Assembly (NCBI GenBank): GCA_012840925.1
Contig: DUVS01000029.1
Span: forward strand, 124,202-188,201
Length of the DNA: 64,000 bases
Direction of reading: 5' to 3'
Origin: Bacillota bacterium
GTDB taxonomy: Bacteria; Bacillota; Limnochordia; Darwinibacteriales; DTU012
In this document: piece after piece, positions 1 to 64,000 of the stretch
Layout of the letters: each line of letters opens with the position of its first letter
Position numbering within the stretch: the stretch's first letter is position 1
Position numbers and translations under genes: made by a program
Notes under the pieces: model-generated
Databases searched by the model: none
What the model was told of the DNA's origin: nothing
Seen by the model: only the letters and a program-made list of their open reading frames with translations

Positions 1-177
1 CAAGTAACTACCAAGCTTCTCCAGGTAAGCAACCCTTAATTTTAGTGGTAATTTCCAGACCCAGAAGACGATCACGGTTTCGCTGTCAGTTTGAAGCCGG
101 TTGTACCTCAGCTCCAATGAAAAAGGAAGCAGCATAATCAAAACCAATAAAATAAGACCGAGCAGCATGGACTTCAC
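1..177 (-). CDS. DUF2953/YtfI-like membrane protein (3' end outside window)
   Basis: Open frame not in the ORF track: GTG at 177 / ATG at 168 after GGAG, translating MLLGLILLVLIMLLPFSLELRYNRL...; lies directly downstream of scpB, where ytfI-like genes are usual. Confidence 0.6.
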   Translation of the reverse strand, partial: MKSMLLGLILLVLIMLLPFSLELRYNRLQTDSETVIVFWVWKLPLKLRVAYLEKLGSYL

Positions 178-222
178 ACTCCATATCTCGATCTTACTTT
201 TTCATAATGGTTCCCAGTCTAT

Positions 223-753
223 TCATGCCTCACTGTTCACTAACTTTGGAAACTCACTGCGGCGCGGCAGATCATCTAGGCTTTTGAGGTTAAACTCCAT
301 CAGGAACTTGTCGGTAGTCCCAAAGACGATAGGCCGCCCTGGGCCGTCTTTGCGGCCAAGCTCCATGATCAATTCCCGTTCAAGCAGCGTGTTGATCGCA
401 CTATCTGCCCTGACACCTCGGATTTGTTCTATTTCGCTGCGGGTTACGGGCTGTTGGTATGCTATGATAGCCAGAGTCTCCAAAGCTGGCGCCGAAAGGG
501 GCGTACTGATAATTTTCCTGCCCAGTTTTTCGATCCACTCTTTTAGTTCCGGCCGAGTTACAAACTGATACCCTCCAGCGATACAGCGCAGCATAAAACC
601 GCTTTCTTCGTATCTGGCTGCAATGTCTTCAATCAACCTTTGGACAATCTTCTCGTCGATCTCGGTAATCTCACTGATTTCTTTGCTGGTTAAAGGATAA
701 GGAGCAGCAAATATTAATCCCTCAATAATTTTGTATGACTCCTCTAAAGTCAC
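223..753 (-). CDS. scpB: SMC-Scp complex subunit ScpB
   Basis: LETLAIIAYQQPVTRSEIEQIRGV and GRPIVFGTTDKFL motifs; follows scpA. Confidence 0.96.
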   Translation of the reverse strand: MTLEESYKIIEGLIFAAPYPLTSKEISEITEIDEKIVQRLIEDIAARYEESGFMLRCIAGGYQFVTRPELKEWIEKLGRKIISTPLSAPALETLAIIAYQQPVTRSEIEQIRGVRADSAINTLLERELIMELGRKDGPGRPIVFGTTDKFLMEFNLKSLDDLPRRSEFPKLVNSEA

Positions 754-757
754 TTCC

Positions 758-1477
758 TTACCTCCTTACCAACCGGATGTCTCCAAAAAGCCTATCCTGG
801 ATGGCATAGATTTCCCGCAGCTTGATCAGTTCCAGTACAGCCAGGAAAGTATAGATGATAAAAATCCGGTCCCTTTGCACCAGCAGTTCTGAAAATACTA
901 CGCTCTTCCGCTCTGCAAGTGTTAGGCGGAGTTTGCTGATGGCTTCAGCCAAACTCAGGTCCCTTTTGATATAGGTAACTTTATTGCTTTCATCCAAAGC
1001 CGCCAAAACCTGGGCAAATAAACCAGCCAGAACCTTGGCATCGACATCGCCAACACAATTAACATAGATGGGAGCTTGTTCAGAATTTGCCTCAAAGTAT
1101 GCCCGCGGAAAGACTGCAACCTGGTCTGCTTGTTCTTTAAGAATCTGGGCTACCTCTTTGTAAAACTTGTATTCCAAAAGCTTTCTGACTAGTTCTTCCC
1201 TGGGATCAGCTTCCTCCTCACCCACAGAATCTGGATCCAGCGGTGGTTTTTTTGGCAGCAGCATCTGAGCTTTAATCTGCAGCAGTGTGGCTGCCATCAC
1301 CAAAAAGTCCCCGCTGACCACCAAATCCAGCTCCTGCATCTGCCTTAGATAATCAAGGTAGTCTTCGGTGATCTGGGCAATGGGAATGTCCATGATATCA
1401 ATTTCTGCTTTGTCGATGAGACTGAGCAGCAAGTCGAAGGGGCCTTCAAAGATCTCCAGCTTTACCAAGTAACCCAT
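758..1477 (-). CDS. scpA: Segregation and condensation protein A
   Basis: N-terminal FEGPFDLLLSLI, FLVMAATLLQIKAQMLLP, C-terminal FLAVLELIK. Confidence 0.96.
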   Translation of the reverse strand: MGYLVKLEIFEGPFDLLLSLIDKAEIDIMDIPIAQITEDYLDYLRQMQELDLVVSGDFLVMAATLLQIKAQMLLPKKPPLDPDSVGEEEADPREELVRKLLEYKFYKEVAQILKEQADQVAVFPRAYFEANSEQAPIYVNCVGDVDAKVLAGLFAQVLAALDESNKVTYIKRDLSLAEAISKLRLTLAERKSVVFSELLVQRDRIFIIYTFLAVLELIKLREIYAIQDRLFGDIRLVRR

Positions 1478-1502
1478 AGTTTCTCACCTAAGCTTTTCAT
1501 GT

Positions 1503-2117
1503 CTAAATCGAAAACCCGCTTACAATCCACCCCAGAAATGCCGCAATCGGATTAACCACATACCCTAATAAGCCGCTCCAGACCCCTATGATCAAGATTA
1601 GGGGTGCATAAGGAGTAATCCTTTCATAGTTCAAACGCATCTTAAGAGGCAGCAGATTGGCTACTATCCGAGAACCATCCAACGGCGGCAGCGGGATCAG
1701 ATTAAAGGCCGCCAACATGATATTAAGCTGGATATTGACTATCAATACTCTGGAGAGGGCAAACAAAAACTGTGTGCTCAACGGCAGCCGAAACAGAAAA
1801 TTGCTCAGCAGATTAATCACACATGCCACTGTCACATTGGCCAAAGGGCCCGCTAAAGCCACTAGAATGATGTCGCGGCGCCGGTTTTTAAAGTAGAGTG
1901 GATTAATCTGTACCGGTTTTGCCCAGCCTACTCTAAATACAACCAGCATGATCAAACCAATGGGGTCAAGATGCTTAAGAGGATTAAGGGTTAGTCTTCC
2001 CAAAGCTCGTGGAGTTGGGTCCCCCAGCCGATCGGCGACAGCGCCGTGAGCCAGTTCATGAACGGAGATCGCAAACAGGGCTGCCACAATCGAATAAATC
2101 AGCAGTTCCAAATTCAT
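1503..2117 (-). CDS. Site-2 protease (M50) family intramembrane metalloprotease
   Basis: HELAH zinc motif, RLTLNPLKHLDP and FNLIPLPPLDG motifs, hydrophobic profile. Confidence 0.92.
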   Translation of the reverse strand: MNLELLIYSIVAALFAISVHELAHGAVADRLGDPTPRALGRLTLNPLKHLDPIGLIMLVVFRVGWAKPVQINPLYFKNRRRDIILVALAGPLANVTVACVINLLSNFLFRLPLSTQFLFALSRVLIVNIQLNIMLAAFNLIPLPPLDGSRIVANLLPLKMRLNYERITPYAPLILIIGVWSGLLGYVVNPIAAFLGWIVSGFSI

Positions 2118-2129
2118 GGATTTTCCTCC

Positions 2130-3443
2130 CTACACTCCATCTTTCAACCATCGTTCAGGAATCCGGTGCAGCCGGATCAAATCCTGATATTGCTCCCGTT
2201 CCACAACCAAATCAGAGCTCCCACGGTATACTGTGACTATCGGCAAGCGCGGTATGGCATTGTAATTGCTGGCCATGGTATAGTTATATGCTCCTGTACA
2301 AAAAACAGCTAAAAGATCTCCTGGTTCCAGCCGGGGCAATTGGATATTGTTAATCAGCACATCGCCCGATTCACAGTATTTCCCCACAATAGTATATGTT
2401 TTCTCCGGTGATTGACCCATCTTGTTGGCAACCACTGCATGATATCGCGCCTGATACAGAGCCACACGGGGATTATCCCCCATGCCTCCATCAACCGCAG
2501 CGTAAGTCCGTCCACCCTTGTTCTCTTTAATCGAGCCTACGCGATAAATGGTGGTTCCTGCGGCACCAACCAGAGAACGCCCTGGTTCCACCATAATCTT
2601 CGGCATCTCTAACTCATACTTGGCAGCAGCACTGTGAAGCGCTTCTGCCAGAAACTTCCCGAATTCCTGAGTTGAGGCCGGTTGATCGCCAGTAATGTAT
2701 TTGATCCCCAATCCTCCCCCAAGATCCAGCTCAGGCAGCATTATGCCTGCAGCTTTTGCGTTCGCCATGATCGCCATCATCACATCTATAGTCTTTGCGT
2801 AGCTGGCAAGTTCGAAGATTTGTGAGCCAATATGGCAGTGCAAACCACGCAGATTGATCCTGGGCAGGCTGGCAGCGAGCTTGATGGCATCAACAGCCTG
2901 GTTGTTGGCTACGCTGATGCCAAATTTGGAATCCAGTTGGCCTGTCTGAATATAACTGTGGGTATGTGCTTCCACTCCCGGCATGATTCGCAGCATAATA
3001 TCGGCACTCCGGCCCTTTTTCCTGGCCAAATCCGAAAGGAACTCAAGCTCATATAGGTTGTCCACCACGATTCTGCCGATCCCAACCTCAAGGGCAGTGT
3101 CCAGTTCAGCAGCGGTTTTGTTGTTGCCGTGAAAGTATATCTTTTCTGGTGGAAAGCCGGCGGTAAGAGCCATATACAACTCGCCGCCACTGACAACATC
3201 CAGTGATAAGCCAAGGTTTGCCATAAACCGGGCAATGCCTAGTGTCAAAAGGGCTTTGCCGGCGTAAATTATTTCATAGTCAGGCAGGGAGCTTAGTGCG
3301 TCCCGAAATGTGTTTACACTGTTTACGACTTCTTCTTCATCGAAAACGTACAGCGGTGTACCCCACTGTGATGCCAACTTGACAACATCGCACCCGCCGA
3401 TCACCAGATGTCCTGCCTTATTGTGAGTTTCTTTGTAGTTCAA
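2130..3443 (-). CDS. lysA: Diaminopimelate decarboxylase
   Basis: YAGKA (PLP lysine), HCHIGSQ, EPGRSLV, CESGD, GAYNYTM motifs; start moved to TTG at 3443 behind GGGGAGG. Confidence 0.95.
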   Translation of the reverse strand: MNYKETHNKAGHLVIGGCDVVKLASQWGTPLYVFDEEEVVNSVNTFRDALSSLPDYEIIYAGKALLTLGIARFMANLGLSLDVVSGGELYMALTAGFPPEKIYFHGNNKTAAELDTALEVGIGRIVVDNLYELEFLSDLARKKGRSADIMLRIMPGVEAHTHSYIQTGQLDSKFGISVANNQAVDAIKLAASLPRINLRGLHCHIGSQIFELASYAKTIDVMMAIMANAKAAGIMLPELDLGGGLGIKYITGDQPASTQEFGKFLAEALHSAAAKYELEMPKIMVEPGRSLVGAAGTTIYRVGSIKENKGGRTYAAVDGGMGDNPRVALYQARYHAVVANKMGQSPEKTYTIVGKYCESGDVLINNIQLPRLEPGDLLAVFCTGAYNYTMASNYNAIPRLPIVTVYRGSSDLVVEREQYQDLIRLHRIPERWLKDGV

Positions 3444-3475
3444 AGTGGTTCCTCCCCAAACGTGCAACATATAAA

Positions 3476-3493
3476 CCCCCGCCTAAGCGGGGG
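3476..3493 (-). terminator. GC-rich hairpin with U-rich tail in the lysA upstream region
   Basis: CCCCCGC-TTAG-GCGGGGG followed by TTTATATGTT on the minus strand. Confidence 0.45.
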
Positions 3494-3511
3494 ATCTACC
3501 AGATTACCATT

Positions 3512-3540
3512 ATTTTAACATAACAGTCACAAGATAGCAA
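3512..3540 (-). promoter_or_regulatory. Putative sigma-A promoter upstream of lysA
   Basis: TTGCTA-N17-TAAAAT with extended TGn. Confidence 0.55.
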
Positions 3541-3569
3541 GACAGAAGGGTTTAATGGTGGTGGCCCCT

Positions 3570-4556
3570 CTAGTTTCCTGCACCCAACATACCGTACTCC
3601 GAACTGGAATCAGTCTTACCACACCGGGAGCCCCAGCTGGCAATAATCCTTCCATCTTTGACAATATCCACAATCTCGCACTGGTTGGAGCAATCCTGAC
3701 ACTCCCAGCTGTGATTTTGATATACACTTTCGGTTATTTCAAAGCCGTGGAACCTGGTTGCTCCCTCGCGGCATATGGTTTCAGATGCTAGGAGAGCAGC
3801 GCCAATGGCTCCCATGACATCAAAGTGCCGCGGAACTATGACTTCAGCATTCAAAGCCGCTTCAAAAGCTCTCCTCATCCCCTGGTTTGCTGCCACCCCA
3901 CCTTGGAAAACGATTTTGGGTCTGATCTCTTTGCCTTTTCCCACATTGGTGAGGTAATTGCGAACCATAGCATCACAAAGGCCGGCCAGAATGTCTGCCA
4001 AACTGTGGCCTAATTGCTGCTTATGAATCATATCAGATTCGGCGAAAACTGTACAACGGCCGGCAATCCGGACCGGATGGCGGCTTCTCAAAGCAATTCG
4101 GCCAAAGTCTTGAATCGGAATACCTAACCTCGCTGCTTGCTGGTCAAGGAAAGAGCCAGTTCCAGCAGCGCACACTGTATTCATGGCAAAATCACTGACA
4201 ACACCATCCCGCAGAATGATCATCTTTGAATCTTGGCCGCCTATTTCAATGATGGTTTGCACCCCTTTTTCCACGTGCAGCGCAGCAACGGCGTGAGCTG
4301 TGATTTCATTTTTCACCACATCCGCTCCTAAAATCACACCAGCCAGCTGCCGGGCACTACCTGTGGTACCTACGCCTACAATCTGCCATTGGTTTTTCCT
4401 GGCTATTTTGGCCATAGCCCGCTGTAAAGTGCGGATCGGCTGGCCCTGAGTCCGGACATAGACTTTGTCGGCAACTTCCAGGCTGTGGGCATCAAGAAGG
4501 ACGAGATTAGTGCTGACTGATCCCACATCAACTCCAAGATATACAGGCGCTGTCAT
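3570..4556 (-). CDS. Acyl-CoA dehydratase activase (BadF/BadG/BcrA/BcrD ASKHA ATPase, 4Fe-4S)
   Basis: LGVDVGSVST, TGSAR, EIGGQDSK, CAAGTGSFLD, CTVFAES, FQGGVAAN motifs; C-terminal CQDCSNQC...RCGK; start moved to ATG 4556. Confidence 0.92.
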   Translation of the reverse strand: MTAPVYLGVDVGSVSTNLVLLDAHSLEVADKVYVRTQGQPIRTLQRAMAKIARKNQWQIVGVGTTGSARQLAGVILGADVVKNEITAHAVAALHVEKGVQTIIEIGGQDSKMIILRDGVVSDFAMNTVCAAGTGSFLDQQAARLGIPIQDFGRIALRSRHPVRIAGRCTVFAESDMIHKQQLGHSLADILAGLCDAMVRNYLTNVGKGKEIRPKIVFQGGVAANQGMRRAFEAALNAEVIVPRHFDVMGAIGAALLASETICREGATRFHGFEITESVYQNHSWECQDCSNQCEIVDIVKDGRIIASWGSRCGKTDSSSEYGMLGAGN

Positions 4557-5643
4557 GCTGCAACCCTCCTTGACCCCGCCTTGAAAGCAAATCCACGAAT
4601 GCTTCCAGTCTGGTCTGAAATCCTGTCTCGCCTGTGTGTTCATCCACCACCAGCGACAATACAGGGATCTGGTAATCAACACTTACATTGGGCAGAATGC
4701 ACTGGGCCACAATTTCCGGCATACAAGTAAATGGCAAAATATGAATTATTCCATCATACCCCTGACCGGCTAAAGCCACTGTGCGAGCCACCGATTCCAG
4801 GCCGTGCCCTCCTACAGACGCATGAAGATAACCCCGGGCGTTAATCCGCAGCCACCGGTTGCTGTATAAACCTAAAGAAGATAGAATCAAGTTGTTCTTC
4901 AGCCACTGTACTAAACTTACTGTTCGCAGAACCTCCACCCCTAAATAGCCGAGCCGTTCCTCCAGATCAAGGTTGGCAAAGGGTTCCAGTATTGTATAGA
5001 TCTCCCCAACGACACCTACCTTGAGCGGCTCTTGGGCATTGCGATCAATTAAGTCCCGCAGATGATCACATTCTTGCCTGCATAATTTCCGAATACCTCC
5101 GACAGTATTGGTATGGCGTAGTTTTTGCAGAGCCCTGTTCAACACTTGGGTTGCAGCTTTAGGCCTTGCCTCTCTAGGACGCACATAATGAGCGGTTCGT
5201 TCCAGTTTTTCAACAGCCACCAGTTTCTCCCAGGCCAGGGCCAAGCCTTTAGCCAGCGCTTTTACTCCACCTGCTTTGATCAGTGGGATAATCTGCGATT
5301 TAAACCTGACGAAGTCCTCTTTAGGATGATCAAGGACAATAAACTCAATCTCTTTGCCCAAATCATAGAGTATTTCCTGCTGCAGGGCAGCATAATAACC
5401 GAGCCGGCAAGGGCCTCTGCCTCCTACCATCAACCCAGTGTCCGCCCCCAACTCGATACCTTCCAGAAAATTGCCGACACCAAGTTTAAGCGGCAGACAA
5501 ATGGTTTCCGGACTATACTTGGTACCGAGCGTTAAGGTCCGCTTACTGCTGGGTGGCGGAATGATTAAATCAAACTTCAGTTCACTGAGCAAAGCTTCAA
5601 TTGCTATGTACAGGTTTCCCATATGGGGAAAGGTGATTTTCAT
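4528..5643 (-). CDS. 2-hydroxyacyl-CoA dehydratase-like (HGD-D/PlsR-like) subunit
   Basis: ICLPLK, GGRGPCRLGYY, LPFTCMPE, DEHTGETGFQTRLEAF motifs; overlaps both neighbours. Confidence 0.8.
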   Translation of the reverse strand: MKITFPHMGNLYIAIEALLSELKFDLIIPPPSSKRTLTLGTKYSPETICLPLKLGVGNFLEGIELGADTGLMVGGRGPCRLGYYAALQQEILYDLGKEIEFIVLDHPKEDFVRFKSQIIPLIKAGGVKALAKGLALAWEKLVAVEKLERTAHYVRPREARPKAATQVLNRALQKLRHTNTVGGIRKLCRQECDHLRDLIDRNAQEPLKVGVVGEIYTILEPFANLDLEERLGYLGVEVLRTVSLVQWLKNNLILSSLGLYSNRWLRINARGYLHASVGGHGLESVARTVALAGQGYDGIIHILPFTCMPEIVAQCILPNVSVDYQIPVLSLVVDEHTGETGFQTRLEAFVDLLSRRGQGGLQHDSACISWS

Positions 5644-6565
5644 GCTGTTTCCCTCTCTTGAGCAGATCTAAAAACGCTTCGATCCGGGTTAAAACTCCTG
5701 TTTGCCCTGTGTGTTCGTCCAGACTAATCACTAGATGTGGTATTTGGTTCCGATGGCAGTACCTGTCCACCAGGTCAGTGGTCATAGAATCGGTGCCACA
5801 GGCAAAGGACATCAGAGAGACGATCCCATCAGCTTTGGCGGCGAAGTAATGGGCTGACCCGAGAATTCTTTTACCGGACGTCCAAAACATGCGTTTTTTA
5901 AGAAAGCAACTGTGGCCTGCGATGGTGCCGGGATCTATCTGTTCTGCTGTCATGATCTCACATCCAGCCTGCTGCAGCCGCTTGATAATCCCCATGGAAA
6001 TGAACTCGTCATGAAGAAGGTACTCATGGCCCAGGACAGCAATAACCAGGCTGTTCGGGCTGCACTGAGCTCGATTATCGAGTGAATTATTTACCAACTG
6101 CTGTTCGTAGCGGCATTGCTGAGCAGTGGCCTGCCGGTAGGCTTCAAACGCCTTATGGAGTGGAGCAAAACGAGAACCCAGCTTGATGTAAGACCACATC
6201 ACTTTGCTGGTACCTCTGCGTCCATCAATGGTGGGAGACAATAAAGGAGGCAAATCATCCAAGCAGTTGCGTATAATATCTGGCAAACCCATGAATTTGG
6301 GACAGATGTATTCTGCCTTTTCAACACTGACGATATAAGGAATGAACAAGAAGTCCACCCCTTTGGACACCAGATTGTGAACATGGCCGAGATACACCTT
6401 GACCGGTAGACAAATCCCGTCCACTGCAGCTTTGACACCATAATCCAAAATTGCTTTGTTGGTCTGATCTGAGATGACTACCTGCAAACCCAATGTTCGA
6501 AAGAACTCCTGCCACATCGGATAATACCGGTAATAGTACAACGCCCTGGGTATCCCTACTCTCAT
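5597..6565 (-). CDS. DUF2229 acyl-CoA dehydratase activase-related protein
   Basis: MRVGIPRALYYY start, ICLPVKVYLGHV, YICPKFMGLPD, SFACGTD, DEHTGQTGVLTRIEAF motifs. Confidence 0.85.
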   Translation of the reverse strand: MRVGIPRALYYYRYYPMWQEFFRTLGLQVVISDQTNKAILDYGVKAAVDGICLPVKVYLGHVHNLVSKGVDFLFIPYIVSVEKAEYICPKFMGLPDIIRNCLDDLPPLLSPTIDGRRGTSKVMWSYIKLGSRFAPLHKAFEAYRQATAQQCRYEQQLVNNSLDNRAQCSPNSLVIAVLGHEYLLHDEFISMGIIKRLQQAGCEIMTAEQIDPGTIAGHSCFLKKRMFWTSGKRILGSAHYFAAKADGIVSLMSFACGTDSMTTDLVDRYCHRNQIPHLVISLDEHTGQTGVLTRIEAFLDLLKRGKQHENHLSPYGKPVHSN

Positions 6566-6582
6566 CCAGTTTCACCCCTAAC

Positions 6583-8046
6583 TTACTTGCGGCGCGTATC
6601 CCGGTCTCTTTTGCCGGCTATGGCTTTTGGCCTCATTGTAATCTGGGGTATTGGATAACGAAAGACGATTCGCAGCAGTGCAGGGCCGTTAAACGGGACC
6701 AGCGGCCACAAATATGGCAGCCCAAAGGACTTTGTCAGGCCAAAAGCTAAAAATGAGGCCAAGAGGCTGACCCCTAACCCGATCCAGTTGAATAAAAACG
6801 TACAGACGAGAATGAAAAAGCGAAACAGGCGCAGTGCCAAAGCGAATTCCAGGCTTGGCGTTCCAAAGGTACCAATCGCTACGATTGCAATATAGAGGAT
6901 CGTTTCAGGAATAAAGATCCCAACCGATACAGCCAGATCACCCAGTAAAATTGCTCCTACGATACCAAGGGAGGTTGCCAGCGCACTTGGTGTATGCACA
7001 AGCGCCATCCGGATCAGGTCCAAGCCAAGTTCCAGGATGATAAACTGAAGCCAGATCGGCACCACGCTTAGTTCTTTCGGCCCCAGCCAGTCCAGCCATG
7101 AAGGCAGATTGGGTGTGTTGACCAAAGCATACCAAACTGGAATTACCAACATCGAGAGAATAATGCCTATGGTCCTGACCCAACGTAAATAGGTGCCTAC
7201 AGGAGGGTTTTGGAAGTATTCCTCTGCATGCTGGGTAAAATGCCAGGCAGTAACTGGTACAATCATGGCAAAAGGTGATGTATCCACAAAAATGCAGACG
7301 TGCCCTTCAAGCATGTGTGCAGCAGCAACATCGGGCCTTTCCGTGTAGCGGGTCACCGGCAGTGGATTAAACGATGTGCCAAGAATATACTCTTCTAGAT
7401 TTTTGCCGCCCATGGGCAGAGCATCTCGGTTAATGCGGGCTATTCGCTGCTTTACTTCAGCAACCAGACTGGCATCTGCAATATCTTCAATATACCCTAC
7501 GAAAATGTCGGTCTTTGAGCGCTCGCCTGCTTGTAACGCCTCAAAGCGCAGCCTTGGATCTCGGATGCGGCGGCGAACCAGATTGGTATTAAACAAAGCT
7601 GTTTCCACGAATCCTTCCCGGGAACCGCGGGTCACACGCTCCAAATCAGGTTCCTCAATGCCGCGGACTGGATATTCCCGCACATCAATGACTATGACAC
7701 TTGTCATTCCATCGATCAATAACAGCAGCGGCCCAGCCAGTAACTGATCAATGGCATCTTCCAAGTCATCGCTCACTTCGATCTCGAAGTATGGCAAGTA
7801 GCGTTTGATAATCTTTTCTAATCCGTTAACTCCCAATTCGCCTCTGGGAATCTGCATCAGTGTCCGCATAATAGCTACTGTTTCCCGGTCTTTGATAAAA
7901 CCGTCAATGAAAATTAAAGCTGCATCTCGCTCACCGATGCAGATTTCCCGGATTAACACATCAAATGTGATGCTTACTCCTAGCCTTTCCTTGATCAGCT
8001 CCAGATTTGTCTCCAGATGTTTGTCAACTGCTGCTGCCATGAGCAT
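6583..8046 (-). CDS. spoVAF: SpoVAF / GerA-family spore membrane protein
   Basis: RGIEEPDLERVTRGSREGFVET, RYTERPDVAAAHMLEG, DTSP, C-terminal TM segments, PYLWPLVPFN; lies upstream of lysA as in Bacillus. Confidence 0.85.
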   Translation of the reverse strand: MLMAAAVDKHLETNLELIKERLGVSITFDVLIREICIGERDAALIFIDGFIKDRETVAIMRTLMQIPRGELGVNGLEKIIKRYLPYFEIEVSDDLEDAIDQLLAGPLLLLIDGMTSVIVIDVREYPVRGIEEPDLERVTRGSREGFVETALFNTNLVRRRIRDPRLRFEALQAGERSKTDIFVGYIEDIADASLVAEVKQRIARINRDALPMGGKNLEEYILGTSFNPLPVTRYTERPDVAAAHMLEGHVCIFVDTSPFAMIVPVTAWHFTQHAEEYFQNPPVGTYLRWVRTIGIILSMLVIPVWYALVNTPNLPSWLDWLGPKELSVVPIWLQFIILELGLDLIRMALVHTPSALATSLGIVGAILLGDLAVSVGIFIPETILYIAIVAIGTFGTPSLEFALALRLFRFFILVCTFLFNWIGLGVSLLASFLAFGLTKSFGLPYLWPLVPFNGPALLRIVFRYPIPQITMRPKAIAGKRDRDTRRK

Positions 8047-8069
8047 AACTCCTTAACCCTACATTTGTA

Positions 8070-8095
8070 AAAAGCGCCTTTTGAGCGGCGCTTTT
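8070..8095. terminator. Intrinsic terminator after the holin-family gene
   Basis: AAAAGCGCC-N8-GGCGCTTTT with T tracts on both strands. Confidence 0.7.
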
Positions 8096-8428
8096 TTATC
8101 GGACTGTTGTCGGCACGAACATGTCGATTATACCAATCACAAATGCTGCCAGTAGCGCTCCCAGTAGTGTCACTTCCATTTCAGGCACTATAAATTGGAC
8201 GGTCCAAATCACAATCGCTGAAACTAAAAAACCGACTATCCCGCGACTGTATGGTGAAACGCTTTTCCCTAAAGTCGCTTCAATCACCCACCCAATGACG
8301 GCAATCACCACTGCTGCCAGCAGCGCATTCCAGAATCCCATCGTGCTAAAACCGGGGAGAAGGAAACCTACCGCCATCAGTACCAGCGCTGAAACAACAA
8401 AACGGACAACAGCACTTAGCCAATCCAT
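8096..8428 (-). CDS. Phage holin family IV (YvlD-like) 4-TM membrane protein
   Basis: Four hydrophobic segments, ALLAAVVIAVI...GFLVSAIVIW pattern; start at ATG 8428 behind GAGGTG. Confidence 0.8.
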   Translation of the reverse strand: MDWLSAVVRFVVSALVLMAVGFLLPGFSTMGFWNALLAAVVIAVIGWVIEATLGKSVSPYSRGIVGFLVSAIVIWTVQFIVPEMEVTLLGALLAAFVIGIIDMFVPTTVR

Positions 8429-8459
8429 CACATCACCTCGTTTCAAGTTTATCCCCTAC

Positions 8460-8489
8460 TAGTATTGCCACAAAGCAAGGTTGATATCC
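8460..8489 (-). promoter_or_regulatory. Putative forespore (sigma-F/sigma-G) promoter
   Basis: GGATA-N15-GGCAATACTA; shares TTGTGGCAATACT with the sigG promoter. Confidence 0.6.
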
Positions 8490-8498
8490 CAGTTTTTG

Positions 8499-8711
8499 CT
8501 AATCGTCTTCAGATTCAACCCGAAAAACAATCTTGACATTTGCTTTATATTCCACAACCTCGCCGTCAACCACATTGCCGGTCCAATTCAGCACTTCCAC
8601 CCCGCTAATGTGTCTGATGGTCTTGGCCGCTTCTTCAACTGCTGCCTGCACCGCAGCCTGCCAACCCTTTTTTGATTGGCCCACAAGTTCAATCACTTTG
8701 ATCACAGCCAT
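8499..8711 (-). CDS. Dodecin family flavin/CoA-binding protein
   Basis: 70 aa, KVIELVGQS..GWQAAVQAAVEEAAKT...EYKANVKIVF pattern. Confidence 0.88.
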   Translation of the reverse strand: MAVIKVIELVGQSKKGWQAAVQAAVEEAAKTIRHISGVEVLNWTGNVVDGEVVEYKANVKIVFRVESEDD

Positions 8712-8743
8712 CGTTCATCCACCTCCGCTAGTAGTATAACTAA

Positions 8744-8769
8744 AAAAGAGCTCTTCTATGAGCTCTTTT
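8744..8769. terminator. Terminator hairpin overlapping the dipeptidase stop codon
   Basis: AAAAGAGCTC-N6-GAGCTCTTTT. Confidence 0.65.
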
Positions 8770-9724
8770 CCGGTAAGATTTGCTTCACTACTCTTAACAG
8801 GTTTCTTCCCATGATTTTTTCAATTGCCGTTGTGGATAAGCCCCGTTTCTCCAATGCCGGGATTAAACTTGGTATTTTTTCCACATCCTCCAATCCGGAT
8901 GGAGTGCTATTAATTCCGTCGAAATCCGAACCCATGGCAACTACATCGCTACCGCCAGTTTGATAAAGGTAAATGATCTGATCAACTACCTGGTCAATCG
9001 TGCAATTCTCAGGTGTATTCGTCACATGCCGTGGATAGAAATTGACACCAATCACCCCTCCCCGATCTGCAAGCGCCCTTATCTGGTCGTCGCTTAAGTT
9101 GCGGGGGTGCTGACATAGAGAATAGGCATTGGAGTGAGAAGCGATCACAGGCTCTTGACTGATCGCCAGGACATCCCAAAAACCCCGTTCAGACAGGTGA
9201 GATACATCGACCAGCATCCCTAAATTGTTCATCTCAGCAACAACTTCACAGCCAAATTTGCTTAAGCCCGAAGCCCGCTCGCCCTCGCCAACCCCATCTC
9301 CCAGCTGATTGCGGTGATTCCAGGTGAGGGTCATTGCCCTGACACCCAGCCGAAACAAGTTGCGTAGATTGGCCAGGCTGCCTTCCAACGGCTCACCACC
9401 CTCGAGCGACAGCAGGCAGCCGATACGCGGTAAGGCCTGCTCCAGCATATGCAAGTCACTTCTTGACAGAACTGGCAGCAGTTGTTCAGAGTACCTTTCC
9501 ATGTTCTGCCAGAAAATATCCGCCATTTTCAGAGCCATATGCAAAGCCAAGCCGGGACTGTAGTTTTTTGGCACATATACAGCAAAGATCTGGGCACTAA
9601 TCCCAGCCTTTTGCATCTTCGGCAGACTGACATGCGACCCTGCCAGCGTCCCCAAATGATACTCACCATTGGCTTGTGCCAAAACCGACAAGGTATCAGC
9701 GTGGGCATCAAAAATAAACATCAC
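8756..9724 (-). CDS. Membrane dipeptidase (M19) family protein
   Basis: DAHAD, SLEGGE, LTWNHRN, DVSHLS, ASHSN, MGSDFDG motifs. Confidence 0.92.
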   Translation of the reverse strand: MMFIFDAHADTLSVLAQANGEYHLGTLAGSHVSLPKMQKAGISAQIFAVYVPKNYSPGLALHMALKMADIFWQNMERYSEQLLPVLSRSDLHMLEQALPRIGCLLSLEGGEPLEGSLANLRNLFRLGVRAMTLTWNHRNQLGDGVGEGERASGLSKFGCEVVAEMNNLGMLVDVSHLSERGFWDVLAISQEPVIASHSNAYSLCQHPRNLSDDQIRALADRGGVIGVNFYPRHVTNTPENCTIDQVVDQIIYLYQTGGSDVVAMGSDFDGINSTPSGLEDVEKIPSLIPALEKRGLSTTAIEKIMGRNLLRVVKQILPEKSS

Positions 9725-9744
9725 AACACCGCCTTGAAAGTGAA

Positions 9745-9771
9745 AGCCTGTTTGCTTCAGGCAAACAGGCT
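9745..9771 (-). terminator. Hairpin downstream of spoVS
   Basis: Perfect 11-bp stem AGCCTGTTTGC / GCAAACAGGCT, short T tail. Confidence 0.6.
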
Positions 9772-9789
9772 TCGTAGGAGACAGGAAAG

Positions 9790-10050
9790 TTACCGAGGCT
9801 CTACAATCAGTTTAATTGCAGTCCTCTCTTCATCATCAATAATGATGTCCGTAAATGCTGGGATGCAGATTAGATCAACGCCGCTCGGGGCCACAAACCC
9901 TCGTGCAATAGCCACAGCTTTGACCGCCTGATTTAATGCACCTGCACCAATTGCTTGAATCTCCGCTCTACCGCGCTCTCTCAGAACTCCTGCCAAAGCT
10001 CCTGCGACTGAATTTGGACTGGACTTTGCTGAAACCTTTAATACTTCCAT
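9790..10050 (-). CDS. spoVS: Stage V sporulation protein S
   Basis: MEVLKVSAKSSPNSVAGALAG...QAIGAGALNQAVKAVAIARGF; start moved to ATG 10050. Confidence 0.97.
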   Translation of the reverse strand: MEVLKVSAKSSPNSVAGALAGVLRERGRAEIQAIGAGALNQAVKAVAIARGFVAPSGVDLICIPAFTDIIIDDEERTAIKLIVEPR

Positions 10051-10113
10051 GTGTAAGTGACCTCCCTTTTGCAAATCTCGTTCGATTCTGTTACTTCCGC
10101 CGTATATATATAT

Positions 10114-10140
10114 ATATTAAGCCTCAAAGCCAAAATTCCT
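10114..10140 (-). promoter_or_regulatory. Possible sigma-H promoter of spoVS
   Basis: AGGAATT-N13-TTAATAT; spoVS is sigma-H dependent in Bacillus subtilis; the -10 match is weak. Confidence 0.35.
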
Positions 10141-10144
10141 TTTT

Positions 10145-10927
10145 TTACATAATTTTTTTCTCGTAATAAATTCGGACAATTTTCTGAGCCTTGCCAGAAA
10201 TGTCAACATCTGCAATAACTCCACACAAATGCCGGTTCCCTCTAGCCACGGAAAATCTGGTGGGAAGCTGGTTAAGAAACTTAGTGATGATTGGCTCCCG
10301 CTGCATGCCCAAAATACCATCCATTGACCCGCACATGCCCAAATCAGTTACGTAGGCAGTACCGCCTGGCAAGACTCGTTCATCTGCAGTAGGAACATGG
10401 GTATGCGTGCCTGCCACCACACTGACCCTGCCGGCTACGTACCAACCAAACGCTTGCTTTTCGGAGGTTGCTTCTCCATGGAAGTCAACAATGGAAATCT
10501 GCGTATGTAAAGCTGTTTCTGCCAACAGCTCATCGATCTTACGGAACGGACAATCAAAATCTCCCATGAACACTCGCCCGATCAGGTTTATGACTGCCAC
10601 CTTCTCCGTTCCCACTTGCGCGTAGTACACATAATGGCCGGGAACACCAGGAGGATAGTTAGCCGGCCTTAAGACCCGGGGATTAGCATCAAGATATGGG
10701 TAAATCTCTTTCTTGTCCCAGATGTGATTGCCGCTTGTCAGCACATCAATGCCAAGTTTAAACAATTCCTCAGCAACTTTTTCTGTCAAGCCGAAACCGC
10801 CGGCTGCATTTTCTCCATTGGCAATCACCAGGTCGGGACCGTATTCTTGACGAATCACAGGCAACATCTCTTTCACCATTTCACGCCCGGGCCGGCCGCA
10901 AATGTCTCCCAGCAGCAATACTCTCAA
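10145..10927 (-). CDS. ymdB: TIGR00282/YmdB family metallophosphoesterase
   Basis: LLGDICG, NGENAAGG, TSGNHIWD, DFHGEATSEK, GTHTHVPT motifs; TTG start behind GAGGAGG; rny-ymdB-spoVS synteny. Confidence 0.93.
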   Translation of the reverse strand: MRVLLLGDICGRPGREMVKEMLPVIRQEYGPDLVIANGENAAGGFGLTEKVAEELFKLGIDVLTSGNHIWDKKEIYPYLDANPRVLRPANYPPGVPGHYVYYAQVGTEKVAVINLIGRVFMGDFDCPFRKIDELLAETALHTQISIVDFHGEATSEKQAFGWYVAGRVSVVAGTHTHVPTADERVLPGGTAYVTDLGMCGSMDGILGMQREPIITKFLNQLPTRFSVARGNRHLCGVIADVDISGKAQKIVRIYYEKKIM

Positions 10928-10947
10928 ATAGATCCTCCTCTGTATCA

Positions 10948-11481
10948 TTATTGCTCTGACAGTGTCATCGGGTAGACTGTCAATCGTCCGTGGTGCCAAA
11001 ACCCAGTCAGCCCTTGTGGAGCACTGTCTGTTAATGCGTCGGTAATCAAGTCGTCCAGTTCATCAGGGTAAATCAACTGAGGCAGGTCCAATATCTCATT
11101 TTCAATAATAGTGCCAGCAGGAAGTGCCTGATTAATTAATTCGACAACTATCGTCAAATCCTTGCGCAAGAACGGATCCAAAGCTCGTTCAATCACAATC
11201 TGATCCACAGGCCCGTGGTGAACCAACTCAATTCCTGTTGCGCTGTTCGTAGACGCTATCAGATCATGCACTCTGAGGTGGGTATAGATCAGTTTTTGCA
11301 GCCTTGCAAATTCTGTATCGGCAATCTTCTTAATGAAAAGCACCAGTCTGATCCGGCCAGTAGCTGGATCATACTTAACTTGTCCTATTTGGTTAAAATA
11401 CAGTAACAGCCCAATGATTAGTTTCACATGCGGCACACTGCTGTCATCGATTACTTCCACTTGTGTCTTTCTCCTATCCAA
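10948..11481 (-). CDS. Hypothetical protein
   Basis: 177-codon ORF filling the gap between rny and ymdB in the same orientation; start codon uncertain. Confidence 0.7.
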   Translation of the reverse strand: MDRRKTQVEVIDDSSVPHVKLIIGLLLYFNQIGQVKYDPATGRIRLVLFIKKIADTEFARLQKLIYTHLRVHDLIASTNSATGIELVHHGPVDQIVIERALDPFLRKDLTIVVELINQALPAGTIIENEILDLPQLIYPDELDDLITDALTDSAPQGLTGFWHHGRLTVYPMTLSEQ

Positions 11482-11529
11482 ATCCTATTGTCGGCATAGA
11501 CTGCAGACTAAACCTCTGTATGATGGATA

Positions 11530-11553
11530 AAGCCAGGCTGATAAACCTGGCTT
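11530..11553 (-). terminator. Hairpin after rny
   Basis: AAGCCAGG-N8-CCTGGCTT at the rny stop. Confidence 0.5.
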
Positions 11554-13102
11554 ATTTTGCATATTCAACGGCTCTAGTTTCACGGATTACAGTAACTTTA
11601 ATCTGTCCGGGATATTCAAGTTCTGATTCAACGCGTTTGACAATGTCACGAGCCATTTTGGCACAGTGCAGATCATCAATTCGATCCGGTTTGACCATGA
11701 TCCTGATTTCACGGCCGGCTTGGATTGCATATGATTTGTCTACTCCTTCAAAGCTGTTGGCAATCTCCTCTAGTTTCTGTAATCTCTTGATATAGGTCTC
11801 CAAGCTCTCCCGTCTTGCACCTGGCCGAGCTGCGGAAATAGCATCTGCGGCTGCAACTAGAACTGCCTCAACTGTCTGAGGTTCAATGTCTCCATGGTGG
11901 CACGCCATTGCATGAATAACATCTTCGTGCTCTTTGTACTTTCTCAACAACTCTACGCCAATTTCAATATGGGTTCCTTCCACCTCATGATCAATAGCCT
12001 TACCGATATCGTGCAGCAATCCGGCGCGCCTGGCGATCCTGCCATCAGCACCTAATTCGACAGCCATAATTCCTGCCAAATGGGCAACCTCCACTGAATG
12101 CTTGAGGACATTTTGTCCGTAACTTGTCCTGTATTTCAATCTGCCCAGCAGTTTGACCAACTCAGGATGAAGTCCGTGAACATCTGCATCGAAGGTTGCT
12201 TGTTCTCCCGCATCACGGATGGCCGCATCCACTTCTTTACGGGCTTTTTCTACCATTTCCTCTATCCGGGCTGGATGAATCCGTCCATCGGCGATCAGTT
12301 TCTCCAAGGCAATCCGGGCAATCTCCCGCCGAATCGGGTCGAATCCTGACAGAATCACCGCTTCAGGAGTGTCATCAATGATCAAGTCAATGCCCGTAAG
12401 TGTTTCCAAAGCCCTGATATTACGGCCTTCACGGCCAATGATTCTGCCTTTCATTTCATCGTTAGGCAGGGTAACTACGGACACTGTAGCTTCGGCAACA
12501 TGGTCTGCCGCTGTCCTTTGGATGGCTAGAGAGATAATATTCCGGGCGCGTTTTTCTGCTTCTTCTTTGGCTTGAGTTTCAACCTCCTTGATCATCATCG
12601 CTGTTTCGTGTTTTACGTCATCTTCAACCTGTTTGAGAATTATCGCCTTCGCCTCGTCTGCGGTCAGGCCAGAAAGACGTTCAAGTTCCATCCTCTGCTT
12701 TTCCAGCATTCCAGTAACTTCCTGGCGTATCTTCTCAACCTCTTTCTTGCTGTGGTTCAAGCTCTCCTCTTTGCGCTCCAGCATTTCACTCTTGCGATCA
12801 ATGCTTTCTTCTTTCTGCAGTAACCGGCGCTCCAGTTGCTGCAGTTCGGTTCTTCTCTCCCGGCTTTCGCGCTCGATTTCATTGCGCATTTTATAGATTT
12901 CATCTTTAGCCTCTACTAGTGTTTCTCTTTTCTTAGTTTCAGCTTCTTTTTGCGCTTCACTGATGATCCGCCTGGCTTCAGCTTCCGCTGATGCGATTTT
13001 GGCTTCGGCAATCGTTTTGCGAACCAAATATCCTATTGCACCTGCAATACATGCAATGATAATATACTTGACAATTTCTACAATCGTTTCTATATCGTTC
13101 AC
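11552..13102 (-). CDS. rny: Ribonuclease Y
   Basis: N-terminal TM, coiled coil, KH domain ([12 protein letters not shown]), HD domain (GLLHDIGKA). Confidence 0.97.
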
Positions 13103-13197
13103 CTCCTATTAGTGGCATGACTAGATAAAGCCGAGCATAAAACTCGGCCTTTACTAACCTTAGACCTCATTTAGAAAACAGGGACCTCTGTCTTATT

Positions 13198-13716
13198 TTA
13201 GACCTTTTCCAAATCAGTGTCAAGTAAGGAATTAAACAAGGCCTCTAGCACCTTACAGGTAACATCCCAGTTAAACCCACGCCGCTGCAGCAAACTGCCG
13301 ATGCGCTGATACTGACGCTCAACCCTTAAATGCTGCAATTTTTCCAGACGTGATTTAGCGAGCTGGTAAGCCAAAGCGTAATCCTGATCAGGAGAATTCA
13401 TTACTGCATTGATCGTCTCAGGATCTACACCCTTTTGCTCCAATTCGAACCGTAATCCGTGAACGCCGGTTGGCCGAAACCTGTTGCGGTGATCAATAAA
13501 CAGTTCAGCAGTGAGGCGATCATTGACATAACCAATTTCTGTCAGCCACTTGATTGTTGATTCCACCTCTTGAGCGGGGTAGTCCTCTCTAACCAGGCGT
13601 TCATTCAGCTCCTGCGCTGTGTAATTCCGGGACGCCAGCAGTCTCAGTGCTCGATCCCTACAGCTGATTCTGGTATCAGTTTTTAGCTTGGTTTGCTTTG
13701 GTGGCTTTCTGCTCAT
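13198..13716 (-). CDS. recX: Regulatory protein RecX
   Basis: [35 protein letters not shown]; follows recA; start uncertain, overlaps the recA end. Confidence 0.9.
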
Positions 13717-14728
13717 CAGCTTGTTTTTCCGCTGGTAGTAACCCAAAATGTGCCCTCACTTTGGTTTCGACCTCCTGGCACAATTCAGGATTTTGCTTCA
13801 GAAATTCCTTCGCATTCTCTCGCCCTTGGCCTATTCGCATATCACCATATGAGTACCAGGCTCCGCTTTTATTGATGATGTCAATACTGGCTGCCAGGTC
13901 TAAAACATCACCAACAAATGAGATGCCCTCTCCGTACATGATGTCGAATTCTGCCTCTTTGAACGGAGGTGCAACTTTGTTTTTCAACACTCTGACCTTT
14001 GTACGGTTCCCCACCAGCTCATTGCTTTGCTTAATCATTTCCACACGGCGGATGTCAAGCCTGATTGAAGCATAGAATTTGAGTGCCCTTCCTCCGGGAG
14101 TTGTTTCAGGATTACCAAACATAATCCCCACTTTTTCCCGCAGTTGGTTAGTGAAAATCACTGTAGAATTAGACTTGCTGATAGCTCCTGTCAGTTTCCG
14201 CAATGCCTGAGACATCAAGCGGGCTTGCAGACCAACATGGGCATCTCCCATTTCCCCTTCAATTTCCGCCCGGGGCACCAACGCAGCCACAGAATCAATG
14301 ACTATCACATCCACTGCGCCACTCCGGACCAAATGCTCGGCTATCTCCAATGCCTGTTCAGCGTGATCAGGCTGAGAAATGAGAAGATTATCGATATCAA
14401 CTCCTAATTTTCTGGCATATACCGGATCGAGGGCATGTTCCGCATCGATCATGGCAGCTGCTCCACCCATCTTCTGAGCTTCAGCCATGATATGCAAGGC
14501 CAGGGTAGTCTTTCCCGAGCTCTCAGGGCCGTAGATTTCGATCACTCTGCCGCGGGGAATCCCCCCGATACCAAGCGCTATATCCAGAGATAGCGATCCC
14601 GTCGGAATCACTTCAATGTTCGACTTTGAGGTGGCCTCACCCAATTTCATGATTGAACCTTTACCAAACTGCTTTTCGATCTGGTTAATCGCTGTATCCA
14701 AAGCCCTTTTCCGCTCATCATTGACCAT
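13676..14728 (-). CDS. recA: Recombinase A
   Basis: GPESSGKTT Walker [19 protein letters not shown]; 350 aa, no intein. Confidence 0.99.
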
Positions 14729-14756
14729 AGGTATTCACTCCCGTTAAGCTAAATTA

Positions 14757-14770
14757 GAAACCTGTGTTCG
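14757..14770 (-). promoter_or_regulatory. LexA (Cheo/SOS) box upstream of recA
   Basis: CGAACACAGGTTTC versus the Firmicute consensus CGAACRNRYGTTYC (one mismatch). Confidence 0.7.
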
Positions 14771-14855
14771 CCTTCAAGGTTAATAAAAAAAGGAAAGCAG
14801 CTGGCAAATTCCTATACGTTGATTTCTGCAGAGAAATCTCGAACCTCTCTCCATA

Positions 14856-16343
14856 CTAGCCTGATATCTGCCTACTGTTTTCGACGTTTTCTTCTTGATT
14901 CCTTCTCTCTGAAGTAATGAATGTCCGTTCGAGAGAAAAACTCTGCTGCAGGCTCTGAACTTGAATGCTGTCAACAGCAGCCAGCACAAATCTATCCAGC
15001 TCTGGATCGTGAGTGAAGTACAGCACCGACAGACTGAAGGGAACCACCTGACTGCCCTGGATACCCCTGATGCCAGCCGCACCGGTGGTACCCGCATTCA
15101 CATAAACCGTAGCTCCGGTTTGGTTGATCGACTGGACATGGTTATGCCCGCACAGGACTACTGGAAAAATACCTGGTTCTATTTGAGCTGCAATCCGATG
15201 ATTATGCACTGCAAAGATGTCGATCCCGTGTTGTTGGCTGCCATAGAGCTCATTAATTCTAACGGCGTGCTGGCTGAGCTCGTGAATTGAAACATTCTGC
15301 GGTGAATAGCTTTCAGCAGACGGATCTAGCATGCCTGCCACTTTGATTCCCATAATCTCCAACGGTTCAGCTCCAAGCAGGATGACATTGCCTGTCTGCT
15401 CCAGTTTTGCCAGGACATCCGGAGCCTCATGGTTACCGGCCACAAACAGATAGGTGACGTCCAGCTGCTCAATTCGGTTGACGATCTCCGCCTCCAGTGG
15501 TGTACCCCAATCTGTAAGATCGCCTGTATCGATAATCAAATCAATAGGAAACGCTGCCACAACTTGGCTGATGAAATCGTACGCAACAGGATGGTTGTGA
15601 ATGTCGGAAACATGAAGAATAGTTAGATCGGAAGCCAACACCCCTATGTCCTTCAGATCCTCAATTTGATTGAACACGGCATACAAGTTCGCAGCCAAGC
15701 TTTGAATCTGTTCTCCCAGCTGGTCCACTTTAAGCAAACCTTCCTGAATCATGCTGATCATCCATGGGGCAGCGTCGATGATGCCGTGATACTGAGGATT
15801 GGCAAACGCTTGGATATTGTAACCGTAATAGGTTGCAGTCGTAATCAAAAGCAAGAAAGTGCTGCCTATCAAAAAGCCTGCTATCAAGTATGCCCAGCGC
15901 CGCGTCCCGCCAAGATAGACTCCCAGTAGACCTCCAACTCCTGCAATAATCATCAGTTTGGCAACAGCCATCCCAAGGACACGATTGATTTTGCTCTGAA
16001 AATACCCTACCAACTCCTGTTGCGAGTTAAAATCGGTTGTGAAGGCAATCTGGCGGAGCTGATCAAGGTCAATATTCTCCAAGGCCAAAATTAGCTGCAG
16101 CGGCTGGTAGCCATGGGTTTTGGCGCTTATACTACCGATAGGGGGTATCTTGAGCACCGTATGCCCGGGAAAACCGATCTTAACATTAAGGACAAACTGC
16201 ATAGGTTCTATGGTTATCCTCAATACCCCTACCAGGTTTAATACAAGGATCGCGCCTGCAAGGGCAAACAAAATGGGCAGATAGCGTTGCCGGGCTTGGT
16301 AGAGACGTTTACGGGAGATTCTGTGTTTTGGCTGTCCCGCCAT
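14856..16343 (-). CDS. Membrane-anchored calcineurin-like metallophosphoesterase
   Basis: Three TM segments, then SDIH, DTGD, GNHE, HNH and GHNH motifs. Confidence 0.85.
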   Translation of the reverse strand: MAGQPKHRISRKRLYQARQRYLPILFALAGAILVLNLVGVLRITIEPMQFVLNVKIGFPGHTVLKIPPIGSISAKTHGYQPLQLILALENIDLDQLRQIAFTTDFNSQQELVGYFQSKINRVLGMAVAKLMIIAGVGGLLGVYLGGTRRWAYLIAGFLIGSTFLLLITTATYYGYNIQAFANPQYHGIIDAAPWMISMIQEGLLKVDQLGEQIQSLAANLYAVFNQIEDLKDIGVLASDLTILHVSDIHNHPVAYDFISQVVAAFPIDLIIDTGDLTDWGTPLEAEIVNRIEQLDVTYLFVAGNHEAPDVLAKLEQTGNVILLGAEPLEIMGIKVAGMLDPSAESYSPQNVSIHELSQHAVRINELYGSQQHGIDIFAVHNHRIAAQIEPGIFPVVLCGHNHVQSINQTGATVYVNAGTTGAAGIRGIQGSQVVPFSLSVLYFTHDPELDRFVLAAVDSIQVQSLQQSFSLERTFITSERRNQEENVENSRQISG

Positions 16344-16367
16344 GGGTGATCCTCCTAGAAAAGAAAG

Positions 16368-17612
16368 CTATTCGGTATCCTTGATCTCTTGGCGCAAGAA
16401 GTTTAGGGCAGCTTGAGCGACTAGAAACTTAATCTCAGTTCGCGTTCCGTTGAAACGAAATTGTTTGGCCTTAGTATTGCCTTTTGCAGAAACAGCAATG
16501 TGGACAAGACCGACTGGCTTTTCTTTTGAGCCACCAGCAGGGCCGGCAATCCCTGTTACAGCCAAGCTCCAATCCGTCCCTGCCCTGGCTCTCGCCCCTT
16601 CTGCCATGGCCACAGCCACCTCACGGCTTACTGCCCCAAATTGACCGATCAAGCTCGGATCGACTCCCAACAGCTCAACTTTCGCCTGATTACTATAGGT
16701 AATGTATCCCCGGTCGAAATACTCGGAACTACCAGGGACGTTTGTAATCCGGTTAGTAATTAAACCACCAGTGCAAGATTCGGCAACAGCGAGTGTTTCC
16801 TGTCTTTCTCTTAACATCGCTCCCACCACAGACTCCAAAGTTTCATGATCTGCACCGTAATAATAACCGTTCAGCTGATGAATCAAGCGTTGTTCCACCG
16901 GCTGGATCAACTCATATGCCTGTTGGGAAGAATCAGCCTTGGCCGTAATTCTCAATTTCACTTCCCCTAAAGACGCATAGGGTGCGATGGTCGGATTGGA
17001 CTGGTTAAGCAGTTCATCGTGGACAAGTTCTGCCAGCTGTGATTCACCGATCCCCGCAAACTTGAGGGTTCGTGACACAAGTGTCTTTTTGGCTGTAATT
17101 CTTTGAGACAAATATGGTGCTACATAGGTTGTAAACATCCCCTTCAGTTCCCGGGGTACTCCTGGCAGCGCAACGATGATCTTATCCTGGATATTAACGA
17201 TCATTCCCGGGGCGGTACCCCAATGGTTGGCGATGATTTTGGCGCCACGAGGTAGAAACGCCTGTCTCCGGTTGTTTTCGCTCATGCTCCGCTTCGTTTG
17301 CTGAAAATAGCCTTCGATCATCTTCATGGCTTCCTGATCAAGCTCTAAAGGGAGATTGGCCACAGCAGAAATCGCTTCCCGGGTAAGATCATCCATGGTT
17401 GGCCCCAGGCCGCCGCTTGCAATGACCAAATCAGATCTGGCCAGCGCTTGGGTCATGACTTCGATAATCCGGACCCAATTGTCACCAACTGTAGACTTGT
17501 AATAGAGATCGATCCCCAGAGCAGCTAGTTCCTGTGCTAAAAACGCCGCATTGGTATCAACTGTTTCCCCTAGTAACAACTCCGTACCAATGATCACTAA
17601 CTCAGCCTTCAT
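16368..17612 (-). CDS. cinA: Competence/damage-inducible protein A (molybdopterin-binding-like + PncC domains)
   Basis: IGTELLLGETVDTN, GGLGPTMDDLT, ALPGVPRE, AESCTGG, TGIAGP motifs. Confidence 0.96.
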   Translation of the reverse strand: MKAELVIIGTELLLGETVDTNAAFLAQELAALGIDLYYKSTVGDNWVRIIEVMTQALARSDLVIASGGLGPTMDDLTREAISAVANLPLELDQEAMKMIEGYFQQTKRSMSENNRRQAFLPRGAKIIANHWGTAPGMIVNIQDKIIVALPGVPRELKGMFTTYVAPYLSQRITAKKTLVSRTLKFAGIGESQLAELVHDELLNQSNPTIAPYASLGEVKLRITAKADSSQQAYELIQPVEQRLIHQLNGYYYGADHETLESVVGAMLRERQETLAVAESCTGGLITNRITNVPGSSEYFDRGYITYSNQAKVELLGVDPSLIGQFGAVSREVAVAMAEGARARAGTDWSLAVTGIAGPAGGSKEKPVGLVHIAVSAKGNTKAKQFRFNGTRTEIKFLVAQAALNFLRQEIKDTE

Positions 17613-17628
17613 AATTCCACCTTACCTC

Positions 17629-17657
17629 TTTGCAAATTTTCAGATTAATGATATAAT
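17629..17657 (+). promoter_or_regulatory. Putative sigma-A promoter of the lipoprotein gene
   Basis: TTGCAA-N16-TATAAT with TGn extension. Confidence 0.6.
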
Positions 17658-17693
17658 TGACTCGCCCAGGGAGATGGCTGGGAGGAAAGAGCA

Positions 17694-18665
17694 TTGAAAA
17701 AGCAAATCCGCAAAGTGCCCCACTGGTTTGCCACTGTGCTGCTTCTACTGCTGTTGTGTGGATGCGGCCCGAGAGCTCACATCAATGGTACGGTTGCCGT
17801 AACTGCAATGAACATCCCGTTGTCCGACAGCCCCAACTGGAATGCAGTAATAACCTGCACCCGCGGTAAACACCAAATCACCCAGAGCTTAAGCCTGTGT
17901 GATACAAACCTGGAAACTGAGGTGATCATTCCTGTCGGCACCTGGAACATCTCGCTGCAGTTGACTGATGAAGCCGGAAATGTGGTATATCAGGATCAGG
18001 TCACTGGTGTAGCGATCTATCCCCATACTCCGACAGTGATCGATTTTCAGTTAAGACCAGTTCATGGAACCGTGAAAGTGATCGTTGATCTGGAAGGGCA
18101 TCCCCATGCTGATCAGATCATGCGGGCCCGCGTCCACTTCAACAATCAGTATAAAGAGATCATCCGCAGCTCGGTTGATGAATTTATTGAAGGCGAATAT
18201 GAGATTGCAGCCGGCAGCTATGATTTCAATGTTGAGCTGTACACAGAATCTTTCCGCGTCAGTGACAAAATTGATCTGGGGATGTGGGCTACCATTGACG
18301 TAGAACCACTGAGTGAACAAACCGTCATCTGGCGGCCCCATCTGGAACTGCTAACGATTGCTGCTCAAATCTATCTGCTGCCCGATACCCCCAAGCACGT
18401 GAGTGGTCAGTTTTGGCAGCAGCAGACGGTTTTGACCTGGGACCCAAGTCCAGCCGTTGACCTCGAAGGATATCATATATATTGGCAGCCTTCACCTTGG
18501 CAGCGCTACAGCTTGATCGCAACTGTTGACCGGAATACTACTACCTACACTCATGACTTGAGTGAGCTTGAAGAACTACCGTCACAGGCATATTATGCAG
18601 TAGCACCATTCTCGGCAGCCCTGGAAGGCTACCGCAGTCCACCAATTCTAATACCATTTTTATAG
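17694..18665 (+). CDS. Putative lipoprotein with C-terminal fibronectin type III-like domain
   Basis: Basic N-terminus, hydrophobic core and LCGC lipobox; LTWDPS...EGYHIYW...YYAVAP FN3-like pattern. Confidence 0.75.
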   Translation: MKKQIRKVPHWFATVLLLLLLCGCGPRAHINGTVAVTAMNIPLSDSPNWNAVITCTRGKHQITQSLSLCDTNLETEVIIPVGTWNISLQLTDEAGNVVYQDQVTGVAIYPHTPTVIDFQLRPVHGTVKVIVDLEGHPHADQIMRARVHFNNQYKEIIRSSVDEFIEGEYEIAAGSYDFNVELYTESFRVSDKIDLGMWATIDVEPLSEQTVIWRPHLELLTIAAQIYLLPDTPKHVSGQFWQQQTVLTWDPSPAVDLEGYHIYWQPSPWQRYSLIATVDRNTTTYTHDLSELEELPSQAYYAVAPFSAALEGYRSPPILIPFL

Positions 18666-18692
18666 AATCGGAAGCTGTGCTTCCGATTCTAT
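18662..18692. terminator. Hairpin between convergent genes
   Basis: 13-bp stem ATAGAATCGGAAG / CTTCCGATTCTAT, 5-nt loop. Confidence 0.65.
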
Positions 18693-18739
18693 CCATGTCT
18701 TCACTTGTATTCCCTGTATTACCCTGCCCGCGGTTTCCT

Positions 18740-19204
18740 TCAACCCAAACACAAATATGTATAGGCAATGCCGAAAATCGCTCCTACCAGAACCTCAAAA
18801 GGAGTATGCCCCAAAAGTTCCCTCAATCGCTCGGGATGAAAGTCCTTCTTGTAAATGTCATCTAAAATGCGGTTAAGGACTCTGGCTTGTTTACCGGCCG
18901 CTCTCCGCACACCCGCCGCATCATACATCACCACCAGGGCAAACGCGGCAGACAAAGCAAATATGGGCGTGCTGAACCCCTCCACCAAACCGATTCCCGT
19001 AGCCAACGCTGTCACAAATGTTGTATGGGAGCTTGGCATCCCTCCAGTACCCACCAGGCGGCTGAAGTCCAGCTTTTTTTCCTTCATGGCAAAGATCACA
19101 GTCTTGGTAAGTTGAGCGATCGCCCAGGCAACTACTGCAGTGATCAGGACAGAATTCGTACCCAGTTGTTTTAGAACGCCGTTGATGGCTATCGCCTCCT
19201 TCAT
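18740..19204 (-). CDS. Divergent PAP2 family (DUF212/YuiD) membrane protein
   Basis: GGMPSSHT, VMYDAAGVRRAAGKQA, GHTPFEV motifs; start uncertain. Confidence 0.92.
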   Translation of the reverse strand: MKEAIAINGVLKQLGTNSVLITAVVAWAIAQLTKTVIFAMKEKKLDFSRLVGTGGMPSSHTTFVTALATGIGLVEGFSTPIFALSAAFALVVMYDAAGVRRAAGKQARVLNRILDDIYKKDFHPERLRELLGHTPFEVLVGAIFGIAYTYLCLG

Positions 19205-19240
19205 ACGAATCAATTTCCAAGTGGTTGAATACGATTATAC

Positions 19241-19711
19241 ATGCACACCGAGGGGGGGATCTCACTGAATTCTGCTTGGATATTGCTAGGCATTCTCATA
19301 ATTGGCATCATCAGTAAGAACAATATTCTGGCAGCTGCCAGCGGAATTGTACTGGTTATTGGTCTGTTGGATCTGAATCGGTTCTATCCCCTTCTGGAAA
19401 AACGTGGCATTGAGGCCGGACTTTTACTGCTGACAACAGCTGTACTCATTCCTTTTGCTACAGGCAAAGTCTCACCTGGCTCACTGAAGGATACCATCAC
19501 TTCACATGTCGGCCTGGCTTCCATCATTGGTGGTTTGGCCGGAGCCTACCTCAATGCCCAGGGTATCGACCTGATCCATCACCAGCCGGAGATCATCCCC
19601 GGTATTCTGATCGGCGTGATCATCTCTGTAACGTTTCTCGGCGGCGTCTCTGTCGGGCCGGTGATGGCCGCTGGGATCACAGCCGTAATCATTTCCTTAT
19701 TATCGCGTTAA
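19241..19711 (+). CDS. DUF441 family membrane protein
   Basis: KNNILAAA, GLLLLTTAVLIPFATG, GGVSVGPVMAAG; start may be CTG at 19265. Confidence 0.85.
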   Translation: MHTEGGISLNSAWILLGILIIGIISKNNILAAASGIVLVIGLLDLNRFYPLLEKRGIEAGLLLLTTAVLIPFATGKVSPGSLKDTITSHVGLASIIGGLAGAYLNAQGIDLIHHQPEIIPGILIGVIISVTFLGGVSVGPVMAAGITAVIISLLSR

Positions 19712-19796
19712 TCCACTTTTTACTAGTCCATGATAACCGACTCTCCGCAGATCGTCAACTGTTCAAGAGACATTCCCTCCCTGTCAGGGGCCGGGA

Positions 19797-21287
19797 TCAG
19801 GCACTTTGCTGCATGATCTGACGGAATTGCTCCCCGGAAAGCGTTTCCTGTTCCATCAGCTTTTGGGCCAAGGAATGCAGCCGCCCTCGGTTTTCAGCAA
19901 GATAATTGTATATCTCAGTTTCCTGTTCCTTGATAATCTGAGCTATGGTCCGCGCCAGAATACCTCCGGGCAGATCAGAGGTAACCACGCCAAGGTCTGA
20001 CAAGCCTGCAAAAACAATTTGCCTGGCAATCTTTGCTGCTTGTTCGATATCACTGACAGCGCCGGTGGAACGTTCACCAAAGACCAACTCCTCAGCAACT
20101 GCACCGGCCATGCAGACTTGAATCCTTTCCAGCAATTGGGCTTTAGTATAAAGATACTGATCATCTTTACCATGCTGCCGCATATAGCCCAGCGCATTCC
20201 CTCGTGAAATGACCGAGACTGAAGCGACAGAGCCGCTGTTAATTCTCTCACTGAGCATGGCATGTCCAGTTTCATGATAGGCTATGCGGATTCGCTCCTG
20301 TTCCGTTGGGTTGCGGTTAAGCCTTTCACCCAGCATCACCTTTTCCAGCGCTTCTTTGAGATCATGGTTGGTGATCTGCTTGCGTTTATGGCGTAAAGCG
20401 AAAATTGCCGCCTCATTCATGACACTCTCAAGGTGCGCGCCGGAAAACCCAAAGGTAGCCTGAGCAATTTTGGCCAGATCAACATCAGGAGCCAAGGGCT
20501 TTCCTTTGGCATGGATTTGCAGAATCTGCAAGCGCCCCTGCTTATCAGGAAGATCCACCCTTACAATACGGTCAAACCTGCCCGGCCGCAAAAGAGCTGG
20601 ATCCAAGAGATCGATCCGGTTAGTAGCCCCGACAACCAACACTCGCACCTGCTGATTGACCGTGATCCCATCAATTTGGGTCAACAGTTCATTCAATGTC
20701 TGATCATACTCCATATGACTGGTGTTCTTGCCTCGTTTGGGGCCCAGGACATCAATTTCGTCAATGAAGATAATCGCTGTTTGTTTGTTTGCCTTCTCAG
20801 CCTCCGCATAGGCCTTCTTGAACAACTGGCGGACTCTCTGTGCTCCCACACCTGCATACATCTCCACAAATTGCGAACCGGCCGCTGCCATGAATACAGA
20901 ATTTGTATAACTGGCAGCAGCCTTGGCCATCAAGGTCTTACCAGTCCCGGGCGGTCCAACTAAAAGAATACCCTTTAGCGGCCTGATGCCGAGATTGCGA
21001 ACTTCTTTATCCAGCCGAATAAAATCCAAGGCTTCTCTGAACTCACGCTTAGCGATCTCTTGCCCGCCGATGTCAGAAAAATCAACTTCAGGAACAACAC
21101 TTGCCCCCGCCTTCTTTTGTTCAACGAGGGTAAAACGACTGTTGCTGCGATTATCCATCGTAAATTTAAACAGCAGGACCAAGGCACCAATCAAAATGAT
21201 GGGCGTGATTTCAAACCCCTGCAATGCGAGGAAAACAAGCAATGCCAGGCTGATGCCGATAAAAATCTCTTTAAGAGCAAATTTCAT
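19797..21287 (-). CDS. FtsH-like AAA+ zinc metalloprotease (short paralogue)
   Basis: GPPGTGKT, FVEMYAGVGA pore loop, IIFIDEID, DPALLRPGRFDR, HETGH zinc motif, GAVSD. Confidence 0.9.
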   Translation of the reverse strand: MKFALKEIFIGISLALLVFLALQGFEITPIILIGALVLLFKFTMDNRSNSRFTLVEQKKAGASVVPEVDFSDIGGQEIAKREFREALDFIRLDKEVRNLGIRPLKGILLVGPPGTGKTLMAKAAASYTNSVFMAAAGSQFVEMYAGVGAQRVRQLFKKAYAEAEKANKQTAIIFIDEIDVLGPKRGKNTSHMEYDQTLNELLTQIDGITVNQQVRVLVVGATNRIDLLDPALLRPGRFDRIVRVDLPDKQGRLQILQIHAKGKPLAPDVDLAKIAQATFGFSGAHLESVMNEAAIFALRHKRKQITNHDLKEALEKVMLGERLNRNPTEQERIRIAYHETGHAMLSERINSGSVASVSVISRGNALGYMRQHGKDDQYLYTKAQLLERIQVCMAGAVAEELVFGERSTGAVSDIEQAAKIARQIVFAGLSDLGVVTSDLPGGILARTIAQIIKEQETEIYNYLAENRGRLHSLAQKLMEQETLSGEQFRQIMQQSA

Positions 21288-21304
21288 CCCAGACACACCT
21301 CATT

Positions 21305-21847
21305 TTAGCTTTCAAGCCGCGAGATCAATGATTTTTCCCGTCGGCTGACAATCTGGTACAAATAGTCATCCCCGTCATGAAGCTGTAAATAGACATAGTC
21401 ACCATCAACTTTGAGGGTGAACTTAATCTGATATTCGGAAGCCAACTGCTCAATTCGTTCGGCCATTTCCACGAAATAGCCGGTAGCAATGCCTTGTTCC
21501 ACAGCAAAGTGCATCTGGTCATAGGCAGCTTTAAGAGTCTGGTTGGCTTTGTCCTTGATTATGATCTGTAGTGGTTTAGCAAACTGGGCTGCCGTTGAAC
21601 TGATCTCGGCAGCAAGCATATCCAGCTGTTCAACTTCAGCTAAAGCCAGCGTCAGGACGATTTGATCATCCTGTTCTGCAAGGTCAACACCGATTACCCC
21701 TTCAATATTCGCAAAGGCCTGGTAGATAGGCTCAATGACTAGTTTTCTATGGGTGAAGTACTGCAGAGCCAATGCCAGGCCTAGGACAATAACAAAAACG
21801 ACAATCACTACATTGATGCGAATATCGTCAAGGCGCAACCCACTCAC
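21305..21847 (-). CDS. Hypothetical membrane-anchored protein
   Basis: One N-terminal TM then a soluble domain; ends 17 bp before the FtsH-like start. Confidence 0.75.
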   Translation of the reverse strand: MSGLRLDDIRINVVIVVFVIVLGLALALQYFTHRKLVIEPIYQAFANIEGVIGVDLAEQDDQIVLTLALAEVEQLDMLAAEISSTAAQFAKPLQIIIKDKANQTLKAAYDQMHFAVEQGIATGYFVEMAERIEQLASEYQIKFTLKVDGDYVYLQLHDGDDYLYQIVSRREKSLISRLES

Positions 21848-21936
21848 CCTTTCCGAGACTTAGTAACTTATGTTAGTCAGTCCTTCTTCAAATCTAAAGT
21901 GCCTGCTTACAGGCACAAACCAATTATACCATATCC

Positions 21937-22455
21937 TTAGTCAATTTTCTTCAACAGATCTTGGGCATGATAGAAATAATCCACACCAGAGATAATTGTT
22001 ACCAGAACTGCTAACCACATTACCACCATGGCATAAGGAATCTCCAAGAGCAAACACAAAATGGCGATTATCTGAATCAGGGTCTTGGCTTTTCCCCATT
22101 TGGACGCAGCAATCACAATCTGATCCGCCGCAGCCAGAATCCTAAGTCCCGATACGGCAAACTCTCTACCGATAATAATCACCGCAATCCAGGCGCTGAT
22201 TTGATCAAGTTCAACCAGTGTCAATAAAGCGGCACTGATCAGCAATTTGTCTGCTATGGGATCAATCAGTTTGCCAAACCTGGTCACTTCTTTGCGGGTG
22301 CGGGCGATATATCCGTCCAATCCATCAGTAGCTGCAGCAATTCCAAATACGATAGCGGCAAAGTACTTTCCATTTTCCGCACCACTTAATAGCACTGCCA
22401 TAAACACGGGGATGAAAAAAATCCGGATTATCGTGATCCAATTTGCCAATCCCAT
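21937..22455 (-). CDS. pgsA: CDP-diacylglycerol--glycerol-3-phosphate 3-phosphatidyltransferase
   Basis: ANWITIIR, TDGLDGYIAR...FGKLIDPIADK CDP-alcohol motif. Confidence 0.96.
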   Translation of the reverse strand: MGLANWITIIRIFFIPVFMAVLLSGAENGKYFAAIVFGIAAATDGLDGYIARTRKEVTRFGKLIDPIADKLLISAALLTLVELDQISAWIAVIIIGREFAVSGLRILAAADQIVIAASKWGKAKTLIQIIAILCLLLEIPYAMVVMWLAVLVTIISGVDYFYHAQDLLKKID

Positions 22456-23805
22456 CTAATTGACATCTCCTTCTCTTATCTCTCCCACCAAATCATAGGG
22501 GTGGACTTGAGTAATTCTCACATTGACAAAGTCGCCAATCTGTACTTGGTTATTGCCGAGGTAGACCACACCGTCAACATCGGGAGCCTGCCCCTGGTGG
22601 CGGCCAACCAGGACCAAATCACTTTCCGATGATCTGCCTTCAACCAGAACTTGCAGAGTTTTTCCGAGAAGCTGCTGCTGCTTGTTCAGGGCGATCTGCT
22701 GCTGAAGGCTCATAGCCCGGTGATAGCGCTCTTTTTTTATTACGCCATTAATCTGGTTCATAAGACTGGCAGCGGGCGTCCCTTCCTCTGCCGAGTATTC
22801 GAAGATTCCGCATCTGTCTAATTGCGCAGCCTGGAGGAACTTAAGCAAAGCCTCGAATTCTGCCTCCGACTCACCGGGAAACCCCACAATAAATGAACTG
22901 CGAATCGTGGCCTGGGGCAGCTTGTTCCTGATTCTCTCGATCAGTCCAAGGTAATTATCAAAATTGCCCGGCCGATGCATCCGCTTCAGTACAGACTCAG
23001 CAGCATGCTGCAAAGGCAGATCAATATAGGGCAACAGATTACGGTGTTCAACCATCAGATCCAACAGCGAATCATTCAGCGTCGCCGGATAGGCATACAA
23101 GATCCGGATCCAAGGGATGTTTAGTTGTACCAATTCCCGCAAAAGCAATTCCAGCGATGACTTAGGTTCCAGATCTCTGCCGTACCTGGTCGTGTCTTGA
23201 GCAATTATATTCAGCTCTTTAACACCGCCGGCAGCTAGCCACTCCGCTTCCCGGACGAGTGCTCTCAAGTCACGGGATCGGTATGGCCCCCTAATCAGGG
23301 GTATCGCACAGAATGCACAGCTGTGGCTGCAGCCCTCGGCAATTTTCAAATAAGCACTGTGCCTGCCAGTAGAAACGATCCGGGGCACTTCAGGTTGATC
23401 ATATGCAAAATGCTGATCCCGGACCAGGCGCACCCTTTCACCTTTGAGCACCCGAGCGATTACCTCGGGAATCAGATCCATTTCTCTGGTACCTAAAACG
23501 GCGTCAATCTCTGGGATTTCCTCCCACAAAGCATCTTGATACCGTTTGGACAGGCACCCACTGACAACCAGACAACGGCAAACTCCCGTCTTCTTGTACT
23601 CAGCCATCTCAAAGATTGCTGCAATCGATTCTTCCTTGGCAGCTTCAATAAACCCGCACGTATTGACAATCAAGACCTCTGCCCGGGCCGGATTTGTTTC
23701 GATCTCGAAACCAGCATCATGCAGATATCCTAAAGCTATTTCACTGTCCACAAGATTCTTGGCACATCCTAGTGATACAAGCCCTACTCTGATCCCCATT
23801 GACAT
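22456..23805 (-). CDS. rimO: Ribosomal protein S12 methylthiotransferase
   Basis: SLGCAKNLVDSE, NTCGFI, radical SAM CSHSCAFC, C-terminal TRAM domain with QAPDVDG. Confidence 0.95.
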   Translation of the reverse strand: MSMGIRVGLVSLGCAKNLVDSEIALGYLHDAGFEIETNPARAEVLIVNTCGFIEAAKEESIAAIFEMAEYKKTGVCRCLVVSGCLSKRYQDALWEEIPEIDAVLGTREMDLIPEVIARVLKGERVRLVRDQHFAYDQPEVPRIVSTGRHSAYLKIAEGCSHSCAFCAIPLIRGPYRSRDLRALVREAEWLAAGGVKELNIIAQDTTRYGRDLEPKSSLELLLRELVQLNIPWIRILYAYPATLNDSLLDLMVEHRNLLPYIDLPLQHAAESVLKRMHRPGNFDNYLGLIERIRNKLPQATIRSSFIVGFPGESEAEFEALLKFLQAAQLDRCGIFEYSAEEGTPAASLMNQINGVIKKERYHRAMSLQQQIALNKQQQLLGKTLQVLVEGRSSESDLVLVGRHQGQAPDVDGVVYLGNNQVQIGDFVNVRITQVHPYDLVGEIREGDVN

Positions 23806-23940
23806 ACCCCACACAACTAAGATTACCAATCAGATTTTCGCTTTATTCCATGCCTTTTCCTGCTTTGTCGGATCTTACAAAAACTTGTAGGTTGAATTGT
23901 GCCAAACTGCAGGCCCAGTGGTACAAACACTTCCTGACAA

Positions 23941-23970
23941 ACATATTTGCCGCAAGATCCGGGCAGGCTA
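23941..23970 (+). promoter_or_regulatory. Possible sigma-F promoter of the SNF2/YqhG operon
   Basis: ACATA-N15-GGGCAGGCTA resembles GYATA-N15-GGnnAnAnTW. Confidence 0.4.
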
Positions 23971-24007
23971 AACAGGTAATTGTTAAAACCACGATTTCAG
24001 GGAGGAT

Positions 24008-25807
24008 TTGTCATTGCTTGATCCATCGCAGATTATAGTACCACTGCTTAACTACTCCGATCAAAGCTTAACCGAAAATAAAGAAATCTTCCTTGAACCC
24101 CATCAGCTTGAACACTTCTCTGTTGAATTTTCTCGATCAGGATTCAGCCGGATCATCCGAGAACTGCGCAAGGGCAATTTCGACGATCTCAACTGGCACC
24201 GCCTGGCTCAACAGGCTGATCAATTGTCCTTGACACATGGGTTTTCCGAACTACTGTGTGTCAATCATTTAGCACAGCACTGGCAGCAGGTTGGAATGAT
24301 CCCTTATCCCCACCAAATCAAAACAGCCGAAAAGGTACTCAAACAAATGCGAGGCCAGGTAATTTTGGCAGATGAAGTAGGATTGGGTAAAACAATTGAA
24401 GCTGGCATAATTCTCAAGGAATACTTGCTGCGCGGGTTGGTGAAGCGTGCTCTCATTCTGACACCGGCTTCATTGTGCTGGCAGTGGTACCAGGAGCTGG
24501 CCGAGAAGTTTCAGATTTATGCCGGAATCCAAAAATCAGAGTGGGATTGGGAACACGCTGATATTCTCATTGCCTCAATTGACACGGCCAAACTGGAACC
24601 CCATGCCAGCATCATCCAGAACATTGCCTATGACATTGTGATCATTGACGAAGCCCATAAACTGAAAAACAGCACAACCAAATCCTGGCAGCTTGTCAAT
24701 TCATTACAGAAGAAGTACTGTCTGATGCTGACGGCTACACCCGTCCAAAACAACCTAAAAGAACTGTATAACTTGATTACGCTGCTCAAACCAGGTCAAT
24801 TAGGCAGCTACCGCAGTTTTAAACAGAAATTCATGCAGGATCTGCGTACTCCAAAAAATCCAGGCCAGCTGCGCCAACTGCTATCAGAGGTTTTAATCCG
24901 CAACCGCCGCGGCGAAGGCACTGTGCAGTTCACTAAACGCAATGTCTATCCCATTGTTGTGGAGCTTACGCCACCAGAAAGGGCTCTGTATGATCAAATC
25001 ACAGAACTGATTCGAGCATCAAGCAAACTGACCCCGTTTCAAACCAATATTCTGCCCTTAATCACACTGCAGCGAGAAGTATGCAGCAGTTTCTATGCAG
25101 CCGGCGTTACCCTGCAGAAGATCTATGAGAAATATAATCTTGATCCAGATGCCAAGATTGTAACCCTGATGAATGAAGCAGTCAAAGTGAGGCAAAACAG
25201 CAAATGTGACATCATAGAGGAATTGGTATCAAGAATTCAAGATCGAGTGATCATTTTTACCGAATATAAGGCAAGCCAGGAGTATATTCGCTATCGTTTG
25301 GAAAAGGCCAATTACCGCACCTTTGCTTTTGACGGGACCCTATCCCGCAATCGAAAACAGTGGGTTCGCTACCTCTTTCAAAAGGAAGGGGGTATTCTGG
25401 TAAGTACTGAATCGGGAGGCGAAGGGCTTAACTTCCAGTTCTGCAATCATGTGATCAACTATGATCTGCCTTGGAACCCGATGCGGCTTGAACAGCGTAT
25501 CGGCCGGGTTCACCGTTTAGGGCAAACCAAAGATGTCCATATCTATAATTTGGTTACTAAAGATACAATTGAAGAGTATATTATGTTTCTGCTCCACGAA
25601 AAGATTAATATGTTCCAAATGGTCCTGGGCGAGCTTGATGCTATTCTGATGCACCTGAAGTGGGACAAGTCCATTGAAAGCCAGCTGATGCACATCTTCC
25701 TCAAACATCAGTCTAAAGAAGCAGTACAGCGTGAACTCGAACAACTAGGTGATGAGATTTTGAAGACTCGGGAAGAGATCAACAGACAACAATGGAATCT
25801 GTTTTAG
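24008..25807 (+). CDS. SNF2-family helicase-like ATPase (YqhH-like)
   Basis: LADEVGLGKT, IIDEAH, LTATP, GGEGLNFQ, QRIGRVHRLGQ motifs. Confidence 0.92.
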   Translation: MSLLDPSQIIVPLLNYSDQSLTENKEIFLEPHQLEHFSVEFSRSGFSRIIRELRKGNFDDLNWHRLAQQADQLSLTHGFSELLCVNHLAQHWQQVGMIPYPHQIKTAEKVLKQMRGQVILADEVGLGKTIEAGIILKEYLLRGLVKRALILTPASLCWQWYQELAEKFQIYAGIQKSEWDWEHADILIASIDTAKLEPHASIIQNIAYDIVIIDEAHKLKNSTTKSWQLVNSLQKKYCLMLTATPVQNNLKELYNLITLLKPGQLGSYRSFKQKFMQDLRTPKNPGQLRQLLSEVLIRNRRGEGTVQFTKRNVYPIVVELTPPERALYDQITELIRASSKLTPFQTNILPLITLQREVCSSFYAAGVTLQKIYEKYNLDPDAKIVTLMNEAVKVRQNSKCDIIEELVSRIQDRVIIFTEYKASQEYIRYRLEKANYRTFAFDGTLSRNRKQWVRYLFQKEGGILVSTESGGEGLNFQFCNHVINYDLPWNPMRLEQRIGRVHRLGQTKDVHIYNLVTKDTIEEYIMFLLHEKINMFQMVLGELDAILMHLKWDKSIESQLMHIFLKHQSKEAVQRELEQLGDEILKTREEINRQQWNLF

Positions 25808-25817
25808 GAGTGGTCAA

Positions 25818-26708
25818 ATGTCTGAAGTCATACCAGAACTGGTATTCAAGTTTTTTCAGCTCTGTAACCTAAAACCAGTGGAAATCCGCAAAGGTATCTA
25901 CCAAGTCCAGATAGACGATCAATTGGCTAAGGAACTTGATGGCTGGCGAGCCAAGGCAAGGTTGTTCCAGTTTACTTTTGATCGTAAACTGGCCCAAACC
26001 TATGGTGCGGAACTGATCAGCCCCGGTAGCTACAGGCTGGATACTATCGTGCGGTTGATTCAAAAACAAGCGGTGCTTTCCTCCGGTTATCTTCCCCATG
26101 ATGTCTTTTATGAACCAGCTATTCGCCGCAAGATCCTCGATCGGTTCAAGATCAAACATCCGAAAAGCCGTTTCTATATACTCGATCACAACCTGCGTTA
26201 CGGCCCATATTTCTGGATCACTTTACGAGTCACCTACTTAGCTTATGAAAAACATGAAGAGCTGCGCAAACTGCTTGTGGATCTAGTTTCAGGCAAAGTA
26301 GTCAACTATGACATCCCAGCCGAACTGCTCAAACCTGGCTTTTGTGATCAAAAACTTCAGTACCGCCGCCGACTCAGTTTCAAGCAGGCTTATCAGTGCC
26401 TGCAGCGGGAGATCGTCCATGAACTGAAATACAAGGACCCTGCCTGGGCCGTAAATGCTGCCCAGGATCTGGCTAAGGAACAGGCAAGGCTGGAGGAATA
26501 CTTCAGTGACCTGCCCGATCCCGATCAGCGTCGACTCCGCATTGCGGAACTGATGAACCGGGCCAAACCTCGAGTGCAGATTAGGCCCCTGCGAGCCGCA
26601 ATCTTGTATCTGCCCAAACTGGAGTACCGCATCATGCAGGTCGACCAGGCGGAAAAAATAAACCGGATCACATATGACCCGGTTAGCAACCAATATGAAC
26701 TGAATTAA
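25818..26708 (+). CDS. YqhG family protein
   Basis: ELISPGSYRL, PYFWITLRVTY and WA...LEEYF segments resemble YqhG; partner of the SNF2 gene. Confidence 0.7.
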   Translation: MSEVIPELVFKFFQLCNLKPVEIRKGIYQVQIDDQLAKELDGWRAKARLFQFTFDRKLAQTYGAELISPGSYRLDTIVRLIQKQAVLSSGYLPHDVFYEPAIRRKILDRFKIKHPKSRFYILDHNLRYGPYFWITLRVTYLAYEKHEELRKLLVDLVSGKVVNYDIPAELLKPGFCDQKLQYRRRLSFKQAYQCLQREIVHELKYKDPAWAVNAAQDLAKEQARLEEYFSDLPDPDQRRLRIAELMNRAKPRVQIRPLRAAILYLPKLEYRIMQVDQAEKINRITYDPVSNQYELN

Positions 26709-28066
26709 GCTAAGAGCTGGCATAAATCACGCGCCGATTTCCAGATCGGCCCTGCACCCATCGTAATAACCAAATCACCACTGTTGACGATATCCAATAA
26801 AAAACGGCCGATGTCCGCCTGGTCTGGAACCAAGTATACTTCTTTACCCAGCTCTCGTATTCTTTTTGCCATGATTTCAGAACTCACGCCTGGAATCGGC
26901 TGTTCCGGTGGTGGTGCAAAGATATCAGTCAAAACGACAACGTCTGCATCGGCAAAGGCATGGGTGAATTCTTCGAGCAAAAACTGAGTGCGGCTGTAGC
27001 GGTGTGGTTGAAAAACTGCGATCACCCGCTTGTTCCACCCTTCTCTGGCTGCCTTTAATGTTGCTGCTATCTCCGTTGGATGATGGGCATAGTCGTCCAC
27101 AATTGTGATTCCCTGCTCTGTTTCGCAGATGACTTGAAACCGGCGCTGTGTCCCGGAAAACTGTGCCAAATGCCTCCCGATAGTCTCAGCGGTTAAACCT
27201 AACAGATCACAAACAACAACAGCAGCACACGCATTGCTTACATAGAGTCTGCCTGGCACCTTCAAGGAGAACTCTCCGTATTCTGTGCCATTGTGGTACA
27301 GCACAAACGTTGTTTGGTTCGGTTTAATGGACAAAAGTTCCGCATGCCAGTGGGCATCGTCCGAAAACCCGTAAGTCACTGCCCGGGGAAAATGCGGTAA
27401 GATATCTCTGACTTCTTGATCATCTATACCCAAGACTTGGAGCCCGCCCGGTTTAACATTGGCCAGAAACTGCCGATAGGTGTTCACCAATTCGCTAAAA
27501 TCTCCATTGTAATTTTCCATATGATCAGCCTCGATGCTTGTGACAACGGCGATTTCAGGGTGATAGCGCAAAAAACTGCGATCTGATTCATCTGCTTCCG
27601 CCACGACCACTCCTCCACTGCCATACTTGGCGCCTGGCCCAAACGGTTCAAAATGAGCTCCAATCAATACGGTTGGATCCAAGCCTGCCTGTTCCAGCAC
27701 CCAAGCGATCATAGACGTGGTTGTTGACTTGCCGTGGGCACCGCCGATGGCGACGCCGCGCCCCTCATTAAGCAGTTTCGCTACCAATTCAGACCGATGA
27801 TATAAGTGCAAGTTGCGCTCTACTGCCGCTACGTACTCAGGATTGTCCTTGGGAATCGCAGAAGAATAAACAACATGATCGGCACCATCCACATATTCGG
27901 CTTTGTGCCCTAACGAAACCCTTGCCCCCAACCGTTGCAGATACTGAGTTGTTTCAGACATCTTCAAATCTGACCCGCTAACCTGCCAACCCATTTCCAG
28001 GAAAATCTTTGCCAGAGGGCCCATGCCGGTACCCCCAATGCCAATAAAATGGATCCGTTGGTTCAT
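26705..28066 (-). CDS. murC: UDP-N-acetylmuramate--L-alanine ligase
   Basis: HFIGIGGTGM, GAHGKSTTT, EADESD, DDYAHHPTEI, FQPHRYSRT motifs. Confidence 0.97.
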   Translation of the reverse strand: MNQRIHFIGIGGTGMGPLAKIFLEMGWQVSGSDLKMSETTQYLQRLGARVSLGHKAEYVDGADHVVYSSAIPKDNPEYVAAVERNLHLYHRSELVAKLLNEGRGVAIGGAHGKSTTTSMIAWVLEQAGLDPTVLIGAHFEPFGPGAKYGSGGVVVAEADESDRSFLRYHPEIAVVTSIEADHMENYNGDFSELVNTYRQFLANVKPGGLQVLGIDDQEVRDILPHFPRAVTYGFSDDAHWHAELLSIKPNQTTFVLYHNGTEYGEFSLKVPGRLYVSNACAAVVVCDLLGLTAETIGRHLAQFSGTQRRFQVICETEQGITIVDDYAHHPTEIAATLKAAREGWNKRVIAVFQPHRYSRTQFLLEEFTHAFADADVVVLTDIFAPPPEQPIPGVSSEIMAKRIRELGKEVYLVPDQADIGRFLLDIVNSGDLVITMGAGPIWKSARDLCQLLA

Positions 28067-28157
28067 GTCTTATTCACTCCTTTACTGCGTGGTGCCTTAT
28101 GTTGTAATCTTTCCCAGATCTTGACAGATTATTAGCCGGGCGTAATAACTCAAGCGG

Positions 28158-28931
28158 CTATTTGATCATTGGCGCAATAACCTCCGCCAACAGTAGGGCA
28201 CTGCGGGTAGCTTCTTCAATGGTGTTGCCCTTCCAGTCCCCAATCACCACCATCACACTGTTTGGATGCAGATCACCGCTGTAATCCGACTTGAAAACCC
28301 GCACCCCCCGGGAAACGCCGGGATATTTGGCTTCGAGAGCATCACTAATGGACTTGGCAAATGCCATGTTGGCCTCCACCAGCTCATTGTTCTGATCGCC
28401 GATAATGAACAGAATCTTTGCCACTTTTTCCCCATTGATTTCTACAGTCGTGTATCCGTCGGGTTTATCCTGCAGTCCATCGCGGTGAATATCGAGGACC
28501 ATCTGGATCTGGTTGTTCTCAGCCAGCGCTCTTTCGATCACCTTGGCCGAATTGATAAAAGCTTCGCTGTAGCGCGGCCGGTCATGAATCGTCTGATCAT
28601 GAACTGCCGCTATGCCTTTTTCCAGTAAAGCCTGGACAAACACGCTTCCTACTTGTACCACATCGCCAGGTTCGCCGTCTTGTTGATGGCTGTCTTTCGG
28701 TTGATAGTTCTCGGTAGCGTGACTATGGAGAACCAATACTTTCGGGATCTGTGGTGTTTGCGGCAATGTTCCTGAATCATCCTCAGACGATGGAGGCGGT
28801 GGAATGTCCTCTTGATCACCACCAGGATAAAAATCAAAGAATCTGGCACCAACAACCGCCACCACTACCAAAGTAACAAGTACAAACAACAAACCAGGTC
28901 CACTTTTCTCTTTTCTCCGAATTCTTGCCAC
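28158..28931 (-). CDS. spoIIP: Stage II sporulation protein P-like amidase
   Basis: N-terminal TM, LVLHSHATENY, LDIHRDG, LEAKYPGVSRGV; short form. Confidence 0.8.
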   Translation of the reverse strand: MARIRRKEKSGPGLLFVLVTLVVVAVVGARFFDFYPGGDQEDIPPPPSSEDDSGTLPQTPQIPKVLVLHSHATENYQPKDSHQQDGEPGDVVQVGSVFVQALLEKGIAAVHDQTIHDRPRYSEAFINSAKVIERALAENNQIQMVLDIHRDGLQDKPDGYTTVEINGEKVAKILFIIGDQNNELVEANMAFAKSISDALEAKYPGVSRGVRVFKSDYSGDLHPNSVMVVIGDWKGNTIEEATRSALLLAEVIAPMIK

Positions 28932-28954
28932 ACTGTATACCCCCTTCCGCAGAA

Positions 28955-28984
28955 AATATATGCGGAAGGACGTACCAATTATTC
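28955..28984 (-). promoter_or_regulatory. Possible sigma-E promoter of spoIIP
   Basis: GAATAAT-N15-CATATATT; spacer one base longer than typical. Confidence 0.3.
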
Positions 28985-31633
28985 ATCGATTAATTGCTTC
29001 AAGACTGATTCCAACTGGCTCCACGCCTCGCCAAAGCCAACAAAGTCTGCTTCACGCAGAGCTTGCTGTGCCTTTTGATATATCTCGTAAGCATCATGCC
29101 AAATCTGACGGTCTCCAGTATGCATAGGCTCAGACTCAAAGGGCTTGGATGGGCTGTCATCATCAAAGAGCCGGTTTAAGGCTTGAGTCAAACTCTCCTC
29201 CATCACCAGCTGATCCTTGTAAGCAACTATCACTCGCTGCAGCTGCGGCATTCCACTCTGTTCTGACTGCAGGAACAGCGGCTCTACATAGATCAACGAT
29301 TGACTAATCGGCAAGACCAACATGTTACCCCTGATCACCTGACTGCCTCTTTGGCCCCACAAGCTCAGCAGTTGAGAGATATCCGAATCTTGATCGATCG
29401 TAGCGTCAATCTGGGCAGGGCCTAAGGTGAGGCTGTCTTTTGGAAAACGGTAAACCAGAACCTCTCCATAGTGCTGACCGTCGTTGCGGGCTGCCAGCCA
29501 GGCAATCAGATTATTGCGTCTGATCGGTGTATAAGGCAGCATCAAGATCAGTTCGGGTGTGTTAGAATTGGGCAGCTGCATCATGACATAGTAGGGAACA
29601 ACCGGCTGTTCCCTCTCAGCATAGATCTCGTTCGCCAAGACCCATACATCCTCGCGATTGTAAAAGATGCGGGGATCTGTCATGTGGTAAGTGCCATAGA
29701 TGCTGGCTTGCAGAGCAAACAGATCCTCAGGATATCGCAGGTGGGCCCGGAGCATAGAAGGCATTTCACTAATTGACTTCAGCCACCCGGGATAGATCTT
29801 TGCATAAACATCCAAGACTGGATCCGGTTCAACCTGATAGAAATCAACAAACCCATTGTACGCATCAATGACTACTTTTACTGAATTACGGATATAATTG
29901 CCCCAACTGGTCGGCTGAGCATATGGATAGCGATAGCTGGTAGTGTAAGCGTCGATAATCCAATACAACCTGCCGTTATCCCCAATCACGATATAGGGGT
30001 CCTGGTCGTAACGTAAGAACGGAGCCAGTTTCTGAACTCTAGCCCTGATATTCCGGTAGAACAGGATCCTGCTTTCACTGGTGATATCCGTTGATAAAAG
30101 GATCCTGGTAGTGCCGAAGCGAAGTGCAAACGCCAATCTGTGCAATGGCGACGCCAGTTTGACACCACCCGTACCCTGATACGTGTAATAGGCGTTACCA
30201 TCGCCGGTGGGATAGTCAAATTCATCTATCAAGGTGTTGACGATTACGTATTCATTACTGCGCTCACCGTAGTAGATACGGGGTTCAGTGATCTGCAAAT
30301 CAGATTTGCCCTTGGGCGGAATATCCGACATCCAAAACTCTGGCAGCTGCTGCCTGGACACTTCGTTCACAGGGCTGACCACGACTCCGTATCCATGAGT
30401 GTACTGCAAATGGTCATTGATCCAATTGCGGTTCTGAGTCAGGCTCACGTCAAGTTCCCTGGCTGCAAGCAATACTTCTCGGTATTCCCCATCGACCCAG
30501 TAGCGCCCCACGTCGGCGTCATTAAACACGTAATATGGACGCATTTCTTGTAACTGCCGGTAAGTCTGGAGAATCAAACGGGGATCCCACAGCCTGATGT
30601 TTCTAATCGTATTCCGGTTGGCCTCTAGATCCTCTGTGGTCAAATCTTTAGTGCCAACAAAGTCCAATTCCTGGAAATCCGCAACCTCATATGCCAACCG
30701 TGTCATCTGGATATGATGCTCAATATAAGGCCACTCCCGCGTAAACTCATTAGGGGCCACCAACCACTGCTGCACCGCGAACGGAGCGATTACTCCCCCC
30801 ACAAAGCTGAGCCCAAACCAAAAGGCCAAAGAACCAATCAAGATCTTCCGGAACCGGTACAAGCGAGTGATAAATATAAGGCTCACGGCCACTGCCACAA
30901 CCATGAGCATCCGCAAGACTACTAAGCGGACATTGACATCAGTGTAACCTGCTCCAAAAACAATACCACTGGTGTTGTACAGCAACCGGTAAGCTTGAAC
31001 GCTGTAATCTGCTGCTTTGGTCAGTACCAGTAGGCCTACCAACACCGACAAATGCTTCTGTGCGCGCATTGAAAGCCTTGGTTGGTAATTTTCAAACTGA
31101 AAATGGCCTGAAACAAAGTAAATTGCCGCACAAACAGCTGTCACTAGCGTCAAGGCTGTTGCCAACGCGCTGATCAGCAATTGATAGACCGGCAATTCAA
31201 AGAAATAAAACCCGATGTCTTTTCCGAAAATCGGGTCTGTGACTCCAAAATCACTGCTGTTGAAGAACTGGGCGACTTCAAAGTAATAGCCGCCGTACCC
31301 GGATGAATAAACCAACCCAAGGACGATGCTGATCAGGCTTGCTGCTAAAATCAGATGCTTGCCTGTAATAAACTGATTGAGACGGTAAAATCTCCACAGG
31401 GCCTGTTTGACAACTGATTTCATCATCCAGAGATTAATGAACAGAATCAATGAAAAACATAACCAGCTGCCGATCCTCAAACCCCATTCCCATCCTAATC
31501 TGGTTATGAGCAGTTTAGGATAACCTAGAGATTTGAACCAAAGCCAATCGGTTAAAAAGTGGCTGCCAGCTATAGCTAAGCTGATAACAGCAACTAACAA
31601 CACCAGTACAGCCCACTTAAGCCATCTAACCAT
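28979..31633 (-). CDS. UPF0182 family membrane protein
   Basis: TDWLWFKSLGY, DPIFGKDIGFYFF, NIRLWD, YTHGYG, NYIRNSVK, VIRGNMLV motifs. Confidence 0.93.
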   Translation of the reverse strand: MVRWLKWAVLVLLVAVISLAIAGSHFLTDWLWFKSLGYPKLLITRLGWEWGLRIGSWLCFSLILFINLWMMKSVVKQALWRFYRLNQFITGKHLILAASLISIVLGLVYSSGYGGYYFEVAQFFNSSDFGVTDPIFGKDIGFYFFELPVYQLLISALATALTLVTAVCAAIYFVSGHFQFENYQPRLSMRAQKHLSVLVGLLVLTKAADYSVQAYRLLYNTSGIVFGAGYTDVNVRLVVLRMLMVVAVAVSLIFITRLYRFRKILIGSLAFWFGLSFVGGVIAPFAVQQWLVAPNEFTREWPYIEHHIQMTRLAYEVADFQELDFVGTKDLTTEDLEANRNTIRNIRLWDPRLILQTYRQLQEMRPYYVFNDADVGRYWVDGEYREVLLAARELDVSLTQNRNWINDHLQYTHGYGVVVSPVNEVSRQQLPEFWMSDIPPKGKSDLQITEPRIYYGERSNEYVIVNTLIDEFDYPTGDGNAYYTYQGTGGVKLASPLHRLAFALRFGTTRILLSTDITSESRILFYRNIRARVQKLAPFLRYDQDPYIVIGDNGRLYWIIDAYTTSYRYPYAQPTSWGNYIRNSVKVVIDAYNGFVDFYQVEPDPVLDVYAKIYPGWLKSISEMPSMLRAHLRYPEDLFALQASIYGTYHMTDPRIFYNREDVWVLANEIYAEREQPVVPYYVMMQLPNSNTPELILMLPYTPIRRNNLIAWLAARNDGQHYGEVLVYRFPKDSLTLGPAQIDATIDQDSDISQLLSLWGQRGSQVIRGNMLVLPISQSLIYVEPLFLQSEQSGMPQLQRVIVAYKDQLVMEESLTQALNRLFDDDSPSKPFESEPMHTGDRQIWHDAYEIYQKAQQALREADFVGFGEAWSQLESVLKQLIDE

Positions 31634-31646
31634 ACCTTTGCCCCTT

Positions 31647-32057
31647 TTAACGCATGTAATAGTAATAATAGTAGGCGGCAATTACTGTAAATATAACAAT
31701 CACACATACTGCGAATTGAACCCTCTTTTTCCGCCTGATTGCCCTGCGCTTTTCCAAGACCGATTGTTTTTGACTCTCTGAGCGGTATTCAGTAATTGGA
31801 TCTTGATCCTGAACCTGCCCTCCCTGGTCATACATCCTTGCGACCTGATCCGGGTTAATGCCGAGTACTTTGGCATAAATCCGTAGAAAACCCCGCACAT
31901 AAACCGGATCCTCCGGAAGGGAATCCAGGTCACCAGCTTCAATTGCTTCCAGATACGCTTGTCTGATCTTGGTTTTGTCAGCGACTTCAGTAAGGGTCAT
32001 CTGCTTATCTTCTCTGGCCTGCCGCAAAAATATCCCTAGTTCTCTCATCTTAGTCAC
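31647..32057 (-). CDS. Short RodZ-like helix-turn-helix membrane protein
   Basis: LGIFLRQARE...TKIRQAYLEAIE...YVRGFLRIYAKVLG HTH followed by a C-terminal TM; no extracytoplasmic domain. Confidence 0.85.
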   Translation of the reverse strand: MTKMRELGIFLRQAREDKQMTLTEVADKTKIRQAYLEAIEAGDLDSLPEDPVYVRGFLRIYAKVLGINPDQVARMYDQGGQVQDQDPITEYRSESQKQSVLEKRRAIRRKKRVQFAVCVIVIFTVIAAYYYYYYMR

Positions 32058-32058
32058 C

Positions 32059-34392
32059 TCATAGATCTAAACTCTCGCGATCGACCAAAACTTCCCTTGG
32101 TTTACTCCCTTGATATGGCCCGACAATGGATCTGACTTCCATCATATCAATTAGGCGAGCTGCCCGGCTGTAGCCGATGCGAAACCGGCGCTGCAGCATG
32201 GAGATGGACGCTTGTCCTGTTTCAACTACTAACCTAATCGCATCATCAAGCAACTCGTCTGTGTCTTCACTATTCCGCACCAAGCTCTGTTTCTCCTCAG
32301 TCACATCAACGTAATCTGGTTCTCCATGTTTCATCCAAAACTTGACTACCGCTTCCACTTCCCGATCGGAAACATAGGCTGCTTGAGCCCGAATCGGCTT
32401 GGCCGCTCCCAACGGATAATAGAGCATATCTCCTTTGCCAATCAAACGTTCTGCTCCGCCCATATCAAGAATTGTCCGGGAGTCTACTTGAGAAGATACG
32501 GCAAAGGAAATGCGCGACGGCACGTTGGCCTTAATCAACCCCGTGATTACATCCACTGAAGGCCTTTGGGTGGCAATGATCAAGTACATGCCAGCAGCCC
32601 GCGCCGTTTGAGCCAGGCGGCAAATTGCATCCTCAACTTCAGCAGCTGCCACCATCATCAAATCAGCCAACTCATCGACAATAACCACTATGTACGGCAG
32701 CAGCTCCAGTTCCTGCTCACCGTCGTCAACCGGTACTGCTTGTTGAGTCTTGACCAGTTCGTAATAAGACTCGATATTTTTCACATGGTTGTCAGCAAAC
32801 AACTTATAACGCCGCTCCATCTCCGCTACAGCCCAGCGCAGAGCCGACGCCGCTTTCTTAGGATCGGTAACTACAGGTGAGATCAAATGGGGAATCCCGT
32901 CAAAGGCAGACAGTTCCACCCGTTTGGGGTCAATCAGCAGCAGCTTGACTTCGTCAGGAGTAGCACGGAATAACAAGCTGACTATAATCGTATTCAAGCA
33001 GACACTTTTACCAGAACCGGTAGCCCCGGCGATCAGTAAATGCAGCCATTTGCACAAATCACCGATGACTGGATTGCCAGCGATATCCTTGCCCAGAGCT
33101 AAAGCCACTTTGGACTTGTGGTTGGCCAATTCCGGATGTTCCAGTACGTCTCTAAGCCTTACTAACTGGGTTTCCCGGTTAGGTACTTCAATGCCCACCA
33201 CCGATTTGCCGGGAACCGGTGCTTCGATCCTGACACCGGTGGCCGCCAACGCCAAAGCAATGTCATCGGCCAGGCTTGTAATTCTGCTGACCTTGATTCC
33301 AGGGCCGATCTGAAGTTCGTAACGGGTTACCACCGGGCCTTGACAAATATTGACTACCTTAGCGTCAATGCCGAAGTTGGTAAAGGTTTCTTCCAGAAGC
33401 TGTTGATTATTTTCTCCACCGCTGCGTTTCCCTGTCTGAGCGCTTTTCTTCAGCAGATAGACGGGTGGGAGTTGATAAGCTCTGTGGGGCGTTTCAAGCA
33501 GTGTGAATTCTTCGGTTTCAGGTTCAGCATCAAGTTCCTTTTCATTCTGCTCTTTTGTGACTACGACTTCCTGCTCGATTAGATCGTCATTAGGCTCATG
33601 TTTCTGTTTCGGTGATGCAGCCGATCGTTTCTGAGTTTTCGCGGTCCTGGTTTTCCGTTTTGCCTTGGCTGTTTCCTCCTGAGTCGGCTTGGCAGCCAGT
33701 TCAGCAGTGGTGGCTTCCAGCCGCAGGCGAGCCCGGCGCTCTCTGGCTTCCCGGATCTTATGGGCAATACCTTTGAATAGATCTAGAATTGCCCCCAGAC
33801 CGTCCCGAAACAAGCTGAGGACAAACGCCCAGAGGCCGTTAATGATGCTAATCAAGGATATGTCGAAAACAAGAATGATACCAATTAATCCAAATCCACC
33901 CAGCACAACATAACTGCCAACGCGGCCAAAAGCAGACAGGAACAGAACCATCAGAAACGCACCGGCAACTCCAGCACCTATTCCCATCTGCCCGATCCTG
34001 ATCTCCTCGGCCATTGCCGGCGGCAGCTGATATCCTTGATAAACCGTAGTCATGTGATAGAAGGCGACAAAGCCGCTTAACAAAAGCAGGCCGCCTAACA
34101 GTTTCCGCAGGCGCACAGGCCACAGCTTCCCTAAGAATAAGCCAACAGCCATGATCAAAAGAAGGGCTGTAAACAAGCCAGCCAGCTCCCCAAAGGCTAT
34201 GTTAAGCCAACTGCAAAGCTTAAGCCCAGCCCAGCCTGTGGCATCCACATATAGGCTGATTAAAGCGAAAGCAGCCAGTGAAAACAAGATGATTCCGATA
34301 ATTTCCCGCTGTTTTGAATTCAAAGGCCTCAAGGTCAACCACCTCAGTAAATCTGTTCGACGAATCGGCACTGATAACCTGCTAAAATTCAC
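32059..34392 (-). CDS. ftsK: DNA translocase FtsK/SpoIIIE
   Basis: N-terminal TMs, [34 protein letters not shown], gamma domain ([19 protein letters not shown]). Confidence 0.97.
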
Positions 34393-35156
34393 ATCCGCCT
34401 TTGATTAATCCCGATCACAGCAGCCATTCGGCCAGCTTCGTTTCCACTGCGGCGATAAGAAAAAAACTGCTTAGAGCAGCAAGTACATATACTGGTACAG
34501 AGGATACGCTTGCGATCTATGCCGGCTGCTTCTAACTGCAGCAGATTGGCCAGTTTCAGGTCAAGATAGACTGCTTCCCCCCGCTGTTCAATCACTTCTT
34601 CAGGAAACTGTTGTGCCACTTGCCAGCCGACTCGGTAACAGCACTTGCCAATCGAGGGGCCGATGGCGGCATAAATTTGACTATGATCCAGATCATAGAG
34701 GCTGGTCAGCTTTTCAACCATCTTTGCTGCAATATTGCCGGCTGTGCCCCGCCACCCCGCATGGGCAATCCCAACGACCCGCCTTTCTGGGACGATGAAG
34801 AACAAGGGGACGCAATCAGCATAAAAACAGGCCAATAGAATCCCCGGTTCATGGGTAACCAACCCATCGGTCCCGGGCAGCGCTGTATCAAGATCTTCCG
34901 CTCCCCTGCCCTTATGGGCCAGTCCCACTTGGACAATCTTAGTGTCATGGATTTGATTGCCAGATACCCAGTCATCCAGAGAAAATCCTAAAAAGGCAGC
35001 CAATTGAATGCGTCTAGCGATGACCTGGTTTGCATCATCGCCTACATGTAAAGCTAAGTTCCCCCACGAGGTTGTGGTCAAGCCATGGCAAAGCCAGTCA
35101 TCCTCCGTCCAGCCTGGCACCTGCCACAGTTCGCGCATCTCAGCCACACTTGACAT
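34389..35156 (-). CDS. pgeF: Peptidoglycan editing factor / polyphenol oxidase family (YlmD/YfiH)
   Basis: [44 protein letters not shown] motifs. Confidence 0.93.
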
Positions 35157-35158
35157 GA

Positions 35159-35614
35159 TTACTCTCCTTTGAGCAGTTGCTGCAGTTCATTCAGGAAACT
35201 GTTAATATCCTTGAACTGCCGGTAAACAGAAGCAAACCTTACATAAGCAACCTCATCAAGCTTTTTCAGCCGCTCCATGACAATTTCACCGATCTGTTCT
35301 GATGATATCTCCCGCTCCGTATTATTGCGCACTTCCCTATCAATCTCATCAATCATTGCTTCGATGGCATCGAGAGAAATAGGCCGTTTTTCGCATGCCC
35401 GCAAAACTCCGTTGAGAATCTTGTTGCGATTAAAAGCCTCTCGCCTCCCGTCTTTTTTGACAACCATGAACGGAACTTCATCTAAACGTTCATAAGTAGT
35501 AAAGCGACGGTTGCATTCGGTGCATTCCCGCCGGCGCCGGATCGAAGCCCCTTCTTCTGTCGCCCGTGAATCCAATACTTTACTTTCCTTGTGAAAACAA
35601 AAAGGGCACCGCAT
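35159..35614 (-). CDS. nrdR: Transcriptional repressor NrdR
   Basis: MRCPFC...[17 protein letters not shown] zinc ribbon plus ATP cone, AYVRFASVY. Confidence 0.98.
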
Positions 35615-35655
35615 AGCTCCACCTCAAAATCCATATTTAACTATATTATACATCA

Positions 35656-35934
35656 TTATCGTTCTCTCTGCCATGCCCTATACTTTGGAGTGGTCTCCAA
35701 CCTTGACCGGACCAAGACAACATCGACTCCGATCAGCACAACCTCCTGCCATGGAATCTCCAAGTCCTCATGCCTGAAAAAACGCAGCAGACCCTTGTCA
35801 GGCCGCTCCAGTACCAAAAACCGCAGTTCACCTGTGTCGGGATCCAAGTCGACATCACAGACATAACCCAAGAATCGGCCGTCCTCAACGTTTATGACAT
35901 CAAGGCGCTGCAGTTCACTGGTTTTGATATACAT
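35656..35934 (-). CDS. ylmC: YlmC/YmxH family sporulation protein (PRC barrel)
   Basis: SELQRLDVINVEDGRFLG...IPWQEVVLIGVDVVLV; start moved to ATG 35934 behind AGGAGG. Confidence 0.9.
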   Translation of the reverse strand: MYIKTSELQRLDVINVEDGRFLGYVCDVDLDPDTGELRFLVLERPDKGLLRFFRHEDLEIPWQEVVLIGVDVVLVRSRLETTPKYRAWQRER

Positions 35935-35976
35935 GGCGCCCCCTCCTGTTCTCACAGTATGTATATGCAGCGGCAC

Positions 35977-36003
35977 AAAAAAAGAAACGGCATTGGCCGT
36001 TCC
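35977..36003 (-). terminator. Intrinsic terminator after spoIIR
   Basis: GGAACGGC-CAAT-GCCGTTTC then TTTTTTT. Confidence 0.75.
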
Positions 36004-36033
36004 AAGATTGTATGTCACCACTGGACAAGGTGT

Positions 36034-36723
36034 TTATTTGGATTTTAACAGCGGCACCGCCAAATGATTTGCAAACTCAAAATTAGCTGCCAACCATGCT
36101 TCAAACCGCTCTACTGCCTTCGTCCGCCGGATTCGCTCCCACAGGCGGGATCGAATTTGAACATCACCCTCTTCAAGATGAGGTGCTAAAGTGATTACAG
36201 AATCCGAACCTGGATTTGATGCGGCCGGTTCCAGATAACACAGTGGAGGAAACAATACACACCACCAATTGTCACCTTTACCTGCGCCAATGATCACCCG
36301 CAGCGCTTCATATTCTCCTGCTGGCAGGAAAACATCTCCATACTCCCGGTCAGGGAAAGCATACGAGCCAAATTCCAAACGGATCTCATAGCCATACCCC
36401 GCACGGGTAACTTCTACCAATGCTGCATCTTGAATCCTCAGCCAATGATCGGCGATCTTTTGTTTGGCTTCTGACTGATCAGTAACATCCACAAACAACT
36501 CTCTGGTTTCAGCCAAGATCGCATCCCTGACTCTAAGCTTTAGATCCTGGTCGTCAGGAGTGTTGCTGTTGGCGATCACATGCAGCCGCACCAGATTGGT
36601 GCCATTATAGGCATAGACGTCATTGGGCTGGCAGATAACAAGTCCTACCCGGCATCCAATTATCGTTAGCAAAGCTATCAGACAGCCGACGACGATACGA
36701 GTTGACAAACCTTTCCTGTTCAT
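36034..36723 (-). CDS. spoIIR: Stage II sporulation protein R
   Basis: Signal peptide, VRLHVIANS...DQDLKLRVRD, FPDREYG, GDNWWCVLFPPLC. Confidence 0.96.
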   Translation of the reverse strand: MNRKGLSTRIVVGCLIALLTIIGCRVGLVICQPNDVYAYNGTNLVRLHVIANSNTPDDQDLKLRVRDAILAETRELFVDVTDQSEAKQKIADHWLRIQDAALVEVTRAGYGYEIRLEFGSYAFPDREYGDVFLPAGEYEALRVIIGAGKGDNWWCVLFPPLCYLEPAASNPGSDSVITLAPHLEEGDVQIRSRLWERIRRTKAVERFEAWLAANFEFANHLAVPLLKSK

Positions 36724-36738
36724 ACCCCTCTACCTCCT

Positions 36739-37515
36739 TCAGGATGTTGCCAAAAAGCGTCTTAAGTGCTTTAAAGCCGCCTTTTCCAACCGTGAAACCT
36801 GAGCCTGGGAAATGCCGATTTCCTCTGCCACTTCCATTTGGGTCCTGCCATCGAAAAACCGCATCGTCAGGATTAGTTTCTCCCGTTCACTAAGCCTTTC
36901 CATTCCTTCTTTGATCGATACACCTTCTAGCCAGTTACCATCTATGTTTTTTTCATCGCGGATCTGATCCATGACAAAGATGGGATCGCCACCGTCATGA
37001 TATATAGGTTCAAATAATGATATTGGTTCCTGAATTGCATCAAGGGCAAAAACAATATCCTCTCGGGGAATCTGCAGTTCCTCTGCGATTTGGCTTATCG
37101 TCGGTTCTTGTGAATGCTTGTTTGCCAAGGTATCCCTAACTTGCAGCGCTTTATAGGCAATATCCCGCAATGAACGGCTGACTCTAATCGGGTTGTTGTC
37201 TCTCAGATACCTTCTGATCTCACCAATGATCATGGGCACTGCATATGTGGAGAATTTGACATTCTGACTGAGATCAAAATTATCAATAGCTTTCATCAGG
37301 CCAATGCAGCCAACCTGAAACAAGTCATCCACATATTCACCGCGGTTGTTAAACCTCTGGATGACGCTGAGTACCAACCTTAAATTGCCCTGCACCATCT
37401 CTTCCCGGGCTGCCCGGTCGCCTTGACTAATTCTAGCCAGCAGCTCCCGCATCTTCTTATTGGTCAAGACCGGAAGTTTAGAGGTGTTCACGCCGCAGAT
37501 CTCTACCTTGTTCAT
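36739..37515 (-). CDS. sigG: Late forespore sigma factor sigma-G
   Basis: MNKVEICGVNTSKLPVL N-terminus, NLRLVLSVIQRF, RYLRDNN; start moved to ATG 37515. Confidence 0.97.
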   Translation of the reverse strand: MNKVEICGVNTSKLPVLTNKKMRELLARISQGDRAAREEMVQGNLRLVLSVIQRFNNRGEYVDDLFQVGCIGLMKAIDNFDLSQNVKFSTYAVPMIIGEIRRYLRDNNPIRVSRSLRDIAYKALQVRDTLANKHSQEPTISQIAEELQIPREDIVFALDAIQEPISLFEPIYHDGGDPIFVMDQIRDEKNIDGNWLEGVSIKEGMERLSEREKLILTMRFFDGRTQMEVAEEIGISQAQVSRLEKAALKHLRRFLATS

Positions 37516-37547
37516 AGGGACCTCCCCTTGATTAGACGTTACAGCAT

Positions 37548-37577
37548 CAGTATTGCCACAATCTTGCGGTTCTATTC
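37548..37577 (-). promoter_or_regulatory. sigma-F/sigma-G promoter of sigG
   Basis: GAATA-N15-GGCAATACTG, about 30 bp upstream of the start codon. Confidence 0.7.
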
Positions 37578-37581
37578 GGCA
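37575..37581 (-). promoter_or_regulatory. Spo0A box
   Basis: TGCCGAA is a perfect match to TGNCGAA; lies between divergent sigG and spoIIGA. Confidence 0.55.
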
Positions 37582-37677
37582 CCGCCAAACTTTGGGAAAT
37601 GTTGCCGGACAAAGAAGGAAAACAAGGATCCGGCTACAAATATTCCCGTATAGGTCAAAAACCAAAGGAGGGATCGC

Positions 37678-38658
37678 ATGCCGGGATACATCATTTATAT
37701 TGATGCACTGATCCTGCGGTTAGCAGCTAATTTTTTCTTTGAATTCATCCTGTTGTGGGCAACTGCTGAAGCTACCCGCTCCCGTACCACCCGGCTCCGA
37801 TTGGCACTGGGGGCCTTAATTGGCACACTGCATCATCTTTTGTTCCTGTTGTCAAGTTACAGTCTGATCCCTTTCTACGGTTTACTGCGTTTCTTTCCGA
37901 CACTGCTTGTGGTATCCATCATCATGGTTTTGGCAACGTTCTACCCCGCCAATAAAGGAAAGCTGCTGCGAATCCTGGCTTATTTTTATGGCATTGGTTT
38001 CTTAAGCGCCGGTGCCGGGATGGCTGCAGCCTACATTTTTGGAACCGAGCTAAACCCCCAATCTACCGTAGGCGTGCTGGTTTCGATTGCGGTAACATTA
38101 ATCATTGCCGAGCTCGGTTGGGGTGTTGTTCAAAGAAGAATCTATCAGCATCTTTACCAACTGCCCATCAGTGTCGCTTATAATGATAAAGAAGTGTGCC
38201 TTACAGGCTTGATTGACACAGGAAACCATCTCAAAGATCCCCTCACTTTACAACCGGTAATAGTTGTGGAACAGAATGCAGTCCTACCTTTATTTGACCC
38301 CCAAACAGCCGCGCTTATTCAAGAAATGTGTTCAGGCAATCTCGATGCCATAACTGATTACGCCAATACTCCTATCGCCATGCGGCTGCGCATGGTCCCA
38401 TTTCATACCATCGGTGTCCAATCGGGAGTATTAATTGGTTTCAAACCGGACCACATTCTGATTCGTCAACACAAGGAGCAGCTGCCGGTTACAAATGCGA
38501 TTATCGCTATCTACCAGCACCAGCTTGACCCCAATGGAGAATATCAAGCTCTGCTCCCTCCAGAACTGCTGGAAAAACCGGCTGCACTAACATCACGGGT
38601 GAAATCGATTCAAGGAGGGGAAACCAGCCATGCGGCTCAATCTGAACGTGAAGCTTAG
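37678..38658 (+). CDS. spoIIGA: Pro-sigma-E processing aspartic peptidase
   Basis: [18 protein letters not shown]-terminal TMs, catalytic [20 protein letters not shown]; overlaps the sigE start. Confidence 0.95.
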
Positions 38659-39352
38659 AGTAAGACTGTTGGTTATCAGGCTGCTGACAAAAATTAGGAT
38701 TACTCCTCCGATTCACTATGTGGGTAGTAGTGAAGTCTTGCCTCCTCCACTGACTGCTGACGAGGAAAGTGAGTTGCTGAACAAATTAAGGCAGGGTGAT
38801 ATGCAGGTTAAGTCTCCTCTGATTGAACACAACCTAAGACTGGTGGTGTATATTGCCCGTAAGTTCGAAAACACAGGGATCTTTATAGAAGATTTGGTTT
38901 CCATTGGCACTATTGGACTGATCAAAGCAGTAAACACCTTTGATCCTGATAAGAACATCAAGTTGGCAACTTATGCATCGCGCTGCATCGAAAATGAGAT
39001 TTTGATGTATCTGCGCCGTACAAGCAAAATTCGTGCAGAAGTCTCTTTTGATGAACCTCTTAACACTGATTGGGACGGAAATGAACTAGTCTTGGCCGAT
39101 GTAGTGGGAAGTGACAGCGATGTGGTTAAATATATCGAGGAAGAAGTGGATAAAGCGCTCCTTAAGCAAGCAATGCAGAAGCTCACCGGGAGAGAAAAGA
39201 AGATTATGGAACTGCGCTTCGGACTGAACAATGGGGTTGAAAAGACTCAGCGAGAGGTTGCTGACCTGTTGGGGATTTCCCAGTCCTATATTTCACGCCT
39301 TGAAAAGAAAATTTTAAAGAAACTGCAGCGGGAAATCAGGAAAATGAACTAA
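38630..39352 (+). CDS. sigE: Early mother-cell sigma factor pro-sigma-E
   Basis: Basic/hydrophobic pro-sequence, [40 protein letters not shown]. Confidence 0.96.
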
Positions 39353-39353
39353 C

Positions 39354-39384
39354 AAAAAAAAGAGGCCGCAGCCTCTTTTTTTTT
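39354..39384. terminator. Bidirectional terminator between convergent sigE and ftsZ
   Basis: A8-GAGGC-CGCA-GCCTC-T9. Confidence 0.88.
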
Positions 39385-39401
39385 GCTTCATTCGTTCATT
39401 C

Positions 39402-40448
39402 TTACTTGCGCCGCAAGAATGCCGGAATGTCCAGATCTTCACTGGTAAAAGGCCTGAGTTCTAGCTCAAGTTCGGCAGGCTTAGCCTCCCGTTCAGTCAC
39501 CTCAAAACCGGTGGCGATGACAGTGACCACAAGTTGATCCTGTAAATCCTCATTGATTACCGCTCCGAAGATGATATTCGCATCAGGATCGGCTGTCTCA
39601 GCCACAATTCCGGCTGCTTCATTGACTTCAAACAAGCTGAGATTAGAACTACCTGACAAGCTGAGCAAGATACCTTTTGCTCCTTTAATGGAAGCTTCCA
39701 AAAGGGGACTGGAGATAGCTTGCTTGGCAGCCTGAACAGCCCGGTCGTCGCCGGATGCTTGTCCAATGCCCATCAAAGCAGAGCCGGCATTGGTCATAAT
39801 GGCTCGCACATCGGCAAAGTCAAGATTAATCAAACCGGGGATCGTTATTAAATCAGATATTCCCTGTACGCCTTGGCGCAAAACATCATCAGCAATACTG
39901 AACGCTTCGAGGATACTAGTCCTTTTTTCAACCACCTGTAAAAGCCGGTCATTGGGAATTGTAATCAAAGTATCAACCTTTGCCTTCAGCATTTCAATTC
40001 CTTTTTCAGCTTGCAGCTGCCGCCTCCGGCCTTCAAAAGAAAAAGGCTTTGTAACAACACCCACAGTTAATGCAGAGCATTCCTTGGCAATCTCAGCAAT
40101 AACGGGTGCTGCACCGGTTCCTGTTCCTCCTCCCATTCCAGCTGTGATGAACACCATATCAGCGCCGTCCAGGACAGCACGAATCTCTTCGCGGCTTTCC
40201 TCTGCAGAACGCTGGCCAATGTCTGGATTGGAACCTGCCCCTAAGCCTTTCGTCAGCTTTTCACCAAGTTGGATCTTATCAGTGGCCTCAGAAAGCAGCA
40301 ATGCTTGAGCATCTGTATTCATTGCAACGAAGTGCACACCTTGAAGATTGGCGCGAATCATGCGATTGACAGCGTTACTGCCTCCTCCGCCAACACCGAC
40401 CACCTTTATATTGGCATACTGGCTACCCTCAAGCTCAAACTCAAACAT
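39402..40448 (-). CDS. ftsZ: Cell division protein FtsZ
   Basis: [15 protein letters not shown] tubulin signature, INLDFAD, C-terminal LDIPAFLRR. Confidence 0.99.
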
Positions 40449-40550
40449 AAGATCCCCCTTCTCTGCTCCACAAATATATCAATCACGTGCGATTCCGAAA
40501 TTAGCCACGTCTACACTTTTTAGTTCCACATAAAGCTAACATTTTCCTTT

Positions 40551-41213
40551 TTATTCAATAATCACAGGGCTGTTTGTAATCCGCAAATCAATTTTCTTTG
40601 GGATCACTTTTTGTTTGGCCAGTTCTTCCAAAACCAACTCTAGAGTGGCCACCTTGCGGTCAAGCTCACGTAAGCTGCCAAGCAATATCTGTGTTCCCGA
40701 TCTAGTGATGAGAGTCTGTTCTTTACTGTTCCATTCTGAAACATTTTCGTATAAACCGGCTGGCAGTCGTGACAGCAGCCTGGCAACCGAAATCAGGTGT
40801 TCACTTGCCTCCACATCTGCATTTGTTACCAGTGGTAAAGAACCGTAACTGAACCCTCTCGGTGGTGGCAAGAGCACTCCTTCCCTATCCAGCAAAAACC
40901 AACTGTCATTGTTGATGACCAAAGCTATTGGCTGTCTTTCAGTGACCTGGACAGTCAAATGATTGGGCCAGCTCCAGGTGACGTGTGCAGTTTTAACCCA
41001 AACATGGGCGGTGATTTCCTCTTCAAGTGCTTGCTTATCGATTCTGAACACATTGCCTTGAGGTAATTGCGTCTGCTCAAACAGATCGCTTGGGGATAGA
41101 AAAGTCAGTCCAACCCATTCCAGCTCGCCAAGGGCAAAGTAGCCGGAATTCAAGAATGCGTATGTAGCCAAAACGATGATGATGATAATGATAGATATTA
41201 TTCTACGCTGCAT
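40551..41213 (-). CDS. ftsQ: Cell division protein FtsQ/DivIB
   Basis: N-terminal TM, POTRA-like region, WPNHLTVQVTERQP, C-terminal IDLR. Confidence 0.85.
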   Translation of the reverse strand: MQRRIISIIIIIIVLATYAFLNSGYFALGELEWVGLTFLSPSDLFEQTQLPQGNVFRIDKQALEEEITAHVWVKTAHVTWSWPNHLTVQVTERQPIALVINNDSWFLLDREGVLLPPPRGFSYGSLPLVTNADVEASEHLISVARLLSRLPAGLYENVSEWNSKEQTLITRSGTQILLGSLRELDRKVATLELVLEELAKQKVIPKKIDLRITNSPVIIE

Positions 41214-41274
41214 CTGACTCTCCTTCTCCAGCGATCAAAATTCATTCTTGGGGCCGGCAGCAACCAACACTCTG

Positions 41275-42540
41275 TCAGTCACTCTCACCATCCACTTGAA
41301 TGATCTTGGCCCCCACCGCCTGCAGTTTGCCAATCATCTTTTCATATCCGCGCATAATATGCTCTACACCTGCAATTTCTGTCGTACCGTGGGCGGCCAG
41401 CCCTGCTATCACCAATGCCGCCCCAGCCCTCAAGTCCATGGCTCTTACTGATGCCCCAGAAAGTTGTTTAACACCTCTGACAACTGCAGAATTGGAATCC
41501 AGTTGAATATCTGCCCCCATCCTGCGCAGCTCTTCCACATGGCCAAACCGGTGCGAATAGATGGTTTCTTTAATCACACTGCTGCCTTGTGCCAAGGTCA
41601 CCAAACTCATGAACTGTGGCTGCAAATCGGTGGCAAAGCCTGGGTATGGCAAGGTAATTATATTGGCTGGTTGAATATTCCTGCCACCCTCGATCACAAT
41701 TGTGTTTGGCCCAACACTTAAATGGGCATTGGTTTCCTCTAGTTTGCTTAAAAGGACTTGAATATGCTGGGGGATCACGTTTTCCAGTTTAATCTTCCCG
41801 CGGGTCATGGCGGCGGCGATCAGGTAGGTTCCTGCTTCAATCCGATCAGGAATAACGGTATACTCGGCATTGCCTATATGATCCTCCGGCACACCTTCGA
41901 TCACAATCTCACTGGTGCCGGCACCACTGATTTTGGCACCCATCTGATTGAGGAAGTTCTGAACATCGACAATCTCCGGTTCTCTGGCGGCATTGTGGAT
42001 CACAGTCCTGCCTTTGGCCAGAGTAGCAGCCATCATAATGTTTTCGGTAGCACCAACACTGGGAAAGTCCAAGGAGATCTCTTGTCCAATCAGTCTCGAG
42101 CAATGGGCTGTGATATAACCATGCCGTTCGTCGATCACCGCTCCTAAACGTTCCAGGTTTTTAAGGTGCAAATCGATTGGCCGATCACCGATTGCACAGC
42201 CACCTGGTTTGGCAATGCGCACCCTTCCTAATCTGGCCAGCAGCGGCCCCATCACCTGGATGGACGCCCGCATCTCCCGCACCAGTTCCGTTGGTGCCTC
42301 ACCATGGATTTGATCAATATTCAGGGTCAGTACAGAATTTTCAAATCGAGCTTCCACGCCTAGTGCTGACAGCACACCAATCATGGTAAAGACGTCCTTG
42401 ATTTGAGGAACATCGTGGATTACGAAACTGCCTTTACCAAGCAGTGCTGCAGCCATTAGCTTTAATACAGCGTTTTTTGCTCCACTGACACGAATTACAC
42501 CTCTTAGAGGATATCCTCCTTCGATCAACACCTTTTGCAT
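41275..42540 (-). CDS. murA: UDP-N-acetylglucosamine 1-carboxyvinyltransferase
   Basis: SGAKNA, PGGCAIGDRPIDLH, SVGATEN, DRIEAGT, DLRAGAA motifs. Confidence 0.97.
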   Translation of the reverse strand: MQKVLIEGGYPLRGVIRVSGAKNAVLKLMAAALLGKGSFVIHDVPQIKDVFTMIGVLSALGVEARFENSVLTLNIDQIHGEAPTELVREMRASIQVMGPLLARLGRVRIAKPGGCAIGDRPIDLHLKNLERLGAVIDERHGYITAHCSRLIGQEISLDFPSVGATENIMMAATLAKGRTVIHNAAREPEIVDVQNFLNQMGAKISGAGTSEIVIEGVPEDHIGNAEYTVIPDRIEAGTYLIAAAMTRGKIKLENVIPQHIQVLLSKLEETNAHLSVGPNTIVIEGGRNIQPANIITLPYPGFATDLQPQFMSLVTLAQGSSVIKETIYSHRFGHVEELRRMGADIQLDSNSAVVRGVKQLSGASVRAMDLRAGAALVIAGLAAHGTTEIAGVEHIMRGYEKMIGKLQAVGAKIIQVDGESD

Positions 42541-42551
42541 CCCATCACCTC

Positions 42552-42574
42552 GTCAGTGCTTCTTCAGCACTGAC
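42552..42574. other. Hairpin just upstream of the murA ribosome-binding site
   Basis: Perfect 9-bp stem GTCAGTGCT / AGCACTGAC; no U tract, function unknown. Confidence 0.4.
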
Positions 42575-42621
42575 TATAGTATGCAGGTGCTAGAATTTGG
42601 TGAAAGGACGCATAAACAAAT

Positions 42622-43722
42622 CTATGAACGATTCTGCCGCGAGATGTTCAGCAGCACACCGACACTGGCAAGGCTGATTAACAGCGATGACCCTCCGTAA
42701 CTGATGAATGGTAACGTGATTCCGGTAACAGGTAGTGTCCCGGTCACTACCCCGATATTTAACAATGCCTGAAAACCAATAGTTGAAGTCAATCCAATGG
42801 CCAGTAAACTGCCGAATAAATCCGGCGCGTTGAGGGCTATCCGTAAACCACGCCACGCAATTACGAAAAATAAGAGCAATACCAGCATTCCGCCAATAAA
42901 TCCCAGTTCTTCACAGAGGATCGCATAGATAAAATCCGTGTGATGCTCCGGCAGATAAGAGAATTTCTGCCTGCTGTTACCCAGGCCCAAGCCGAAAAAC
43001 CCACCTGAACCAATGGCAGTTAACGATTGGATCACATTCCAGCCGGCTCCCGTGGGATCAGCCCAAGGATCCAGAAAGGCCATTAACCTTTTCATCCGGT
43101 AGGGTTCGAATTTGACCAAATAATAAACGCCTGGAATTGCCAGACACCCCAGAGCCAACAACTGCCCCAAGTGGGCCCCACCGGCGAACAAAATGATGAT
43201 CACCGTGAATGCCATAGTCATTGCGGTGCCAAAATCCGGCTCCTGAATGATCAAACCGCACTGGATGCCCAAGAAAACCAACAGCGGCAGCAGGCCTGTG
43301 AAGAACCTGCGGATACGTCCCCTCTTCGCTGATATGTAAACCGCAGTATAGTTGACCATCGCCAGTTTGGCGACTTCCGAAGGCTGCAGATTGATCAACC
43401 CCAAATCGATCCAGCGTTTTGCGCCCCCAATATCTTCACCGATCAACAACACCAGGATCAGCAGAGCAATAGCAATTAACAAACCCGGCAGTGCCAGGTA
43501 CTGATAAATATGGTAATCTACATTCGCAGCCACATACATCAGCAATAAACCAACCAACGCCCACAAGGTTTGTTTTTTTACATAATAGTGCGGATCGCGA
43601 AAATCATTGATCCCCATCACCGAGGAAGCACTAAAGACCATTACCAGCCCGATGCTCAACAGTACAATCACAGCTGTAAAAACAATCAGATCAATTTTTC
43701 CCTCTTTCGTAAACACCGTCAC
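42622..43722 (-). CDS. ftsW: SEDS glycosyltransferase FtsW/SpoVE
   Basis: GLVMVFSAS, GAKRWI, QPSEVAK, EPDFG, LPEHHTDFI, PFISYGGSS; start moved to GTG 43722. Confidence 0.93.
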   Translation of the reverse strand: MTVFTKEGKIDLIVFTAVIVLLSIGLVMVFSASSVMGINDFRDPHYYVKKQTLWALVGLLLMYVAANVDYHIYQYLALPGLLIAIALLILVLLIGEDIGGAKRWIDLGLINLQPSEVAKLAMVNYTAVYISAKRGRIRRFFTGLLPLLVFLGIQCGLIIQEPDFGTAMTMAFTVIIILFAGGAHLGQLLALGCLAIPGVYYLVKFEPYRMKRLMAFLDPWADPTGAGWNVIQSLTAIGSGGFFGLGLGNSRQKFSYLPEHHTDFIYAILCEELGFIGGMLVLLLFFVIAWRGLRIALNAPDLFGSLLAIGLTSTIGFQALLNIGVVTGTLPVTGITLPFISYGGSSLLISLASVGVLLNISRQNRS

Positions 43723-43754
43723 TTCGATCGCCCCCTCCCCTAATCTATATTCGA

Positions 43755-44735
43755 CTAGAGGACTGCTAACAACCCTACCAGAGCAAAAAATAAACCGATC
43801 AGCCAAAACCGGGCGACAATTTTTGGTTCTTCCCACCCGACCAGCTCAAAATGATGATGCAAAGGTGCCATCTTGAAAAACCGCTTGCCCTTTGTTAAGC
43901 GGAAGTAGACCACTTGAATGATATCAGACAACGTTTCAATTACAAACAGTCCGCCGACAATGGCCAAATGGAAAGGTGTGCGAGTCAGAATTGCCAGAAT
44001 ACCTAAAGCAGCACCTAAGGCTAACGCACCGGTATCACCCATAAAAACCGCTGCCGGGTGGGCATTAAACCAGACAAATCCCAGGCAGGTACCGGCCAGG
44101 CTTCCGGCAAAGACAGCAAGGTCAACACTGCCAAGCAGATAGGCGATCACACCATAGCTGGCTGCAGCAATGGTCACAGATCCTGCTGCCAGCCCATCCA
44201 ATCCATCAGTCAAGTTTACGGCGTTGGTTGTACCGAGCATGACTCCAAGTACCAGAATCACGTATACTGCCACAGGCAGTTCGACGGACATTTCGGTAAA
44301 TGGTATCAAGACTGTCGTACCGATATCAGATCTTGATAATGCATAGAGAGCCACCAGAACCGCAATAAACATCTGGCCAAACAGCTTCTGCCTTGCCTTC
44401 AATCCTAATGAGCGGCGGGTGAGAATGATTAACAAATCATCCAGAAAGCCAATGGCTCCGTAGGCGGCCGTGATAAAGATGGCGAACAACAGATGTGTAC
44501 TGCCCTTCCCTATGATCAACGCGGCTATCACCAGGCCAATAACGATCATAATGCCTCCCATGGTGGGAGTGCCCGCCTTCTGCAAATGCCTTCTGGGCCC
44601 ATCTACCCGGACACTTTGGCCAAACTTCAATTTCGTCAAGTAACGAATCATGCCTGGCCCGATGAAAACTACTATTCCGAATGCAATCAACGCCCCTATT
44701 ATCGGCAAATATACCATTGATCGATCCACTGACAT
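43755..44735 (-). CDS. mraY: Phospho-N-acetylmuramoyl-pentapeptide transferase
   Basis: KAGTPTMGG, NAVNLTDGLDGL, VFMGDTG, MAPLHHHFE motifs. Confidence 0.98.
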   Translation of the reverse strand: MSVDRSMVYLPIIGALIAFGIVVFIGPGMIRYLTKLKFGQSVRVDGPRRHLQKAGTPTMGGIMIVIGLVIAALIIGKGSTHLLFAIFITAAYGAIGFLDDLLIILTRRSLGLKARQKLFGQMFIAVLVALYALSRSDIGTTVLIPFTEMSVELPVAVYVILVLGVMLGTTNAVNLTDGLDGLAAGSVTIAAASYGVIAYLLGSVDLAVFAGSLAGTCLGFVWFNAHPAAVFMGDTGALALGAALGILAILTRTPFHLAIVGGLFVIETLSDIIQVVYFRLTKGKRFFKMAPLHHHFELVGWEEPKIVARFWLIGLFFALVGLLAVL

Positions 44736-46090
44736 TACCTCGCTTTTAAGGCTGCTACCACTTGTTCCAATGCAACAGCACGTGATGCCTTGACCAACAC
44801 CGAATCTTGCCTTTCAACAAATTGATTAAGCTCCACCAGCAATTGCTCCACCGTTGGATATATTCTGATATTGGATGAAGAAAATCCTGCTGATTGGGCA
44901 CCTTTGTTCATCAAATGAGCATTCTTTCCCACAAACACCAATTGATTGCAGACTTGGGCAGCCCAGACTCCCACCTGCTCATGGGCTGAATCCGAGAGAG
45001 ACCCTAATTCATACATATCACCCAGAATGGCTACTTTGCGCCGGTTCCCTGAAATCTGGTCCAGGGTTTCCAGAGCTGTCTGCATTGAAGCAGGGCTGGC
45101 ATTATAGGCATCATTGATAATCAAGACTCCGTCTGAGCTGAATTCGATCTCCAGGCGCATACTGCTTAATTCCGTTTCGGGTAGCGCCTCGATGGCAATT
45201 GAGATTGGAATGCCAAACTGAATGCCAACTCCAATCGCTGCCAGACTGTTATAGACGTTATGAGCACCAGGCACTGGCAGCCTAACCTGATAGACCTGAT
45301 CGTTCCATCTCAAGTCATAACTTACCTTGCCTTGGCCGTCAACGGCAATATTCTCTGCCCGCAGCTGATTTTGGCCATTGCGTCCATAGAACAAGACATG
45401 TTTGGCTTTGGCCGCATGAATGCGGATTAGTGGATCATCGCCATTCAGTACAGCACTGCCGCCGGACCGTAAACCCAGCAGGATCTCAGCTTTGGCCTTG
45501 GCAATATTCTCAATGCTGCCCAACAGCTCCAGGTGCACCGGATATATATTGGTAATCACAGCAACCTGCGGCGGCGCAATCTCTGTCAAATGCCGAATCT
45601 CACCTAATCCGCGCATCCCCATTTCCAGCACTACCACTTCATGCCACGGTTCGATACTCATGATCGTCAAGGGCAAGCCGATCTCGTTATTGTAACTACC
45701 CTGGGTTTTGCACACTTTGTATTTTGCCCCCAGTACGGCAGCTGTGAAATCTTTAGTAGTGGTTTTGCCGTTACTTCCAGTGATGGCCACCACAGGAAGC
45801 CCGATCTTCTCGAGATGTGCTTGAGCCAGTTTTTGCAGAGCAAGCAGCGGATCTTCAACTTCTATGACCCGTTGATCCTGGCCCCAGCCCCGTTTTACCA
45901 CCGCATAACCTCCGGATTTCAACACATCAACTACATAGTGGTGCCCATCGGTCTTGGACCCGGGCAGGGCAAAGAATAGACTGCCAGCAGTTGCCTGGCG
46001 GCTATCGATAATCACTTGCTCGATCTTGGTTTGGTCAGTACTGGGCTTTCCCAATATGGAAGCTGCTTCAGCAAAGGTTAATGGATACAT
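44735..46090 (-). CDS. murF: UDP-MurNAc-tripeptide--D-Ala-D-Ala ligase
   Basis: ITGSNGKTTTK, NNEIGLP, EMGM, DAYNASP, LVKASR motifs. Confidence 0.96.
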   Translation of the reverse strand: MYPLTFAEAASILGKPSTDQTKIEQVIIDSRQATAGSLFFALPGSKTDGHHYVVDVLKSGGYAVVKRGWGQDQRVIEVEDPLLALQKLAQAHLEKIGLPVVAITGSNGKTTTKDFTAAVLGAKYKVCKTQGSYNNEIGLPLTIMSIEPWHEVVVLEMGMRGLGEIRHLTEIAPPQVAVITNIYPVHLELLGSIENIAKAKAEILLGLRSGGSAVLNGDDPLIRIHAAKAKHVLFYGRNGQNQLRAENIAVDGQGKVSYDLRWNDQVYQVRLPVPGAHNVYNSLAAIGVGIQFGIPISIAIEALPETELSSMRLEIEFSSDGVLIINDAYNASPASMQTALETLDQISGNRRKVAILGDMYELGSLSDSAHEQVGVWAAQVCNQLVFVGKNAHLMNKGAQSAGFSSSNIRIYPTVEQLLVELNQFVERQDSVLVKASRAVALEQVVAALKAR

Positions 46091-46093
46091 GGC

Positions 46094-47575
46094 CTATAGC
46101 TCCTTCAATATGCGCCGAGCTTCTGCCCGGTCATCAAAATCGATGGTATGGTCTTTAAATTCCTGATATGTCTCATGCCCTTTTCCGGCAAACACCACCA
46201 CATCTCCTGCCTTGGCCATTCTAATCGCCTTCTCAATGGCTTTGCTGCGGCTGGGCTCAATCACATACTTTAAAGATGTTTTTTGGGCTAATACGGGAAG
46301 CATTCCCTGTTCGATCTCGTGACAGATTCGGACTGGATCCTCACTGCGGGGATTATCGGCAGTTAGAATCACGTAATCACTGAGTTCTGCAGCCACCTTG
46401 CCCATTAAAGGCCTTTTAGCCCGGTCCCGGTCCCCCCCAGCACCAAAGACAGCGATTACCCGATTGTCGGCAAAACTCCGTGCAGTTCGGAGTACATTGG
46501 CCAAACTGTCAGGTGTGTGGGCATAGTCGACGATTACGGCAAAGTCCTGACCCATATCTACCAGTTCAAACCGGCCGGGTACACCGGTCACTTTCTCCAA
46601 TCCGGCTTTGAGATCACTCAATCCAACACCTGCTGCCAGACAAGCTGTACAAGCGGCCAATGTATTGTAGACGTTGAACAATCCCGTGAGGTTGAGGTCC
46701 AGGTCTACATCACCAAACGGTGTATGTAAGCGGTATTGTACACCCTTGCTGCTAACTCGCACATCATTGGCACTAACCTGGGCCGGCTGTTCAATTCCAT
46801 AACTGTAGACCGGAGCTGTGCTGCAGCCAGCCACCTTTAATCCATATGGGTCATCTACATTGATGATCGAAACCTTTCCATCTTTCGCCGGTTCTTGCAT
46901 CAAGCCGGCAAACAGTTTTGCCTTGGCCTGGAAGTAATGCTCAAAACATTGATGAAAATCCAGATGATCCTGGGTCAGATTTGTAAAAACAGCAGTATCA
47001 AATTCCAACCCAGCAGTCCGGTTCAGTTCCAAAGCGTGAGACGATACTTCCATTACCGCATAGTCAAGGTTGTGGGCAATCATTTCAGCCAGTATCGCCT
47101 GGAGATCCAAGGATTCCGGAGTTGTCCGCCGTGCAGGTACTGCCTTGTTGCCGATCAAAATCTGAATGGTTCCAATTAAACCAACGCCGTACCCTGCCTG
47201 TTCCAGGATTGACTTAATCAGATATGTAGTGGTGGTCTTTCCATTCGTGCCCGTAACACCGATTACCCGCAGCCGCCTGCTGGGGTAATTAAAATAAGCA
47301 GCGGCCATCTTGCCCATAGCCGCCCGCGTATCTGAAACCAGGATCTGTGTGATGTCAGGGTCCACGTTCTGGATCTGCTCCACAACTACGGTCACAGCGC
47401 CGTTGGCAATCGCGTCCTTGACATAATTATGGCCATCTGTCTTAAATCCACGGATGGCAAAGAAAAGCTCCCCAGGTTTGATCTTGCGAGAATCATAACT
47501 CAAGCCGGAAATCTCCCGATCGGCTCCAATTAGCTCGCACTCCAGGTTAGCAATTAGTTGAGAGATCTGGACCAT
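46094..47575 (-). CDS. murE: UDP-MurNAc-dipeptide--meso-DAP ligase
   Basis: VTGTNGKTT, EVSSH, DHLDFH, DYAHTPD, DNPR (DAP specificity), AGKGHE. Confidence 0.97.
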   Translation of the reverse strand: MVQISQLIANLECELIGADREISGLSYDSRKIKPGELFFAIRGFKTDGHNYVKDAIANGAVTVVVEQIQNVDPDITQILVSDTRAAMGKMAAAYFNYPSRRLRVIGVTGTNGKTTTTYLIKSILEQAGYGVGLIGTIQILIGNKAVPARRTTPESLDLQAILAEMIAHNLDYAVMEVSSHALELNRTAGLEFDTAVFTNLTQDHLDFHQCFEHYFQAKAKLFAGLMQEPAKDGKVSIINVDDPYGLKVAGCSTAPVYSYGIEQPAQVSANDVRVSSKGVQYRLHTPFGDVDLDLNLTGLFNVYNTLAACTACLAAGVGLSDLKAGLEKVTGVPGRFELVDMGQDFAVIVDYAHTPDSLANVLRTARSFADNRVIAVFGAGGDRDRAKRPLMGKVAAELSDYVILTADNPRSEDPVRICHEIEQGMLPVLAQKTSLKYVIEPSRSKAIEKAIRMAKAGDVVVFAGKGHETYQEFKDHTIDFDDRAEARRILKEL

Positions 47576-47617
47576 GCTTGTTCCCCCTACAGGTCTTGAA
47601 TACCTGGTAATTTCATT

Positions 47618-49717
47618 TTATGGTTGAAACTCAACTTCAATGACCGAACCGATTGGTATTTTCGTTCCCACAGCTGGAGTTTGGCGCACAGCTATCCCAC
47701 TGCCTTTTGGCCGAAACTGCAAGCCCAATTCGTTAACCACTGTGGATACATCCCGCATGCTTTTGCCAATCAAGTTTGGAACAGTAACCATGATTGGTTC
47801 AGATTCCTCATAGAAAAGCAGATTGACTGCAGTCTGCCGCAGTACCCGGCTGCCGGGACTGGGAATCTGATCCCGAACTATCTGGCCTGTATTCAAATGA
47901 TTCGCCAATAAGTGGTTTTCTTTAAGGATCTTTTCCGCCTCAGCAACCGTATAGTTGCGGACATTAGGTACGATGGCCATTGGAGTCGACTCAACAACAG
48001 ACTGTTTTCTAGCCACACCCAGATAGTCGAGGATCTGTTCGGTTACCGTTTGAAACACTGGTGCTGCCAAAACACCTCCGTAACGGATTTCAGTCTGCGG
48101 CTGATACAATACTACCAACACTGCCACTTGAGGGTCGCCAGCCGGTGCAAAACCCACAAAGGAAGCGATCCGTTCATCACCATACCCCCCCTGCATGGGT
48201 ACTTCTGCAGTTCCGGTTTTGCCGGCCACCTCTACTCCGATAATCTTCGCCCTGCTCCCTGAGCCATTGTTTACAGCTGAAATTAGGAATTCAGTCAAAA
48301 GATTGCTCGTTTCAGGCGCAATGGGCTGCCCCACAACTTCCGGTTCTGTCCGTTTGATAATCTTGCCAAATTCGTCGCGAATTTCGGCAACATAATAAGG
48401 CTTCATTATCTTACCATCGTTTGCAATTGCGCTCACTGCCATTAACAGCTGAAGTGGAGTTACGGCAATCCCCTGCCCAAAACCGATGTTGGCCCACTGC
48501 AGTGTCTCGCCATGAGCTATCTGGCCTGGCTTGGGCAGAATTCCCGCTGCTTCACCAGGAAAATCAATTCCCGTTTTCTTACCGTATCCAAAACTGGCTA
48601 AATAGGGATAAAACCGCTCTGGGCCCATTTCAACCGAGAGCTGGGCAAAAATAATATTGTCAGACCTTTCGATCGCTTCTAGGAAAGTAATGTTGCCATT
48701 GCCGTAGATATTGGAACTGCGGACACTACCGCCGCCGACTTCCCACGAAGACCCACTGTAAAACGGCCGGTTGGCGTCTACAATCCCCAGGTCCAGGGCT
48801 GCTGCTGCTGTGAAAATCTTAAATGTTGAACCAGGTTCATACTGATCCGTGATGGCTATATTGCGGCGGTATGCTGAAGGGTAGGCTTGGTAGTTGTTCG
48901 GGTCAAAGGTTGGATAGACAGCATTGGCCAAAATGGCTCCTGTTTTGGGATCCATGACCAGAATAATCCCGGCACTGCTCTGGGATGCATTAACCGCTGT
49001 CTGGAGTTCTTTCTCTGCGATGTACTGAATCGTCATATCGAGGGTAAGGACCAAATCATGGCCATTGGCAGGCGCCAACTTGACTTCAAGGCCTCCTGGA
49101 ATTTTACGCTGAACAGCATCTTTTTCAACTCTAAGGGTGCCTGGAGTACCCTTGAGCAGATGGTCGTAATGGTATTCTATTCCTTCCAACCCCTGATTAT
49201 CAATTCCGGCAATACCAAGCACATGTGCCGCTAAAGACCCTTGGAGATAGAACCGCTGCGGCCGGGTAATCAGGCGGATTCCCGGAATGTTTAGCTGGCG
49301 GATCTCGTTGGCGACCTCGAGGGTAAGCTTTCGGGCCAACCAGAAATTCCTTTGCTTTGCATCGTTTTCCCGAAATAGAGCTTCGATCTCCCCTGCACTC
49401 AGATCCAAAAAGGGGGCTAACTGCTGAGCTGCTTGGTGTGGATCCCGTTCCCGGCTGGGAATAACGTGAATGGAATAGGCATCGATACTCCTGGCTAACA
49501 GCTCGAAGTTGCGGTCATAGATGTTGCCGCGCTGAGGATCAATCAACTCCGGCTGCAAACGTTGTGCTTCAGCCAGATTTGTATATCTGGATTTGCTCCA
49601 CAGCTGTAAATAACCCAACCTCAGACATAACGCGGATGTCAGTAAGGCAAAGAGCACAAACAAGCCGGCACTTCTCCGGTAGATTCGCTTTCTATTGGCC
49701 AATTCTCCCAGCTTCAA
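47618..49717 (-). CDS. Class B penicillin-binding protein with two PASTA domains (SpoVD/FtsI-like)
   Basis: PQRGNIYDRN, EPGSTFK (SxxK), SDN (SxN), GKTGT, C-terminal PASTA repeats. Confidence 0.93.
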   Translation of the reverse strand: MKLGELANRKRIYRRSAGLFVLFALLTSALCLRLGYLQLWSKSRYTNLAEAQRLQPELIDPQRGNIYDRNFELLARSIDAYSIHVIPSRERDPHQAAQQLAPFLDLSAGEIEALFRENDAKQRNFWLARKLTLEVANEIRQLNIPGIRLITRPQRFYLQGSLAAHVLGIAGIDNQGLEGIEYHYDHLLKGTPGTLRVEKDAVQRKIPGGLEVKLAPANGHDLVLTLDMTIQYIAEKELQTAVNASQSSAGIILVMDPKTGAILANAVYPTFDPNNYQAYPSAYRRNIAITDQYEPGSTFKIFTAAAALDLGIVDANRPFYSGSSWEVGGGSVRSSNIYGNGNITFLEAIERSDNIIFAQLSVEMGPERFYPYLASFGYGKKTGIDFPGEAAGILPKPGQIAHGETLQWANIGFGQGIAVTPLQLLMAVSAIANDGKIMKPYYVAEIRDEFGKIIKRTEPEVVGQPIAPETSNLLTEFLISAVNNGSGSRAKIIGVEVAGKTGTAEVPMQGGYGDERIASFVGFAPAGDPQVAVLVVLYQPQTEIRYGGVLAAPVFQTVTEQILDYLGVARKQSVVESTPMAIVPNVRNYTVAEAEKILKENHLLANHLNTGQIVRDQIPSPGSRVLRQTAVNLLFYEESEPIMVTVPNLIGKSMRDVSTVVNELGLQFRPKGSGIAVRQTPAVGTKIPIGSVIEVEFQP

Positions 49718-50186
49718 CTCCTCCTACCGGCAGTAATTGGTTTAACCAGTTGGCAATCTGTGTAAATAGATGGTTGTGTTGATCTTCTTCGACGTCGATC
49801 CATCCTCCTGCATCCGGATTAACGTTCTGCTGGGTATTTAACACTAATACCTGTGTGCCCACGGGATCTACCATCCCCAACTCCTGCCTGGCAACAGCTT
49901 CAATGGTGGTAAGCCGATTAGTTTCCTTAAGTGACAACAAAAGATATTCTTGCTCTTGCTGCAGATCGGCCAACTGCCTTTCCAAAATACCGATCTCCAC
50001 ACTAAGCTGCATGGTCACTACCTGCTGATTGATGTAATAGAATGCAGCACAAACAACCAGCATTGCTGTAAGGCAGATTAATACCGGCAATGGAACGCGC
50101 TTTTTGCGTTTGTAATTACTGGAAGGCAGAGCTGCTGCAATGTCCAGCTCATAGTACTCCAGTTTCAGAGCAGGTTCCATGTTCAT
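49692..50186 (-). CDS. ftsL: Cell division protein FtsL-like
   Basis: TM segment, heptad coiled coil, IEAVARQELGM; located between rsmH and the pbp gene. Confidence 0.8.
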   Translation of the reverse strand: MNMEPALKLEYYELDIAAALPSSNYKRKKRVPLPVLICLTAMLVVCAAFYYINQQVVTMQLSVEIGILERQLADLQQEQEYLLLSLKETNRLTTIEAVARQELGMVDPVGTQVLVLNTQQNVNPDAGGWIDVEEDQHNHLFTQIANWLNQLLPVGGVEAGRIGQ

Positions 50187-51130
50187 ATATCCTCCTTAGG
50201 TAAACGCTCGCATACTCGCAGTTTTGCACTTCGTGCTCTTGGATTAACTGCAAGCTCCGCCTTGCTGGCTGTAAGTGGCCTTTTTGTTATCACAGTGACG
50301 AGCTGTCGTTTACCACAGCTGCAGACAGGCATCTCCGGCGGGCAAGTACAGGGATTATTAAGCCTGTTGAAAAATCTCTTGACAATCCGATCTTCTAAAG
50401 AATGAAAAGTGATTACACACAACCGGCCCTTTGGCCGTAACAGTTCCACCACTTTCTCCAACACTTCGGCCAAGGCCCCTAATTCATCATTGACCGCAAT
50501 CCGCAATGCCTGAAATGTACGCTTGGCAGGATGGGGACCATCCATACGGGCCTTTTTCGGAATTGCCGCCTTAATAATGGACACCAATTGACTGGTAGTC
50601 TCGATTGGCTGGCCTTGACGATATGTTTCAATAAACTCTGCTATTCTGGTTGCCCAGCGCTCCTCCCCGTATTCCCTGATAATCCTGGCCAGTTCAGATT
50701 TGGACAGCTTGTTGACGAGATCGTAAGCAGTCAATTCCTGTTCAGGATCCATGCGCATATCCAGCCTTGCATCCTGCTGGTAACTAAAACCACGCTCCGC
50801 TTGATCCAACTGGGGCGATGAAACTCCCAGATCCATCAGAACCCCGTCGACCGCATTAATGTTCAACCTGGAGAGGATATTGTCCAATTTGCGAAAATTG
50901 CCATGGACAAGTTCAACTCTAGCACCAAACTCAGCAAGTCTGCGTCCGGCAGCATCAAGGGCATGAAGATCTTGATCGATTCCAACAACACGACAATCGG
51001 GCTGGGTTTTCAGTATGGCCAGGCTGTGCCCTCCACCCCCAAGGGTACAATCTACATAAACACCCTTAGGTTTGAGGTTCAAACCCCAGATTACCTCATT
51101 AGTCAATACCGGTTGATGTTCAAATTCCAC
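50183..51130 (-). CDS. rsmH: 16S rRNA C1402 N4-methyltransferase
   Basis: HQPVL, DCTLGGGGHS, DLGVSSPQ, LDMRM, FHSLEDR, NPRARSAKLR. Confidence 0.98.
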   Translation of the reverse strand: MEFEHQPVLTNEVIWGLNLKPKGVYVDCTLGGGGHSLAILKTQPDCRVVGIDQDLHALDAAGRRLAEFGARVELVHGNFRKLDNILSRLNINAVDGVLMDLGVSSPQLDQAERGFSYQQDARLDMRMDPEQELTAYDLVNKLSKSELARIIREYGEERWATRIAEFIETYRQGQPIETTSQLVSIIKAAIPKKARMDGPHPAKRTFQALRIAVNDELGALAEVLEKVVELLRPKGRLCVITFHSLEDRIVKRFFNRLNNPCTCPPEMPVCSCGKRQLVTVITKRPLTASKAELAVNPRARSAKLRVCERLPKEDI

Positions 51131-51154
51131 ACCGACTCATCCTTAGTATCAGCC

Positions 51155-51586
51155 CTAAATTCCCAACTCAACGATGTTTTCCGCAATTTCCTCATAAGAC
51201 TCCTCAGCTTGCTGCATATATTCTTCCCAACGATGCCGGCTCCAAATCTCAATCCGGCTCGAGACACCGATCACAACGACGTCCTTCTCAATATCCGCGT
51301 AATCCCGTAAATTCTGGGGGATGTTGATTCTGCCTTGTTTGTCCAACTCACATTCAGTGGCTCCGGAGAAGAAGAACCGCACGAATTGACGCGCCGTCGA
51401 TTTCGTCAACGGTAATGATTTCAGTTTTTCCTCCAGAATGCTCCACTCAGAATGGGGAAATAGGAAAAGACAGTTATCCAAGCCCCGTGTCATAACTCCA
51501 GTTTCACCTAAGACTTCACGGAACTTGGCTGGAATAATCAGTCTTCCTTTGGTGTCCAGTGAATGTTGATACTCGCCCATGAACAT
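51155..51586 (-). CDS. mraZ: Division/cell wall cluster repressor MraZ
   Basis: [27 protein letters not shown]; start moved to ATG 51586. Confidence 0.97.
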
Positions 51587-51611
51587 GAGCTTCTCACCTC
51601 TTCGGGCAATC

Positions 51612-51637
51612 CCCCACTTTGCCCCACTATCTACCAC
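51612..51637 (-). promoter_or_regulatory. MraZ-binding direct repeats
   Basis: Three GTGG units at exact 10-bp period (GTGGTAG, GTGGGGC, GTGGGGG) upstream of mraZ. Confidence 0.75.
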
Positions 51638-51685
51638 TTGTTGACATTATTCGGTAAGAATTTAGCGATTCCTGCTTCCTGAAGC

Positions 51686-51724
51686 AAAAAAAATAAAAAA
51701 AAACTCTGATTTGTATCAGAGTTT
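51686..51724 (-). terminator. Intrinsic terminator after rnpB
   Basis: AAACTCTGAT-N4-ATCAGAGTTT then a long T tract on the minus strand. Confidence 0.85.
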
Positions 51725-51759
51725 CCAACTAAAGCCATTTGCGGCTTCATTTTGTCTGC

Positions 51760-52088
51760 TAAGTGAATTTATAAGCCGAGTTCTGTCGAGGATGATCATC
51801 TATCTGGGACACTAGTTACCTAATGTCTCATGCGGCCAACCCGAGAGTATAGCGGAACGGGCAATTCCTTCTCCCCTATTTGGCCTTGCTCCGGATGGGG
51901 TTTACCTAGCCGATTAGTCACCTAGTCGCTGGTGAGCTCTTACCTCACCTTTTCACCCTTACCTGTTCAGGCGGTATGTTTCTGTGGCACTTTCCTTAGG
52001 GTTGCCCCCACTGGGTGTTACCCAGCATCCTGCCCTGTGGAGCTCGGACTTTCCTCAGGAATAATCCCGCGATCATCTAATTCACTTA
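51760..52088 (-). ncRNA. rnpB: RNase P RNA (bacterial type A)
   Basis: GAGGAAAGUCCGAGCUC near the 5' end, GUGCCACAGAAA, ACAGAACUCGGCUUAU at the 3' end; P1 helix UAAGUGAAUU/AAUUCACUUA. Confidence 0.96.
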
Positions 52089-52099
52089 ACAGCACAAAG

Positions 52100-52128
52100 A
52101 GTATATCACATATTTGTCCATCGTGCAA
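52100..52128 (-). promoter_or_regulatory. sigma-A promoter of rnpB
   Basis: TTGCAC-N17-TATACT with TGn extension. Confidence 0.75.
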
Positions 52129-52144
52129 CTGCTGCATGGTGATC

Positions 52145-52342
52145 TTAGCTGCGGGTAGCTCCAAGCAAATCTTTGTAAGTGTCGGCATCCATACCAATAT
52201 CTGCTTTGCGTGTTACGATATCTGACCCCTTCTCCCGAGCACAATCTACACATCTCTTTGTCTGAGGCAAAGCTTGGATCCTCTCCTCGGGAATCTGTTT
52301 TCCGCAGATCACGCACTTCCGTGGAGCCATATCTTTCACCAC
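52145..52342 (-). CDS. Small TraR/DksA-type C4 zinc finger protein
   Basis: CVICGKQIPEERIQALPQTKRCVDC motif. Confidence 0.85.
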   Translation of the reverse strand: MVKDMAPRKCVICGKQIPEERIQALPQTKRCVDCAREKGSDIVTRKADIGMDADTYKDLLGATRS

Positions 52343-52354
52343 CTTGATTGGGAC

Positions 52355-53134
52355 TCAATATCTAAACGGGTCTTCCCCTTCCCAGAGTTCAACCACAGCT
52401 ACGGCCGGCAGTTTTGTCCGCAAGTAAGATGCTACTTTAGTGATCATGATGCTTTCTGTTGCAAAATGGCCAGCATCGATCACCGCAAGCCCCAGTGCTT
52501 CCGCATCCAATGCCGCATGGTACTTGAGATCTCCTGTAATCAGGACGTCAGCCTGCTGTGACCAGGCAGTATAAATCAAATCACTGCCAGATCCGCCACA
52601 AACTGCAATCTTAGTACATTGTCTTTGGGGATCCCCCACATATCTGACATGAGTTTGCCACATTTTGTTCAGTCTCACTGCCAAATCAGCAAGTGATATA
52701 GGATCAAGATATCCGATTCTGCCCAAGCCTAGTTCCTGGCCTGGTTCAGGCTCAAGTATCTTGTGTTTGTGAAGCCCCAGTGATTCTGCCAGCCAGTAAT
52801 TCAAACCGAACTGCGCTCTGTCCAGGTTTGTGTGACAGGCATAAACTGCGATCCCATTGCTCAGCAGTTTTTGGACGATCCGTCCCATAGGCAAGTCAGT
52901 ATCAATAGCATGCAGCGGTTGGAAGATCAACGGATGGTGTGTGATGATTAAGTCAACATCATCTGCGTTAGCCCGTTCAACAGCTTTTTCTGTTATGGTA
53001 AGTGTAACCATAATCCTGTTGACTTCAGCTGTTCTGGAACCAATCTGCAAACCTGAATTGTCCCATGCCAAGGCATGCTCAGGCGGTGCTAGTGCTTCCA
53101 TTACCCTGATACATGTGTCCACTGACACTGACAT
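52355..53134 (-). CDS. Nif3-like dinuclear metal center protein
   Basis: AWDNSGLQIG, ITHHPLIF, HTNLD, GLGRIG, TGDLKYH, DAGHFATE motifs. Confidence 0.95.
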   Translation of the reverse strand: MSVSVDTCIRVMEALAPPEHALAWDNSGLQIGSRTAEVNRIMVTLTITEKAVERANADDVDLIITHHPLIFQPLHAIDTDLPMGRIVQKLLSNGIAVYACHTNLDRAQFGLNYWLAESLGLHKHKILEPEPGQELGLGRIGYLDPISLADLAVRLNKMWQTHVRYVGDPQRQCTKIAVCGGSGSDLIYTAWSQQADVLITGDLKYHAALDAEALGLAVIDAGHFATESIMITKVASYLRTKLPAVAVVELWEGEDPFRY

Positions 53135-53296
53135 GACATCACCTGTTCCCCACCATCTTAGATCTTATGCCAAAACCTGGATCATGTGACAGCCTGCATC
53201 CATTTCATTCCCAATCAATTTATGGTGGCATGATTTGATACTTTTTATATATTTCGACCCCCAATCAGTATATTCCTTCTTCTGGCGGCTTTCGCT

Positions 53297-55075
53297 CTAA
53301 ACCGCATGCAGATACTGGTACTGGATTGTATATAACTGGTGGTAAATTCCCCTCTGTGCCAGTAACTCTTCGTGAGTGCCAACTTCCACGATCTTGCCGT
53401 TGTCCACCACCATGATCCGATCAGCGTTGCGAATGGTGGACAAGCGATGTGCAATTACAAAAGAGGTTCGTCCTTCAAGCAGCTTGTCGATGGCTTTTTG
53501 CAGTAGAATCTCAGTATGGGTATCTACACTTGATGTGGCTTCATCCAGAATCAGGATCTGCGGATTGGCCAAAAGAACTCGGGCGAAACAGATCAACTGC
53601 CGCTGGCCAATGGATAAGCGGGACCCACGCTCATTGACCAGAGTCTCGTAACCTGCCTCCATTTCCTTGATAAAATCGTGGGCGTACACCGCTTTGGCAA
53701 CTTCGATCACTTCCTCATCTTGTGCATCCAGTTTACCATAACGGATATTATCCATCACTGTACCGGAGAAAATGAACGGATCTTGCAGCATGACACCAAT
53801 TTTGGTTCGCAGCGTTTCCAAATCCAAATCTTTGATGTCCTGATCATCGATCAAAATCTGCCCTTGTACAGGATCATAGAATCTGGCCAACAGATTGATA
53901 ATCGTGGATTTTCCGGAACCTGTCTGCCCTACCAGCGCAATGGTTTCACCTGGTTGAACCACAAAATTTATCCCACGCAAGACAGGTTTTTCCGGTTCAT
54001 AATGAAAGTGGACATCCCTAAACTCCACCTTGCCTTTGATCTGCTCCAGTCTTGTCTCGGACAGATTGACTATCTGCGGTTTTTGATCCAGCAGTTCGAA
54101 GATGCGTTCTGATGACGCCATAGCTACCAGCAGCTGGTTGTAGAAATTACTCAGCATTCTCACTGGTGCCCAGAAACGCTCAAGGTACAACGAAAATGAG
54201 ATTACCACACCTGGTGTGACCCCGTCAATCGCTAACAGTTTTGACCCATACCAGTAAACAATAATCGTACCAATGATCGAAACTAAGTGAACTGCAGGGC
54301 CAAAGGCTGAATTAAGGCGGATTGCCCGCATCCAGGAGTTGAACACATCGCCGATCACCTGGTGGAACATGCGATCATTTTCCCTCTGCCGTACAAAAGC
54401 CTGAATCACTTTCATACCGGTAATGTTCTCATGTAAGTATGCATTCATATTGGCTACTTTTTTGCGCATGTCCCGCCAACGCCGCTTGATCTCGTTACGA
54501 GTCAGAACCAGCAGAGTCATAAACAGCGGAGCCGAGGCCAAAGTAACCAATGCCAACTTGGCGTGGATCGCAAACATGGCAACAGCAATTACAATTAATA
54601 CCGATACTTCCGATATAACATTGACAAAACCATTGGTAAACAGTTGATTAAGCGTGTTGACGTCATTGACTATCCGCACCATGACCTTTCCGGCAGAGTT
54701 GTTATCGAAGAAATTCAGGGATAACCCTTGAATGTGATTGAACAAATCGCGCCTTAAATCATAAAGGACATATTGGCCGGTGCGATTGCCGAACTGAATC
54801 TTTAGCCGTGTAAAAATGTAACTGAAAACAACAGCCACAGCGTAAGTCAATGCTACCACAACAAGCAGTCCCACTTTACGGGCTGGAATGAACTCATCAA
54901 CCGACAACTGTACAATATACGGGCTGAAGTTGTCGATAATCGTAGCTGCAAACATCAACAGAATTGTGATTAATACCTGTTTTCGGTATGGCTTAAGGTA
55001 CTGCATCAACCGCTTAAGCTGACCAACATCCAATGCTTTCACATCTGCTTCATCAGTTTTAAAGTTAGCTCGCAC
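53297..55075 (-). CDS. ABC exporter, fused TMD-NBD subunit (canonical Walker B, degenerate signature)
   Basis: TM domain, GQTGSGKST, LSIGQRQ, ILILDEATS, IAHRLSTI. Confidence 0.95.
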   Translation of the reverse strand: MRANFKTDEADVKALDVGQLKRLMQYLKPYRKQVLITILLMFAATIIDNFSPYIVQLSVDEFIPARKVGLLVVVALTYAVAVVFSYIFTRLKIQFGNRTGQYVLYDLRRDLFNHIQGLSLNFFDNNSAGKVMVRIVNDVNTLNQLFTNGFVNVISEVSVLIVIAVAMFAIHAKLALVTLASAPLFMTLLVLTRNEIKRRWRDMRKKVANMNAYLHENITGMKVIQAFVRQRENDRMFHQVIGDVFNSWMRAIRLNSAFGPAVHLVSIIGTIIVYWYGSKLLAIDGVTPGVVISFSLYLERFWAPVRMLSNFYNQLLVAMASSERIFELLDQKPQIVNLSETRLEQIKGKVEFRDVHFHYEPEKPVLRGINFVVQPGETIALVGQTGSGKSTIINLLARFYDPVQGQILIDDQDIKDLDLETLRTKIGVMLQDPFIFSGTVMDNIRYGKLDAQDEEVIEVAKAVYAHDFIKEMEAGYETLVNERGSRLSIGQRQLICFARVLLANPQILILDEATSSVDTHTEILLQKAIDKLLEGRTSFVIAHRLSTIRNADRIMVVDNGKIVEVGTHEELLAQRGIYHQLYTIQYQYLHAV

Positions 55076-56839
55076 TTACCCGATCCTCCCTGACGCCAAC
55101 TCTAATCCGCTGGCATTGTCTTTGTACTCGCGGTACTGCTCTATAAACGTCTGGTAATACCTGCCACCCTGTTCTATGAGCTGCCGGTGGGTGCCTCGCT
55201 CTACTATCCGGCCATGTTCCAACACCAGGATCTGGTCCGCGTCCTTTACCGATGAGATCCGATGGGCAACAACCAAAACAGTCCGTTCCTGCATGATCCC
55301 TTTCAGAGTCTGTTGGATCTGATGCTCAGTTTCCATATCCACACTGGAGGTAGCATCATCCAGGATCAGGATTTTCGGATTGAAAACTATCGCCCGGGCG
55401 ATGGCTATCCGCTGGCGCTGCCCACCTGACAGACCAATTCCCCGCTCTCCTATGATCGTGTCATATCCGTTGGGCATTTCCATGATAAAATCATGGGCGC
55501 CGGCAATTTTCGCCGCCTGCTCAATCTGCTCTCTGGTTGCATCTGGTACAGCGAAAGCAATGTTGTTGGCGATGGTATCGGAAAAAAGAAACGTTTCCTG
55601 AAAGACAATACCAATGTGCTTGCGCAGTTGATTGTAATCGTATTCCTGCACGTCAATCCCGTCAATCATCACTTTCCCGCTGGTACAGTCATAGAACCGG
55701 GCAATCAGATTGAGAATGGTTGTTTTGCCTGAGCCTGTGCTGCCCATAATTGCTGTGGTCGTACCGGGCTTGATCGCAAATGAGATATCTCTTAACACCA
55801 TCTGCTCACCATAGCTAAAATAAACATTTTTAAACTCGATCTGGCTCTTGCAGCTGGTCATGGGCAGAGCATCCGCTTTGTTGGTCAAAATTGTTTCTTG
55901 ATCCATCAGTTCAAAGATTTTCTCCAGCGAAGCCTTCGCGCTTTCCCATTGGTTCACCAACTGGGAAGCATTGTTGATAGGTGCTGAGAGCATTCCTACA
56001 TAGGCGTTGAAGGCAACCAAAGCGCCAAGAGTAATCTGTCCTTGGATCACCAGGTACCCGCCAAGCAAGAGAATAATAACAGTACTCATACCACCAATCA
56101 GCCTGCGCACCGGAATAAAGACTGAGCGAATGTCTGCCGCCTCGATATTGTTCTGATTCCATCTGGTCGCGACTTGATCAAATTTATCCTTCTCGAAATC
56201 CTCACGGCCAAAAGCTTTGACAACCCGAATACCTGTAAGGTTCTCTTGAACTGTTGAACTTAAGTCTTCAAAAGCCACCCTCACCTCGCGGTAAACAGGC
56301 CTCAGGCGCACGGACATGGCGCGCATCGTAAAATAGGTAACTGGGACAATAACTACCAGAGCCAAGGTCATTTTGCCGCTGAAAGAAATCATCATGGCTA
56401 AGGTGGTCACAATTTGAAACAAGCCCTCAAATACTTGAATGTAAAAGGAACTCAGCAACCCTCTAACCGCCTGCAAGTCCCCCACCAGCCGGTTCATCAA
56501 TTCCCCGGTCCTAACCTTGTCATAGTAACTAAATGATTGACTCAGCAGCTTGCGGTACAGATCACTGCGGAAATCGTAGAGAACTTTTTGCGATGTGAAT
56601 TCGAAAATATAACTGCGTAAATATTCAAAGAGGATCCGGACAACGGTGAGGCTGACCAGCACTATGGTCAGTATACCGATTACATCGAACTCACCTGCGA
56701 CAAGGACTCGATCCACTAGTTCCTTGGTGGTTACTGGAATGTATAAGCCGGCGATAACCGCGGCAATAGACAAGGCTGAACCAATAAGATTCAAACCGAG
56801 GTACTTCCGGGAATAGGCGATTAATCGTCTAAAGTGCAT
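55076..56839 (-). CDS. ABC exporter, fused TMD-NBD subunit (canonical signature, degenerate Walker B)
   Basis: TM domain, GSTGSGKTT, LSGGQRQ, ILILDDATS, VAHR. Confidence 0.95.
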   Translation of the reverse strand: MHFRRLIAYSRKYLGLNLIGSALSIAAVIAGLYIPVTTKELVDRVLVAGEFDVIGILTIVLVSLTVVRILFEYLRSYIFEFTSQKVLYDFRSDLYRKLLSQSFSYYDKVRTGELMNRLVGDLQAVRGLLSSFYIQVFEGLFQIVTTLAMMISFSGKMTLALVVIVPVTYFTMRAMSVRLRPVYREVRVAFEDLSSTVQENLTGIRVVKAFGREDFEKDKFDQVATRWNQNNIEAADIRSVFIPVRRLIGGMSTVIILLLGGYLVIQGQITLGALVAFNAYVGMLSAPINNASQLVNQWESAKASLEKIFELMDQETILTNKADALPMTSCKSQIEFKNVYFSYGEQMVLRDISFAIKPGTTTAIMGSTGSGKTTILNLIARFYDCTSGKVMIDGIDVQEYDYNQLRKHIGIVFQETFLFSDTIANNIAFAVPDATREQIEQAAKIAGAHDFIMEMPNGYDTIIGERGIGLSGGQRQRIAIARAIVFNPKILILDDATSSVDMETEHQIQQTLKGIMQERTVLVVAHRISSVKDADQILVLEHGRIVERGTHRQLIEQGGRYYQTFIEQYREYKDNASGLELASGRIG

Positions 56840-57852
56840 TCTGCATAGGCCTCCTTGGCTGATAGATCTCGTACTGAATCACGTTCTACTAACTCTGCAT
56901 CCACGTATATCGTGCGGCACACTTGGACCTTCCCGTTGATTTGATCAAAGAGTGTAGCCACTGCCAGTTGACACACAGTGGGGATATTGGTCTCAAAAGT
57001 TGTCAGTTCAGGAATGGAAATAGTGGACATTTCTGAATTGCCGCTGCCGATTACCGATACTTGATCCGGTACCGCGATTTGGTATTCATGGAGCATTTTA
57101 ATAAGTTTCAAGGCAATCCGATCGGACTGGCAGATAAACGCTGTGGGAAGTTCCCCGGCCGTGACTAGACTCTCCAATCGCCCCGTGAGATCGTCTTTGC
57201 TGTTGAGGACAAACCGGTCATCAACGGTCATACCATGCTTGGCCAAGGCACTCAGCATTCCGTAATACTTCCATTCGCAGCTGTGTGATTGATCTAAGCC
57301 TATGTAGCCAATTCTGGTATGCCCCTTCTTGATCAAGTGTTCTGCAGCTAAGTATCCGATCCGACTGTAATTGAAATAAATATAATTGCATCTTAATGTG
57401 TCATTGCCCCCGTTGATGATGACAAGGTTTGGCACTATTTGCTGCACCTTGTGAGCATACTGGTCCTCAAACTTACCCAGGAGAATTACTCCATCAAACC
57501 TTTGCCCCTTTGTTAAGCTGTTGGGCAGGATCAGTTGGTGCTGTTTTTCAGCCTCGACAAATTCAATGGTCAAGTCGCTTCCCTTCTGATGGACTTCAGC
57601 CTGAACACCTTCCACCAGTTGGCTGAAGTTACTGTGATCGGCTGTGTAACGATGGCGAATTAACAGTAGAATACTTGCTTTCTGGCAGGATTTGCATCTT
57701 TTATAACCCAGCTCTTTCGCTTTGGCAATGATCGTTTGCCTTAATTCATCACTGACACCTGGTTGGTTAGCCAGAGCTCTACTTACCGTAATCGACGATA
57801 CATCCAACAACTCGGCAATTTGGCTGATGGTAACTTTACCCTTTTTGCCCAT
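56821..57852 (-). CDS. LacI family transcriptional regulator
   Basis: TISQIAELLDVSSITVSRAL HTH, hinge KAKELGY, periplasmic-binding-protein-like core; overlaps the ABC gene start. Confidence 0.93.
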   Translation of the reverse strand: MGKKGKVTISQIAELLDVSSITVSRALANQPGVSDELRQTIIAKAKELGYKRCKSCQKASILLLIRHRYTADHSNFSQLVEGVQAEVHQKGSDLTIEFVEAEKQHQLILPNSLTKGQRFDGVILLGKFEDQYAHKVQQIVPNLVIINGGNDTLRCNYIYFNYSRIGYLAAEHLIKKGHTRIGYIGLDQSHSCEWKYYGMLSALAKHGMTVDDRFVLNSKDDLTGRLESLVTAGELPTAFICQSDRIALKLIKMLHEYQIAVPDQVSVIGSGNSEMSTISIPELTTFETNIPTVCQLAVATLFDQINGKVQVCRTIYVDAELVERDSVRDLSAKEAYAECTLDD

Positions 57853-57884
57853 ACCACACCTCCCCCGGTAGATATTTCATATCA

Positions 57885-57913
57885 ATTATACGCTGATAAA
57901 GGATATTAATCAA
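57885..57913 (-). promoter_or_regulatory. sigma-A promoter of the LacI-ABC operon
   Basis: TTGATT-N17-TATAAT. Confidence 0.75.
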
Positions 57914-57914
57914 G

Positions 57915-57955
57915 AAATATAACGTTACATAAGTTGCATTTGTAACGTTATATTT
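57915..57955. promoter_or_regulatory. Double palindromic operator (putative LacI-family sites)
   Basis: 15-bp perfect inverted repeat AAATATAACGTTACA-N11-TGTAACGTTATATTT; each arm holds a TAACGTTA palindrome with a central CG. Confidence 0.65.
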
Positions 57956-57980
57956 TTGTTTCGTTGTCGTAAACAAACAG

Positions 57981-58013
57981 AAAAAAAGATCCCGCCTGCT
58001 GCAGGCTGGGATC
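57981..58013 (-). terminator. Intrinsic terminator after fhs
   Basis: GATCCC(A)GCCTG...CAGGC-GGGATC stem followed by T7 on the minus strand. Confidence 0.75.
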
Positions 58014-58026
58014 GCTGTTTTTTCTC

Positions 58027-59700
58027 CTAAAACAATCCAGTGATTCTACCTGAATCATCGACATCGATTGACTCAGCTGCCGGTCTTTTTGGTAATCCCG
58101 GCATGGTCATTATGTCACCGGTTAAGGCCACAACAAAACCGGCACCTGCCGAAATCCGGACACTGCGCACCGTAATTGTGAAGTTCTTGGGGCGTCCAAG
58201 CTGTTTCGGATCGTCAGTCAGTGAATATTGGGTCTTAGCCATGCAGACGGGAAGATTTTGAAAACCAAGACGCTTGTACCGCTGTAGGTCTCGCTTAGCC
58301 TCGGGCAGAAAATCTACTCCGTCGGCACCGTAAATCTCAGTTGCAATCTTGACTATTTTCTCCTCCAAAGAATCTTCGTCCTGATAAATGAACCGCAAAC
58401 CTGGTTGAGGCAGGTCACACAAAGCCAATACTTCTTGCGCTAACTCGATCCCGCCTGCACCCCCTTGAGCCCACACATCGGATAAGGCTACATTTGCACC
58501 TAGTTCACGACATTTGGCGGTTACCAGAGCAATCTCCGTCTTCGTATCATGGGGAAAACGATTAACGGCTACAACTGCCGGTAACCCAAATTTATCCCTG
58601 ATATTCTCCAGGTGTTTCAACAAATTAGGTATGCCTTTATTCAGCGCATCAAGATCTTCAATCTGAAGATTCTCCAGTTTAGCTCCCCCGTGCAGTTTCA
58701 AGGCTCTAATGGATGCTACGATCACTACCGCTGCCGGTTTCAAACCTCCGAGCCGGCATTTGATGTCGAGGAACTTCTCAGCTCCCAGATCGGCACCGAA
58801 TCCAGCCTCGGTTACCACATAATCAGCCAGCTTCAATGCCATCTTTGTCGCCACGAGACTGTTGCAGCCGTGGGCGATATTGGCAAATGGACCTCCGTGG
58901 ACAAAGGCTGGTGTATGTTCCAGCGTTTGAACCAAATTGGGATTGAGAGCGTCCTTCAATATCGCAGCCATGGCTCCCTGGGCTTTAAGATCTCCGGCTG
59001 TAACTGGTTTGTTGTCATATGTATAGCCCACTATCACCCGGCTGAGCCGGTTTTTCAAGTCAATGATGTTCTCCGCCAAACATAAGATGGCCATAATCTC
59101 AGAGGCAACTGTTATGTCGAAGCCATCCTCCCGAGGCACCCCGTTGCTGCGGCCGTTTAAGCCATCAATAATGTAGCGCAGTTGGCGATCATTCATATCC
59201 ATAGCCCGTTTCCAAACAATCCGCCTGGGATCAATACCTAGTTCGTTGCCCTGGTGAATGTGGTTGTCCAGCATGGCTGCAAGTAAATTGTTGGCAGCGC
59301 CAATGGCATGCATATCCCCTGTAAAATGGAGGTTGATATCCTCCATGGGCACCACTTGCGCATATCCGCCTCCAGCGGCACCACCTTTGACTCCGAACAC
59401 CGGCCCCATGGAAGGCTCCCGCAAAGCAATCACTACGTTCTTGCCCAAGCGCTGCAGAGCATCGCCGAGCCCTACCGTGGTGGTGGTTTTCCCTTCACCG
59501 GCGGGGGTAGGATTGATGGCTGTGACTAGAATCAGTTTCCCGTCCGGACGGTCCTTAAGTTTCTCCATCAAGGCCAGAGAGAGCTTGGCTTTATAGGATC
59601 CATATAACTGCAGATCCTGTGGTTCGATGCCAACTCGGGCAGCCACGTCTACTATCGGTGTCAGTTCTGTTTCTTGAGCAATTTGAATGTCCGTTTTCAT
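58027..59700 (-). CDS. fhs: Formate--tetrahydrofolate ligase
   Basis: MKTDIQIAQ start, [47 protein letters not shown]; start moved to ATG 59700. Confidence 0.98.
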
Positions 59701-59722
59701 TCTATCACTCCTATCCGTAAAA

Positions 59723-60562
59723 TCAACGTTCCTCACTCTTACGAGGTTGAAAACTGAAAACAAGCTTTTTGCCGCCGCAAAACAGCAGAACAATTAAGGC
59801 TATGTTCACCAGAACTCCTGTGTACAGCTGTTGAAAAGCGACAATATTGCCGGTAGCCTCGGATAATGGCAGGAAAAACTGGGTCAACGTGCGGTAAACG
59901 CCGTTGAAGACGATGGACCCTACCAGGCTCTTACTGGAATTATAGATCCAGGTTAGAATGATGGACAAGGCAACAGATTCAATAAACAACCAGATCGGTG
60001 AGAGATTCGACTCAACCAAACCACTGAAATAATATGTAGGCAGCTGCCACAATCCCCAAAACAGGCCTATAATAACACTAGCCGAAACAGCGGTGTGGTT
60101 CTGCTGCAATTTCGCAAGCAAGAAGCCTCGCCAGCCGATTTCATCTGTGATAGAACCGAACAACAGCAGGCTTAAGACAAAATTCGGAATCAAGATCAAC
60201 AGATTTCTGGCAGTAACTGAAGCGAGTGATATCTCGTGCATATATACCAGTACAGCCAGAGGAATAAGAACAGCTAGAAAAGCTAACCCAGCAGCCACAG
60301 CCATCCATTTTTGATTGCTGGAAATGGAGAGAATGTCTCTAAATAGTTTTTTAACTGCGTTCTTACCTTCAGTCAACCTGATTAGAACCACAGCTGCCAG
60401 CGCCGGGCCAAAACTGGACAAAATCCTGGCAATGAGAAAAAAGTCTGACTCCAAAGCATTCTCAACATAAACATATGGCAGAAATAAAGCCCATGAAAAG
60501 GCGAAACTGATTACCAGGTACCAGATGGAAGGGTATTTGCTTATCCAGGCCAACTTAGTCAA
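59723..60562 (-). CDS. CPBP/Abi family intramembrane protease
   Basis: [10 protein letters not shown] and FWGLWQLP motifs (variants of EExxxR and HxP), multiple TMs; TTG start behind AAGGAG. Confidence 0.82.
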
Positions 60563-60647
60563 AACAATCGACTCCTTTGTTTGATAATGCCAATTAGAGA
60601 TATACTTATACTTCCCCATCTGGCGTCTTTGTTCCTGTAACCTGCAT

Positions 60648-60688
60648 AAAAAAAAGCAGGATAATTAGAAACCTAATTATCCTGCTTT
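60648..60688. terminator. Terminator after the beta-barrel-like gene
   Basis: 16-bp stem AAAGCAGGATAATTAG / CTAATTATCCTGCTTT with a T tract on the minus strand. Confidence 0.85.
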
Positions 60689-60711
60689 GGTTATCCCGCT
60701 ATGAGTTGATC

Positions 60712-62307
60712 CTATAGTGGGAATCCGATCGAGAGACGAACACCATGGAACTTGCTGTTGCCATAGTAACGAATGTCGTCGTAACGAGCATTCAGGTCGT
60801 CGTTGTGTACGGATTTGGTTGTTGTAGCATAGTCTACCGAGCTGAGATACTCTAATCTGAACTTAATGCCGTTAGGAGCATCGTATTTCGAGATCAAAGC
60901 GAACTTGAACGGATTCTTGATTAAGTCCTTGTCGCCAGGCATATCGTATGCAAAGATACCGCCGAGATAGAGATTGGGCAGGCGCCATACATCAGCTGTG
61001 GCACCGACTTCAACAGCGGCGATAGCGTGGTAACGGCTGTCGGCAACATAGTTCTTATCCCAGTCGAAGTTGACGATACCTTGGACAAACACATCAGCAA
61101 AGTCTACAGGCAGGCTGTATTGTGGTGTGTAGAAATCCAAAGCATAGTCGAGACGATTCTTGGCACCATCCAGTACTGGCGCACTGTCTCTGGCGGTGGT
61201 ATCGTCATCTAACAGCAGTACGTCAAACTTTTGATTAAGCTCGAAATCTAATGCGGTTGTATTCAGCGATAACGATACGAGATCATCCAAGTCGCCCCGG
61301 GCCTTCGGATTGGTTGTGTCATAGTCGGCTTTCAGTTCTGCTTCAAGGACATCATAAGTAAACTTGTAGGTTGCACCAACATTGATGCTGTTGCCCCGTT
61401 TATAGAGATTTTCAATGGGCTTTGTATCAGCAATGTATCTGGTCTTGCCATCACTTGCATCTGGGCCGCCAAGTACGGATGGCTTATTCCAGGTGCCTTC
61501 CACTTCATTTTCATGATCTTCCCAGAACATGCTGTTGCGATGGCCAGCACGCAGCCACAGTGTTTCTGGAATAACTTCGTAGTCAGCTGTCACTTCATAC
61601 AACCAGTCTTTGTCTTGGCTGTAGAAAGCATACAAACCGGTCAGGGTCAGACCTGGAACGACATCGGTCAATTGAGCTTCTGCAGCTACATTGTAATAGT
61701 AGTCGTAGAGCTTATCCGGATCGCCAGCAACTGGTACTGAATAACGGTTCAGAGCAATATCCAGATCCAGCACATCAGCAATGGTGGAGTCTACATCTAA
61801 CAGAATGTCGTTCATTCTTGGGCCAAAGAAATCGTTAGGGCTACCTTCAACGTCGTCCACATTGTCTGCTAGAGTAACATGGGAGAACATCCAGCCACCT
61901 TGCAGTGCCAAAACAACCGGGCCTAATTCATAGTTGAAAGTCCCGACTGAGAGACCAACAATGCGGCTCTTGCCGTCAAACTTGGCAATGTAAGGTGAAT
62001 AGTTTACAGGCAACCGGGCACCAAACACTGTGTCTACCTCTTGGCCGTCCTCAATGTAGGCACCTTTAACGGTGATGTTCCAAGGACCATTTTTCCCGTT
62101 GATCTTATAGAAAGGCTTTAAGTAACCTTCCTCTGGGAATTCGCCTTCCGAATCGTAGAACAGCTCGTAGACCAAACCCCATTGACCTTTGTCATCGCCG
62201 AATTCCCATTCGGCTGATGGGTACTTAACTTTTTTGGCAGCAAATGCTGACACACTCAATGCTAACACTAACAGTGTTGTCAAGAGTACTAGTGAGATCT
62301 TCCTCAT
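60712..62307 (-). CDS. Secreted protein, putative outer-membrane beta-barrel
   Basis: Sec signal peptide (SVSAFA|AK), many alternating amphipathic strands with aromatic residues, Asp-rich loops, C-terminal HGVRLSIGFPL. Confidence 0.7.
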   Translation of the reverse strand: MRKISLVLLTTLLVLALSVSAFAAKKVKYPSAEWEFGDDKGQWGLVYELFYDSEGEFPEEGYLKPFYKINGKNGPWNITVKGAYIEDGQEVDTVFGARLPVNYSPYIAKFDGKSRIVGLSVGTFNYELGPVVLALQGGWMFSHVTLADNVDDVEGSPNDFFGPRMNDILLDVDSTIADVLDLDIALNRYSVPVAGDPDKLYDYYYNVAAEAQLTDVVPGLTLTGLYAFYSQDKDWLYEVTADYEVIPETLWLRAGHRNSMFWEDHENEVEGTWNKPSVLGGPDASDGKTRYIADTKPIENLYKRGNSINVGATYKFTYDVLEAELKADYDTTNPKARGDLDDLVSLSLNTTALDFELNQKFDVLLLDDDTTARDSAPVLDGAKNRLDYALDFYTPQYSLPVDFADVFVQGIVNFDWDKNYVADSRYHAIAAVEVGATADVWRLPNLYLGGIFAYDMPGDKDLIKNPFKFALISKYDAPNGIKFRLEYLSSVDYATTTKSVHNDDLNARYDDIRYYGNSKFHGVRLSIGFPL

Positions 62308-62430
62308 CGATTTAACTCCTTTTCTCTAATATTCTTTTACCAAACTCCGTTTACGGCAAATAGTTGAAAGCGACTCTTTCTTCTCTTCCAACCCCCCTTT
62401 GGATATGCACAGGCAGTGCATAGCATATTA

Positions 62431-62684
62431 TATTCATCCCTGCCGATATTCGTCATGAATATCATGCGCATGCATCTGCCTTTCTCCAAAAGAGCCGTAC
62501 TTTACCATGTTTCGTACTTCAATTGCTGGAGAAACGCATCGGATTGCCGCAAACTGCAGCGGTTCCTGCAACCTCACTACAGTTCCTGTGCCAGTGTGGC
62601 CGCCTGAATACCTGGCCGCATCAGCGGCTGGCACTTCGGCAGACAACCCTGCAGCGGCTAGAAATGCATGCAGTACAGGGAATA
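62431..62684 (-). ncRNA. Candidate structured RNA / long 5' leader (family unidentified; strand tentative)
   Basis: Nested complementary segments: 62438-62442/62676-62680, 62445-62451/62457-62463, 62468-62475/62664-62671, 62481-62488/62527-62534, 62588-62594/62628-62634. Confidence 0.4.
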
Positions 62685-62848
62685 CGCCTAATATATTCTA
62701 CATTATTTATGGAATACCTTCTCAAAATCGCCAGTTTTTTACTAAAACGGCAAAAAAATGTTTGGAAGGTAATGGTTATCAATTTATTATTCTCTATGCA
62801 CTGGCAAAATCCTTTTAATCTGGAAAATAAATCCATGAATTTTTTACA

Positions 62849-62875
62849 CAAAAAAAACACCACGTTTCGTGGTGT
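62849..62875 (-). terminator. Terminator after the tRNA
   Basis: ACACCACG-AAA-CGTGGTGT then a T tract. Confidence 0.85.
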
Positions 62876-62890
62876 GAAAGACAAGGGATA

Positions 62891-62966
62891 TGGTGGACCC
62901 CCTGGGATTTGAACCCAGGACCAACAGATTATGAGTCTGCTGCTCTAACCGCTGAGCTAGGGGTCC
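62891..62966 (-). tRNA. tRNA with CAT anticodon, most likely tRNA-Ile2 (lysidine-modified)
   Basis: 76-nt cloverleaf GGACCCC...GGGGTCCACCA, loop CTCATAA, GTTCAAA T loop, encoded CCA; sequence and position downstream of rpoD resemble ileX rather than tRNA-Met. Confidence 0.93.
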
Positions 62967-62984
62967 ATTTACCGTCACCTTGCT

Positions 62985-63014
62985 ATTATACAACGGAGAT
63001 GTCAGTACTGTCAA
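62985..63014 (-). promoter_or_regulatory. sigma-A promoter of the tRNA
   Basis: TTGACA-N18-TATAAT. Confidence 0.8.
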
Positions 63015-63023
63015 CAAACAGGA

Positions 63024-64000
63024 TTACTGGCCCAAGAAATCCTTCAGCTTTTTACTGCGGCTGGGATGCCTTAGTTTGCGCAAAGCTTTGGCTTCGATTT
63101 GACGGATCCGTTCCCGGGTCACACCAAAAACTTGCCCGACTTCTTCTAAGGTGCGCGGCCGGCCATCGTCCAGGCCAAATCTTAAGCGTAGGACCTTTTG
63201 CTCTCTCGGTGTCAGCGATTCTAGCACTTCGCTCAGCTGCTCGCGGAGCATGGTGAAACTAGCTGCCTCTGCAGGAGCAGGTGCATCCTGATCCTCGATA
63301 AAATCACCTAAATGACTGTCCTCTTCCTCGCCAATTGGAGTCTCCAATGAAACAGGCTCCTGAGCAATTTTCATAATCTCCCGGACGCGTTCAACCGGCA
63401 GATCCATTTCGGCGGCAATCTCTTCAGGCGTAGGTTCCCGGCCTAACTCCTGGAGAAGCTGGCGCGAAACCCTAATCAGCTTATTAATGGTTTCCACCAT
63501 ATGCACAGGGATCCTAATCGTCCGCGCCTGATCAGCAATAGCCCGTGTAATCGCCTGCCTAATCCACCAAGTAGCATAAGTGCTGAATTTAAAGCCTTTA
63601 CGATAATCGAATTTCTCAACAGCTTTGATCAATCCCAGATTGCCCTCTTGGATCAAATCCAAGAACAGCATTCCTCGGCCCACATATCTTTTGGCGATAC
63701 TGACAACTAAGCGCAGATTAGCTTCCGCCAACAAGCGCTTTGCCTCTTCATCGCCTTGTTCAATGCTTTTGGCATATTCCATTTCCTGCTCCGCTGTCAA
63801 CAACGAAACACGGCCAATTTCCTTGAGATACATCCTCACAGGATCATCCAGGCCCACGCTATCGGGAACAGACAAATCAAGATCTTCCTCTTGCTGATCT
63901 ACTTCACCAGCATCCTCAAGTGCATGAGCATCCAGCGCATCACCATCGCCAGTTTCAGGAATAATATCCACTCCCAATTCTGCAAAACTCTCGTAAATTT
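63024..64000 (-). CDS. sigA: Primary sigma factor RpoD/SigA (5' end outside window)
   Basis: [73 protein letters not shown]. Confidence 0.98.

Follow-up and report, generated by a model that had tools for sequence, protein, structure and literature searches.

The described systems closest to the three genes reported here (RedA, RedB, and ACT, hereafter the triad) are the anaerobic plasmalogen synthase PlsA/PlsR, which C. perfringens encodes as CPE1194/1195 and Enterococcus, Lactococcus, and Bifidobacterium as a single-gene PlsA, and the glycerol ester reductase Ger of T. maritima (Tmari_0479) and D. alkenivorans. They are the enzymes with shown activities in the DUF2229 family (PMC13159169, PMC12838417), and every confirmed ether-lipid producer retains the 'BBD' core, with two activase domains fused N-terminally to Red1 (PMC13159169). 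The 2-hydroxyacyl-CoA dehydratases HadBC/HadI and HgdAB/HgdC resemble the triad in being heterodimers of paralogous subunits, each with a three-cysteine [4Fe-4S] site, served by an ATP-dependent activase. DCCP/DCCP-R of Carboxydothermus hydrogenoformans and the class I benzoyl-CoA reductases (BCR) BzdNOPQ and MbdONPQ share with it the superfamily, the fold, and ATP-driven electron injection. The known sets of sporulation genes derive largely from work on Bacillus subtilis and Clostridioides difficile. The spoVA operon of B. subtilis (spoVAA-AF, then lysA) is sigmaG-dependent, and we know of no triad between its spoVAF and lysA. If absent from B. subtilis, the triad would be overlooked by surveys based on the genes of that organism.

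In the window (the whole stretch of DNA analysed, 64,000 nucleotides), spoVAF, RedA, RedB, and the HgdC-type activase gene ACT follow one another on the minus strand, and a hairpin and lysA come next; all features located below lie on that strand. The stop of spoVAF (6583..8046; a GerA-family spore inner-membrane protein of 487 aa; Pfam GerA, 488 bits) lies at 6583, 17 nt from the start of RedA. The ORFs of RedA (P0001, 5597..6565; Red1-type catalytic subunit, 322 aa) and RedB (P0002, 4528..5643; Red2-type paralogous subunit, 371 aa) overlap by 47 nt. The ORF of ACT (3570..4556; HgdC/BcrAD-type activase ATPase) is open from 4682, but translation probably begins at the conserved ATG at 4556 (MTAPVYLGVDVGS), giving a 29-nt overlap with RedB. 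The three overlapping ORFs that the first-pass annotation had placed 17 bp past spoVAF were thus all recovered.

By inspection, spoVAF-RedA-RedB-ACT is a four-gene unit flanked on both sides by hairpins. The upstream one (8069..8091, GCGCC-loop-GGCGC then TTTTT) is terminator-like, leaves 22 nt to the start codon of spoVAF, and is conserved in the related loci L003-L005. Since there is no room for a promoter between it and spoVAF, the latter is probably transcribed by read-through or from a promoter overlapping the hairpin. A gene for a 116-aa membrane protein of the Phage_holin_4_2 family (8096..8446; PF04020, 62 bits) precedes the hairpin, and is kept at the same position in L003 and L005; the transcription unit may begin with it. 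The downstream hairpin (3476..3493, CCCCCGC-TTAG-GCGGGGG then TTTAT) is GC-rich and is likely the 3' end of the unit. Alternatively, it may be a leader structure of lysA, since it sits upstream of that gene and downstream of a sigma-70-like site (TTGCTA-17-TAAAAT, 3540-3512) found between ACT and the hairpin. The lysA gene itself (2130..3470; diaminopimelate decarboxylase; TIGR01048, 479 bits), whose likely true start is a TTG at 3443 preceded by GGGGAGG, lies outside the module.

RedA matched the Pfam family DUF2229 at 181.5 bits (cut-off 29.4) over profile positions 1-217 of 218, and RedB matched it at 37.6 bits over its N-terminal part only. Both subunits carry an HGD-D tail; the Pfam HGD-D model covered the C-terminal 60 residues only, at 26 bits against a cut-off of 28.4, and in this the triad differs from HadBC and HgdAB. 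We do not know of DUF2229 or of the Cys4 activase tail in 2-hydroxyacyl-CoA dehydratases. ACT matched BcrAD_BadFG (PF01869) at 159 bits (cut-off 31.5) and TIGR00241 at 183 bits (cut-off 125.4), and contains NTVCAAGTG and GRCTVFAES, which we take for the cluster-ligand regions known from HgdC-type activases. The motifs quoted in the first-pass annotation were all found, namely ICLPxK and DEHTGxTGxxTRxEAF in both RedA and RedB, CPKF and SFACG in RedA, GPCR and PFTCMP in RedB, and CQDCSNQC...RCGK, a CxxCxNxC-x18-C tail, at the C terminus of the activase. RedA and RedB are paralogues, as it had proposed (25% identity over 201 aa, E 3e-13), and no transmembrane segment was apparent by eye in either.

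The AlphaFold2 model of RedA (pLDDT 90.2) was compared with solved structures by Foldseek. The top 13 matches were HadBC, BzdNO, DCCP, and MbdON (probability 1.0, TM 0.46-0.59), among them the DCCP and BCR entries 7yyl, 6eno, 8s02, and 9gai. HadBC gave the best fold match (3o3m, TM 0.56-0.59), yet was only 12-13% identical. The solved HAD, BCR, and DCCP structures are distant fold matches only (TM 0.5-0.59, 10-14% identity), and the triad does not cluster with the dehydratases of amino-acid fermentation, as it would have had to under a refuting condition of the first-pass annotation. Unlike the triad, DCCP pairs two identical subunits and carries an [8Fe-9S] cluster, and the triad scored 16.7 bits with NF040772 (double_cubane) against a cut-off of 350; the BCR activases differ from ACT in being heterodimers of two different subunits.

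To place the triad relative to PlsA and Ger, six proteins of the fused Act-Act-Red1-Red2 type (1062-1455 aa) were used; the ~1430-aa comparators are 66-70% identical to Clostridium proteins and stand in for the characterised PlsA/Ger sequences themselves. The alignments with all six spanned residues 3-315 of RedA, on Red1, and residues 3-363 of RedB, on Red2, and RedA grouped with Red1 and RedB with Red2 in the tree. The split forms fell into two clades. Clade 1 (77 leaves, support 0.91) includes the window triad, all 42 spoVA-linked copies, and 28 relocated ones, and the second split copies form a separate clade 2 (support 0.96). The cysteines C52, C88, and C256 of RedA are invariant among 32 RedA homologues and also in the two split clades as well as in fused Red1. 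Aligned counterparts of C52 and C256 exist in RedB and Red2, and the cysteine sites of RedB lie in ICLPLK, GPCR, and PFTCMP. The Cys4 tail was present in 59 of 59 clade-1 activases, in 9 of 9 clade-2 activases, and, after Act2, in five of the six fused proteins. The domain content of PlsA/PlsR/Ger that had been claimed for the triad was thus borne out by the full-length alignments and by the match between the ACT tail and the motif after Act2. Common to both are the DUF2229-type Red1, the paralogous Red2, the HGD-D-like tails, the cluster cysteines (PMC13159169, PMC12838417), and an HgdC-type activase followed by a CxxCxxxC...C motif. Judged from these sequences, the triad was shown to belong to the ATP-driven Fe-S enzyme class of the BCR/HAD/DCCP superfamily, in its DUF2229 (PlsA/Ger) branch.

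The gene order is Red1-Red2-Act in three genes in the triad and Act1-Act2-Red1-Red2 in PlsA and Ger. Two activase domains N-terminal to Red1 are absent; instead, a single activase gene lies downstream of RedB. The first-pass annotation had set one activase against two. HgdC-type activases, however, function as homodimers, so that the single ACT gene, presumably encoding a homodimer, is equivalent to the fused Act1-Act2, and the distinction falls away.

The further notion of a simply split plasmalogen synthase did not hold. In the tree, the split RedA group (support 0.80) excludes the fused Red1 proteins, which form a clade of their own (support 0.966), and the triad and the fused proteins are 24-27% identical. 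K90, F91, H285, G287, and T293 are specific to the split forms, and D49 and H180 to clade 1. The split-versus-fused differences fall in the conserved region of DEHTG, which reads mostly DE[VI][NS]N in the fused proteins. Moreover, of 16 named genomes, at least nine have split triads in addition to a fused protein of ~1430 aa. An assignment of the triad as a PlsA orthologue was rejected on these grounds, and by sequence the triad is not one. We read the DUF2229 family as at least three lineages, namely the fused proteins, the spore-linked split form, and the second split clade. Surveys that equate any DUF2229 protein or 'PlsA homologue' with ether-lipid capacity may therefore over-call.

The genomic setting was surveyed in 80 related loci, in which spoVA genes and the sigma factor were confirmed by Pfam and the other genes were named by eye. 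The order RedA-RedB-ACT was maintained across them, and in about 45 the triad stood at the end of an ancestral spoIIA-spoVA block with the order xerD-deoB-pdp-dacF-spoIIAA-spoIIAB-sigF-spoVAC-AD-AEb-(AEa)-(AF)-triad-(lysA)-...-scpA-scpB. With the B. subtilis region this block has dacF, spoIIA, spoVAC/AD/AE, spoVAF, lysA, scpA, and scpB in common. The gap between the spoVA gene and the triad was 30 nt or less in 17 of 35 loci, and spoVAF was 43-89% identical to the gene directly upstream of RedA in about 29. The link to sporulation suggested from the single locus is thus real and broader than spoVAF alone, with about half of the loci in the spoIIA-spoVA block. In the literature, we found no paper on an association of the triad with spoVA or sporulation.

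The suggested restriction to spore formers was also upheld in a sample of 301 genomes of the phylum (247, or 82%, SpoVAD-positive and 54 SpoVAD-negative; the counts ignore kinship), in which clade 1 was nearly confined to SpoVAD-positive genomes. The clade-1 profile scored best in 135 of the 301, and 133 of these have SpoVAD. It was best in only two of the 54 SpoVAD-negative genomes, one being a weak match and the other the window's own MAG, which is 94% complete and whose three congeners have SpoVAD. In the six genomes that clearly lack SpoVAD but gave a strong RedA match, the copy was of the clade-2 type. A clade-1-type copy was present in at least 133 of the 247 SpoVAD-positive genomes, and the split triad was missing from 50 of them; it is therefore not essential for sporulation. 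In its linkage to spoVA and its near confinement to SpoVAD-positive genomes, the triad, known from sequence, differs from PlsA and Ger. We read the clade-1 triad as having originally closed the spoVA operon of Clostridia.

Forespore-type promoters were sought with the expression G[ACT]AT[AG]-N17/18-[CA]A[ACT][AT][ACT]TA, which is AT-rich and has a 5% background rate. It matched upstream of 13 of 30 relocated clade-1 RedA genes compared with 11 of 209 control genes taken from those loci (p 1.4e-7); the matching loci are in many cases interrelated. It matched upstream of 9 of 24 spoVAC genes, the positive control, in 5 of 18 internal gaps, and upstream of none of nine clade-2 copies. In the window, a strict match was not found before spoVAF; a near-match, GGATA-N18-AATACTA, lies upstream of the holin-like gene (8460..8489). 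GGATA and ATACTA are conserved in L003-L005 while the adjoining bases vary. This is a weak candidate, since each element has one mismatch to the expression and L005 has a longer spacer.

Since clade 1 is nearly confined to spoVA genomes and its relocated copies often carry sigmaF/sigmaG-type motifs, the triad is most probably made in the forespore, and by extension presumably in that of this organism. We consider it reasonably probable that spoVAF-RedA-RedB-ACT is a sporulation transcription unit for an ATP-driven, low-potential Fe-S radical enzyme of the DUF2229 (PlsA/Ger) branch. Its near-exclusive occurrence in spore formers and its frequent spore-type promoters suggest that the triad probably performs an unstudied reaction in the developing spore. 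A complete ATP-driven radical enzyme on the operon of the dipicolinate channel, or behind a forespore-type motif, would point to oxygen-sensitive chemistry in the developing spores of anaerobes.

By analogy with HgdC/HadI, HadBC, and DCCP, the ACT homodimer would hold a bridging [4Fe-4S] cluster, with an extra Cys4 cluster on each monomer. A ferredoxin or flavodoxin would pass an electron to ACT, and ATP hydrolysis would drive its injection into a RedA/RedB heterodimer. Each Red subunit would carry a three-cysteine [4Fe-4S] cluster with one iron site open, at which the carbonyl oxygen of the substrate could bind to give a ketyl-type radical, followed by C-O bond cleavage or reduction. As a tentative candidate for the substrate, we propose the sn-1 acyl ester of a forespore inner-membrane glycerolipid, which would be converted into an alkyl or alk-1-enyl ether by an activity distinct from that of the housekeeping fused PlsA-like enzyme. 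The only pointer to a lipid is homology, at the identity given above.

The fuller proposal, an ancestral spoVA-operon, forespore-specific lipid ester reductase that makes ether or vinyl-ether lipids of the inner membrane while SpoVA loads dipicolinate, is possible but somewhat doubtful. The association with sporulation would fit equally well if the forespore triad acted on a soluble small molecule, either like a 2-hydroxyacyl-CoA dehydratase or, in the manner of DCCP, by reducing a small unsaturated or carbonyl compound, with possible roles in metabolic shutdown, detoxification, or preparation of spore-core solutes. The nearest solved folds, HadBC, BzdNO, DCCP, and MbdON, all use soluble substrates, the residues around DEHTG are unlike those of the fused PlsA-like proteins, and RedA and RedB lack apparent membrane segments. 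However, DUF2229, the Red1/Red2 tandem, and the Cys4 tail belong to the PlsA/Ger branch, in which the only shown activities concern glycerolipid esters, and no recurrent CoA-transferase, CoA-ligase, or acyl-CoA dehydrogenase neighbour was noticed in the 80 loci, where most non-sporulation clusters were named by eye or unnamed. We regard such a soluble substrate as doubtful. If the lipid ester reductase does operate in the forespore, it would explain in chemical terms why the inner spore membrane of anaerobes is so poorly permeable and stays stable for so long, also in the very heat-resistant spores that thermophilic Clostridia form.

Two further readings were considered. The triad might be a split, isofunctional PlsA/PlsR that makes plasmalogens or ether lipids for the vegetative membrane, its position beside spoVAF being a frozen ancestral order. 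The shared domain content and the fact that the triad is the sole DUF2229/HGD-D system of its 1.72-Mb genome would agree with this, as would the plasmalogens and alkyl ethers that related Peptococcia-type bacteria make during growth (PMC8982180). The coexistence with fused PlsA-like genes, the separate clade with its low identity, the enrichment of forespore-type motifs at relocated copies, and the operon-like spacing to spoVA genes make it unlikely, and clade 1 is nearly absent from SpoVAD-negative genomes although anaerobic non-sporeformers also produce plasmalogens. Action on an intermediate of lysine or dipicolinate synthesis, which the first-pass annotation had raised, is very improbable. 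Dipicolinate and lysine do have a common precursor, (4S)-4-hydroxy-2,3,4,5-tetrahydrodipicolinate, and lysA is downstream here and in about 22 of the 80 loci. Nevertheless, the spoVAF-lysA adjacency is ancestral and occurs in Bacillus without the triad, so that it predates the triad or is independent of it; most loci lack a nearby lysA but usually retain spoVA genes or a forespore-type promoter. Furthermore, lysA has an apparent promoter-like site of its own and a hairpin separates it from ACT, and dapA, dapB, and dpaAB were not seen adjoining the triad in the 80 loci.

The window's genome also departs from the B. subtilis arrangement. The genes spoVAC, spoVAD, and spoVAE were not found in this assembly, and spoVAF with the triad lies 85 kb away from spoIIA-sigF. 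The same genome has spoIIM, dacF, spoIIAA, spoIIAB, sigF, spoVS, and ytfJ.

The three genes of the triad lie on the minus strand behind spoVAF (8046-6583, minus). The RedA gene (6565-5597) begins 17 nt from spoVAF and shares 47 nt with the RedB gene (5643-4528), which in turn shares 29 nt with the activase gene ACT (4556-3570; the ORF is open from 4682, with 4556 as the probable start). All of the sequence motifs that the first-pass annotation had quoted were found in these ORFs. In the Pfam comparison, RedA covered the whole DUF2229 profile (181.5 bits) and also carried an HGD-D tail, and RedB contained the N-terminal part of DUF2229 and the same tail; the two proteins are paralogues (25% identity, E 3e-13). 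ACT was assigned to the TIGR00241 activases (NCBIfam, 183 bits). The triad was the sole DUF2229/HGD-D system of the 1.72-Mb MAG (94% complete).

The AlphaFold2 model of RedA was confident (pLDDT 90.2) and was closest to the solved folds of HadBC (2-hydroxyisocaproyl-CoA dehydratase), BzdNO and MbdON (benzoyl-CoA reductase), and the double-cubane protein DCCP, with TM-scores of 0.46-0.59. The fold matches were at 10-14% identity; RedA is therefore a member of the ATP-dependent Fe-S radical enzyme superfamily, yet distant from all of its solved members. A sequence search against solved structures gave weak matches to the tail only. C52, C88, and C256 of RedA were invariant among 32 homologues, a pattern that fits a three-Cys [4Fe-4S] site leaving one iron open. 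The triad is predicted to work by electron injection.

Published work gives PlsA/PlsR the architecture Act1-Act2-Red1 plus Red2 and writes Ger, in Pfam terms, as BBDHDDH; upon anaerobic expression in E. coli, both enzymes convert the sn-1 esters of glycerolipids into vinyl or alkyl ethers (PMC12838417, PMC13159169). The triad was compared with six fused proteins of 1062-1455 aa, taken from genomes in which split triads are present as well. RedA aligned over its full length with Red1 of all six (24-27% identity, E 1e-22 to 1e-29), and RedB aligned with Red2. In the tree, Red1 joined RedA and Red2 joined RedB; therefore, the A/B duplication took place before the fused and split forms diverged. 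Fused Red1 keeps all three RedA cysteines. The CxxCxNxC-x18-C tail of ACT was present in all 59 activases of clade 1 (the split clade of the window's RedA) and all 9 of clade 2 (a second split clade), and 5 of the 6 fused proteins have an equivalent of this Cys4 motif behind Act2. The collinearity, the tree, the shared cysteines, and the activase tail all bear out the domain comparison to PlsA/PlsR and Ger made in the first-pass annotation, and the triad is homologous to both halves of the fused enzymes. The contrast drawn there between one and two activases carries no meaningful difference, because activases of the HgdC type work as homodimers and a homodimer from one gene is equivalent.

Gene neighborhoods were compared at 80 related loci, which came from named genomes and MAGs. 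RedB followed RedA in all but a few of them, and an activase adjoined in 59. About 45 of the 80 share one block, (spoIIM)-xerD-deoB-pdp-dacF-spoIIAA-spoIIAB-sigF-spoVAC-spoVAD-spoVAEb-(spoVAEa)-(spoVAF)-triad-(trpB-like)-(lysA)-...-M50 peptidase-trpS-scpA-scpB-ytfJ, in which SpoVAD, SpoVAC/AEb, SpoVAE1, and the sigma factor were named by Pfam and the remainder by eye. This order is known from B. subtilis, except that the triad is added after the spoVA genes. Loci without spoVAF have the triad directly behind spoVAEb, and the gap was at most 30 nt in 17 of the 35 loci with a same-strand spoVA gene immediately upstream. At L034, L039, L057, and about ten further loci (Thermoanaerobacter, Caldanaerobacter, and several other lineages), RedA-RedB had no adjoining activase gene, and the activase is presumably encoded at another site. 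In five Tissierellales loci (L010, L014, L024, L025, and L056), the clade-1 triad precedes genes for two small membrane proteins and one HD-GYP-like protein, in that order; the membrane proteins carry the nucleoside-recognition Gate domain (PF07670) known from the spore maturation proteins SpmA/SpmB.

In the window's own genome, spoIIM, dacF, spoIIAA, spoIIAB, and sigF were located at 39160-46091 of contig C20, the contig that also holds spoVAF, 85 kb away; spoVS and ytfJ were present as well. No spoVAC, spoVAD, or spoVAE was found across the whole 94%-complete MAG assembly. Therefore, the ancestral block has been broken in this lineage, and spoVAF, the triad, lysA, the M50-family peptidase gene, and scpAB have held together despite the break. 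SpoVAD was present in three congeners, on other contigs.

The RedA clade of the window comprised 77 leaves (support 0.91) and included all 42 spoVA-linked copies, with 28 copies of other context nested within. Since the latter are nested, the spoVA-linked position appears from the tree to be ancestral for clade 1, and the arrangements in Acetivibrio, Tissierellales, and Thermoanaerobacter seem to be derived. The second copies of nine genomes made up the separate clade 2 (support 0.96). Its triads (L094-L103, second copies in named genomes) have the gene order and the activase Cys4 tail of clade 1, and SpoVAD-negative genomes are among the carriers. Their neighbors were mixed (TldD/PmbA, a decarboxylase, ABC transporters, a GH18 protein) and did not point to a substrate. 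One gene family precedes the triad at L096, L097, and L100; its L096 member combines GH18 (PF00704) with a peptidoglycan-binding domain (PF01471) and resembles spore cortex hydrolases. A link to selenium was judged irrelevant to clade 1; a STRING table places an activase near selenium genes (Slackia), and one clade-2 copy lies beside selA/selB.

Profiles for clade-1 RedA, clade-2 RedA, and SpoVAD (PF07451) were searched in 301 genomes of the window's phylum, 82% of which are SpoVAD-positive. SpoVAD was found in 197 of the 205 genomes with any strong split RedA and in 50 of the 96 others, these 50 being SpoVAD-positive without a split triad (odds ratio 22.7, p 2e-19, in a test that ignores phylogeny). 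Where the clade-1 profile scored best, 133 of 135 genomes were SpoVAD-positive; per-genome scores did not permit a clade assignment for 64 genomes. The two exceptions were the window's MAG, whose three congeners are all SpoVAD-positive, and one weak hit (1e-72). Six further SpoVAD-negative genomes had a strong RedA hit; in these, the clade-2 profile scored higher, and five of the six were clearly single-copy. The clade-1 triad is therefore nearly restricted to SpoVAD-positive genomes.

Upstream regions were searched with G[ACT]AT[AG]-N17/18-[CA]A[ACT][AT][ACT]TA, which approximates the sigmaG/sigmaF consensus of B. subtilis. Forespore-type motifs were enriched before clade-1 RedA genes outside the spoVA block (13/30) compared with control genes of the same loci having at least 50 nt upstream (11/209; p 1.4e-7). 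The positive control spoVAC gave 9/24 matches, RedA genes with a larger gap behind a spoVA gene gave 5/18, and the clade-2 triads were without the motif (0/9). In the Acetivibrio group, GTATA/GAATA and AATAATA elements kept a distance of about 48 nt to the start codon, and the other intergenic sequence was variable. The pattern missed several Tissierellales loci in which CATAATA is paired with a TTATA -35 element.

The promoter picture in the window is weaker than in its relatives. A terminator-like hairpin with a T-run (8091-8069, minus) stops 22 nt short of the start codon of spoVAF and is kept in relatives; spoVAF may be transcribed by read-through, by attenuation, or from a promoter overlapping this hairpin. 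The only candidate promoter, GGATA-N18-AATACTA (8489-8460), lies upstream of the holin-family membrane protein gene (116 aa, 8446-8096, minus); it is imperfect but kept in three relatives. The triad is probably expressed in the forespore of the window's organism. A sigma-70 promoter right before spoVAF was discounted, the only match (TTTACA-18-TATGCT) overlapping the start codon. A dodecin gene (70 aa, 8711-8499, minus; PF07311, 89.7 bits) lies between an M19 dipeptidase gene (9724-8756, minus) and the holin-like gene, immediately before the candidate forespore-type promoter, and is kept in the related loci L003-L005.

The first-pass annotation had given the module the domain content of a split PlsA/PlsR-like enzyme. 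The homology holds, but a plain split plasmalogen synthase does not fit. Red1 of the fused proteins branches as a separate clade (support 0.966), and the split RedA group (0.80) does not include it. A fused protein of about 1430 aa is accompanied by a split triad, or by two, in at least 9 of the 16 named genomes (among them Thermoanaerobacterium, two Syntrophomonas spp., three Tissierellales, an Alkaliphilus, a Desulfotomaculum, and a Pelotomaculum). Moreover, conserved residues differ: K90, F91, H285, G287, and T293 of the split form correspond to I/M, V, V/I, N, and I in the fused proteins, and D49 and H180 of clade 1 to A/P and Y in clade 2 and to S and R in the fused proteins. The fused family has the length and architecture of single-gene PlsA and is highly conserved (66-70% identity between Thermoanaerobacterium and Clostridium across Red1-Red2). 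A housekeeping PlsA role for the triad is unlikely.

For the triad, the most economical guess is that it reduces lipid esters in the inner membrane of the forespore, since the only DUF2229 enzymes of known activity perform that chemistry and since the triad is found together with inner-membrane proteins of the spore. Given the active-site differences, we hold this substrate only tentatively, and a soluble substrate instead of a lipid is a serious rival. A role in the lysine/dipicolinate pathway, also put forward for the module between spoVAF and lysA, is unlikely and was rejected by synteny: lysA is close by in only about 22 of the 80 loci, and the triad thus tracks spoVA rather than lysA. In the literature searched (the DUF2229 family, activases, and spore plasmalogens or ether lipids), nothing ties the family to sporulation, and the main text of the C. 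difficile sporulation-regulon papers mentions no such genes; the association of the triad with spoVA and sporulation is without description in the searchable literature.

Downstream of the triad, a sigma-70-like TTGCTA-17-TAAAAT, a GC-rich hairpin (3493-3476), and lysA follow one another (3441-3540, minus). This hairpin may terminate the spoVAF unit or serve as a lysA leader; it had no match in Rfam at the gathering threshold. Of the two possible lysA starts (3470/3443-2130, minus), the TTG at 3443 behind GGGGAGG is probably used, not the ATG at 3470. The M50-family peptidase gene, scpA, and scpB lie downstream of lysA on the same strand. A class A RNase P RNA (51756-52088, minus; 312 bits) and a tRNA (62894-62966, minus) were ordinary. 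Among the fused proteins, that of Pelotomaculum propionicicum (L092, 1455 aa) is a divergent Act-Act-Red1-Red2 on a long branch, with a DUF2229 score of only 145 bits and no Cys4 motif behind Act2, and may represent a further subfamily.

Follow-up and report, generated by a model that had tools for sequence, protein, structure and literature searches.

The spoIIGA-sigE operon is turned against both of its neighbors, ftsZ and sigG, in the bacterial class Limnochordia. All 88 class genomes that carry the respective genes, three of them closed and together belonging to 14 families, exhibit this inverted layout. It very probably traces back to one ancient event, an inversion of about 1.9 kb, which comprised spoIIGA-sigE together with its own promoter, took place within the canonical gene string and reached fixation at the root of the class or close to it, thereby dividing the locus into three transcription units. 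All genes at the locus are ordinary members of known families, and the arrangement is a new, modest gene-order variant of a well-known locus that is both ancient and class-wide.

The features of the locus in the window, i.e., the complete stretch of 64,000 nt that was analyzed, are compiled in Table 1. The window is located inside a 190-kb contig of a metagenome-assembled genome (MAG) with 56 contigs and a total of 1.72 Mb. Between 34.4 and 44.7 kb the minus strand reads, in the order of transcription, mraY, spoVE/ftsW, murA, ftsQ/divIB and ftsZ, followed by a gap and then by sigG, spoIIR, ylmC/ymxH, nrdR, pgeF and ftsK; according to the list of open reading frames, the four genes downstream of spoIIR are all encoded on this strand. 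The gap between ftsZ and sigG holds the two plus-strand genes spoIIGA and sigE. The order of the canonical spoIIG-sigG architecture is thus kept, but its uniform orientation is broken, because spoIIGA-sigE resides on the opposite strand. Of the 44 open reading frames of at least 200 amino acids in the window, 39 are located on the minus strand, and the plus strand has a negative GC skew throughout this part of the sequence, so that spoIIGA-sigE runs against its neighbors and apparently also against replication in this genome.

Table 1. Annotated features of the spoIIG-sigG locus, with positions counted from the first nucleotide of the window.
Feature	Position	Strand	Evidence and remarks
spoIIR	36034-36723	-	TIGR02837, 159.6 bits (cut-off 151.9); 15 nt downstream of sigG
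sigG	36739-37515	-	TIGR02850, 501.4 bits (cut-off 457); ATG at 37515
Divergent control region	37516-37677		162 bp between the start codons of sigG and spoIIGA
Putative sigma-F/G-type sigG promoter	37548-37577	-	GAATA (37573-37577), N15, GGCAATACTG (37548-37557)
Putative spoIIG promoter	37616-37643	+	AGGAAA (37616-37621), 16-nt spacer, AAATAT (37638-37643)
spoIIGA, pro-sigma-E processing aspartic protease	37678-38658	+	TIGR02854, E-value 5e-54; GLIDTGNH motif
sigE (pro-sigma-E)	38630-39352	+	NF006158, 398.2 bits (cut-off 339); TIGR02835, 393.5 bits (cut-off 348.6)
Predicted bidirectional intrinsic terminator of sigE (+) and ftsZ (-)	39354-39383	both	A8-GAGGC-CGCA-GCCTC-T9
ftsZ	39402-40448	-	TIGR00065, 445.8 bits (cut-off 295.2); closes the dcw cluster and converges on sigE

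FtsZ, SigE, SigG and SpoIIR score above the curated cut-offs of their NCBIfam models. The SigE alignment covers residues 5 to 239 of 240 and hence includes the pro-sequence, and YlmC also exceeds its curated cut-off. SpoIIGA scores below the equivalog cut-off of TIGR02854 (183.6 versus 209.55 bits); its homology extends over the full length (residues 5 to 297 of the protein correspond to positions 2 to 292 of the 293 in the model), the translation contains the diagnostic DTG motif of aspartic proteases as DTGN, and the gene is located directly upstream of sigE, whose start it overlaps by 29 nt. The model evidently scores the SpoIIGA proteins of this class too low, which share just 23-38% identity with their non-class counterparts. 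A longer, TTG-started version of sigG that extends up to position 37665 is not supported, as the HMM alignment begins only at its residue 52. The genes sigG and spoIIR are probably co-transcribed. A search of positions 35000 to 41500 for Rfam families did not yield a match at E-values up to 0.1.

At the distal end of the segment, 49 nt separate the sigE stop codon from that of ftsZ in the window, and the space between them accommodates a hairpin with two perfectly complementary arms of 13 nt (39354-39366 and 39371-39383) and a loop of 4 nt. It is predicted to fold on both strands with -18.9 and -24.2 kcal/mol in a 71-nt context. The hairpin is GC-rich and flanked by an A-tract at the 5' side and a T-tract at the 3' side, so that either strand exhibits the hairpin plus U-tract that characterizes a bidirectional intrinsic terminator. 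Similar hairpins between sigE and ftsZ were found in relatives from the same family and order, but they are not distributed class-wide, and in other families the two stop codons are separated by just 6 to 30 nt without a hairpin. Judging from this pattern, the shared terminator is a trait of the family and order and no obligatory part of the inverted layout.

The ends of the segment do not carry the hallmarks of an invertible element. Flanking inverted repeats were not found around positions 37516 and 39401, and the sole long inverted pair (36769-36816 with 39272-39319; 71% complementary) reflects the region-4 homology of the paralogues sigG and sigE. A recombinase gene is likewise missing beside the segment, whose immediate neighbors are sigG and ftsZ. 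Phase-variable invertible segments, which are defined by an invertase and flanking inverted repeats, resemble the locus only in the presence of a short inverted segment. With neither repeats nor a recombinase gene and with one and the same orientation in 88 of 88 genomes, the interpretation as a site-specific invertible switch was discarded. The preliminary description of this DNA had placed spoIIGA-sigE on the plus strand between the minus-strand genes ftsZ and sigG, had assigned a symmetric bidirectional terminator to sigE and ftsZ and had seen neither inverted repeats nor a recombinase at the ends. All three observations hold true, and the coordinates that it gave for the segment (37678-39384) proved to be exact.

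For the comparison with related genomes, spoIIGA or sigE was located, the surrounding DNA was fetched, and six query proteins were placed by tblastn. The order spoIIR(-) sigG(-) spoIIGA(+) sigE(+) ftsZ(-) was recovered in 30 of 30 order-level relatives from three families. An identical layout was present in 40 of 40 genomes from 11 further families of spore-formers within this GTDB class, which cover a GC content from 47 to 74% and comprise the three closed genomes, and in all of 18 further class genomes. One of the closed genomes has a size of 3,817,036 bp and a GC content of about 71% within its 9.7-kb locus. The adjacency of sigG and spoIIR was found in all examined genomes of the class, with spoIIR throughout located 15 nt behind sigG. 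The locus is positioned 165-185 degrees from dnaA in the three genomes that are closed, where its flanks are co-oriented with replication, whereas spoIIGA-sigE is oriented head-on. The genes sigE, spoIIGA and sigG are absent from four genomes of two families within the order of the window; these strains are probably asporogenous.

This distribution also bears on the quality of the underlying assemblies. The window stems from a fragmented MAG, and the inverted segment could in principle have originated from erroneous assembly or binning. Such an artefact is practically inconceivable in view of 88 independent assemblies with the same layout, three of which consist of a single contig. Both junctions reside on a single contig in 81 of the 88 genomes and deep inside the contig of the window, and the conserved promoter elements in the intergenic DNA span the junction region. 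The only co-directional copy from the class (L249) is a second copy on a contig of 1.8 kb from a bin with 3% contamination, and its SpoIIGA is just 27% identical to that of the window. We regard it as a contaminant contig rather than as a class member with co-directional genes, and its detection illustrates that the layout is a quick marker for the assignment of contigs and the recognition of contaminants.

Outside the class, the inverted layout was not found. A sample of 60 families, taken evenly across the remainder of the GTDB phylum to which the class belongs, did not contain a single case of spoIIGA-sigE opposed to ftsZ; sigG follows sigE in the same direction in 54 of these families, and spoIIR is located directly after sigG in 34 of them. 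A second set of 71 non-class loci, which were found with SigE in named genomes such as Desulfoscipio, Sporotomaculum, Brevibacillus, Thermoactinomyces, Tissierella, Clostridium and Oscillibacter, likewise lacks any inversion of spoIIGA-sigE relative to ftsZ. The co-directional order is also realized in the Bacilli-type genomes of Brevibacillus, Thermoactinomyces and Polycladospora. The position of sigG is more variable among the 71 loci: it follows sigE on the same strand in 42 of them and is unlinked in 20, where it was not seen within at least 2.5 kb downstream of sigE. In two Eubacteriales MAGs (L082, L101) sigG alone is flipped, and in a locus of family f68 (L159) sigG-spoIIR is flipped 3 kb downstream. 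These flips uncouple sigG from spoIIG transcription by a strand change at the locus, just as in the class, but they concern sigG or sigG-spoIIR instead of spoIIGA-sigE and have a narrow distribution. The contrast between 88 of 88 class genomes and none of the 60 outside families substantiates the initial proposal of an old, fixed in-place inversion that may serve as a lineage marker.

The most similar loci outside the class are those of the co-directional relatives with the order ftsZ-spoIIGA-sigE-sigG-spoIIR, as exemplified by the Carboxydocellales-type locus L036 and the Desulfoscipio-type locus L041 and represented in the above-mentioned 34 families. They share the genes, the neighbors and the sigG-spoIIR pair with the class, but instead of the inversion they usually exhibit a gap of 150-2000 nt between sigE and sigG with a terminator-like hairpin. 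They also share the promoter element of sigG, and some of them harbor the motif AGGAAT-N16/17-TAnnnT upstream of spoIIGA.

Both promoter elements are located in the divergent control region, whose length mostly amounts to 135-205 bp across the class (about 80-300 bp overall, on extrapolated start codons). The putative sigG promoter GAATA-N15-GGCAATACTG sits 32 nt before the ATG of sigG and matches the sigma-F/G pattern GYATA/GnATR, N15, GGnnAnAHTR, the consensus as commonly known and as given in PMC5942855. Its spacing equals the 15 bp that have been reported for sigma-F/G promoters in Clostridia (PMC5942855). A search with the regular expression G-N-A-T-R, N14-16, GGnnAnAHTR recovered the element on the sigG strand of 53 of 68 class loci, compared with an expectation of 0.1, and in none of the 68 on the other strand. 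As the class shares this element upstream of sigG with most of the canonical, co-directional families, it seems that sigG kept its own forespore promoter, which was left in place when spoIIGA-sigE was turned.

The putative spoIIG promoter on the opposite strand is conserved as well. The alignment of the 30 genomes of the order exhibits an invariant AGGA(A/T)(A/T) on the spoIIGA strand, followed by 16-17 nt and TAATAT, and the consensus of the class is AGGAAT-N16/17-TAnnAT. A strict version of this motif was retrieved from 31 of 68 class loci versus 1.4 expected (other strand 1 of 68), and looser forms were seen by eye in most of the class families. Several co-directional families likewise carry this type of motif in front of spoIIGA (L151, L157, L164, L174, L182, L186, L206 and L209), which suggests that the promoter is older than the inversion and moved along with its operon.

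The spoIIG promoter of Bacillus subtilis is of the type TTGACA-22 bp-TATAAT and contains Spo0A boxes. The promoter of the class differs from it by AGGAAT at the -35 position and by the lack of conserved Spo0A boxes: the canonical sequence TGNCGAA is present in 8 of 68 class loci versus 4.8 expected and without a fixed position. A Spo0A-activated promoter of the B. subtilis type, with Spo0A boxes and a spacing of about 22 bp between TTGACA and TATAAT, was not found at the locus, and the classic spoIIG pattern (TGACA, about 22 nt, TATAAT) is located upstream of spoIIGA only in some of the co-directional families. The -10 hexamers TAATAT, TAGTAT, TATAAT and TAGAAT resemble those of sigma-A, whereas AGGAAT is unlike TTGACA. 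The locus thus points to an uncharacterized type of spoIIG promoter. The possibility that sigma-H recognizes the AGGAAT element was dismissed, as the -10 hexamer is sigma-A-like and, by the commonly known consensus sequences, the spacing fits only with a sequence other than GAAT. The sequence TTCGGCA at 37575-37581 of the window was considered as a Spo0A box, but it is present in just two of five genomes of the genus and was taken as a chance match.

How did the class-wide layout originate? We infer an ancestral string dcw-ftsZ-[spoIIGA-sigE]-sigG-spoIIR-ylmC with all genes co-directional, of which the bracketed segment was turned once and in place, leaving both flanks unaltered. One inversion is the most economical explanation, since turning spoIIGA-sigE alone gives exactly the layout of the class with intact flanks, and the flanks are indeed collinear with the canonical string. 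The outcome would be a first unit that consists of dcw/ftsZ, a second one with spoIIGA-sigE, which would be transcribed from AGGAAT-N16/17-TAnnAT head-on to replication and, in the family of the window, end at the terminator shared with ftsZ, and a third one with sigG-spoIIR, which would be driven by the conserved sigma-F/G-type promoter at its original place. The mother-cell and the forespore promoter would accordingly fire back to back over about 160-200 bp. The cost of the head-on orientation may be small for genes that are expressed after the end of replication, and the inversion may thereby have been tolerated.

The polarity of the two states depends on the root of the tree. Limnochordia occupy a deep position among the Firmicutes in some published trees, which would be compatible with a divergent layout as the ancestral state and a derived co-directional order ftsZ-spoIIGA-sigE-sigG. 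This reversed scenario is highly improbable, because each of the 60 families sampled from the phylum has the co-directional order, as do Bacilli-type genomes, and because spoIIGA-sigE is the sole block of the locus in the class that opposes both replication and its neighbors. The polarity is derived from the outgroup comparison; should the class turn out to be the sister group of the remaining spore-formers, parsimony would not by itself decide which state came first.

An origin in at least two steps, either by overlapping larger inversions or by a translocation combined with an inversion, is very unlikely. Symmetric inversions are frequent near the replication terminus, where the locus resides in the closed genomes, and breakpoint signatures are no longer present at the ends of the segment. 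However, the exact canonical neighbors and their orientation (ftsQ-ftsZ and sigG-spoIIR-ylmC) have been retained in all families, and an intermediate arrangement is missing among the 88 genomes. Two successive larger inversions that share an endpoint would produce the same final picture as the single inversion of spoIIGA-sigE.

The regulatory consequences of this single inversion can be deduced from the gene order: transcripts from the spoIIG promoter into sigG-spoIIR, as well as dcw/ftsZ transcripts into spoIIG, are geometrically impossible. The functional weight of the lost read-through is probably small, and the effect on fitness was most likely neutral to mildly insulating. In B. subtilis, read-through from the spoIIG promoter into sigG is not needed for the expression of sigG, and its translation is blocked by a large hairpin (PMC5942855). 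The regulatory effect is tempered by this dispensability, by the unlinked or flipped sigG genes of other lineages and by the terminator-like hairpins after sigE in the relatives. The strongly conserved order ftsZ-spoIIGA-sigE-sigG is hence not a requirement; the linkage survives in the class, whereas the co-transcription does not, which agrees with the dispensable read-through of B. subtilis.

The inversion might nevertheless have been selected as a rewiring of the timing of the sigma cascade. It blocks read-through from the spoIIG promoter, which is active before division and then in the mother cell, into sigG-spoIIR, and such read-through would provide SpoIIR in the wrong cell and lead to premature processing of pro-sigma-E. 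SpoIIR that is made in the wrong cell is known to trigger pro-sigma-E processing in B. subtilis. This adaptive scenario is conceivable but, on balance, unlikely. In its favor, spoIIR immediately follows sigG throughout the class, and co-directional relatives with spoIIR after sigG differ from those without it: the median gap between sigE and sigG is 270 versus 110 nt (Mann-Whitney p = 5e-6) and a terminator-like hairpin between both genes is present in 27 of 34 versus 7 of 20 cases (Fisher p = 0.0016), with the reservations that both statistics ignore kinship and that longer gaps raise the odds of a chance hairpin. Longer gaps and more frequent hairpins in the presence of spoIIR suggest selection to insulate sigG-spoIIR from spoIIG transcription. 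The relatives, however, achieve this insulation with a terminator; a barrier of this kind was probably in place after sigE before the class arose, and therefore the inversion may have added little. Moreover, the read-through of B. subtilis is dispensable and untranslated (PMC5942855), and sigG is unlinked from sigE in more than a quarter of the non-class loci (20 of 71). The preliminary description correctly deduced that the inversion abolishes read-through both into sigG and from ftsZ into spoIIG, but it went too far in suggesting that the locus could be a natural experiment on the timing of the cascade, considering the widespread hairpins of the co-directional sigG-spoIIR relatives, the unlinked sigG genes and the three lineages in which sigG has been flipped alone. 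Its concerns about a misassembly and about the orientation of the operon across the phylum are settled by the agreement of the 88 assemblies, including the closed genomes, and by the tabulation, according to which the inversion is present in every class genome with the genes and in none of the 60 families and 71 loci outside.

The position of spoIIR allows a further, doubtful reading, in which the activation of sigma-E in the class would be gated by the completed translocation of the chromosome and the inversion would keep the late, forespore-only expression of spoIIR free from early transcription by the spoIIG promoter. If spoIIR is expressed solely from the sigG operon, as its second gene, and given the location of the locus opposite to the origin in the closed genomes (165-185 degrees), the forespore would have to receive almost the entire chromosome before it could signal via SpoIIR. 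In B. subtilis, by contrast, the gate is represented by the origin-near position of spoIIR. The two systems agree in the location of the three genes after ftsZ, in the presence of an own sigma-F/G-type promoter of sigG and in the translational coupling of spoIIGA and sigE. They differ insofar as all genes of B. subtilis are co-directional, read-through from the spoIIG promoter reaches sigG (PMC5942855) and spoIIR is unlinked, whereas the operon is inverted and spoIIR is located after sigG in the class.

The layout was not mentioned in the publications retrieved by a full-text search of the accessible literature, including a survey of Firmicutes sporulation genes from 2022, which covers Limnochorda pilosa, and a study on the synteny of the dcw cluster from 2023, which covers Limnochordia. 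The inversion is a good marker in the sense of a rare genomic change, as it occurs in every examined spore-forming member of the class and in no lineage sampled outside. It unites 14 sampled families, mostly uncultured MAG lineages from digesters and sediments, and links them to the closed genomes, which have a high GC content. Limnochorda pilosa is cultivable, and the back-to-back promoters, the sigG-spoIIR operon and the AGGAAT element are open to study in this species.

The sigG-spoIIR pair is an ancient arrangement that is common across the phylum and represents no peculiarity of the window's class. Elsewhere in the phylum spoIIR lies immediately 3' of sigG in 34 of the 60 families sampled (loci L151-L210). 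In those families the gap between sigE and sigG is longer, and it contains a terminator-like hairpin in 27/34 of them compared with 7/20 otherwise.

Features of the window considered in this part
Feature	Position	Remark
sigG-spoIIR pair	36034-37515	15-nt gap between the genes
Spo0A-box-like TTCGGCA (minus strand: TGCCGAA)	37575-37581	overlaps the sigG -35
SpoIIGA	37678-38658	full-length NCBIfam match

The spoIIGA-sigE-sigG locus has also been rearranged outside the class. Only sigG is flipped in two Eubacteriales MAGs (L082, L101), where it lies convergent with sigE and 79 nt downstream, and the sigG-spoIIR pair is flipped about 3 kb downstream in L159 (genome G187, family f68). These rearrangements arose independently. 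One bin harbors a second, co-directional spoIIGA-sigE-sigG copy on a contig of 1784 bp (L249; G030:C137), and its SpoIIGA shares only 27% identity with that of the window; the contig is most likely a contaminant, given away by its gene order.

In some families of the class, the stops of the convergent sigE and ftsZ genes are 6-13 nt apart and no hairpin is found between them (L128-L130 of family f12; L126; L118). The two transcripts must therefore either overlap or stop by another means.

Many co-directional lineages (loci L153-L208) share a conserved element, CATATAnTGGTAATAAT, about 25-45 nt 5' of spoIIGA, located after a TGACA-N22-TATAAT promoter and before the start codon. Its CATA core is similar to a sigma-E/K-type -10, and this resemblance hints at a possible autoregulation of the spoIIGA-sigE operon in these lineages. 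In the window's class the element was not seen in the same form; only f13 and f14, two families of high GC content, show a CATAG(A/C). The Spo0A-box-like sequence upstream of sigG in the window, within the 162-bp region between sigG and spoIIGA, is probably a chance occurrence: within the genus just two of five genomes have it, and the class as a whole shows no conservation, any box being present in 8 of the 68 loci scanned versus 4.8 expected.

With the thresholds used, sigE, spoIIGA and sigG were not found in four genomes (G009, G012, G014, G016; families f2 and f5, window's order), which are 79-98% complete and 2.7-4.2 Mb in size. They probably represent asporogenous lineages within a spore-forming order. 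SpoIIGA of the window scores 183.6 bits, below the NCBIfam equivalog cut-off of 209.55 although the match is full-length; the same holds for SpoIIGA of the class, so the protein may go unnamed under automatic annotation.

The three closed genomes of the class (G078, G083, G084; loci L134, L135, L138) place the ftsZ/sigE/sigG-spoIIR locus at 165-185 degrees from dnaA, near the presumed terminus. Early forespore expression of spoIIR in B. subtilis requires an origin-proximal position; given this difference in location, the timing of sigma-E activation in the window's class may differ from that in B. subtilis.

Follow-up and report, generated by a model that had tools for sequence, protein, structure and literature searches.

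The gap between a tRNA gene and the gene for a predicted outer-membrane (OM) barrel protein contains a structured RNA that is a new RNA family, limited to a few uncultured Limnochordia lineages. It lies in a window of 64,000 nucleotides, this being the whole stretch of DNA that was analysed. The fold of its core domain is real and structurally conserved, in that the helices P1 and P2 and the hairpin D keep their pairing despite sequence change. As to the function, we favour with moderate confidence a structured cis-acting 5' leader of the barrel mRNA, in which the loop at the tip of one arm would be the docking site of a factor and the 5' structure, together with a Shine-Dalgarno-like (SD-like) box, would provide stabilisation; a classical riboswitch is not what we have in mind. 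The first-pass annotation had proposed a novel leader or riboswitch, or else a non-coding RNA. An unrecognised, conserved and gene-linked RNA on the minus strand is what stands of that proposal, and the classical riboswitch is the part that does not.

On the minus strand, the locus starts with an rpoD-like gene, followed by a tRNA with the anticodon CAT, a terminator, an AT-rich spacer of ca 150 nt, the promoter block, the structured region (ca 62690-62400), a further spacer of ca 90 nt, and finally a strong SD with the ATG at 62307, where the barrel gene begins. Apart from this tRNA, the genome has two initiator-type CAT tRNAs and one CAT tRNA with a UUCAUAC anticodon loop, and by elimination the tRNA found here is plausibly Ile2. 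That the tRNA is terminated and that no terminator separates the structure from the gene had both been stated earlier, and both statements hold: an intrinsic terminator is present behind the tRNA, and no terminator-like site was found on the minus strand between 62857 and 60688. The predicted leader lengths range from 305 to 478 nt across 12 lineages. The coordinates of the individual features are collected in Table 1.

Table 1. Features of the locus in the order in which they are met on the minus strand (positions are those of the window).
Feature	Position	Strand	Sequence or remark
Upstream tRNA	62966-62891	(-)	anticodon CAT
Intrinsic terminator of the tRNA	62875-62857	(-)	
Predicted sigma-H-type promoter	62695..62719	(-)	AGGTATT 62719-62713, 14-nt spacer, GAAT 62698-62695
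Predicted 5' leader	62308..62688	(-)	ca 380 nt; start placed 7-10 nt past GAAT, from the promoter position
Core multibranch domain, closed by P1	62437..62681	(-)	MFE and centroid folds, RNAalifold
P1	62438-62442 with 62676-62680	(-)	CCCTG/CAGGG; full 5' strand 62681-62675, 3' strand 62443-62437
P2, 5' strand	62663..62672	(-)	UGCAUGCAUU; pairs with 62476-62467; helix GCATGCAT/ATGCATGC
Variable arms A and B	62546..62658	(-)	
Arm C	62477..62538	(-)	TTTCTCCA/TGGAGAAA; long irregular hairpin stacked on P2
Arm C tip hairpin	62497..62517	(-)	GUAC-GAAACAUGGUAAA-GUAC; copy of the class-wide OMP-leader hairpin motif
P2, 3' strand	62467..62476	(-)	GAUGCAUGCG
Hairpin D	62445..62463	(-)	GAUAUUC-AUGAC-GAAUAUC; between P2 3' strand and P1 3' strand
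Hairpin E	62405..62421	(-)	AUGCAC-UGCCU-GUGCAU; downstream of the core
SD-like box	62392..62400	(-)	AAAGGGGGG; STAB-SD-like, no reading frame behind
Spacer element	62340..62357	(-)	GCCGUAAACGGAGUUUGG; possible small hairpin, GGA in the loop; kept in most lineages
True Shine-Dalgarno	62323-62316	(-)	AAAAGGAG
Start codon of the barrel gene	62307-62305	(-)	ATG
Gene for 531-aa signal-peptide protein	60712..62307	(-)	predicted large outer-membrane beta-barrel
Terminator 3' of the barrel gene	60688-60653	(-)	

All the helices listed in the first-pass annotation are present in the sequence, and the folding energy is better than that of shuffled sequences. Namely, the minus strand folds with -119.4 kcal/mol (z = -4.09), none of 100 shuffles being as good, while the plus strand gives -98.4 (z = -2.69). 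Several of the pairs are G-U on the minus strand, which makes the RNA reading strand-specific. The independent MFE folds of the 12 lineages give one and the same architecture, with z-scores of -4.70, -4.33 and -4.83 for three divergent members.

In this architecture, the domain is closed by P1 (UCCC/GGGA), of which CCC/GGG is kept in 11 lineages, lineage L151 having CUCU/GGAG instead. A short linker leads to P2, which measures between 10 and 14 bp and occurs in the variants GCAUGCAU, UCAUGCAU, CAUAUAUGC, CAUAUGC, CAUAUAC and, at 14 bp, GUGUUUUGCAUUGC. P2 encloses the arms A, B and C. Arm A is formed by GTGCCAG/CTGGCAC around CCGC/GCGG and is cleanly deleted in G001 and G002. Arm B, which carries the conserved GUGAGGUUGNAGGAACCG (62577-62560), is kept in genus g1, G008 and L158, and in L153 and L156 the arms A/B are shortened or replaced. 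Arm C appears in the MFE folds of 11 lineages and in a short version in G008. Hairpin D, a perfect helix of 7 bp, holds a constant place with a varied sequence (GAUAUUC, AGAAUACUU, AGAGGUA, CAGAUAU, UACCAUC). G003 and L129 have lost it entirely, and elsewhere it is, by hand register, fully compensated. Hairpin E is kept in genus g1, where its base covaries between UA and CG, and other lineages have a different hairpin at that place.

Covariation was evaluated on a structure-blind MAFFT alignment of the 12 lineages, many of which are closely related. The cells that pair amount to 76.6%, compared to 72.2% for shuffled columns (a value of 76.6% is reached by 0 of 500) and to 41-49% for slid partners. 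The covariation score is 0.263, compared to 0.211 for the shuffled columns (again reached by 0 of 500) and to 0.11-0.16 for the slid ones, and a model-fitted alignment leads to the same pairing and covariation figures. Covariation among homologous intergenic regions, which had been named earlier as a check on the structure, is thus present. The count of pairs changed on both sides is, taken alone, not beyond shuffles (92/500). For P2, 91.5% of the cells pair in the MAFFT alignment and five pairs are changed on both sides; by hand register, compensatory types occur at all 10 of the 10 positions. It should be pointed out that MAFFT misaligns hairpin D, and only 58.5% of its cells pair there.

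The RNA could not be matched to a known family in the first-pass annotation, and it remains unlike any of them: with Rfam 15, positions 62250-62900 return no family at E <= 10, only a chance match to SNORD95 (17.7 bits vs 55), and over the whole window only RNase P and the tRNA are found. In BLASTN, the intergenic region is matched over its full length in four further genomes of the genus, with identities of 67-83%. A large protein collection contains 16 clusters of homologues of the 531-aa protein, of which one is named Limnochordia. DNA was fetched around ten protein-cluster homologues and around the G008 homologue, from a second genus, which resulted in the 12 distinct lineages with the RNA. 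The RNA is found upstream of every fetched homologue of the barrel gene, in a constant synteny of rpoD, the tRNA, sometimes a 97-aa ORF, a long gap with the RNA, the barrel gene, an Rce1-like gene and FTHFS. The 97-aa ORF is located between the tRNA and the RNA in other genera and is missing in this genome.

Two covariance models were used to delimit the family. Model R1 finds all homologues except that of L151, where the match is misplaced and the RNA was recognised by eye, and model R2 finds all 12 lineages with 96-206 bits. Both give one copy per genome in the same 6 of the 95 class genomes, corresponding to 2 of 52 genera, and the RNA is absent from the 89 other Limnochordia genomes. These six genomes are the same six that have the barrel gene among the 41 relatives searched. 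A scan of genome contigs with 18-mers yielded chance matches and the same genus only, and one of metagenomes with 23-mers likewise the same genus only, with one added variant, L129. The linkage of the RNA to the barrel gene is strict.

The 531-aa protein has a signal-peptide-like N-terminus and no match in Pfam. Its AF2 model is nearly all beta, with about 26 strands, a pLDDT of 68 and a pTM of 0.60. Among the 50 matches listed by Foldseek against the PDB, almost all are OM barrels, one being a mitochondrial SAM barrel, at low TM values of 0.21-0.37; they include Occ porins, Deinococcus SlpA, LptD, MtrB, ushers and TonB-dependent transporters. Judged from this model, the protein is plausibly an outer-membrane beta-barrel as a fold class. 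The gene had been called porin-like, and of this name the barrel is plausible, while "porin" goes beyond the evidence.

Upstream of the structure, AGGWNTT-N14-GAAT is present with exact spacing in all 12 lineages. Promoters of SigH are described as AGGA and GAAT at a distance of 17-18 nt (PMC12456013). The element found here reads AGGT-17 nt-GAAT; G008 has AGGA, and the fourth base is T and not A in most lineages. In this genome, the motif has 35 matches compared to 7.4 expected, i.e. an enrichment of ca 5-fold, 28 of them being outside long open frames, and it is also found upstream of sigH (NF006148, 244.7 bits), spoIIAA, hpf and spoVT. In Bacillus subtilis, both the spoIIA operon and yvyD/hpf depend on sigma-H. 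We infer from these observations that the promoter is of the sigma-H type, and a promoter of this type would place the RNA, and probably the barrel gene, in the transition-state or early-sporulation programme.

The TAGAAT hexamer that the first-pass annotation had singled out is indeed located at 62700-62695; it is, however, not a sigma-70 -10 box, but part of the conserved element that we read as a sigma-H-type promoter. A sigma-70 promoter TTGAGA-19-TAGAAT was considered and rejected, since the -35 sequence TTGAGA is not conserved outside genus g1. The consensus boxes of sigma-F, -E and -G were also considered, and they misfit in both sequence and spacing. A sigma-70-like match, ATGACG-18-TATAAT (62456-62427), is situated inside the structure, and AT-rich boxes that resemble a -10 are found near the true SD. 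In view of these sites the barrel gene may have a promoter of its own, the candidate boxes not being conserved across all lineages; at the internal site, which was discarded, TATAAT is lost in the divergent lineages.

Directly past hairpin E, all 12 lineages have an AAAGGRGGG box, in the form of either AAAGGGGGG or AAAGGAGG, which is predicted to be about half unpaired. The box precedes the AUG by 90-110 nt in 11 lineages, the distance in G008 being 172 nt. Neither a start codon nor an ORF is conserved behind it across the 12 lineages, and reading the region as a small ORF was rejected, as the ORFs are broken by non-triplet indels and by deletions of whole hairpins. Another option considered was that the leader sequesters the true SD. 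This was also rejected, as there is no consistent pairing across the lineages: no conserved helix hides the true SD, and its predicted accessibility varies between 0.07 and 0.74 among the lineages with no constant partner.

The SD-like box can be compared to that of the cry3A mRNA of Bacillus thuringiensis, in which RNase J1 is blocked by a 30S subunit that sits on an SD without an ORF (STAB-SD), ca 125 nt upstream of the start codon (PMC4113751). The cry3A leader likewise measures several hundred nt and comes from an endospore-forming Bacillota lineage (Agaisse & Lereclus 1996; PMC4113751), and in both cases a (near-)perfect SD-like sequence without an ORF is located ca 100-130 nt before the real start codon. 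Unlike in cry3A, the upstream ca 260 nt are here a conserved, covarying multibranch domain, and the promoter appears to be of the sigma-H type. The box thus resembles a STAB-SD stabiliser, the parallel being one of sequence only.

Within the RNA, conservation is highest at the tip of arm C, GUAC-GRAACAUGGUAA(A)-GUAC. Its loop is invariant in 10 of the 12 lineages and reads GGAACAAGGCAAG in L151. It is absent in G008, which keeps the domain, and this lineage counts against a docking role of the loop. A pseudoknot between the loop and J1/2 was examined, but the pairing of CCAUGUUC with GAACAUGG seen in L153 and L156 is not conserved elsewhere. The AUG of the loop was also considered as the start of an uORF, and this was rejected, several lineages having AAG or AGG instead. 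When the genome was scanned for complements of the loop, the sole perfect match was the antisense of its own locus, and no convincing trans target was found.

A second locus in this genome, C2:121606, has the same promoter type and a structured leader of 353 nt (z = -3.79), with a perfectly conserved GGAAAGGAGGUGACAG and a long hairpin that is tipped by UGAG-GAAACAUGGAUA-CUCA. This leader precedes the gene for a 453-aa signal-peptide protein ending in AVKF. The 453-aa and 531-aa proteins were considered as paralogues and rejected as such (BLASTP E = 0.017, over 33 aa only). With a 29-nt hairpin model, R3, the top two matches in each genus-g1 genome are these two leaders, with 27-33 bits, and the next ones have at most 24 bits. 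At a class-wide cut-off of E <= 0.05 per genome, R3 has matches in 64 of the 95 Limnochordia genomes, and among the loci listed nearly all of them are located 85-200 nt upstream of genes for signal-peptide proteins. These genes code for SLH/OmpM-like proteins of ca 475 aa, a family of ca 395 aa with a weak OMP_b-brl match, and relatives of the 453-aa protein. One R3 match, in G009, is a real SD with its ATG, and the motif thus also resembles the context of a start site. Eight related OMP-leader loci were searched against Rfam and gave no match.

The recurrence of the loop before OMP genes is a hint that envelope proteins are under a common control. Since simple hairpins in other OMP leaders have this loop as well, a trans-acting factor would be expected rather than a small ligand. 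To our knowledge, CsrA has not been linked to OMP genes in the Bacillota. It is a candidate in terms of the motif: the loop consensus is GRAACANGGNNA on a 4-bp stem, with ACA-N-GGA in most of the class-wide copies. This matches the SELEX consensus of CsrA, RUACARGGAUGU, a short-stem hairpin whose loop contains both ACA and an invariant GGA (PMC7652899). The arm C loop of the present RNA, GAAACAUGGUAAA, has the ACA but fails on the GGA, which is replaced by GGU (GGC in L151). A csrA gene is present in this genome (PF02599, 93.5 bits, G000:C2:90411-90566) as well as in 85 of the 95 class genomes, and being nearly universal in the class its presence is uninformative. In the hag mRNA of Bacillus subtilis, CsrA binds two sites, one in a 5' hairpin loop and one over the SD (PMC7652899). 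The leader is like CsrA-bound leaders in the 4-bp stem, the ACA-N-GG in the loop, the GGA in the true SD, the presence of csrA, and the repetition of the motif over functionally related mRNAs. It differs from them in that the arm C hairpin is ca 210 nt away from the start codon, inside a large domain, and has GGU/GGC in the loop.

Taken further, these observations can be read tentatively, as a possibility that we hold with less confidence than the leader assignment itself, in terms of a post-transcriptional OMP regulon that spans the Limnochordia, a class of diderm Firmicutes. It would comprise the OmpM-like SLH proteins, several barrel families and the gene studied here, and the hairpin GRAACANGGNNA would be read by a single factor, be it CsrA, another protein or an sRNA. 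The domain of 260 nt would then be a specialised scaffold that presents this factor or competes for it during a stationary-phase/sporulation transition controlled by sigma-H.

The mechanism that we propose for the leader is as follows. Transcription would start from the sigma-H-type promoter AGGTATT-N14-GAAT, ca 380 nt before the ATG, and the leader would be co-transcribed with the barrel gene. The first ca 260 nt fold as shown by the covariation, with P1 closing the domain, P2 stacking on arm C, A and B being variable, and D located past P2. The leader would act in cis and post-transcriptionally. The tip loop of arm C, GRAACAUGGUAA, would be the docking site for a trans-acting factor common to the OMP leaders, for which CsrA is the leading candidate, even though its consensus GGA is missing in this copy. 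Finally, the 5'-proximal structure and the SD-like box would protect the mRNA, a bound 30S subunit blocking the 5'-exonuclease as at a STAB-SD. A 5' stabiliser, however, needs no 260-nt multibranch domain with conserved junction sequences, which leaves part of the function unexplained.

A number of other explanations were weighed against this mechanism. The region could instead give rise to an sRNA of ca 290 nt, dependent on sigma-H and either cleaved from the leader or separately terminated, that acts in trans, for example as a sponge for the factor of the OMP hairpins, the barrel mRNA starting at or being trimmed to the SD-like box. In favour of such an sRNA, P1 closes off a compact domain whose conservation exceeds that of the spacer, possible downstream promoters are present, and the position of the box right past hairpin E parallels cry3A, whose long primary transcript is trimmed just upstream of the STAB-SD (PMC4113751). 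We nevertheless consider this a live but unlikely rival, as the structure has no terminator behind it, the synteny and co-occurrence with the barrel gene are strict, and the loop has no convincing complementary target in the genome. We give somewhat less credit to a passive leader, in which the 5' structure and the STAB-SD-like box ensure mRNA stability with no regulatory input and the shared loop is a site of processing or ribosome contact. Such a leader would fit with the predicted 5' end, only a few nt from a very stable domain, with the conserved SD-like box, and with the similarity of the loop, GAAAC-AUG-G, to the genome's own start-codon context, the R3 match in G009 being a real start site. 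The loop does not keep its AUG, though (L151 has AAG, and many OMP leaders have AGG or AAG), and an invariant loop of 12-13 nt in non-homologous leaders across the class would be left unexplained.

An aptamer for a metabolite or ion, sensing a solute linked to the channel and controlling the barrel gene, is quite improbable in our judgement. It could be argued for on the basis of a complex conserved junction with conserved unpaired stretches, directly 5' of a putative channel gene, in an RNA that matches no known family. Against this, there is one copy per genome, always with one gene family and in 2 of the 52 genera of the class, and the lack of an expression platform (neither a terminator nor a conserved SD-sequestering helix, and a spacer of ca 95-170 nt between the domain and the SD), together with the restriction to one gene in one narrow lineage, makes a classical riboswitch unlikely. 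Moreover, large arms are gained and lost among the lineages, and the best-conserved loop is common to simple hairpins before unrelated OMP genes. Hardly any weight is left for the view that the region does not act as RNA at all and owes its conservation to control sites in the DNA, to a degenerate coding remnant or to the scar of a mobile element. At the DNA level, the part next to the promoter is highly conserved, and the 97-aa ORF of other genera is missing here, but compensatory changes keep the pairing, the G-U pairs work on the minus strand only, the indels take out hairpins in their entirety and have lengths other than multiples of three, and there is a single copy per genome.

The cis-acting leader that we prefer can also be set beside other known RNAs. 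Long structured leaders of major envelope-protein genes are found in the 5' UTR of E. coli ompA and in the S-layer genes of Lactobacillus and Thermus, where they are taken to stabilise the mRNA and to offer a site of post-transcriptional control. The present leader has no homology to these in sequence or structure, and it is much larger and branched; we know of no sRNA/Hfq logic like that of ompA in this lineage. With T-box, raiA, OLE, HEARO, GOLLD and ROOL it has in common a length of 200-300 nt, junctions of several stems and loops that are conserved, but unlike these it has no Rfam match at E <= 10 and is associated with one gene in one narrow lineage.

The diderm Firmicutes are a test case for the gain and loss of outer membranes, and the regulation of their OMPs is almost unknown. 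The locus provides a well-supported new structured RNA family and a short hairpin that marks OMP leaders class-wide, and the predicted promoter class would link at least two OMP-leader genes to the sigma-H transition-state/sporulation programme. If the hairpin motif is the binding site of a factor, it would define an envelope regulon with a logic like that of the sigma-E/sRNA control of omp mRNAs in Proteobacteria, built from different parts. Should this regulon be true, outer-membrane remodelling would be timed to stationary phase and sporulation, when a diderm spore-former needs it.

The genome contains, outside the window, a second long structured leader (locus L160 on contig C2; see table), of 353 nt and with a folding z of −3.79. 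Its promoter, AGGACTT-N14-GAAT, is of the same sigma-H type as that of the RNA, the probable structured leader of the gene for a predicted 531-aa beta-barrel protein. The L160 leader is conserved across the five genomes of the genus (71–78% identity), and within it GGAAAGGAGGUGACAG is perfectly conserved; it also contains the hairpin UGAG-GAAACAUGGAUA-CUCA. The gene on its 3' side encodes a 453-aa signal-peptide protein that ends in AVKF.

A hairpin motif with the stem UGAG/CUCA and the loop GRAACANGGNNA is also found in other Limnochordia genomes (loci L198-L221, L174, L175 and L187), 85–200 nt 5' of genes for OmpM-like SLH-domain proteins and for other predicted OMPs. The motif was detected in 64 of the 95 genomes of the class and has no Rfam entry. 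It resembles a CsrA binding site.

The 531-aa protein (window 60712-62307) and the 453-aa protein of C2, both OMP-like, are not detectably related apart from a short C-proximal motif, (Y/F)DAPNGI. This motif recurs in OMP-like proteins of 392–452 aa from other Limnochordia, as EAPNGIN, TAPNGIE and NAPNGMT, and may be a lineage-specific barrel-assembly signal.

Within the structure of the RNA lies a genus-specific, sigma-70-like site that overlaps hairpin D and the A/U-rich linker. It could be a second start site, one whose transcript would carry hairpin E at its 5' end.

The assembly has only 34 tRNAs, with no tRNA-Ile(GAT) among them. Four carry a CAT anticodon, and since two of these are initiator-type and another, with the anticodon loop UUCAUAC, is probably the elongator Met, the one in the window is probably tRNA-Ile2. 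The RNase P RNA (bacterial class A, 312.5 bits) is ordinary.

Features and their positions (C2, C20 and C50 are contigs of the same genome)
Feature	Position	Strand	Gene or context
AGGWNTT-N14-GAAT	C20:76030		sigH
AGGWNTT-N14-GAAT	C20:44471		spoIIAA
AGGWNTT-N14-GAAT	C2:92349		hpf
AGGWNTT-N14-GAAT	C50:72450		spoVT
AGGWNTT-N14-GAAT	C2:42645		
AGGATTT-N14-GAAT	window 62790-62815	minus	~100 nt 5' of the RNA's promoter
ATGACG-18-TATAAT	window 62427-62456	minus	within the RNA
L160 leader	C2:121587-121987		
CAT-anticodon tRNA	window 62891-62966		
RNase P RNA	window 51756-52088	minus	

A further sigma-H-type motif, AGGATTT-N14-GAAT, precedes the RNA's promoter. The corresponding site of other genera stands before a 97-aa ORF of unknown function, located between the tRNA and the RNA, which is missing from this genus. 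Genome-wide, AGGWNTT-N14-GAAT is enriched ca 5-fold, with 35 sites, five of them given in the table as examples, that fall mainly outside long open frames. The 35 sites constitute an initial draft of a sigma-H regulon for this Limnochordia MAG, which takes in the sigH gene and several proteins that are secreted or belong to the envelope.
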